The translations under genes and the position numbers were made by a program. A DNA stretch of 63,998 nucleotides, filler included, from Octopus bimaculoides (taxonomy: Eukaryota), in NCBI RefSeq assembly GCF_001194135.2. It is 5 parts of 5 records of this genome, joined end to end, with 100 filler letters (N's around TTAATTAATTAA, not from the genome) between each part and the next. Parts side by side here need not be neighbours in the genome. Positions count along the whole stretch, not along the records: positions 53,156 to 63,998 come from NC_068995.1; 4 more parts are not named here. The stretch is one strand, 5' to 3'. The notes beneath the pieces were generated by a model, which did no database searches, was not told the origin of the DNA, and saw only the letters and a list, made by a program, of their open reading frames with translations. Positions 1 to 63,998 of the stretch are shown in pieces (the stretch's first letter is position 1; every line of letters starts with the position of its first letter).

Positions 1-24823: not shown

Positions 24824-25228
24824 GCTGTAAAATTATCTCCTATTGCCCAGTTGCATATAACTCAATCGACTTAAAGCTCTTAGTGTAAACATGTGCAATG
24901 CGCTTATTAACATTTATACCCACATATACATCTACAAATGTACTCGTAGAAATTTATACGCATGTATGTATATACATATATACGTGCATGTATATATATA
25001 TAAGCACACAAATATATATATATATATATATGGGTATATGTATGCATGTGTTTGTATTACACACTTACACACACATATACGTATACATAAATACCCATAC
25101 TCATATATATACATACAAACATATTTGCGTGTGTGTATATGTGTGACTGTGTGTGATAAATGCAATGCACGTGACTCTCGGCCAATGAGTCACACATGTA
25201 ACATTACATCGTCTTCATACATACACGC

Positions 25229-25261
<33 letters not shown>

Positions 25262-25850
25262 CATACATACATTTCTGATTATATATATATATGTAAATAC
25301 GTATATATATAAATACACATGCACGCACACACACATACACACACACATAAAATTGCGACTACATGGAAGACAGACAGGCAGGCAGACAGACGTCTTCCGC
25401 TAATACTTCCATTTTTAAACATGAGACATGTTAGAGTTAATGTTCCTTTGAGGAGACATAGTGCGAACGGATGGGTTTCAGACACGTTTTATGTATGTGC
25501 ATACGTATGTGAATGTGTGTGTCTATGTGTGTATCTGTGTGTGTGTGTGTGTGTTTCTCTGTGTGTCTATGTGTGTGTGTGTGCGGCGACATTTGCATGC
25601 ACTCATTGCGTGTGTTTCTGATTAAAGACGTTTTTATGTAAATGCATGTGTATATATAAGTACAGTATGTATGCATGTATGTGTGCATGTCTATATGTCA
25701 CAGTTTGTTGGGTCAGTGTGCTTGAGTGAGTTTCTGTATATGTGTATTAAAGTGTGATTCTAAATATATGTCAATGAGTAATAATATGTTTATACGTACG
25801 CGTTTGTGTGTTTGTGTGCTTGTGTGTCTGTGTATGTGTGCGTGTGTCTG

Positions 25851-25907
<57 letters not shown>

Positions 25908-26031
25908 TTATCTATCAATATATATATATATAGAGAGAGAGAGAGACATACATAGTCATACATACATACATATATACACATACATACGTACATACGTACA
26001 TACATACATTTTCGTATATATATACCTAAAT

Positions 26032-26117
<86 letters not shown>

Positions 26118-26473
26118 ACATATACATACACTTGTACATATGTGTGTGTGTGTGTCTATGCACTTGAGCAAGTGTAACTGTTGCTATGTGTTTTTGTGTG
26201 CATGAGTAGCAGTGTGGGTGTAGGCGTGTTCGTGGCGTGTGTGTGTATGTATGTGCTTATTACTATATGTCTGGTGCAACATAATGTGAATATGTCACAT
26301 TGTTGCTATATGTGTTTAACTGTCACGCACACATGCATGCACACACATACATACACACACACGCACACTTACCTGTGTGTATTATTGGAAACCAGCACAC
26401 TTAGACGTATAAAAATCATTGAAGGACACGTGTATACACACACAAACACACACACACACAAACACACACACAT

Positions 26474-26530
<57 letters not shown>

Positions 26531-26574
26531 NNNNNNNNNNNNNNNNNNNNNNNNNNNNNNNNNNNNNNNNNNNN

Positions 26575-26586
26575 TTAATTAATTAA
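26575..26586. other. Assembly linker TTAATTAATTAA inside 44N+12+44N
   Basis: An identical 100-bp construct occurs four times. The 12-mer places stops in all six frames. Confidence 0.95.
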
Positions 26587-26630
26587 NNNNNNNNNNNNNN
26601 NNNNNNNNNNNNNNNNNNNNNNNNNNNNNN

Positions 26631-26670
<40 letters not shown>

Positions 26671-27905
26671 AGGAATAGACAGAAAGATAGATAGATGTTA
26701 TACACATCTATTTATACATTATCCACTTGATATACTCAGGTAGTTTCTTCTGACAGAGTTTGAGTAAAGAAATTGCATTCTTGTTTAAGTATTTTTGCGT
26801 TCTGTAATTATCAAAGGTAGTTACATTATTATTTACTAATTTGTTTAACGTGAAATTGTATTTATTAAGCATTTGTCTACGTTATATATTTTAGAGGGTG
26901 AAAATTGTTTTATGTCACGTGTGGAAAAATAACTTTTGCTGTCTAATTATATTCATCGATAAAGTTTTCTTTCTATGGCTCCCAGTACTAACGTTGATGT
27001 GAACATTATAGTAGAAACCGTAAATTTTAGTGCTTTATTTTAATATATTCGATAGTCTATTAAAATTTTATCGTCATACAAAATTCTTAACAATCGTTTC
27101 CACCTTTGTCAGGGAGATTTATGTGAATACTCATTGGTTGGTTTGAATTCTTGTTTATATATACATATCATTGAATCGTTATATTTAGTGTAAGATTGGG
27201 AGTTTGTGTTTGTAATACTGAATGTTGTAACCTACGAAACTGACTTTTGATTATTGTAACATTTACGTCTGAAATAGGTTGATTAGAGCAATCGTGAATT
27301 TATCGATCCACTGCTCATTTTGATTTCTGTGACTGAATAGACCGTCATCTCAATAAACCCGTCAGTTAATGGCGTTCTACATATTGTAGTATAATGCTAA
27401 AATATATATTCCAATAAGGTTTAAAATTTCTACATAATCTTTGGCTCTTATCCTTACATCAAAGAGATCTGCATTTTGCTGTTTCATTGGTATGCTTTCG
27501 TAATAGCATGGAATCGATTTTCTGGTCTTTATTATTATTCTTATGTCATTAATCAGGAATGGTCGTATGAAGTCTCAAAATCTAGGTTGCTCGTAACATA
27601 ATGTTTAAAGGTAGCTTCATCGTTGCGAGCTATACGAAACTGAGTAAATGTGTAATTTTGATTTTTGGCTTTTCATTGTCTGGATGTATGTAAACCAAAT
27701 TATAACAAATGCGTGGTCGTTTCAAAATGTTGATGCGTTTATACACAGCCTTTCCGTTTCAATTTCGTAGGATCCATAACTAGTTGTAGGATTGTTCAGA
27801 AACATTGCTATGTGATTCTTGGTGATTATATATGATTCTTTTAGGGGAGCAAAAATCTGTACTCTATTACCAAGTCTGATTTCAAAATTTGTTACAAGCC
27901 CAGAT

Positions 27906-28067
27906 AGAGGGTAAGCCGATTACATCGACTGGTACTTATTTTATTGACCCAGAAATTATCAAATGCAAAGTTGACCTCGTCGGAATTTGAACCTAGAAAG
28001 TGATGACGGGCGAAATGCTGCTAATCATTTTGACGGCGTGATAAAGATTCTACCAGCTGGCCTCCTT
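27906..28067 (-). mobile_element. SINE family A, degenerate
   Basis: gattacatcgactggtactt...gttgacctcgtcggaatttgaac...gattctaccagctggcctcctt is collinear with 58473-58620. Confidence 0.8.
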
Positions 28068-29112
28068 ACTCTATTATCTATATTAAAATCTGAGGCAAAC
28101 TTTTTGTTCTCTGAGCGAACAGCTTTTAAAGTACCTTTAAACATTTGCATGTGTGTTGGAGGTATCATTTGCCACAACGTTATGTAAGTAAGGCAGTCTA
28201 CCTCATCAGAATTTCTTAATATGTTTCACAAACATCAGGTTTGATTTTTGAATGTTCTCTATACCATCAACAATATATGCTGAAATGTATATATACACAT
28301 ATATTCCAGAACTTTATATTTCTAACCACTTAGAAAATATCTTCAAAGCATCGACTAAATTATTCCTAGTTAGGTATCAAACGGACCAGACGCCGAATTT
28401 AGATTTATTTATTTCAATGCTTTCTTTGTAAAAAAAGAAAAACTTCCGACGCATTCTTTTGGCTAGATCTTGTGTGCGATATGCAAGAAATTTGTCAAAA
28501 TATTTCTATGTAGGTGTGCTTATATTTTTGGTGACGGAAGCCTAACAGATAAACATCCATATTCAGTAATAATGCTTATGTTGCGGAGAGGGTTCTCCTC
28601 TATGAAATACATTCTTATGGTTATCTACATAAAAACCTTACAATAGGAGTAATGTAAAATATTAAATACATTACACTAAGAGTAATATAAAATAACAGTA
28701 GCGTTAATGCTTCTTAGCGTTTATTATTTCAGTTCTTTAAACTCTCTTAGCGTTGTATTTTGCGCGTAATTATCGCGAGATTTAGCGTGATTTCAGTACT
28801 GAAGGAGTATATCAAGTATTTACATACCAGCCTCAAGGGTATCTTAATAAAAGAGAAATGATCTATGTATATTAATTTAAGCAGTTTTTTTTNNNNNNNN
28901 NNNNNNNNNNNNNNNNNNNNNNNNNNNNNNNNNNNNNNNNNNNNNNNNNNNNNNNNNNNNNNNNNNNNNNNNNNNNNNNNNNNNNNNNNNNNNNNNNNNN
29001 NNNNNNNNNNNNNNNNNNNNNNNNNNNNNNNNNNNNNNNNNNNNNNNNNNNNNNNNNNNNNNNNNNNNNNNNNNNNNNNNNNNNNNNNNNNNNNNNNNNN
29101 NNNNNNNNNNNN

Positions 29113-29148
<36 letters not shown>

Positions 29149-29456
29149 CGCACAGAGATGCACAAGCAGGGGCACACACAGCCACGCTTTCATATATTAT
29201 TCATTCAAACACACTGCCATACTGATGATTACGCACTTGTAATTTAAGAGAATGCAGTGACACACAAACATAAACAACTACACAGAATGAATGTACGAGC
29301 GTGCGCAGGGAAACACAGAACAGAAACGTCACAGCCAATGGGAATGCACTAAAGGAAAAAGAAACATGATTTCTATTCTAAACATGCAAATGATATAGGT
29401 AGATCATGAAAGATTACCAGCAGTAACCAAACAGAAGCAGCAACAGCAGCAGCAGC

Positions 29457-29525
<69 letters not shown>

Positions 29526-30031
29526 GGTGGTGGTTGTTAAGCGGCATAATTTTATCACTAATATCGGCAGTCGCCTTTCACTAGTGAGTATGACTTGTTG
29601 GCGAGTATTATCATTTCACTAATTGTTTTGCATCTATATAGATACGAGCGAATATTCGTCGACACACACACACACACATACATACATGCACATACACAAG
29701 CGCACACACACAAAAACACGCATATAGGACTGTCTTCTTTCAGTTTCCATCTCCCAATTGCACTCGGAAGGCTTTGGTCGGCCAGACGCTATAATAGAAG
29801 ACTGAACCCGAAGCAATGTGGTTATAAAGCAAACTTCTTAACACACAGTCACACCTGAACACGCGTGTGTGTGTTTATATGTATGTATATAAATATATAT
29901 GTAAAAATATCTCTAATATAAATATATATGTATGTATGCACACACACACATATATACATACGCACATATGTATGTATACACAGACACACATATATACATA
30001 CACGCTTATATTTATGTATATATTTATCTCT

Positions 30032-30123
30032 AAAGAGATGCCGGTGCAGGTTTCCGCCCCGACATACGAAACTCGGAGTTTTATTATGGCAACCGAATAA
30101 TTGTCACTTTTTATATTACAGAT
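30032..30123 (-). repeat. Fragment of the hammerhead-associated repeat family (see 6060-6447)
   Basis: Shared ~50-bp block with 6134-6186, same orientation. Confidence 0.65.
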
Positions 30124-30127
30124 GTAT

Positions 30128-30176
<49 letters not shown>

Positions 30177-30201
30177 NNNNNNNNNNNNNNNNNNNNNNNN
30201 N

Positions 30202-30264
<63 letters not shown>

Positions 30265-30294
30265 ATGTATGTATGTATGTATGTGTATATATTT

Positions 30295-30502
30295 GTGTGT
30301 TTGTGTTTGTCCCCCAAACATCCCTTCACAACAGATGGTGGTGTGTTCACGTTCCCGTAACTTAGCGTTTCGGCAAAAGAGACCGATAGAATAAGTACTA
30401 AGCTTACAAAACATAAGTCCTGGGATGGATTTGCTCGACTAAAGGCGGTGCTCCAGAATGGCCGCAGTCAAATGACTGAAACAAGTAAAAGAGTAAAAGA
30501 GT
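30295..30502 (+). mobile_element. SINE family B, 3' half
   Basis: gtaacttagcg..cggcaaaagagaccgatagaataagtact...gactgaaacaagtaaaagagtaaaagag. Confidence 0.9.
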
Positions 30503-30561
30503 ACATATTTATATATANNNNNNNNNNNNNNNNNNNNNNNNNNNNNNNNNNNNNNNNNNNN

Positions 30562-30573
30562 TTAATTAATTAA
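30562..30573. other. Assembly linker TTAATTAATTAA
   Basis: 44 N on each side. Confidence 0.95.
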
Positions 30574-30647
30574 NNNNNNNNNNNNNNNNNNNNNNNNNNN
30601 NNNNNNNNNNNNNNNNNATATATATATATATATATATACATATTAAA

Positions 30648-30770
30648 ATTGCTTTGCGGTATTTTTCCAGTTTCTTGTGATCTGAGTTCAAATTTCGCCG
30701 AGGGCAACTTTGTCAACCATCCGCAGTCGTTAAAATGATTTAAGTACTGGGGTCAACTTCATTGATCCTG
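30648..30770 (+). mobile_element. SINE family A, degenerate
   Basis: B-box ctgagttcaaatttcgccgaggg and gtactggggtcaac. Confidence 0.7.
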
Positions 30771-32489
30771 TACACACACTCACACATATGCACGCACGCG
30801 TGTGTGTGTGTGCTTGCGTACGTGTGTGCGTGCATATCAATTGCCGTAATTTTCGTAGTGTCTTATCACCTACAATTTATCATGATATTATCCTACTGAA
30901 TATGAAATTATTCATCTATAGTGAATTCTCTGCTAAAGCTTTATACACAGATACTTGTGTGATATATCTCTAATCAATGCGAGAATGTAAGGAATGGAAA
31001 AGGTAAATAAAGACTACAAATGTTTCATTGTTAAAACTAAAACACATAAAACCTGCTTGCTAATCTTCAGGTTCTGATTCATTCATGTTGTTAACATTGT
31101 CACGTAGAGATGAGTAAATGATTCAGTTTAACCACAGCGGAAATGACAAATTGAAAACAAATCAGATGACCTATGAAATTAATTGTCGATAAATAAATCA
31201 CCCTAAAAGGAAACAAAGTGATTTGTGTACAAATGTCATTTAATCGCAGGAGAAAGATGCTAGGTAGATGGGTAGAGGAGGTGGGTAAACTAAAGATAAT
31301 GAGAGATAAGAGAGTCTCAGTCGTGGTAGTAAAATTCCTTTACACGTTGGCGTCGGGGAGATAATAGGAGGTAGAAAAAAACTGGTAGATTACAAAGTTG
31401 AGCGATAATTCTTGACAGTCGTAATTTTATTATATCCGAAAGTGAAACACTATATTGAGCATGCACAGAGAACACATTCGAATCAGATGATTAAACTTTT
31501 TTTTTTCCGACAGTTTACGTTACTTTATGCATTTGTTTGCTATATTTATATTTCTGCAATCGCAATGTTTCTGCAGCGCATGGATATTTTATACATTTTT
31601 AATCACTAAGCTTTCAGCACGCTAAAGTAAAATTTTTAGATGTAGAAAGGACGTATTTGAGTGGTAAATAAATCGACTATTTCTAACATTTTCAAGTGCT
31701 TAAAGTTTAGCGTCATTTTGATGCGAGTCTTCTGCTCCTGCAGATGATGGAAGCACATGAGCACATATTCCTAACTGTTATGCACGTGGGTTCTCCTGTC
31801 TGAAGAATATAACTTTATTTTTTAGCTCTTACTGATTAGGCCAGTTTTGTATGTTATATTATTGCTCTAATTGTTCTCAACTTAAATTTTATTTATCTTC
31901 ATACAACACACTTCTAAAGATTTAATCAAAAGAAAATCTTTGTTATACTTATAGGATATATCAATAACCAATATATGGAAGTGTCTGTGTGCATCAGCGT
32001 GTATGTATTTACATGCTCGTATGTATGTGTGTTTCTGGGTATGTAAGCATTTGTATATATTTATGTATTATTCATATGCTTGCATCAATTATATCTCAAA
32101 ACAGAAAATATTTCTTTTATTTCTTTTAAATTTGCCAATTTTGTAAGTTTTGAATCATATACAAAGACATTGAGAATGTCAAAATGTATTTATATCATTG
32201 TCTTATGAAAGAGAATACGTCACTACAGATGAACGCAATCATAAATAAATAAAAAAAGAACAAATATATATATATATATATATAAATCAGGTACATTCAT
32301 AACAACAATCCGAGCAGAAGGACAGCAACAACAATCACAGTATCATTAGTAATTGTGAATTTTCCGTTTCAGCTGCTTCATTATTATCATTAAAACTGTA
32401 AAAACTTTTTGAAGTCTTATTTTATTTATCGCCTACTTCTTAACATTACAGGCCATTGCTAATTGATATGTTGCGATGAAATAGTTGCT

Positions 32490-32572
32490 TTTCTTCAGTC
32501 TCTTTACGTTCTGAGTTCAATTTCCGCCGTAGTCGACTTTCCTTTTCATCCTTTCAGGGATCGATAAAAGTA
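32490..32572 (+). mobile_element. SINE family A, internal fragment
   Basis: tacgttctgagttcaatttccgccgtagtcgactttccttttcatcctttcagggatcgataaa. Confidence 0.8.
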
Positions 32573-32619
32573 AAATATTTCGAACACAAATGGGAGGTAT
32601 AGGTAATGTGACCAATGCA

Positions 32620-33050
32620 GGCAGTTGGGAACGTGGGGATCCACTTCAAAAGCAAAACCCTCGTGCAGAAGTACTCCATAGTTCCCATATGCAACAAGGA
32701 GCTCACCTTTTCCCCAAATATTTAGGGAGAAGGATCTGTTACATTAAGATAAGAGATTTCAACCTGCGCTTGACATAGCTGGATATGATCTGTGTTTCTT
32801 TGAGGAACAGGGACTCCCTTCGCCCTTCTCGACATATATCAAAAAGAGGGGAGTTGGTTTTGGACTACAATGGAGCTCCTCCTTCAGATAAAACCAGAGG
32901 GTGCTGAAAAGATCTCAGATCTTATCCACATGCACAATGCAGTAGCGATGCATGTTGCGTTTCAGCGCAGAAGGCCAAGAAACCACTTGTGTGATGTGAA
33001 AGGAAAGACAAAAGGAGATTCCTACTAATGTCATACAACAACAGCCTGTA
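32620..33050 (+). pseudogene. Degenerate gag/ORF1-like remnant with decayed CCHC knuckle
   Basis: Fragments VGNVGIHFKSKTLVQKYSIVP, FPKYLGRRICYIKIRDF and EKISDLIHMHNAVAMHVAFQRRRPRNHLCDVKGKTKGDS. The last has knuckle spacing x-x2-C-x4-x-x4-x with only one Cys retained. Confidence 0.4.
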
Positions 33051-35554
33051 GAAGTAGCAACGAATGGAGAAAGAACGCCACCACCTACACCAACCCTCAA
33101 CAACAATAGCAATAGCAGTAGCAGTTAACTAAACAACTGCAGCTACGGCTGTGACAACAGCGGCAGAATTATCAATAGAAGTTACGCGGCAAGACCGGCA
33201 AGACCAGCAAGCCTGGCAACAACGGCTCGACAAAGACAGAACCAAAATCCACGAGTCAGGAAAATCTCCGCCTTAACTTCCTCTCTTTCAAACACAAACA
33301 CGTTTATGGACACACTGGAAAACATAACTCCGCATTACGTGCATCAGAAACTTCTGATGTGGCAATATCAACGCGCAAGGAAGAGAGGCAACCAAGAATA
33401 AAAAATAAAAATCCGATAATTTTTTTCAAAGCGACACCCGTTCTAAACCAAACACATACAAATCCACAACGAGAATTCTACCACCGCCATCATCAACACC
33501 CCTGTCAACAAAAAGAAAACATAAAGGAACAGCACGAGCAGACAAAAACACAAACACAAACACATCAACACCACCCTCACCAACTTTGCGCTGACAAGAA
33601 GCATGTATCAATAAATTAAGTCCTGTCGGTTGCAAATGGAAAACATCGAAACACGTTAAGAGGACTTCAAGTTCAGCACTTACAAAAAAGGCACAGAAAT
33701 TGAAAATAAAAAGGCTAGACTTAGAGACTAAAATTATTGAGGGATAGTTTCCTCAATGATGTGAGAAGTTCGAACATAAAGACCAGCAGCTGGATCTGAA
33801 AGGACTTCCCAAAGTCAAATGAAAACTTCATAGAGACAGTCATCCCGTCTCCGGGATCACTTATTTCTATTTTAAGTATTAAATCAATGCTTCTATAATA
33901 TCATAATTATTCTTACTTCTTTCATTTTTGTGTTGTACTCTATTTCATTTATTCTTAATCATTTTAAAGATTACGTTTAATGTAATTCTCTTCTCCTTGT
34001 TTCTTCATCTGGAATAATAAAAAAACAAATTCTTAAATAATTTTCTTCTCTTCTAAGTTGCATTCACGCAGTTTTCGAATCCGATTCATGTAATACATAC
34101 ACCCAGCGTTTATTTTTCTTTCGTTTATCAGCAGCAGCATAAAAACCTAGGGTCAATCATTCTTACAGCGTTTGTATTGATTCCAACCTTGTTTAACATG
34201 TTAATTAAAGATTGGAGGAAAAGAGAAACAAGAGAAGAATCTCACATGGTACTCAGATTAGGTTTGATAATTCTCTTTTGTATTTTTGCTTTTAACTCAA
34301 GACGTGTTTAATGTATTTATTTATTATTAGAATTTCGTTATTTTTAGCTATAGTTTTCAAGATAGAGATGCGAGGAAAATGTCAAATCCTGCCTGGTGGT
34401 GAATGTATTTCAAACGCACTTACAGCTTTCTCTTTTTATCACTAAATACTTTATATAAATGTATGAGCTTTATATAAATGTATGACCTGTTTATCACTAT
34501 ATACCTTATACAAATGTATGAGCTACTGCAACAACCCTTCTGTTCTTCTAGAAACAGGGTTGTTTGTATCGCATGTTTATTCTTTGCAATATTGCTGTAC
34601 TAAATTTGTTGTAGAACGTAAGCTGGTGGGTTATAGGACTCTAAGTTTGTGATCCTTGTTGGTTTTATAACATAGGTATTGCATAATTCTGTCACTCGTA
34701 GATATTTGACGCCGACGGAGTTCAATACTGTTAGACATTTTGGTTGATGCTCTAGCGATACCGCCTATCAATAACAGTGTTTCTAAAAACGTATATTCTT
34801 TGTAACTGATTTAGAGTAAATATGTTTTACAAATATATTTATGTAAAGTGAATTATATATATAATATCAACAATAATAATAATAATAAGGATTATTACGA
34901 TGTTGCATAGCATTTACCTTTAATGCTTTAAATATATTTACAGCTCTTCATAAACTTACACATGTTTCAACTGCACCGATTAGTAACCGTTGCAATTGCA
35001 ACCCTACTATAATACCGGTGCAGTTTCTTCGGGGCCTTTACTAAATATTCTTTGATTTAACTGTTATATATATATATATATGCAACCGAAACACTGCTAG
35101 CCCTTCCTACTACCTGCCACACCATCTCCACATAACACATATCTCACTCTACCTTGTACGCCTTCTACCTCTCTGAAGAGAAAATGGAATATGTACGAGA
35201 GAGAGGGAGGGAGCGATAGAGAGAGAGAGAGAGAAAGGGAAAAACTGACAGACAGAGACAGACAGAGAAAGATTCTAGCAGAGGATGGTATCGTTTTTAT
35301 CTCTATATTGAATCATTACATTACAATAATTTTCTTCTCAAAAGGATGTAAAGTAAGATTGATATCACTGGAAAAGTAAAATTGATATCGTTGACCTTAA
35401 ATGGTAATTAGAATAATTAGAATAATTATAATAATTATGATAATCAAACTTGAATATCTTTCATTACAAATGCCATTTACGCTATATTTCTCATAGATAC
35501 AGACAGAGTCGAGTAGTGGGAAATTTGTTTTCGCAATCATGTGATAACATGTAC

Positions 35555-35660
35555 TTTTCTTTTCTAGGCACAAGACCCGCAACTGGTACTTAATTTATCG
35601 ACCCCGAAAGGATGAAAAGTCGACCTCGGCAGAGTTTGAACTCAGAACGTAAAGACAGAG
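35555..35660 (-). mobile_element. SINE family A with internal deletion
   Basis: ctaggcacaag..caactggtacttaatttatcgaccccgaaaggatgaaaagtcgacctcggc..gaactcagaacg. Confidence 0.85.
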
Positions 35661-35907
35661 CAATGCGTGGTATCTTGAGTGGATATATTTTTACCATAGT
35701 CTCCGATGAACCTCAGCCTTATGGAAAGCCGGATAATATCTGGAAGTTAGTTAGATAGATTTCTCCGGTAAATCAAAGTCTCAGCCTTGTCACGTATTGT
35801 GTCATGCTGATTCGGCCCCCAAAATTATATTAATAGTACTCATGTATAAGATACTCAGTGAGAAATTTTTCTTTATTTATTACTACAAGTTTTAAAAACA
35901 GATTTAT

Positions 35908-36120
35908 ATAATGATTTCAAATTTTGGCACAAGGCCAGCAATTTCCGGGCAAGGATTAACACGATTATATCGACCCCAGAGTTCAACTGGCACTTATTTT
36001 ATTGACCACGAAAGGATGAAAGGCAAAGTCGACCCCGACGGAATTTTATCGCAGAACCTAAAGTCGGAAGAAATCCCGCTATATATTCAATTCGGTGCAG
36101 TCACGATTCTACCATCTTAC
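35908..36120 (-). mobile_element. SINE family A, near full length, degenerate (A1 tail)
   Basis: Tail tttcaaattttggcacaaggccagc through to head gattctaccatc. Confidence 0.8.
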
Positions 36121-36595
36121 AGTCTTTATATATAAAATGAACGTTTATGCCACAGTAATTTTATGTGTAGACTTACAGCTGGAAACTTCACAGAGACGAC
36201 ACAGATATGCGTACTTGTTAAGGAAACCTTTAGAGAGACAATCGAACTTCCCAATGTAGTCCCCAAACACCCTTCAGGCTACGACCCTTTTTTACCAAAC
36301 CAGTAAATACGGTCTAGTCAGGGCTAGATTCCTTATAGATTATTTAAAGTGAACCCAAAATGTTATGCAGGAAAATTTATAGTTGTACAAACACGGTTCT
36401 GAGCTCTAGGCAGCTCCGAATCTTATGATTAGCTACCTATGTTCTTCCTGTTGAAGACAGAACATTAACCAAGGTTTGATCAACTATATAACAAAATTTC
36501 AATATGTTTAAAAGAATGAAATAAAAAAACAAATAACTGGGCCTAATTTTTGAACAGAAAACATATCAACCAAAATAAACTTCAAAAAGAAACAA

Positions 36596-36675
<80 letters not shown>

Positions 36676-38874
36676 CATATCGGAAACTTGTTCTTTTACG
36701 TAAGCGGGGAAGGCAGAAACGAAATTTATAAAAGCAAAAAGTAAAATACGGGTAAAAGAAAAAAGATTATATATGAAAGGAATTAATAAGCAGAGAAACA
36801 CGCAAGCTAAAAGCCGGTAAAGATATTTCCTTACTCTAATCTGTGACTTTTGAAGAAGAAGGCTACGGAAAGAAAAGAAATTATTGTCATTAAAGTCAGT
36901 AATGTGTATTGAATTGAAGAGAGAAATTCCATTATGTTATCTTAGCAGAGATTAGAAAGTTAATTATATGCTTATTGTTATATGCAAAAGATAATGAATT
37001 TGCTTTGTGATCTTGTTTCTTAGCCTGTCTACATAATTATATACGTTTTGTATAGACATTGATAGAGTAGAATCTCGTTTCGTAACGCTCGACAACCAAC
37101 TGAACGATGATGACAATAGCAGCCTAAGTAAGAAGTGGTCAAGACGTAGGATGAGAATACAGAAAATGAAACACACTCGTGTATAGACAACCTATACACG
37201 TGTATGTTTCTATATGTGTGCGTGTGAAGTGTGTATGTATATATATGTATATATGTATATATATATATATACACACACGTATACACACACATGTATAAAT
37301 ATGGGAACAGTAGGATATCAAAATATTAGACAAAAACAACGATTTCTTTTGCATCTGTTATAAACTTATATTGATAACAATTTTGTATACAACGGTGGAA
37401 ACAATCAATCAACGAACTTAAACATTGTCCGGCTGGGATGCTAACTAAAAAATCATTATTTCTTAGAAGACATAATGTTATAAGTTCTTTGTTGTATGAA
37501 CACGTTAAAGTACTCTTGGTATTATCTGCCTATTGCTTTTCAGCACACAATATGAAGCGTTCGTGATACAAAAATTGAATGCGACTTGAAAGTGACATGA
37601 CTGCGAAACAAACTTTATTTGTGGAGGATTTTATCAAGACGAAACTAGTGTTTGTTATGAGTTATGTCTAAATGGAAACGAAAAGAGACCTCCTACACGA
37701 TTAACATCGTCTGTAATAATAGAAAATGCAAGATAGGATTATGTCCTTTCAACTACTATTTTTGTTTGTCGTCGTGGAATACAAAACTATATGTTGTATT
37801 ATTTCAATTTCTTTCTCGCATCTTCGCTACTTTGATAAGACACATATATTTCTCACCTAGATGACAAGTACATTTGCTACCTACTGCTAAAGGTTATAAA
37901 TTCGATTTAAATACTTGCTTTTACTTATTTGTAATTGTGGTAGGAAATAATACTGGCGATATTAAACGTTTTTCATAGCTCTACTTGTCCTGCTATTGTG
38001 GCAATCTCTTAAGATTAGCACGCAAAAAAACATTTTTCATAAACTATTCTCGCAATGCATACGTATACATATAAATATGTGTGTGTCTACATATATGTAT
38101 ACATACATCATACATATGTATATATATATAGGCACATATATGTATACATACNNNNNNNNNNNNNNNNNNNNNNNNNNNNNNNNNNNNNNNNNNNNNNNNN
38201 NNNNNNNNNNNNNNNNNNNNNNNNNNNNNNNNNNNNNNNNNNNNNNNNNNNTATATATATATATATACATATATATATATGTATGTATGTATTATGTATA
38301 TGTATCTTATTCTGCTGTTATTACAAAAATGGAAAGAAGAGATGCGTAATTTGTTTTTCTTTCTTCTGTGATTCAATTATGAAAATGGAAGCGTGGCTTC
38401 ATATTAAAATGACAATAACAGAATGTCAATAATAGTGCACGTAGATGCTTGGGCACAACGAGAGTAGTGTTGTATCTTGTATAATATTTCCATACGACAC
38501 ATTTTCAGTTGATACAGCGAACTGCGACAGGTTGATACAATAATCACGATGACCTAGCTAAGACTTGCTAATTCATTATTTGAAGTTCCGATATTGTTCT
38601 GTTAATGCTTCAGAGTTGCAATATCAGTTGTCTAAATCACGGTATCTTTGTTATAAATGGAATTGCTTAAGACGGTTATAACCAATTTGACGTTATTAAA
38701 ATTTCATGCCTTAGTCAGACGAAGAAATGCAGCACCCATTACGCTTTCTTCAGAGCCTCTGCGAGTGGTAGGCTGTAAGGAGACCTGGCCTCTATGTTTG
38801 CTCAAGAATAGTTTCCACTAAAGCTAGCCACTGACCAGGTAATGAGAACAACGATCTCTATGATGATCTTCCAA

Positions 38875-39000
38875 AGAGTTTCCATCTATTTCATACAAGA
38901 CTTGATCTAGCAAAGGCTTTGGTAGAAACGTGACTAAGATCTTGCACAATGGAATCGAGCCCTAAACTACGTAGTTCTGCATTTTTAACCACGTAACCAT
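38875..39000 (-). mobile_element. SINE family B head, very degenerate
   Basis: Weak collinearity with 61085-61225 (gtttccatct..tagaaacgtgactaagat..ttttaaccacgtaaccat). Confidence 0.45.
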
Positions 39001-39711
39001 AAGTACTATAGAAGCTATTAGTACTGCTGTTGTGAGTTTATGCCATTGAGAAACTATCACAACTGTTTTTTTATGTGGTCACATTAATCGTGATAAAACA
39101 CCCGATAATCAGCAACACAAATCGTAGTATACAAGATCCGCACTATTACACATTTTGGTAGATGAAGTCAGTTTTCGACATTTGTGTTACACAAATGTTT
39201 TGCACTCCTAAAATGTTTCATCAATAATTGAAAACAAATTAGTTTTTGTTTGGGGGTTTTTTTTTGTATCTAAATTTTTTTTTAACCTTTAGTAATTATT
39301 ATTTAGTATTTTAAAATGTTTTATCTGTTTCGTCATTGATAACGAATAAGTTGTTTGAACGACTTTTAAAATTCAAACGAAAAGCTATTTAAACAAAACC
39401 AGTGACTCTTATAGCACAACGATTTTCGCATAAAATCACCAATGATCAAATATCATATTAACCGTCTCAGAGTCATAAAAATCAAAATATACTATTCAGC
39501 CACAAAATAGACTTCTAACACAATTTTAGGAGAAATGCGGGAAACATTAGCAAAATTCTTTTTACAATAAATACAAAAAATGAAATAAGTTGAAAATGAA
39601 AAAGAAAAGGGTGTTATATCAAAACGTTATGCTTACTAAACTCAACATCGATCGCATTCTGACCATTTGCTTCTACATGGGGTGCCACAATATCAATGAG
39701 TACTCTTAGCG

Positions 39712-39760
39712 CAGAGGTGTCCACATACGGCACACGGTCTGGATTCAGTCCTTTCACTAT
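39712..39760 (+). mobile_element. Possible hAT/Charlie-type terminus remnant
   Basis: cagaggtgtccacatacggcacacggtctggattcagtcc resembles the CAGGGGTGTCCAAACTACGGCCCGCGGGCCGGATCCGGCC end of Charlie-like MITEs. No partner end seen; a linker gap follows. Confidence 0.35.
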
Positions 39761-39923
39761 GCATAGTTCTACCCTCGGCGCAACTTCATGAAAAAAGAGT
39801 ATTTTTATCGAAAAATATCCTGTACTGTGTGTATGCGTGTGGGGGGTGTATATAACATATATATATATATATATATATANNNNNNNNNNNNNNNNNNNNN
39901 NNNNNNNNNNNNNNNNNNNNNNN

Positions 39924-39935
39924 TTAATTAATTAA
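39924..39935. other. Assembly linker TTAATTAATTAA
   Basis: 44 N on each side. Confidence 0.95.
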
Positions 39936-39979
39936 NNNNNNNNNNNNNNNNNNNNNNNNNNNNNNNNNNNNNNNNNNNN

Positions 39980-40026
<47 letters not shown>

Positions 40027-41092
40027 GAGAGTACATTATACTATTTATGTTAACTATGTTGGTATTATTCCAAATGCCCCGTGGAGAAATGTTTTACTCC
40101 GTAGGCATGTCAGTGTTTTTAATTCTCTGTTGATTGTTGTTATTCATATGGAGAACACGAGGAGAAGGAGGAGGAGGAGGTGGAGCAACAACAACAACTA
40201 AAAGCAACAAACTCTGTCACTCCACCGCCGACTTCATATACTTAGCTATTCGTCGATCAATTTTCTCCCCCCACCACATCCTCCCCCTCTTTCGCTTCTA
40301 ACAACAACAACGTGCTGTGATCAACTTCCTCTACCTGCATCTATGTGATATCCGCAATGGTGGATATCAACTGCAGAATTCACATTTTCATTGACATCCC
40401 TTCTTCTGTCTTCTACGATTTTCTTTTCTTTACTTTTATTTCTCTCTTTCATTCTCCTTTTCCTTCTTTTTCTTTCTTATCCTTCTTTCTTTTCTTATCT
40501 TTCCTTCTTCTTTCTTTCTTTCTTTCTGTCTTTCTTTCTTTCCGCCTTTATTTTCTTTCTCTTTTCCTTTCCTTTTGTTTCGTTAGTTTCTCATTTTCTT
40601 TTCTTTACTTTTATTTCTCTTTCATTCTCCTTTTCCTTTTTTTTCATTCTTATCCTTCTTTTATTTCCGATTAGTCTTACTTTCTTTTTCCTTACTTTCT
40701 TTTTCCTCCCCACCAACCTTTGTTTATATTCTTCTTTCTTCCTTTTTCCTTTCCTTTCGTCCCTTTTTCGTATTTCCTCCTACAACCACCACAACTACCA
40801 ACACTCCCACCACCACCACCACCGCTTTCCATCGGACCGATTCTCCTTTATTCTCATTAAAATAACATTACCCCGCTTCATTAATCAGAACCATCCGATC
40901 CCTTCGGTCTGTAAGTATGTCTGTCTCTCTGTCTGTTTATCTCTGGCCCGTTTCTCACCCTCCCTCTTCTTCTATATACATACAACATACATACATACAT
41001 ACATATACTAAGATACATATATATTAATATATCTAAATATATGCATGTATATATATATATGATATATGTATCTATACACATACACATATATA

Positions 41093-41134
<42 letters not shown>

Positions 41135-41374
41135 TGTATATATATATATGTCTGTGTGTGTGTGGTGGATATACGTATATATATATATATATATATATAT
41201 ACATACATACAGGTATGTTATGCGTGCATGTTTGCATATACGTGTGTATGTGTGTGTTTGTGATATATATGTAAGCATATATGTGTGTTTGCTGTATGTA
41301 TGTGCGTATGTATGCGTGGACGTTTCACTAGCAGACAATATAATTGCGATAAAGGGAGAAAAAGGGGAGAAATG

Positions 41375-41407
<33 letters not shown>

Positions 41408-41622
41408 CATAAGACTGAATGAGACGGAGAGAGAAAGAGAAAGGGACAGGAGGAGGATGCAGGTTGGAGGTTATGTCCCTTTACTGGTATCACCACAGCG
41501 TCACAGCACCCGCTCTTCATTCCCCGTCGAACCAACCAACCATTCATCCAACCAGCCACCCAACCAACCAACCAGCCTACTTTGCGAACCAACTACTCAT
41601 AGGAATCATTCCTATTTTATGT

Positions 41623-41658
<36 letters not shown>

Positions 41659-41935
41659 TATTTGTGTAAATTTAACCCCTAAAGGAATAATAATATCGTT
41701 AACGATTCTTAACGCTAAAACAACTATAAGTAAAAACAAATGTTAAAAAAATAAAAATAAAAGTAATTAAACAAAAAACACCCTAAAATAAAACCGGAAA
41801 TTATTTCTAAAGAACGATTGCAGATAAATGAAAATACATTTTTCTCACTGCATCAGTATAAAATATTTCAGGAAGTTGGCAAAAATTGTGTTCGTCCTCC
41901 AAACTTCCCCAATTCTCACCATCTCTCCCTTACTG

Positions 41936-41983
<48 letters not shown>

Positions 41984-43403
41984 CGCCTGTCTATCTACCT
42001 ACTTATCAGTGTTTACCTATCTATCTACCTATCTATCTACCTACGTCTGTCTACCTATCTACTCATCTGTGTTTATCTACCCATCTATCTATTTGTCTAT
42101 ACCTATATATGTCTGTCTGTCTGTCTATCTACTTATCTATTTATATATCTATCTATCTATCTACGTCTGCCTGCCTACCTACTTATGCGTCTATCTATCT
42201 ATNNNNNNNNNNNNNNNNNNNNNNNNNNNNNNNNNNNNNNNNNNNNNNNNNNNNNNNNNNNNNNNNNNNNNNNNNNNNNNNNNNNNNNNNNNNNNNNNNN
42301 NNNNNNNNNNNNNNNNNNNNNNNNNNNNNNNNNNNNNNNNNNNNNNNNNNNNNNNNNNNNNNNNNNNNNNNNNNNNNNNNNNNNNNNNNNNNNNNNNNNN
42401 NNNNNNNNNNNNNNNNNNNNNNNNNNNNNNNNNNNNNNNNNNNNNNNNNNNNNNNNNNNNNNNNNNNNNNNNNNNNNNNNNNNNNNNNNNNNNNNNNNNN
42501 NNNNNNNNNNNNNNNNNNNNNNNNNNNNNNNNNNNNNNNNNNNNNNNNNNNNNNNNNNNNNNNNNNNNNNNNNNNNNNNNNNNNNNNNNNNNNNNNNNNN
42601 NNNNNNNNNNNNNNNNNNNNNNATATATATATATATATATATATATATACATGATACATATATGTATATACACACTACATATGTGCGAACACATATGTAT
42701 GTATATATTGTATGTGTACGTATATGTGTGTGTATGTTTGTGTATGTGTTTGTGTCTGTGTGCATGTACAAACTAAAGAGAAAAAGAAAGATTTTGTGTG
42801 TTTACGTTTTGGCGAGAAAACGTTTATCTCAACGGCAGATAATGTTTGAGATCAACCGATAAGATAGTCTCTGGAAGGTAACCATTAAATAAAGCACCAG
42901 GACCGTGTACCACGTGTTACCCACAATGCATTGGGCTTGTGTTACTCGAGTTTATAATAACTTAAATCCCAAGAGTGATTATTGTACATACATACAGACA
43001 TGCATGCATTCATATATATATNNNNNNNNNNNNNNNNNNNNNNTATATATATTCTTAAATAAATACATACACACGATGCATATATATATATATATATATA
43101 TTCATTAATATACATATATATATACACACACACATATGTCCGTATATGTGAGGGAGAGGGGGTTGTGTGCGTTTGTGTGTTTGTATGTGTGTAAATGTAT
43201 GTGTATGTGAGCGGGTGTCTGTATGTGTATTATAGGTTTCCCTCCATTTTGTGTTGAATTTTCTTTACGATAAGAGAAAGATATGACAAAATCTGAGTAT
43301 TAATTACTTCAGAAGCTGTACCTCACTAAAACTGGTATCGTGAACAAAGATATGAGACAGACGCCATCTTTGAAATAAAAGAGCTTAAAGTACACATTAG
43401 TTT

Positions 43404-43451
<48 letters not shown>

Positions 43452-43502
43452 NNNNNNNNNNNNNNNNNNNNNNNNNNNNNNNNNNNNATATATGTATATG
43501 TG

Positions 43503-43588
<86 letters not shown>

Positions 43589-43600
43589 TCACGAGAAAGT

Positions 43601-43670
43601 TCTTCAAGGCGATACCTCAGCATGGTCGCAGTCTAGTGACTGAAACAAGTAAAAGATAAAAAGATAAAAA
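43601..43670 (+). mobile_element. SINE family B-type 3' tail
   Basis: ttcaaggcgatacctcagcatggtcgcagtctagtgactgaaacaagtaaaaga. Confidence 0.75.
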
Positions 43671-45023
43671 AAAGTGAACAAAACTGATGAAATCGTTTCA
43701 CTTTGTAATTTAACTGTTTTCTCGATGATAGAAAAATACTATCGCCTGTTCATATGTAAGACTAACGTGTAGAGCTAACTTAACATATGTAGGCATAGTT
43801 ACGTAGTTAAATACAAAGGAGATCCTTTGTTTTATTCCTAATGAAGTGAGACTAAATTCATAGGAATACAACTCTGCATTACTTATTTATTCCCACCGCA
43901 CATTGTATTGGTATTCTAGTAATAATTTATGATACAACTAATGTGTGTATTTAACTAGAGACCAATAAAAAAAGGACTTTCCTGTTCCACTGTCCCGTCG
44001 TCACACGCACACACACACTTGCATACGATACTGAATTAGGTGTTCCAAGCTCTGTCACACAATCTGTTAAAATTTACCGCCACGCTTCCTTCAATTGTCA
44101 CTCTATCGGCTTAACAATGAATGAAACATTAGATATGTGGGTGCGATTGGTTTGTCCGATCATAATTGATCCAAGGTTGCAAAACAACTCATACAAACAG
44201 ATAAACTAAGTGTTATTTCATCCAATCTTCAACACCCACACTAAGAACCTTCAGGCAGTTTTTGACAGCATCCCTGAAACGTTTCTTAGGTTTGTATCTC
44301 GAACGTTTACCACGTTGCAATTCCCCGTAAGATAACTGCTTAGATAACTTGTGTGTGTGTGTGTTTATCGTATAAATATAAGAATGTTGATAACGTGCTC
44401 ATAAAAGGATGTGTGTGCGTTATACATGTCTACACATAAGCGCTTAAGATAACATAGGGTGTGGGTTTGGGGATCTGAGGTGTATGGCCTTGTGTGAAAG
44501 TGTGTGTGTGTGATATGAGTCAGGACTAGTTTCTTTCTGCGTTAGTAAGGTTTTCTTCTATGCGTGCTGAGGATGAGAGGGTGTGCAGTTTCATGTTGGT
44601 CGGTATAAAGATGATAAAATGCGGAAGGTAAATTGAAGGTAGGAATTTCAGCAATAGGGCGTGAAAATTTGTAGAAAGAAGATGAGCTCTAGTTTCTTCT
44701 GAAAATGAGAAACTTGTTCGAATTTCCGTTTTCCTTTAACTCTTTACTGGATGACAAATTAAAAGACTATCTATTACACCATTCCCATCAACATTTGCTG
44801 CCTACTACAAAATAAGGCAACATCACCACTTTGATTATTCCAAAGCCAAGAAGGCCTTGAAGCATGAATAGACTTCAAAACGGTATTATTCCAAGTTAAA
44901 CATAAGGAACCAGTATGGAAATCTGAACAAATCTTTATTAAAACATTGCTTCAACTCTTCAGTATAACAGGTTTATGTATTTGATAGAAACGCTGGACTC
45001 TACATACATGCATGCATGCATGC

Positions 45024-45112
45024 AAGAAGAAGAAGAAGAAGAAGAAGAAGAAGAAGAAGAAGAAGAAGAAGAAGAAGAAGAAGAAGAAGAAGAAGAAGAA
45101 GAAGAAGAAGAA

Positions 45113-45165
<53 letters not shown>
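45024..45165. repeat. (GAA)n(GAT)n microsatellite
   Basis: Visible directly; source of the poly-E/D, poly-K/M and poly-F/I ORFs. Confidence 0.95.
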
Positions 45166-45166
<1 letters not shown>

Positions 45167-45428
45167 GATTGGGCAAGACTGTAGAGAGATAAAGAAACAC
45201 ATCCGCACAGACAACAGACACTCGATGGCTGACAATAGCCGGAAGATGGCTAAATAAATTAAAATAATATTCATGTGGACATGTCGACAAGTGACTGATG
45301 TTGGGATGAAGGAGAAGAGAAAAGATTAGCTGCTCGGGCGACATTACAAAAGAGCGGACGAGAAATGAATTGAAATTAATAAAAGAAAAAAAGAGACAGA
45401 AAAATGGGAGGGTAGAGAGAGGGGGAAT

Positions 45429-45474
<46 letters not shown>

Positions 45475-46295
45475 GCATGGGGTTGTTTCTTATTGTTTGG
45501 TGGAACATGTGTGAGTAATGTACGGTGTGTATAATGTAGTTGTGTGTATGTGTATATGTATGTTCATTTTGTGTGTGGGTGTGTGGGTGTGTGTGTGTGT
45601 GTGCTTGTGGTTATGTGTATGTATGTATACGTGTGCATATAGACACACGCATATATACATGCATGCATACATATGTATATGTGCATATTTCTACATCTAT
45701 TTCTCAATCTGCATATATGTGTGTGTGTGTGTATACACATGCACACACATGCAGACACACACAAACGCTCACATTTATATAAATACATAGATACATGCAT
45801 GTATTGTATATGTATAAGTATACATGTCTGTATGTATGTATGTATATGTCATTATTCAGTTTTTATTTCAAGATTTCTTGCCAATAGAGAAAGAGCCGGT
45901 TTCTAACCTAGATCCAAGGCTTCTTCATTGGAATTTCAACATCAACAACAGGGTATTTTTGTTTGTATGTATGTATGTATGTATGTATGTATGTGTGTGT
46001 GTGTCGTTTGCGTTTCACAATAGATATTTGTCTGACGCAGCCGATATCCGATAGAACAGAACAGAAACAGAACAAGGAGAGATTTCAACAAATTTCCACT
46101 GTCCTCCTACGATTAACGTTGCCGTATGTGCATTGATTGACAGGCCATCAATCAAACAACAGCCATAGAAAGCTAAGCAATTATAGGAAGGTCACTAAAA
46201 TCTGTCACTGGCAGAATTTTGGCCGGGCTATAAAAAAAATTTAACGAAGAAACCGCCATTATACACTCACACATACACATATATATACATATAGT

Positions 46296-46327
<32 letters not shown>

Positions 46328-46519
46328 GTTATTTGCATATATATGTGTGTGTATATGCATGTATATATCAATATGTGCGATTATGTATGTCTACATATAT
46401 GTATATACATACGTATGCAAACACTTATATATGTAAACACGTACACATATGCATGCAGTAATATTTATACATATATATATATATATATGTGTGTGTGTAC
46501 TGTAGATGTTTATCTTTAT

Positions 46520-46578
<59 letters not shown>

Positions 46579-46629
46579 AACCTTTTGGTTTGTTTCTTTA
46601 GATATAACTTATGGACGCTGTAGCAGACG

Positions 46630-46799
46630 ATATTCAGTCCATAGAAAATTAAAACTACTAAATGAAAGGAAAAAATTTGTCTACAGAAAATTAAGTCGCC
46701 AGAGAATGATGTCTGTAGAAGAAAATTAAGTCCGCAGAAAATGTTTTGCATAAAATTATGTCCACAGACAACAAAAAAAAAACAACAGCAACAACAACA

Positions 46800-46848
<49 letters not shown>

Positions 46849-47092
46849 GTAATAATANNNNNNNNNNNNNNNNNNNNNNNNNNNNNNNNNNNNNNNNNNN
46901 NNNNNNNNNNNNNNNNNNNNNNNNNNNNNNNNNNNNNNNNNNNNNNNNNNNNNNNNNNNNNNNNNNNNNNNNNNNNNNNNNNNNNNNNNNNNNNNNNNNN
47001 NNNNNNNNNNNNNNNNNNNNNNNNNNNNNNNNNNNNNNNNNNNNNNNNNNNNNNNNNNNNNNNNNNNNNNNNNNNNNNNNNNNNCAACAACA

Positions 47093-47141
<49 letters not shown>

Positions 47142-47147
47142 GTAATA

Positions 47148-47205
<58 letters not shown>

Positions 47206-47300
47206 ATAAAATAAGACAAAAGTCTAAGAAAATGAAAAAGAAAAAAGCGGATGATTGCGGAAAATTAAATCCGCAGAAAATGACTGCATGAGTAGAAAAT
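46630..47300. repeat. Repeat with internal gaaaattaagtccgcagaaa subunits, interrupted by (AAT)n and a gap
   Basis: The motif at 46721-46743 recurs at 47260-47282 with 1 mismatch, plus weaker copies at 46637-46700. Confidence 0.5.
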
Positions 47301-47304
47301 TAGA

Positions 47305-47435
47305 GTGATATAATAAGTACTAGGCTTTAAAAAAAGAATGTCTTGGGGTCGATTCGTTCGTCTAAAATTCGTCAAGGCGTGCCCCAGCATGGTCGCAGTC
47401 TAATGACCGCAACAAGCAAAAAATAAAAGATAAAA
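47305..47435 (+). mobile_element. SINE family B-type 3' part
   Basis: aataagtactaggctt..ggggtcgattcgttcg..ccccagcatggtcgcagtctaatgacc. Confidence 0.8.
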
Positions 47436-47539
47436 TCTGGTAAAGAAAAACTGGCCCAGGGATTATGAGGTTTAGAATAAAAGATTATAGGTATATTGTA
47501 AGTATAGTATGTCCTCTGGAGATTATCGTCTCGAGTCCT

Positions 47540-47718
47540 AGGATCCCTAAGGGCCAGTTACCCGATATCCATGGTGCATAGGTGACCGAGTTCATAACAG
47601 TTCCCCTTGCCAATTGTGTGGACTGGAGTAGCGTGATATGAAGTTCTCTGTACGAACTGAAACCACGACGGCAAGATTGCGTGTGCAACGCCCTAACTAC
47701 TAGGTCACGTGCCTTCAC
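47540..47718 (-). mobile_element. SINE family C (CORE-like), degenerate
   Basis: gtggactggagtagcgtga...ccctaactactaggtcacgtgccttcac. Confidence 0.65.
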
Positions 47719-48680
47719 AGGATGTTTGTAGAATGAATGACTATAAGGTTTTTCTGGAGTAAATTCGTAGAAGACTAAGAGTGCAGAAAGTCCGTCGGAA
47801 ATGAAGTCTGCAGGTAATTTAGCAGGCATGTAATTAAGTCTTCGGGAAAATTTGATCAGCGTATTAATTGGTTAGTTTTGATAATCAGCTGATAGAAAAA
47901 TAAAAGTAAAAAGAAATAAAAGCGTTGATGTGATCTAATTATCAAACAGATTAGTCTTCTTCGTTTTGAATAACATCTTCTGAAGTAGGAAGTGTCCAAG
48001 ATAAAAATATAGATCATCGAAGATAATTAATGTGGAGGACATTCACATGGATGATGGGGGGGGGGAGAAAAAGGCAAGAAACAATAAAAACAATAGTTGG
48101 GATAGTGTTAATACTTAAGGGATTTTTTTTAAAAATCTAATCAGAAATAATGGTATGGTGAAGAAAGGATTAATCTCGTTACTAGTGCGCCAAATACGTT
48201 GAAATCTATTATTAGACCGTCGCAGAAAAGTTCGAATTACTCAGAAACGTATCTGCAGTTGTCATTGGTTACTTGTCGAAACGTTTAAAAATATTATCAG
48301 TCTTTGAATAAAAGTTGTTTTTTCCTCAATCCCATATTTATTTCAAAGTAGTATCTTGGAACTCAGGTCGTCAGGTGAGTTTAACACTAAAGTTATATTT
48401 TGAAATATGTTTGGTAACAAAACAGGCTGACAACGGTGACAGGCTGACAACATCGAAAAGTGGACAGGAAAGACATTTGCAATGAACGTTATCACTCTAA
48501 ATAAGAGCCAAGAAAAGAACTTCTTTGCCGAGAAAATGATGCAGCCGAGCAATTACGGGGTCGTTAGACATGCTAGACATAGCAGTAAAGTCTTTCAAAT
48601 CTACTCAACCGTCTTTAAACAAAAGAGTATATCCATCGATACACTTCCTGAAAAGCAGAAGTTTGTAAAGTCTGGAACAG

Positions 48681-48836
48681 AATTACAAGTACAACTCATT
48701 TTTTGCCAGCTGACTGGACAGGGACAACGTGAAAAAAAGTGTATTGCTCAAGGACACAACACGCCACCTGGAGTCGAACTCACGACCTTATGGTCGTGAA
48801 CGGAATTCCGTTATCCACTAAGCCACACGCCTTCAC
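48681..48836 (-). mobile_element. SINE family C (tRNA head plus CORE-like domain)
   Basis: The reverse complement gives head gtgaaggcgtgtggcttagtgg, B-box gagttcgactcc and core tccttgagcaatacac...cagctggcaaaa. Confidence 0.85.
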
Positions 48837-48961
48837 TTCGTACATAAATGCAAATATGCACATACATACACACGGCTTACTAATAAGAAACAGGAGGAAA
48901 AGAGCTCTGTACTGTGGATAGAATCTAGATTATTATTATGTGAAGCCAGTCGCCAAAACAT

Positions 48962-49125
48962 GAGAATTTTGGCAGAAGCGTTACAGCTTAGTCAGTTTTT
49001 CCGGATCTTTACGTTCTGCGTTCAAATGCCACCGAAAGGATGAAACGACTTTGCGTTTCATCCTTTCGAGGCCGATAAAATAAGGTACCAGTCAAGTACT
49101 GCGGTCGATGAAATCGATTTGAGCC
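48962..49125 (+). mobile_element. SINE family A, degenerate
   Basis: tggcagaagcgtta..tacgttctgcgttcaaat..tttcatcctttcgaggccgataaaataaggtaccag. Confidence 0.8.
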
Positions 49126-49438
49126 CAGCCTTACAATTACTAAAATCTGAAAGAATTATTTTTACTACTATTACTAAGTATTATAGTATTACTACTATAA
49201 CAATACTAATCAGCGGTAGCCCTGTACCATCCTATGGCCCTCTACAAACACCAAGAGTGACTGGACGGTTTAACATTCAGTGCCTTGGCCATGGGACACA
49301 GCAAGGTGTTCTATCACAGGCCGAGCTCGAACCACCGACCTCCATGTTGATGCTATTTATTTGCTAATTGTTTCCTGACACTACTCTCGGCACGGCCTCC
49401 CTCCTATCTCTACAGTGGGCTGTATATGTATATGTATG

Positions 49439-49470
<32 letters not shown>

Positions 49471-49936
49471 CATGTATGTATGTATGTATATGTATGCATA
49501 TATATATATGTATGTGTATATATANNNNNNNNNNNNNNNNNNNNNNNNNNNNNNNNNNNNNNNNNNNNNNNNNNNNNNNNNNNNNNNNNNNNNNNNNNNN
49601 NNNNNNNNNNNNNNNNNNNNNNNNNNNNNNNNNNNNNNNNNNNNNNNNNNNNNNNNNNNNNNNNNNNNNNNNNNNNNNNNNNNNNNNNNNNNNNNNNNNN
49701 NNNNNNNNNNNATATATATATATATACATATATATATGCTTGTATGTATACGTTTGAAATTTGTTCGTGTAAGGACACGTGTACCCGTGAATGTGTGTGT
49801 ATGTGTGTATACATATTGGTGCATGCGCATGCGCAAGGTTTAAGCTATAATCACGACGGGAGGTGAGGGTGGGGTATATATATTTTAGTGTCACATTCTC
49901 TCTGAATGTAACTCTTTGTCTTTCCCTTGCTCTCAC

Positions 49937-49972
<36 letters not shown>

Positions 49973-50456
49973 TCTTTCTCTGTATTAGGTGCATACGTCT
50001 GTATATCATAGTGCCGTTTCTATAGGACTGTATAGTAGTTAAAAGTATGTGTGTGTGAGCATTAGCAACTGTATATGCGAGTATGCGTGAATGCAAATAC
50101 GTATTATATATGTATGTATGCATGTCTGTATGTATATTTGTATGCATGCATATGTGAATGTATGCATCTTAATATATGGGCATCTACGTGCATATATGTA
50201 TATGTATATATATACACACGCAGACATATACATATGAATGTGTGTATACCTGTGTATTTATGTATGCACGCATGTGTGTATGTATGCTTCTTTATGTAAC
50301 TGGTCGAAAGAGACAGACGAGTGCAGGATAAGATGCAGACGATAGTATATAAGGGTTAAAATGACTCAGTTGAAGTCAAAAGTCACGTGATTAAAATGTT
50401 TCGTCGGAACCAGCAGACCTCCAAAGCTGAGAACGAACTCTAACGAAATATTATGC

Positions 50457-50512
<56 letters not shown>

Positions 50513-50840
50513 CGATGACGGTGATGATGATAATCTTTTCTTCAATAAGCACTAGGCCTGAAATTTTGCTGGAGGGCAAATGCTCTCTCTAATAATCTCT
50601 ATTCACTACAAAAGTTCCAAGAGATACAATAAAAAGCAGAGCACGTTAAAAAGTGGATTTGCAAAGACGTATGGTGGTGTCATGGACAAAGTTATACGAA
50701 AACGAAGACAAGGATGAATGACGTAATACAATACAGAAGAGACGGAGTTAACAATAAGTAGAAATTAACACAGAAATGCTTGTTCAGAATAAATTAAAAT
50801 AAAGTATGACAAAACGCATGTTAAGTAAAAGAAGATAAAT

Positions 50841-51105
50841 GCCACTCCGTCGGTTTGGACGACGAATGTTCCAGTTGATCCGATCAACGGATCAGCCTTC
50901 TCATGAAATTAACGTGTAAGTGGCTGAGCACTCCACAGACATGTGTACCCCTCATGTAGTTCGCAGGGAGATTCAGCGTGATACAGGTACAATTCATTTT
51001 TGCCAGTTGGGTGGACTGGAGCAATGTGAAATAAAGTGTCTGGCTCAAAGGCATATCGTACCGCCGGGAATCGAACTCACGGTCTTACTTAACCACACGC
51101 CTTCA
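50841..51105 (-). mobile_element. SINE family C (CORE-like), near full length
   Basis: Head and core match 48681-48836; the tail is ctgatccgttgatcggatcaactggaac...cgacggagtggc. Confidence 0.85.
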
Positions 51106-51714
51106 AAAAAATATTTATGTAAATGTCTGCATCAAGGCTGTCGACTGCTTTGCTTATGTTTACCCTCTAAAATTCTTCTCTAATTCCTCGTTATATTGTT
51201 TGATTTTGCCAGTTAAATGAATGTCGGTTTTTTTCGATACAAAAGTTAAGTTTCCAGAACCCGCAGTGACAGTTATTTTGCGAATCCACGCCATCCCACA
51301 TTTATCCTCAGCGTCGCTCCGATCATCCACATCATGTCAATTAGTCAAATCCCAAATCTCAAGTGTTGAGAATAAAACGGATGCGTACTGACAAGGGATT
51401 ATTGGAAACATGCAAATGATTTTCAATGCCATTACGTCAAATGCAGTTATAGTGAATTAGGACTGAAGGAAATCGCAAATTACACTGCTAAAATTAACAA
51501 TGAATGTCAAACTTTCACGCCTAATTATAGCAGTCAAAGTAAAATTTATGACCGAATTCCTTCAGTGATTAACTAGCTCCGAAATTTCGCTGGCATTTTA
51601 AAAGTATTGCATACTAGTTGCCAGCATATTTCACAAAAACATCGTCGTTACAAAAGAAATCCTTCCTCATCCGCCTCCTGCAGACTTTTAGAGGTAACAA
51701 AAGTATGAGACAAG

Positions 51715-52885
51715 GTAGAGGATGTAAGATCTGCTCTCAGGAAGTCAAGTAAATGGAAGTCTCCAGGAAAGAGCATAAAATTCCTAACTTCTGGTTGAAT
51801 GCCTTCCCAGAGAGCCATGAACTGCTAACAAAACTTTACAACAATGTTTGCAACAACCTAGTATGATTCCCTCTCGGTTAATTAATGGTGTAACATTCCT
51901 ACTTCCAGAAATGAAGAAACAAACGAACCAAAAAATTATAGACCTATAACCTGCTTAACAACAATGTATAAAATACTAACATTTGTCTTGAGTGAATATA
52001 CCTATAGCCTTTTAATAGAAAGTGGCATATTCCCTAATGAGCGAAAAGGATGTAAACGTGGGTCCTATGGTTGAAAAGATTAGCTGCTCATTAATAAGAT
52101 GATCTTGGAAGATTGTCACAAACGGCACAAAGACTTGTCGATAGCCTGGATAGACTATAAAAATGCTTTTGATAGTCTACCACATAGCTGGATTAAGAAA
52201 TGTGTGGAAATGTATAAAATAGCACCTACTCTGCGAAACTTCTTGTCTGTAAGTATGAGATCATGGAGAACCACATTGACTTTGAACAGTGACAATGAAT
52301 CTCTTAATGCTAGAGATGTAAGCATTTCATGTGGCATTTTCTAGGGTGACTCTCTAACACCACTCCTCTTTTATCTAGCCTTAATACCTCTCTCGAAATT
52401 GCTCGATGATGTACAATACGGCTTGTTAAGAATATAAATAATCTCATTTACATGGATGATTTAAAGCTATTTGCAAAACAATGACCAACTCAAGGGCTTA
52501 CTAGCGATTGTTAAACAATTCAGTGATGAAATGAGGATGCAATCTGGTTTCGATAAATGTGCAAAAGCTACCTTTATCAAGATAAAAATGACAGAAACAT
52601 CCAATGTTAATCTTGACCAGCAGAATGTCATAAAGGAGTTAGAACCAGCGGAGAGCTACAAATACCCAGGAGTATTTAAAGGGTACGGAATCAAGCATTC
52701 AGTGAAGGAAAGGATGAAAAGAGAATGTTATCGCAGGGTAAGGGCAATACTCAAGACAGAGCTGAATGCAAGAAACAGAATCGAAGTGATCAATACTTCA
52801 GCAATACTGGTAGTGACTCAGTTTCAATATCATTAACTGGTCAATTACTTAAATATGTAATCTTGATAGAAAAATACGAAAATCG
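51715..52885 (+). mobile_element. R4/Dong-clade reverse transcriptase fragment (second lineage), decayed
   Basis: WKSPG..IPNFWLNAF, KNYRPITCLTTMYK, IAWIDYKNAFDSLPHSWI, GIF*GDSLTPLLF, IYMDDLKLFA, DKCAK, YKYPG, ILKTELNARN. Several stops and frameshifts. Confidence 0.9.
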
Positions 52886-52929
52886 TTGACAATGCATATT
52901 AATAATAATGATAATGATGATGATTATTA

Positions 52930-53055
52930 AATATTGGTCTCAGATTTTAGCTCAAGGCCAGCAATTGTAAAGTAAGAGGTTACTCGCTATCGTCCACTTC
53001 AGTACTTCACTGCTAGATCATTTTACCGACCACGGAGGGGGCGAAAGGCAAAGTT
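52930..53055 (-). mobile_element. SINE family A 3' half, degenerate, cut by a linker gap
   Basis: caaggccagcaatt..accgaccacggaggggcgaaaggcaaagtt. Confidence 0.65.
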
Positions 53056-53099
53056 NNNNNNNNNNNNNNNNNNNNNNNNNNNNNNNNNNNNNNNNNNNN

Positions 53100-53111
53100 T
53101 TAATTAATTAA
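53100..53111. other. Assembly linker TTAATTAATTAA
   Basis: 44 N on each side. Confidence 0.95.
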
Positions 53112-53514
53112 NNNNNNNNNNNNNNNNNNNNNNNNNNNNNNNNNNNNNNNNNNNNAAATTTGAAATCAATAATGTATCTTTAATCTTATTGTTCTTTATA
53201 GATAAAATTTAGTTCCACTTATTCTATAGTGCTTCACGATAACCTGTCACTGATCCGTTTGTTCTAAAATTCACTGCTTTCTCAATACATTATTTCCACA
53301 CTCGCCATCCCTCCTTTATATAGTCTCTTAACACTATTTCTTTGTTTTATATTATAGATACGTACGTCTAAATTCCAAATCACATTCTTCACCTTTTAAC
53401 TACTCTTTGATAAATTTTATTGATTCAATTGATTTTGTGTGGGTTTATCATGCATTACTCGCTATGCGCTTTGTCTCCGTTATCTATTTTGTATGCTAAA
53501 TCTTACATATATAC

Positions 53515-53574
<60 letters not shown>

Positions 53575-53624
53575 NNNNNNNNNNNNNNNNNNNNNNNNNN
53601 NNATATATGTAGATAGATAGATAG

Positions 53625-53694
<70 letters not shown>

Positions 53695-53794
53695 TATAAA
53701 TTTGGCACTTATACCTTTTTAGATAATTCATTCATCTATTTTCAGTTCTTCAGTTATATTTTAGACAGTGCAATCAATTCCTTTGCATCATTTA

Positions 53795-53890
53795 TTTCGG
53801 CTTCTTACGATTTGAGTTCAAATCCCAGAAGGGTTGGCTTTGCATTTCATTCCTTTGCGGAGCCGTAAAATAGTGTACAAGTCGATGTAA
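53795..53890 (+). mobile_element. SINE family A internal fragment, degenerate
   Basis: tacgatttgagttcaaatccc..ggctttgcatttcattcctttg..gtcgatgtaat. Confidence 0.6.
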
Positions 53891-54004
53891 TTTGTGTAAT
53901 TTATTTAAACGTATAAACCAATGTAATTTATCAGGGTGCGTAGCCTATCTCTACCTTGGTTACCTAAGAACAGAATAGCCGAAACAAGAAATCGAACGAC
54001 CGAT

Positions 54005-54173
54005 ATTCTTTTCTACTCTAGGCACATGGCCCCAAATTTTTGGGGAGGGAGCCGGTAGATTGGATTGACCCCAGTACGCAACTGGTACTTAATTTATCGA
54101 CCCCGAAAGGATGAAAGGCAAAGTCGACCTCGGCGAAATCTGATTTCAGAACGTAAAAACAGACGAAATACCG
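54005..54173 (-). mobile_element. SINE family A (A1 tail), 3' part of a host copy split by an insertion
   Basis: Ends at ataccg and continues collinearly at 55756-55787, as judged against the intact copy at 58473-58620. Confidence 0.9.
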
Positions 54174-55755
54174 ATTTCTTTATTACCCATAAAGGGCTAC
54201 ACAAAGAATTTTTTTAAGACACCACAAAACAAAGACAGTACAAAACGCAAACATAAAATCGGGGTAATTAAAATAAAGTGATAATAAGCAAGAATGAAAA
54301 AAATGAGGCGCAATGTCCACTAGATCCCCGAAGTCGTGTGGTTACATTTATCCAGTTTTTCACTTTTACGTTCAACGCCATGTAAACATTTTAACGGTTT
54401 TGTAACTAAAAAAAATCCAAACACTCACGTTACCTTTCTTCCATTAATCATTGTTACGTCCGTCCTTAACAACTGCAAATAATTAGTTCTAGGGGGTGGT
54501 GCCTCCACCAACCATACCCCGTTTCGTTATTATATTTTCACCAAGTTCTTTAATGCACTCGAAGCATCTTTCCTCACGNNNNNNNNNNNNNNNNNNNNNN
54601 NNNNNNNNNNNNNNNNNNNNNNNNNNNNNNNNNNNNNNNNNNNNNNNNNNNNNNNNNNNNNNNNNNNNNNNNNNNNNNNNNNNNNNNNNNNNNNNNNNNN
54701 NNNNNNNNNNNNNNNNNNNNNNNNNNNNNNNNNNNNNNNNNNNNNNNNNNNNNNNNNNNNNNNNNNNNNNNNNNNNNNNNNNNNNNNNNNNNNNNNNNNN
54801 NNNNNNNNNNNNNNNNNNNNNNNNNNNNNNNNNNNNNNNNNNNNNNNNNNNNNNNNNNNNNNNNNNNNNNNNNNNNNNNNNNNNNNNNNNNNNNNNNNNN
54901 NNNNNNNNNNNNNNNNNNNNNNNNNNNNNNNNNNNNNNNNNNNNNNNNNNNNNNNNNNNNNNNNNNNNNNNNNNNNNNNNNNNNNNNNNNNNNNNNNNNN
55001 NNNNNNNNNNNNNNNNNNNNNNNNNNNNNNNNNNNNNNNNNNNNNNNNNNNNNNNNNNNNNNNNNNNNNNNNNNNNNNNNNNNNNNNNNNNNNNNNNNNN
55101 NNNNNNNNNNNNNNNNNNNNNNNNNNNNNNNNNNNNNNNNNNNNNNNNNNNNNNNNNNNNNNNNNNNNNNNNNNNNNNNNNNNNNNNNNNNNNNNNNNNN
55201 NNNNNNNNNNNNNNNNNNNNNNNNNNNNNNNNNNNNNNNNNNNNNNNNNNNNNNNNNNNNNNNNNNNNNNNNNNNNNNNNNNNNNNNNNNNNNNNNNNNN
55301 NNNNNNNNNNNNNNNNNNNNNNGTTGATGTACGTGACTTCATTGACAATTTCACCCAGGCACTCCTCGATTTCTTCTTCCGTCACCATTTCAATTTTACC
55401 GGTTTCGACAGCCTGTGTACGATACACTACTCTGTTCAGAATATTATTTTCTTTAGTCTCTTTTGGGGGGACACAATTTGTACGAGTCTCCCTCAACTTC
55501 TATCAAATTCCTGCTTCTGGTCACCTCCTCCATATCCAACTTGATTAACTTGGTTTCCAGCGGCACTGGCTTCCTCACCGCAGTGGCCTTGACGTAGCTC
55601 TCCATACTGGAAACACTACCACTTGCCATAGCTGGGAAAAATGCAGCAGCTCACGTGAAATACAACCGTAATAATTCCACATAAATCACAATTATTCACC
55701 GAGACAGTTTTCACAAAGCAACACAACAGTATTCACAATAATTCACAGAGCCGTT
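54174..55755 (-). mobile_element. TSD-bounded single-ORF (ORF1-only, HAL1-like) non-LTR element
   Basis: Perfect 6-bp TSD ATACCG at 54168-54173 and 55756-55761. On the minus strand: 126-nt 5' UTR, one ORF, ~310-nt 3' UTR ending gccctttatgggtaataaagaaat. Contains a 744-N internal gap. Confidence 0.75.
54489..55629 (-). pseudogene. ORF1/gag-like reading frame of the element above (at least one frameshift; middle in the gap)
   Basis: ATG at 55629 gives MASGSVSSMESYVKATAVRKPVPLETKLIKLDMEEVTRSRNLIEVEGDSYKLCPP. After a frameshift at C6A4: KETKENNILNRVVYRTQAVETGKIEMVTEEEIEECLGEIVNEVTYIN-gap-..KELGENIITKRGMVGGGTTP*. About 380 codons if the gap size is right. Confidence 0.6.
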
Positions 55756-55787
55756 ATACCGCGAAGCAATTCGACCGGCGTGCTAAC
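55756..55787 (-). mobile_element. SINE family A head piece of the split host copy
   Basis: ataccgcgaagcaattcgaccggcgtgctaac is the continuation of 54005-54173. Confidence 0.85.
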
Positions 55788-55856
55788 ATTTATCTCTTTA
55801 TGGCCCTCAAGGGGCTACAAACAAGGACAGACAAACGGATTAAGTCGATTAAGTCA
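55788..55856 (-). mobile_element. Isolated SINE A2-type 3' tail
   Basis: tctttatggccctcaaggggcta-caaacaaggacagacaaacggattaagtcgatt matches 58358-58425. Confidence 0.75.
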
Positions 55857-55957
55857 CTACGCAACTTCGCCTGCGTCGACAATTTTTCATATATTTATCT
55901 TTGCAAAGGACAACGACAATAAGCCATTTCTTAGGAACATAATATATTTCATTGTTC

Positions 55958-56172
55958 AAGGCAGTGAGCTGGCAGATTCGTTAGCAGGCCGGACAAAGTG
56001 CTTAGCGTCACTTAGTTCGTCTTTGTGTTCTGAGTTCAGATTCCGCAGAGGTCCACTTTGCCCCTCAGGCTTTCGGAGTCGCTAAAATAAGCACTAGTTG
56101 CGTACTGGGGTCGATCTAATCGACTTAACTACTCCGTTGTAATTGCAGACCTTGTGCCAGAATCTGAAATCA
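55958..56172 (+). mobile_element. SINE family A, full length (A1 tail)
   Basis: aaggcagtgagctggcagattcgttagc (A-box), ctgagttcagattcc (B-box), tail ccttgtgccagaatctgaaatc. Confidence 0.9.
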
Positions 56173-56611
56173 CTATATTTTATTACACTGTTTTAATACA
56201 TTCCCATACAAAGATTCACAAGAATGCATTCATAGTTACGTATGTACATTCATAAGTTGCAGGTGTATATATATATACATAAGCTATAATGACCATAGAG
56301 AAGAAAAATAAGATGATTAAACGGTAATGGGAATAAACCAAGGTAATTCAATTCTTTCTATCTTTACATAACTGTCAGTAATAGCATGGTGACGTCTATT
56401 ACGTATTTATGGACAAGGAATTTTAAGTATCACATCTGCTTAGGACAGATAATTAATCTAATTAAACTGATCAAAGGGTTACTGTAATTAATTACTGTCT
56501 TCTGGGGATGTGACACTTACAATACGAAAACGTATAATAAGCATCAATAAGTTATTTGTGAATCACAAGACAAGAATGGCCAGCTTGGGCCAAAATTTGA
56601 AATCAAGAAAT

Positions 56612-56785
56612 GCAGCGCGCTGGCGGAATTGGTAGCGCTCCGGCCAAAATGCTAAGCGGCATTTCATTCGTTTTCCCATTGAGTTCAAATTTCACCAGAG
56701 CCCACTTTAAGTTTCATACATTCGGGGTCAATATAATCGAAAATTGGATCCAATATAGTCGACTTGACTACATAAACTCTCAATT
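56612..56785 (+). mobile_element. SINE family A, degenerate
   Basis: gctggcggaattggtagcgctccggccaaaatgctaagcggcatttc..gagttcaaattt. Confidence 0.8.
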
Positions 56786-56835
56786 CGTTGTTCAACCTTC
56801 GGTTTCGAACCTTGGAATGTCGAAAGTTGGATTTC

Positions 56836-57250
56836 GATGTGACACAGAAACCATTTTAACTGACAAGCAAAAAACTCTGGCGAATACCTGGAGCATAGAA
56901 TAATTTCACAAATGCCTAACACAAACCACGAAGTGAATAAATTAAATAGGCAATCACAGATTCCAGAATACAATTGAACATTATCTCAAAAAAAAACTGT
57001 AACCAAAACTGGGTGTACAATTATCTCACACAACCTGCCACAAATGTAGGATTCAAACTTCACATGAATATTACAACATAACTTACGAAATTTTTGTACT
57101 CACCCAGATGTGACACAAATTATTTTAGAACTGACAGGCAAAAAGTTCTGGCGAATTCTTGGAGCATAAAATAATCCACAAATGCCTAACACAAAGCACA
57201 AAGTGCTTACACTAGAACAGGCAATCACCGCTTCTAGTATCCAATAGAAC
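56836..57250. repeat. Diverged direct repeat, ~144-bp aligned unit at 271-bp spacing
   Basis: 56836-56979 and 57107-57250 share gatgtgacaca..aactgaca.gcaaaaa..ctggcgaat..tggagcata..ataat..cacaaatgcctaacacaaa..ggcaatcac. Confidence 0.8.
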
Positions 57251-57288
57251 AAAACTCTCCTGCGCGGAAGGAGGGGTGNNNNNNNNNN

Positions 57289-57312
57289 CGGGTTCGATAC
57301 CCGGCATCTCCA
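57289..57312 (+). tRNA. 3' third of a tRNA-Ala-like sequence (T arm plus acceptor strand); remainder hidden by a 10-N gap
   Basis: CGGG-TTCGATA-CCCG-G-CATCTCC-A. The T loop and 3' acceptor strand with U70 and discriminator A73 are as in eukaryotic tRNA-Ala. No T4 terminator immediately downstream. Confidence 0.45.
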
Positions 57313-57327
57313 TCATTTATAATTTCG

Positions 57328-57372
<45 letters not shown>

Positions 57373-57394
57373 CATACATACATACACATGCATA

Positions 57395-57731
57395 TATAAT
57401 AGATACAATAGAAAGATTCAAATCAGGCAGACTACGATTAACACATACATATAGGGTTTAGTTAGGATAAAATAAGAATTGTCCAATCTGAAACATACAT
57501 TGATATATTAGAAATATAAAAATATAGAAAGATAAAAACAGAATACACTATTCTTATTATATTTACATATCTATATATCTATGTATATTTTTAGTATTCA
57601 TATATTTTTATATTTCTATATTTTTATATTTTTCAGTTTGGACACTTCTCATTTTATCCTAATTAAACCCGTAGATGTATGTATTAATCGTAGTCTGCCT
57701 GATTTGAACCTTTTCTATTGTATCTATTATA
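57395..57731. mobile_element. MITE with ~100-bp terminal inverted repeats and TA ends
   Basis: tataatagatacaatagaaagattcaaatcaggcagactacgattaa...gtccaatctgaaa (57395-57493) is close to the reverse complement of 57631-57731. The core is AT-rich. Confidence 0.85.
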
Positions 57732-57789
57732 CTTGTCTAGCGCCTCAGGTTCGACTTGAGCACTTCTATGCTATATTTTTCGAAAGAAA

Positions 57790-58085
57790 ATTATAATTAT
57801 ATACGTATATATATATATGTATGTATGTATATATATACGTATAAATACATACATACATATATGATATAAATAATATATAAATATATGCATATATCCATAC
57901 ATATATATATACATACATACACATATATGTATATATGCATGCATATATGGGTACAGGACATTAAAAAAAAACGTTGAACACAATGGAAACCGAAAACATA
58001 AAAACAAAAACATAGAAAACGAACTTTTTTTCGAACAACGAAAAAAACAGAGAAACGAAACATGCAACATAAAGAGTATACTCCT
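57790..58085 (-). repeat. Unclassified interspersed repeat (family P), copy 2
   Basis: tgcatatatgggtacaggaca (57940-57960) and the adjacent sequence match 24320-24437 in reverse. Confidence 0.55.
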
Positions 58086-58325
58086 GTATATATCTACGTA
58101 TGTGTGTATGTATGTATAAATTACCTTTACAATTTGGAGAGTTCAGAAAATAACTTAAATATAAGCGTAAGTCAGTAAAGTTAGTTGGCGAACAATTAAA
58201 GTTTAATTGGAAACATCCGAACACTTCCAGTTGTGTTGCATTGGTTGCAGGCAACATATCGAGACGATACAATGTAATGGTATATTGACAGGTAGTTGTA
58301 AAGATAATTTATGAACAAACTGTAT

Positions 58326-58770
58326 GTACGACGGGATTCTTTCAGTTCTCTATTTCTTTATTTCTTTATTGCCCACAAGGGGCTAAACATAGAGGGGACA
58401 AACAAGGACAGACAAAGGGATTTATATTGATTTGAATATCGTTGAATAAACTGATGTCTATATGTCAATATAGTGCGTAACTGGTACTTAATTTATCGAC
58501 CCCGAAATGATGAAAGGCAAAGTCGATTTCGGCGGAATTTGAACTCAGAACGTAACGGCAGACGAAATCCCGCTAAGTATTTCGCCCGGCGTGCTAACGT
58601 TTCTGCCAGCTCGCTGCCTTTCATTTCCCGTCAACCAAATCCCCTCACAAGGGCTTTTTGGTCGGCCCGGTGTCAGTAGAAAACACTTGTCTAAGATACA
58701 ACAATGTGAAACCGAATACTCTGAACCATGTAGTTTTGGAAACGAACTTCTTACCACACAGTCACGCCAG
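58326..58770 (-). mobile_element. SINE family B head, split by a SINE A2 insertion
   Basis: cgacgggattctttcagtt | insertion | ttcccgtcaaccaaat..cttcttaccacacagtcacgcc is collinear with 61072-61232. Confidence 0.8.
58351..58620 (-). mobile_element. SINE family A, full length, A2 tail
   Basis: Head aaggcagcgagctggcagaaacgttagc, B-box gagttcaaattcc, tail tttagccccttgtgggcaataaagaaataaagaaata. Flanked by ctttcagttc / ctttcatttc. Confidence 0.9.
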
Positions 58771-59802
58771 CATAAAATCATGCATTAATACTTCCATGCA
58801 GTTTCAACTCGATCAACTCACACATACATATGCACTCACTAAATGTGCATCTGGTACAAAAAAAAAGAATCAATATTTTTAATTAAAAAGTGTTGAATGT
58901 TTCTAGTAAATTGCTTTTCATGCATGTAATAAAGTAGATCTAACATACTGGCTTCATCTTAGATACGTAAAATGACTTGACAACTGACAGATTTAAGTTA
59001 ATTTCTTCATTGAAATTTCATTATTTTTGTAGATTTAAATATGCAATTTTATATACAACTATGGCAGATTTCAAATAAAATATAAAGAAAATCTGGGATT
59101 ATGGATGTTATTAATTTGTGCGTTCTTGTCTTCAAAGTTCAAAATCTCACACAATGCCAAAATCGAAATTCTATAAGACTTCTAATATGAAACTATAAAA
59201 ATTTATTTAAAAATCCGTTTTCTTTTTATTGTAAATACCTGCAATATTAAAAGCAATTTTACATACACACACATACACACAAACACATACACACAAACAC
59301 ACACACACATATGCATGCATGTGTGCGTGTATGTATGTATGTATGTAGATTTGCATGTATGTGTGCGTATATAAGTGTGTGTGTGTTTGTGTGTAAATAT
59401 AAACGTCATACACACATTCACACACATATACATAACTGCTTTCAACACACGTCATATATATGTAGATATATACACATGTGTGTGTGTATGAATGCGTTTG
59501 TGTGTGTATGTGTGTGGGCACACACATAGACATATACCTATCTAAATATACATGCACAGAGAAACATATTTACAGATACATGTATAGGCGTACAGACGTT
59601 TCACTTTCTCATAGCATATGATCAACAGCTGCACAAAACTGTTATTAATATACTTCAATAACACCAGAATGGCTTTTTATTAAAACAATGTACTATTGTT
59701 CGTAATAAGTATTACCCAGGTATAGAAAAAAAGTCTGTTATTACTTGCATCCATCCATCCATACATACATACATACATACATACATACATACATACATAC
59801 AT

Positions 59803-60060
59803 TTCGCACAGGCAATAAAAGTATGTACTGCCATAGAGGTCAGCTGTCCTGCTGATGTGAACAGCACTTTGAAAATCAAAAATATAATAACTACAGACAA
59901 TTGCTTCGAAAACTATAGCGTCTATATTCAGATCAGAAATTTACTTTTGTACCAATAATAATTTGTGCACTTAGCTTTGTGAGGGAATGCCTAAGTGACA
60001 GTCTGGATAAGTTAAGACTTTCTGATAAAGAAATCAATCTTCTTTGAGTAAATGCAAAGA
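59803..60060 (+). mobile_element. 3' fragment (restriction-like endonuclease) of the same R4/Dong-like family as 8851-10790
   Basis: KVCTAIEVSCPADVN..KIK..QLLR..YSD..PIII; DNA is collinear with the reverse complement of ~9010-9280. Confidence 0.85.
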
Positions 60061-60810
60061 AACGACCTTTTCTGAATACATCGTAGCAGTAATCAAACAG
60101 TTTAAAATAAAATCCACGTAGAAAAATTACTATACATACATCATGAGGACGACAGAATACGCAGTCAGCTATCGCAGATCGTGGGGCAATCGAGTAAAAT
60201 TCCAGTGGATTGCTGAACTAAACAAAGACCAATATCGGTTCCACAGGAAGGCCTAGGAAGATCCCTCGACAGCTTTCTATTAAAACCATAGGGGGAACAA
60301 CTTCACCACGACGATTCCTACTACTACTACTACTATTGTTATTATCATTACTGCTGCTGGTTATTCGACGGCTACAAACACTCCTAGAAATCTTGACCAC
60401 TGTTTAATTCACAAAAACAGATAGTAGTAATTTACTATCACAGCGAGTTGGAATTACTATGGCTTCAGATCGTAACGAAAGGACCACGTGCGCATGCAAG
60501 AAATAACAGTAAACTATGAATGTCATTCTTAATTTTAATTTCAATTTTATTCTATTAATAGCCTTCTTCTCTTCTCACATATTTTATACTCATTGTTGAT
60601 AAGGTTTTTTAAAAAAACTGAAACATTGTAAATTAATTAAAACACCCAAAAAATGATTTAAAATAGTAGCATTTTCATTTTTATTTATCTTTAATATCTA
60701 CTTACTCGTGTGGTACTTTTACAAATCTTTTCAAATATATGTATGCCCTATTTATAATCATATTTATAATCGTTTGTTCAGTCTGCGGTGAAACGGTTAA
60801 AATTTGCCCG

Positions 60811-61028
60811 TTTTTATTCTTCTACTCATTTATTTGTTTCAGTTATTTGACTGCGGCCGTACTGGAGCACATCCTTTAGTCGAACAAATGGACTCCAGCA
60901 CTTATTCTTTGTATGCCTAGTACTTATTCTATCGTTCTCCTTTGCAGAACCATTAAGTTACGGGGACGTAAAACAACAACGTCGGTTGTCAAGCGATGAT
61001 GGGGAGACCAACGCAGACACACCGACAT

Positions 61029-61075
<47 letters not shown>

Positions 61076-61232
61076 ACAGGCTTGTTTCAGTTTCTGTCTC
61101 ACCACTCAAAAGGCTGTGGTCTGCTCGAGGCTATAGTAGAAGACACTTGCCCAAGATGCAACGCAGTGGTACTGAACCCGGAACCATGTGGTTGGTAGGC
61201 AGGCTACTTACCACACAGCCACTCCTGCGCCT
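60811..61232 (-). mobile_element. SINE family B, essentially full length, with internal (TA)/(TATG) tract
   Basis: Head aggcgcaggagtggctgtgtggtaagtagc (A-box), ccgggttcagtacc (B-box), central cttgggcaagtgtcttctactatagcctc, and a 3' part matching 30340-30502. Confidence 0.9.
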
Positions 61233-61287
61233 ACCATATGTTACACTTACACAATATATCTATGGACAGACAGACAGACAGACAGAC

Positions 61288-61371
<84 letters not shown>

Positions 61372-61955
61372 GAAAATGTGCAAAAACATTACGAGAATGA
61401 TTGTAGTCTTTTAAGAAAAATTATATATTTATTTAGCTCTTTCATAGTTTTAAGGATTCATCATGTACAAGTTGTTTTATAGAAAATTTATGCCTTTTAT
61501 GTGAGCTATTTGAAAAATATGGAGTTGAATTTGTTTTCTAGGGTTTTAGAAAAAGGATGATTTGGGAGTGAAATCTTGTGATGTTCTTTGTTATTTTGAA
61601 TCTATACGAACGGGTATGTTTGTGTATATATGTGTACGTACGTATATGTGTGTAATTATGTGTGTGAGGTGAGGTTTTAAACAAAGCATATATGAAAGGT
61701 TTTTGGAGGTTTGGTTAAAGAAAGAAAGAAAGAAAGAAAGAAGGAAAGAAAGAAAGAAGGAAGGAAAGAAAGAAAGAGTGTTTTTTCTGGAATCATTCAA
61801 ATCGATGACAAATCAATGAATAATGTCAATCTTTTTAATCAATTGCGATAAGTTTCTTTTATTCAGTGAATGACTGACTGGATTTTGTTGTCCAGCTGTA
61901 GAAAAAAGAATCTATGAAACTGTTTTAGAGAGCTTTTAAATGTGTGCGTGTGCGT

Positions 61956-61989
<34 letters not shown>

Positions 61990-62726
61990 TGATTGTTTAA
62001 ATTTTTCCAGTTATTTTAGTAACATTAATGACAAAATTAATAATGATATCTAGAGAGAATCTGGGTTGGCTCATCTGAGAAAGTAACTTTGTGTGACGTA
62101 ACTCTAATTTTTTTTATATTTTCTTTCCCGGGTTCTTTTTCACCTTTCCACTTTTTGCATCAATGTTCTTCTCGTTTTTTTTTTTTCTCGTGGTTTCTCA
62201 TGTACCAGCGTCTTGATACTCAAATAAAACAGACCATCAATTCAGAGCCCGGAGAAAGTTTGGAGTCACAAGGCATGTTGTAAAGACCTGCCTAGACACG
62301 TGTCTTCACATGAAGACACTGTTTAGTAGCTCGTATCTTTATATTGTGTACAAGAAATGATATTTATCTCTGACTGGAATGAGTACTCTTTCGTTGCTGG
62401 AACATTAAACTATACATATGTATATGTATATGCATATCTATATAGAGAGAGATATGTATATATGTGTGCGTGTCTGTATGGCTCTGTGTATGTATGTGTG
62501 TGCGTGTATATGTATGTGCATATATGTATGTGTGTATATATGTATATATCTATATACGCATATACATACACACACACGTACACACCCATACACATACATA
62601 TATATGTAATATGCTTGTGTGTGTCTGTGTGTATGTTTATGTGTATTGAAACATTTATGCATGTGTATCTATATATTTAAATATATATATATATACATAT
62701 AAATATGCATATACACGCACACACAC

Positions 62727-62785
<59 letters not shown>

Positions 62786-62981
62786 NNNNNNNNNNNNNNN
62801 NNNNNNNNNNNNNNNNNNNNNNNNNNNNNNNNNNNNNNNNNNNNNNNNNNNNNNNNNNNNNNNNNNNNNNNNNNNNNNNNNNNNNNNNNNNNNNNNNNNN
62901 NNNNNNNNNNNNNATATATATACATATATATATGTATATAGTATGCGTATGTGTGTACATATATATATATGCATATACATG

Positions 62982-63037
<56 letters not shown>

Positions 63038-63235
63038 ATATGTTTTAATATAATAATATAATGTAATATGATATAATATACACACATACACCTGCATATA
63101 CGATAAAAGTGATTGTATGCCTGCGGTAACTAAGATTCGTAACTGATATATTCCCGTCTGAATTTGAATAGCTGTCGTCTGCATTTGATTAATGATTTTA
63201 GTCTTATATCTCTTGATGAATACCACAAAATTTTC

Positions 63236-63760
63236 TTAACTCTTTTTATTCAATATCAAAAGGTCAGGTAGAAGACATGCTTTATGTGCAGAAATAATAT
63301 TGAAACTAGAATAGATATTAAATATATCCACTCTTTTAAATTTAATATTAGAAAATGCTCAGAGACGCAGTGAGGAAGATGTGTTAGATAATGTGTCAGA
63401 GTGGGATGAACAGAGAGAGAGTGAGAGCAAGGAGTGATTCAGAGTGTGAGGGAGAAAGAGAGTGAGAGAGGTGTAGAGAGAATAAAGGGACATCATCAAT
63501 GTGCGAACAAGTGATCCAGAAGGGTGTGTTAGTGTGAGAGCAAAAGATAGATACGTGATATTGATGAGAAAAAGAGAAACAGAGATGAAAAGGGAGATAT
63601 TTACGATACGGAGGAATGACATTTGTGAGGAACAAATTCAGAGAGGTTGAAGTTATTGAAAGAGAGTCAGGCAAAAGCAGAAATTTCAAGAAAAATATAT
63701 AAGTGGAATATTTACGATTAAACACGCCGGCAGAGTGTTACTTTGGAGACGAAATTACCA
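63236..63760 (+). mobile_element. Possible decayed piggyBac-like 5' remnant
   Basis: TTAA followed by ctcttt (piggyBac ends start CCCTTT), then an acidic peptide RRSEEDVLDNVSEWDEQRESES and CVSVRAKD. No DDD catalytic region visible. Confidence 0.2.
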
Positions 63761-63998
63761 TAGATTAGAAAATGAGAGAAGGGGAAAGCTTCCCTGGTGT
63801 TGGATGACCTGTACTTGAAAACATATATACATATATATAAATATATAGTTTTAGGGAAAAGAACCAAGGTTCATGAACTCATCGATGAAAATCCACTGTC
63901 ACATATAGAAAAAATAATAATAAAAAGCACAATAAATGACTATAATATAATACAAAGTATGAATATATATATTGAGAGATATATACATATGTCTATAT

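What the first reader, a model, noticed from the sequence alone, without database searches (positions are those of the whole stretch)
54168..55761. Complete, TSD-bounded ORF1-only retroelement nested in a SINE
Seen: removing 54174-55761 restores an uninterrupted SINE A head (gttagcacgccggtcgaattgcttcgcggtatttcgtctg), collinear with the intact copy at 58473-58620. The insertion is flanked by a perfect ATACCG duplication, so both ends are defined. Inside are a 5' UTR, one ATG-initiated ORF of ~380 codons whose visible ends lack EN/RT motifs, a 3' UTR, and an AATAAAGAAAT end. At 1582 bp there is no room for an ORF2. Known: ORF1-only non-autonomous LINE derivatives (HAL1) exist in other lineages. 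Inference: a protein-coding parasite of a LINE that supplies its own RNA chaperone but borrows the RT. Whether this family is already catalogued needs a Repbase/Dfam search. Caveat: 744 bases are N.
Basis: partly seen in the sequence, partly recalled or inferred. Interest (0 to 1): 0.85.

Follow-up and report, generated by a model that had tools for sequence, protein, structure and literature searches.

The report
Gag-only retroposon inside an octopus SINE
This is a dead copy of a ~1.6-kb octopus jumping element that encodes only an RNA-binding Gag/ORF1-type protein and no reverse transcriptase; related copies show the family is real, is kept by selection, and is found at the same nucleotide of a SINE in all three O. 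bimaculoides copies examined.

Summary
The physical observation holds. Removing 54174-55761 restores a colinear SINE, and a perfect 6-bp duplication (ATACCG) bounds a minus-strand insert that ends in AATAAAGAAAT.

The "single ~380-codon ORF" does not hold as assembled. The ATG frame stops after 58 codons at a C6A4 run, and a second +1 shift lies at 54517-54520. This copy is dead.

The gap question is settled by relatives:
- The family is Octopus bimaculoides "CCHC-type domain-containing" gene models.
- The residues just after the gap are the C-terminus of the same protein.
- In a relative that is continuous across this region, the gap-equivalent stretch is about 800 nt and contains only the middle of that ORF (two RRM-like folds and one CCHC knuckle).
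- No copy in three octopus datasets has EN or RT. Units are 1.56-1.78 kb.
- dN/dS is 0.2-0.3.
- One O. vulgaris unit has an intact 467-aa ORF.

New findings:
- The last 35-70 nt are the tail of the local 230-nt SINE family, which implies trans-mobilisation by that SINE's LINE partner.
- All three O. bimaculoides copies examined sit at the same SINE nucleotide; the two with both junctions visible are in clearly different host SINEs.
- O. vulgaris carries a head-to-tail 1.78-kb array.

This is a HAL1/HeT-A-like gag-only retroposon with a type-I-like ORF1, a new variant of a known kind.

The parts
54174..55755 (-). The inserted single-ORF (gag-only) non-LTR retroposon copy. It is 1582 nt as assembled and about 1.64 kb once the gap is sized from a relative.
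   Evidence: Bounded by the TSD and by restoration of the SINE. It is 94-97% identical to the copy L007 5605-6936 and 76-83% identical to L005 9207-10847.
55756..55761 (.). Target-site duplication, upstream copy (CGGTAT in the element's sense orientation).
   Evidence: L007 has the same duplication (TGGTAT/CGGTAT).
54168..54173 (.). Target-site duplication, downstream copy.
55630..55755 (-). 5' UTR (126 nt). It starts AACGGCTCTGTGAATTATTG, the same 5' end as in L007.
   Evidence: It is homologous to the 5' UTRs of L004, L005 and L006 by eye.
55323..55629 (-). N-terminal coding part (102 codons once the frameshift is removed). As assembled, the ATG frame stops at 55453-55455.
   Evidence: The frame-fused peptide matches P0001 residues 1-102 at 85% identity, E = 2e-46.
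55461..55470 (-). Frameshift 1: a C6A4 homopolymer run in the KLCPPK codons. The same run is an indel hotspot in relatives.
   Evidence: L006 units carry either C6 (out of frame) or C7 (in frame).
54579..55322 (.). Assembly gap (744 N). It is predicted to hold about 800 nt: two RRM-like folds, the CCHC knuckle and a K/E-rich stretch of the same ORF.
   Evidence: L005 has 805 nt between the matching points and an open 386-codon frame there.
54425..54578 (-). C-terminal coding part: REERCFECIKELGENIITKR, then (after the shift) VWLVEAPPPRTNYLQLLRTDVTMINGRKVT*. The assembled stop is TAG 54489-54491; the family-frame stop is TGA 54425-54427.
   Evidence: Matches the C-termini of P0023 and P0024.
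54517..54520 (-). Frameshift 2: one extra G (G4) relative to L007 and L005.
54290..54350 (-). Conserved 3'-UTR block (AAATGTAACC...CGA.TTCGGGGATCGAGTGGACATTGCGCCTCATTT) with a predicted stem-loop.
   Evidence: It is 85% identical to L004 1406-1466, although the proteins are only about 35-40% identical. RNAalifold gives 15 pairs but only 1 compensatory pair.
54174..54245 (-). 3' tail shared with the SINE family: hairpin GCCC/GGGT (54185-54197) plus the terminal AATAAAGAAAT. Similarity is strong over 54174-54207 and gapped up to about 54245.
   Evidence: (D10: 85% to 58360-58393).
55762..55791 (-). Host SINE, head piece. Together with the upstream TSD copy it spans consensus positions 17-52.
54005..54167 (-). 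Host SINE, remainder (consensus position 53 onward). It carries a different 3' end: ...CCCCAAAAATTTGGGGCCATGTGCCTAGAGTAGAAAAGAAT.
55792..55851 (-). Neighbouring 5'-truncated SINE. Its tail (...TAGCCCCTTGAGGGCCATAAAGAGATAAAT) abuts the host SINE head.
   Evidence: (D10, D15).

Best explanation
WHAT IT IS
54174-55755(-) is a decayed copy of a non-autonomous non-LTR retroposon family of octopuses. The ~1.6-1.8-kb unit has four parts:
- a short 5' UTR;
- one ORF of about 420-470 codons;
- a ~250-nt 3' UTR with a conserved block;
- a 35-70-nt 3' tail identical in kind to the tail of the abundant 230-nt tRNA-related SINE around it.

The ORF encodes a Gag/ORF1-type protein: an N-terminal domain, two RRM-like folds, one CCHC zinc knuckle, a K/E-rich linker and a conserved C-terminal domain. 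There is no endonuclease or reverse transcriptase.

PROPOSED MECHANISM
1. (Inferred) The element is transcribed from its own 5' region.
2. (Inferred from the domain type) Its protein binds and chaperones the RNA.
3. (Inferred from tail sharing) The LINE that mobilises the SINE recognises the shared hairpin-plus-AAAGAAAT tail.
4. (Shown by the junction structure) That LINE copies the RNA into the genome by target-primed reverse transcription. The result is a short TSD and no poly(A).

THIS INSERTION
- It went into the tip of the hairpin in the SINE's tRNA-like head.
- In O. bimaculoides the same nucleotide is occupied in two further loci; the one with both junctions visible (L007) lies in a clearly different host SINE. 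I read this as a strong target preference of the shared machinery.
- This copy later acquired two +1 frameshifts.
For: SINGLE INSERTION
- The SINE is restored and a 6-bp TSD bounds the insert.
- Scans of the equivalent copies in L007 and L008 found no LTR or TIR.

FAMILY AND ORF
- phmmer of the frame-fused N-terminus against 1.84 billion representatives gave O. bimaculoides proteins at E = 2e-46 to 1e-36, plus diverged Logan relatives.
- zf-CCHC scores above Pfam's cut-off in P0001, P0003, P0022, P0023, P0027 and P0028. No RVT, Exo_endo_phos or Transposase_22 hit was found.
- The C-terminus after the gap matches P0023 and P0024.
- L005 has an open 386-codon frame across the gap-equivalent region.
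- One L006 unit has an intact 467-aa ORF.

SELECTION
- dN/dS is 0.32 for L005 vs L007 (269 codons). Wrong-frame controls give 0.76 and 0.86. Fisher p = 1e-8.
- dN/dS is 0.17-0.26 among the units of the O. vulgaris array.
- dN/dS is 0.31 between the species.

FOLD
- The domain model has pLDDT 60.6 and pTM 0.54, with beta-alpha-beta-beta-alpha-beta topology twice.
- The top Foldseek hits are tandem-RRM proteins: IMP3 RRM12, UP1, HuR RRM1-2 and Prp24.

UNIFORM ARCHITECTURE
- L004 is about 1.57 kb.
- The window copy and L005 are about 1.64 kb; the L007 copy matches their ends but is interrupted by a 10-N gap.
- The L006 and L008 units are 1.78 kb.

TAIL
- It is shared with full-length SINE copies at 85-87%.
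- It is retained in all lineages although the proteins are only about 35-57% identical.

SAME SITE
- The window, L007 and L005 share identical junctions.
- Window vs L007: the elements are 95.2% identical and the host SINE flanks 81.3% (Fisher p = 9e-8).
- The two host SINEs also have different 5' extents and different tails.
Against: - No LINE with this tail or with a related ORF1 was found in the ~90 kb I could read, so the RT donor is not identified.
- RRM identity rests on a medium-confidence model and on weak Foldseek scores (best E = 1.2e-3). Pfam detects no RRM.
- The window copy itself cannot make the protein.
- The tandem array in O. vulgaris, with a constant 1776-1782-bp period and dN/dS of about 0.2, looks more like a DNA-amplified gene cluster than serial retrotransposition.
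- Target preference rests on three O. bimaculoides loci, only two of which show both junctions.
- The O. vulgaris solo copy (L008) is not in a SINE.
- No expression data were obtained.
Confidence: 0.8

Rival explanations
1. It is an ordinary two-ORF LINE. Either ORF2 is hidden in the mis-sized assembly gap, or this is a one-off internal deletion of such a LINE.
For: - The gap length is only an estimate.
- Full-length LINEs are known to be missing from the short-read O. bimaculoides assembly (PMC9115989).
Against: - The sequence right after the gap is the C-terminus of the same ORF1-type protein, followed by about 250 nt and the TSD.
- The equivalent interval in L005, which is continuous there, is 805 nt of open ORF.
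- L004, L006 (at least 7 units), L007 and L008 all show the same single-ORF unit.
- No RT or EN Pfam hit was found.
Confidence: 0.02
2. It is a retrocopy of a host multicopy gene. On this view the gene is a domesticated gag-like gene kept in tandem arrays. Its mRNA happens to end in a SINE-derived tail, so the LINE machinery occasionally retrocopies it. The dispersed copies would then be processed pseudogenes, not a self-perpetuating parasite.
For: - O. vulgaris has a head-to-tail array of at least 7 units, 95-98% identical, with constant period and dN/dS of 0.17-0.26. One unit has an intact 467-aa ORF.
- RefSeq and UniProt list copies as genes.
- The window copy is dead.
Against: - Dispersed copies keep the full unit, from the same 5' end through to the tail, with TSDs (window and L007).
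- The tail and the 3'-UTR block are conserved across lineages whose proteins are only about 35% identical. This is expected if the RNA ends are needed for propagation.
- dN/dS of 0.32 between two dispersed O. bimaculoides copies of different subfamilies (L005 and L007) implies several coding source lineages.
- The boundary between this rival and the best explanation is partly semantic.
Confidence: 0.12
3. This rival concerns the same-site sub-claim only. The recurrence at one SINE nucleotide would not be site-specific nicking. It would arise in one of two ways:
(a) amplification or gene conversion of one ancestral SINE-plus-element composite; or
(b) reverse-transcriptase template switching at a pause or cleavage point in the anticodon-like hairpin of SINE RNA, producing chimeric cDNAs.
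For: - The site lies at the tip of a predicted 13-bp hairpin of the SINE head.
- In L008(-) 10881-10943, a 5'-truncated SINE carrying the same tail abuts position 48 of another SINE with no SINE head upstream. That fits a chimera better than an insertion.
- L007 5463-5513 is a head-only fragment ending at position 53.
Against: Against (a):
- The elements are 95% identical but the flanks only 81%.
- The nearest mismatches lie 6 nt and 15 nt from the junctions.
- The host SINEs differ in 5' extent and in tail type.

Against (b):
- The window and L007 both show a head ending at position 52 and a body restarting at position 47. That is a clean 6-bp duplication with no untemplated bases, which staggered nicks in TPRT produce directly.
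- A switching model needs two precise jumps to produce the same structure.
Confidence: 0.3

Closest known systems
HAL1 (half-L1) of mammals
   Same: A non-autonomous LINE-type retroposon that encodes only ORF1p and depends on a LINE's ORF2p. HAL1 arose repeatedly (PMC5753468). Here too there is a single ORF under purifying selection, no EN/RT and a uniform short unit.
   Different: - HAL1's protein is L1 ORF1p (coiled coil, RRM and CTD; Pfam Transposase_22) and its 3' end is poly(A).
- This protein has a CCHC knuckle, gives no Transposase_22 hit and has a specific non-poly(A) tail shared with a SINE.
- The host phylum is different, and the parent LINE is unknown.
HeT-A of Drosophila telomeres
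   Same: A gag-only element: the family lacks ORF2. Its ORF1 carries CCHC knuckles, it relies on RT supplied in trans, and it forms head-to-tail arrays (PMC13534243). Here the element is also gag-only with a CCHC knuckle, and L006 is a head-to-tail array.
   Different: - HeT-A is about 6 kb (from my own knowledge), belongs to the Jockey clade and sits at chromosome ends.
- Here the units are 1.6-1.8 kb.
- The array lies 64 Mb into a 226-Mb chromosome, with a constant period.
- Dispersed copies have TSDs.
Type I ORF1p of L2/CR1/Jockey-superfamily LINEs (Khazina and Weichenrieder classes)
   Same: RRM(s) immediately upstream of a CCHC knuckle. Tandem RRMs in such ORF1s gave Prp24-type top hits in published HHpred runs (PMC4120745). 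Prp24 and other tandem-RRM proteins are also among my Foldseek hits.
   Different: - It has one knuckle, whereas the CCHC-bearing groups whose knuckle number is tabulated there have three.
- It has extra N- and C-terminal domains with no database match.
- It is not followed by an ORF2.
LINE-SINE pairs with a common 3' tail (stringent recognition, e.g. L2- or CR1-partnered SINEs)
   Same: A 35-70-nt hairpin-containing tail plus a short terminal repeat, shared between otherwise unrelated retroposons (principle in PMC4824008).
   Different: Here the sharing partners are a SINE and a protein-coding non-autonomous element. The LINE itself has not been seen.
Target-specific non-LTR retrotransposons (R2, Tx1 lineage, Utopia and others)
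   Same: Independent copies at one exact nucleotide of a multicopy sequence (principle in PMC4640811 and PMC4494074).
   Different: - Those elements encode their own specific endonuclease. This one encodes none.
- The target here is a SINE head.
- Other retroposons with the same tail also occur at non-SINE sites, so this is a preference, not strict specificity.

Membership tests
Non-LTR (TPRT-made) retroposon | Flanking target-site duplication and a restored empty site | tested here: met
   A 6-bp TSD, with the SINE colinear after removal. L007 shows the same. L004 has an imperfect TSD of about 15 bp.
Non-LTR (TPRT-made) retroposon | No LTRs or terminal inverted repeats | tested here: met
   Repeat scans of the units in L007 and L008 found none. 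The window ends were compared by eye.
Non-LTR (TPRT-made) retroposon | A 3' end of LINE/SINE type recognised by a LINE RT | tested here: met
   The tail is 85-87% identical to the tail of full-length 230-nt SINE copies. Recognition by an RT could not be tested.
ORF1-only non-autonomous LINE derivative (HAL1-like kind) | Encodes the ORF1 protein only; no EN/RT in any copy | tested here: met
   Pfam finds only zf-CCHC. Units are 1.56-1.78 kb in the window, L004, L005, L006 and L008; L007 matches the same ends but carries a 10-N gap.
ORF1-only non-autonomous LINE derivative (HAL1-like kind) | ORF maintained by purifying selection across copies | tested here: met
   dN/dS is 0.17-0.32, against 0.76-0.86 in wrong-frame controls. 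p = 1e-8.
ORF1-only non-autonomous LINE derivative (HAL1-like kind) | Demonstrable descent from a two-ORF parent LINE with a related ORF1 and 3' end | not testable with these tools
   No whole-genome search of cephalopod DNA and no Repbase/Dfam search was available. None of the 13 tail instances in the loci I held belonged to a LINE.
HAL1 proper (L1-derived) | The protein is L1 ORF1p (Transposase_22: coiled coil, RRM, CTD) | tested here: not met
   No Transposase_22 hit at E <= 1. A CCHC knuckle is present instead.
Type I LINE ORF1p | CCHC zinc knuckle | tested here: met
   PF00098 scores 22-23.6 bits against a cut-off of 20.8 in six family proteins. In the window copy this part lies in the gap.
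Type I LINE ORF1p | RRM immediately upstream of the knuckle | tested here: inconclusive
   - An RNP1-like motif, RGRKFGTVEVRF, is present.
- The AF2 domain model (pLDDT 60.6) shows beta-alpha-beta-beta-alpha-beta twice.
- The top Foldseek hits are tandem RRMs, but the best E is 1.2e-3 and the TM-score about 0.33.
- There is no Pfam RRM hit.
HeT-A-like telomeric gag-only element | Head-to-tail arrays at chromosome ends | tested here: not met
   An array exists (L006), but it lies at 64.2 Mb of a 225.7-Mb chromosome. Dispersed copies are internal.
Target-specific non-LTR retroposon | Independent copies at the same nucleotide of a repeated target | tested here: met
   The window, L007 and L005 share the same junctions. 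The flanks diverge far more than the elements do. The sample is only three loci.
Target-specific non-LTR retroposon | A sequence-specific endonuclease responsible for the targeting | not testable with these tools
   The element encodes none, and the partner LINE is unknown.
tRNA-derived SINE (host element; possibly the CORE-type octopus OR family) | A tRNA-related head with A and B boxes, and a CORE domain | not tested
   - Box-like motifs were seen by eye only.
- ARAGORN and Rfam found no tRNA.
- OR1 of octopus is listed as a CORE-SINE (PMC4824008), but I could not compare sequences.

The most novel reading that the evidence does not exclude
Retroposons carrying this tail, including a protein-coding gag-only element, may home to one nucleotide at the tip of the anticodon-like hairpin of an abundant SINE, using the SINE as a safe harbour. 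This would be a target-preferring, gag-only, non-autonomous non-LTR element. Its protein is kept under selection and, in O. vulgaris, is amplified into a tandem gene array. That raises the possibility that the Gag protein itself contributes to targeting, or has been co-opted by the host.
Probability: 0.35. Interest if true: 0.75.

Novelty: new variant of a known kind. Interest (0 to 1): 0.6.

Why it matters
- Gag/ORF1-only non-LTR elements are known from mammals (HAL1) and Drosophila telomeres (HeT-A). I found no description of one in a mollusc. This one pairs a type-I-like ORF1 with a SINE-type tail instead of poly(A).
- It shows that a "stringent" LINE can support a protein-coding parasite as well as SINEs.
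- The strong purifying selection suggests the ORF1 protein matters for propagation (cis help) or for the host.
- The recurrent insertion point in the SINE head, and the tandem array, give concrete and testable handles on target choice and on TE-to-gene or TE-to-satellite transitions. Octopus genomes are noted for SINE/LINE activity.
- Practically, several "uncharacterized / CCHC-type domain-containing" gene models in O. bimaculoides and O. vulgaris are copies of this element.

Tried and rejected
- Pfam on the two window peptides: no hit.
- First word-indexed protein search with the 102-aa N-terminus: nothing found, although relatives exist. The full phmmer scan found them.
- Exact-protein look-ups for the 58-aa ORF and for P0001, P0003, P0005 and P0023: no record.
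- Rfam: 114 sub-threshold hits, nearly all microRNA-family matches lying in the microsatellite tracts; none lies in the element or SINE and none reaches a gathering score. ARAGORN: no tRNA.
- AF2 on full-length P0003 with 10 sequences: pLDDT 44.7, unusable, not searched.
- Profile search against PDB sequences: only weak retroviral knuckle matches.
- RNAalifold on the 3'-UTR block: a stem-loop, but only one compensatory pair, so structure is not demonstrated.
- Searches of the supplementary transcript files of PMC9115989 for element strings: nothing. The files are truncated and line-wrapped, so this is uninformative.
- The species behind SRR11869391 could not be identified.
- An apparent ~300-nt "deletion" in L007 turned out to be a 10-N assembly gap.
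- Microhomology between the tail end and the target explains the second hotspot (AGAAAC|GTTAGCAC) but not the CGGTAT site.
- Processed pseudogene of a single-copy host gene: rejected because of copy number, the shared tail and the conserved unit ends.
Full report
OBSERVATION

The piece 53156-63998 is AT-rich DNA full of microsatellites and tRNA-related SINEs. One SINE on the minus strand is interrupted.
- Its head ends at 55756-55791 and its body resumes at 54173.
- Joining the two halves with one copy of CGGTAT gives a gapless alignment across the junction to the copies at 58472-58620(-) and 55958-56130(+).
- The duplicated hexamer ATACCG lies at 54168-54173 and 55756-55761.
- The insert, 54174-55755, reads on the minus strand. 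It has a 126-nt leader, an ATG at 55629, and the end ...GTAGCCCTTTATGGGTAATAAAGAAAT with no poly(A).

So the physical description is right.

THE ORF AS ASSEMBLED

It is not one ORF.
- The ATG frame stops after 58 codons, at TAA 55453-55455.
- Coding continues one base out of phase after a C6A4 run at 55461-55470.
- Removing one base there gives a 102-residue peptide. P0001 (O. bimaculoides) matches it from end to end at 85% identity, so that is the true frame.
- Beyond the gap the frame REERCFECIKELGENIITKR is shifted again by an extra G at 54517-54520, relative to two relatives. The family frame then reads VWLVEAPPPRTNYLQLLRTDVTMINGRKVT and stops at 54425-54427.

As assembled, this copy is therefore a pseudogene. 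Two homopolymer errors in the assembly cannot be wholly excluded.

WHAT IS IN THE GAP

A full phmmer scan found a family of O. bimaculoides proteins named only "CCHC-type domain-containing" or "uncharacterized", plus diverged relatives from Logan assemblies.
- P0023 and P0024 carry ...REERCFECIKELDEKLITKRIWLVETPPPRTDYLQLLRTDVTMINGRK at their C-termini. The window sequence just after the gap is therefore the end of the same protein.
- I obtained DNA for a related copy from the chromosome-scale O. bimaculoides assembly (L005; 76-83% identical). The points matching the two gap edges lie 805 nt apart there, against 751 nt in the window. The whole interval is an open frame.
- That frame reads ...RGRKFGTVEVRFAT...CYIC.ERGHMK.KC... 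followed by a K/E-rich stretch.

An ORF2 cannot be hidden in the gap, because the ORF's own stop, about 250 nt of 3' UTR, the tail and the TSD follow it.

THE FAMILY

All copies I could read are single-ORF units:
- L007 (O. bimaculoides, another chromosome; 94-97% identical to the window copy; interrupted by a 10-N gap);
- L005;
- L004, L001 and L002 (Logan run SRR11869391, species unknown; proteins about 35-40% identical; decayed);
- L008 (O. vulgaris, a solo unit);
- L006 (O. vulgaris), where at least seven units form a head-to-tail array with a period of 1776-1782 bp and 95-98% identity.

One array unit has an uninterrupted 467-codon ORF starting at the N-terminal ATG. Pfam detects only the zinc knuckle (above its cut-off) and no RT, endonuclease or L1-ORF1 domain.

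Selection:
- dN/dS is 0.32 between the dispersed copies L005 and L007 (269 codons), against 0.76 and 0.86 in the two wrong frames. Fisher p = 1e-8.
- It is 0.17-0.26 among array units.
- It is 0.31 between the two species' families.

Fold:
- A domain-level AlphaFold model (pLDDT 60.6, pTM 0.54) shows two beta-alpha-beta-beta-alpha-beta modules before the knuckle.
- Its best Foldseek matches are tandem-RRM proteins, but with weak scores.
- This is suggestive of RRMs, not proof.
- The arrangement fits type I LINE ORF1p as defined in the literature (PMC4120745).

HOW IT MOVES

- The last 34 nt of the window element are 85% identical to the 3' end of the local SINE family. Gapped similarity extends to about 70 nt.
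- Full-length 230-nt SINE copies end in this tail.
- In O. vulgaris the similarity covers 46 nt at 87%.
- The tail contains a small conserved hairpin (GCCC/GGGY) followed by AATAAAGAAAT.
- A 61-nt block in the 3' UTR is also conserved. It is 85% identical between lineages whose proteins share only about 35-40%. Support for a structure in it from covariation is weak.

A shared tail is the signature of SINEs and their LINE partners (PMC4824008). I therefore infer trans-mobilisation by that LINE through target-primed reverse transcription. The LINE itself was not seen: every tail instance in about 90 kb of loci belonged to a SINE or to this element.

AN UNEXPECTED REGULARITY

In L007 the element is flanked exactly as in the window...GCTTCGTGGTAT|AACGGCTCTGTG......AATAAAGAAAT|CGGTATTTCGTCTG.... 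L005 shows the same 3' junction; its 5' junction lies in an assembly gap.

This is not one composite that was later duplicated.
- Window vs L007: the elements are 95.2% identical (635 of 667 positions) and the SINE flanks only 81.3% (126 of 155). Fisher p = 9e-8.
- One host SINE starts at consensus position 1 and the other at position 17.
- The two hosts end in different tails.
- Mismatches begin 6 nt and 15 nt from the junctions, which argues against homology-driven copying.

The site lies at the tip of a predicted 13-bp hairpin in the SINE head.

Two further observations bear on this.
- In O. vulgaris, a truncated SINE with the same tail abuts the same position of another SINE, but with no head upstream.
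- A second hotspot exists, where the tail abuts AGAAAC|GTTAGCAC. It is seen at window 55791/55792, at both ends of L004, in L007 and in L008. It can be explained by microhomology with the tail's AAAGAAAT.

I favour a target preference of the shared machinery. RT template switching at this hairpin remains possible.

COMPARISON AND VERDICT

Functionally this is the same kind of element as mammalian HAL1 (ORF1-only; PMC5753468) and Drosophila HeT-A (gag-only, forms arrays; PMC13534243). It is a member of neither.
- The protein is not L1 ORF1p.
- The array is not terminal: it lies 64 Mb into a 226-Mb chromosome.
- The 3' end is a SINE-type tail, not poly(A).

I found no paper describing such an element in cephalopods. 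I could not query Repbase or Dfam.

The corrections are:
- this copy is dead;
- the ORF is about 420 codons, not about 380;
- the SINE nesting recurs at one site;
- the family also exists as a tandem array.

Rating: a new variant of a known kind, of moderate to high interest for transposon biology.

Noticed in passing
L006 1-13143 (O. vulgaris OX597814.1:64244212-64257354): A head-to-tail tandem array of at least 7 element units, with a period of 1776-1782 bp and 95-98% identity. The tail is followed directly by the next 5' UTR. One unit (7523-8926) has an intact 467-aa ORF. dN/dS between units is 0.17-0.26.
   Followed up: partly
window 55791/55792; L007 7112/7114 and (-)32125; L008 1068; L004 bases 18/19 and about 1597: Ends carrying the shared tail repeatedly abut SINE heads at consensus positions 15-21 (AGAAAC|GTTAGCAC). 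This is a second insertion hotspot, plausibly driven by microhomology with the tail's AAAGAAAT. The L004 element has an imperfect TSD of about 15 bp there.
   Followed up: partly
L008 5047-5059 and 6830-6842: The solo O. vulgaris unit is flanked by a perfect 13-nt repeat, CACCTGGAGGAAA. The repeat is homologous to the first 13 nt of the array unit (CACGTGTCGGAAA). It is unclear whether this is a TSD or one unit plus 13 nt of a second.
   Followed up: no
window 55461-55470; L005 about 9440-9465; L006 C-run in each unit; L007 5863-5872: The C/A homopolymer in the KL(C/I)PP codons varies in length between copies (C6 or C7 in array units) and breaks the frame in several. The L007 assembly also breaks there, with a 10-N gap.
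   Followed up: partly
window 58621-58790 (and a fragment at 61204-61228); L008(-) about 10960-11110: A second, unrelated tRNA-like repeat family (GGCTGTGTGGTAAGAAG...ACCACATGGTTC...) lies next to the SINE copies.
   Followed up: no
window 54005-54060 vs 58360-58425: The SINE family has at least two alternative 3' ends: ...CCCCAAAAATTTGGGGCCATGTGCCTAGAGTAGAAAAGAAT and ...TAGCCCCTTGTGGGCAATAAAGAAAT. Both end in AAAGAA(A)T. The hosts of the window and L005 copies carry the first; the host of the L007 copy carries the second.
   Followed up: partly
window 56836-56944 and 57107-57214: Two copies of a ~108-nt segment, 80-84% identical and 270 nt apart (families D9 and D14 in the repeat scan). Identity unknown.
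   Followed up: no
window 53575-53602, about 57277-57288, about 62785-62920: Further short N gaps inside microsatellites. Nearly all Rfam hits in the piece are microRNA-family matches lying in the microsatellite tracts, and every hit is below its gathering score.
   Followed up: yes
UniProt A0A0L8HUA5, A0A0L8FKL1, A0A0L8GL55, A0A0L8ICM9, A0A0L8FZD3; RefSeq LOC128247323, LOC106878877; O. vulgaris LOC118764671-type models: Public gene models annotated as "uncharacterized" or "CCHC-type domain-containing" proteins are copies of this retroposon. Several are chimeric or truncated by frameshifts and assembly gaps.
   Followed up: partly
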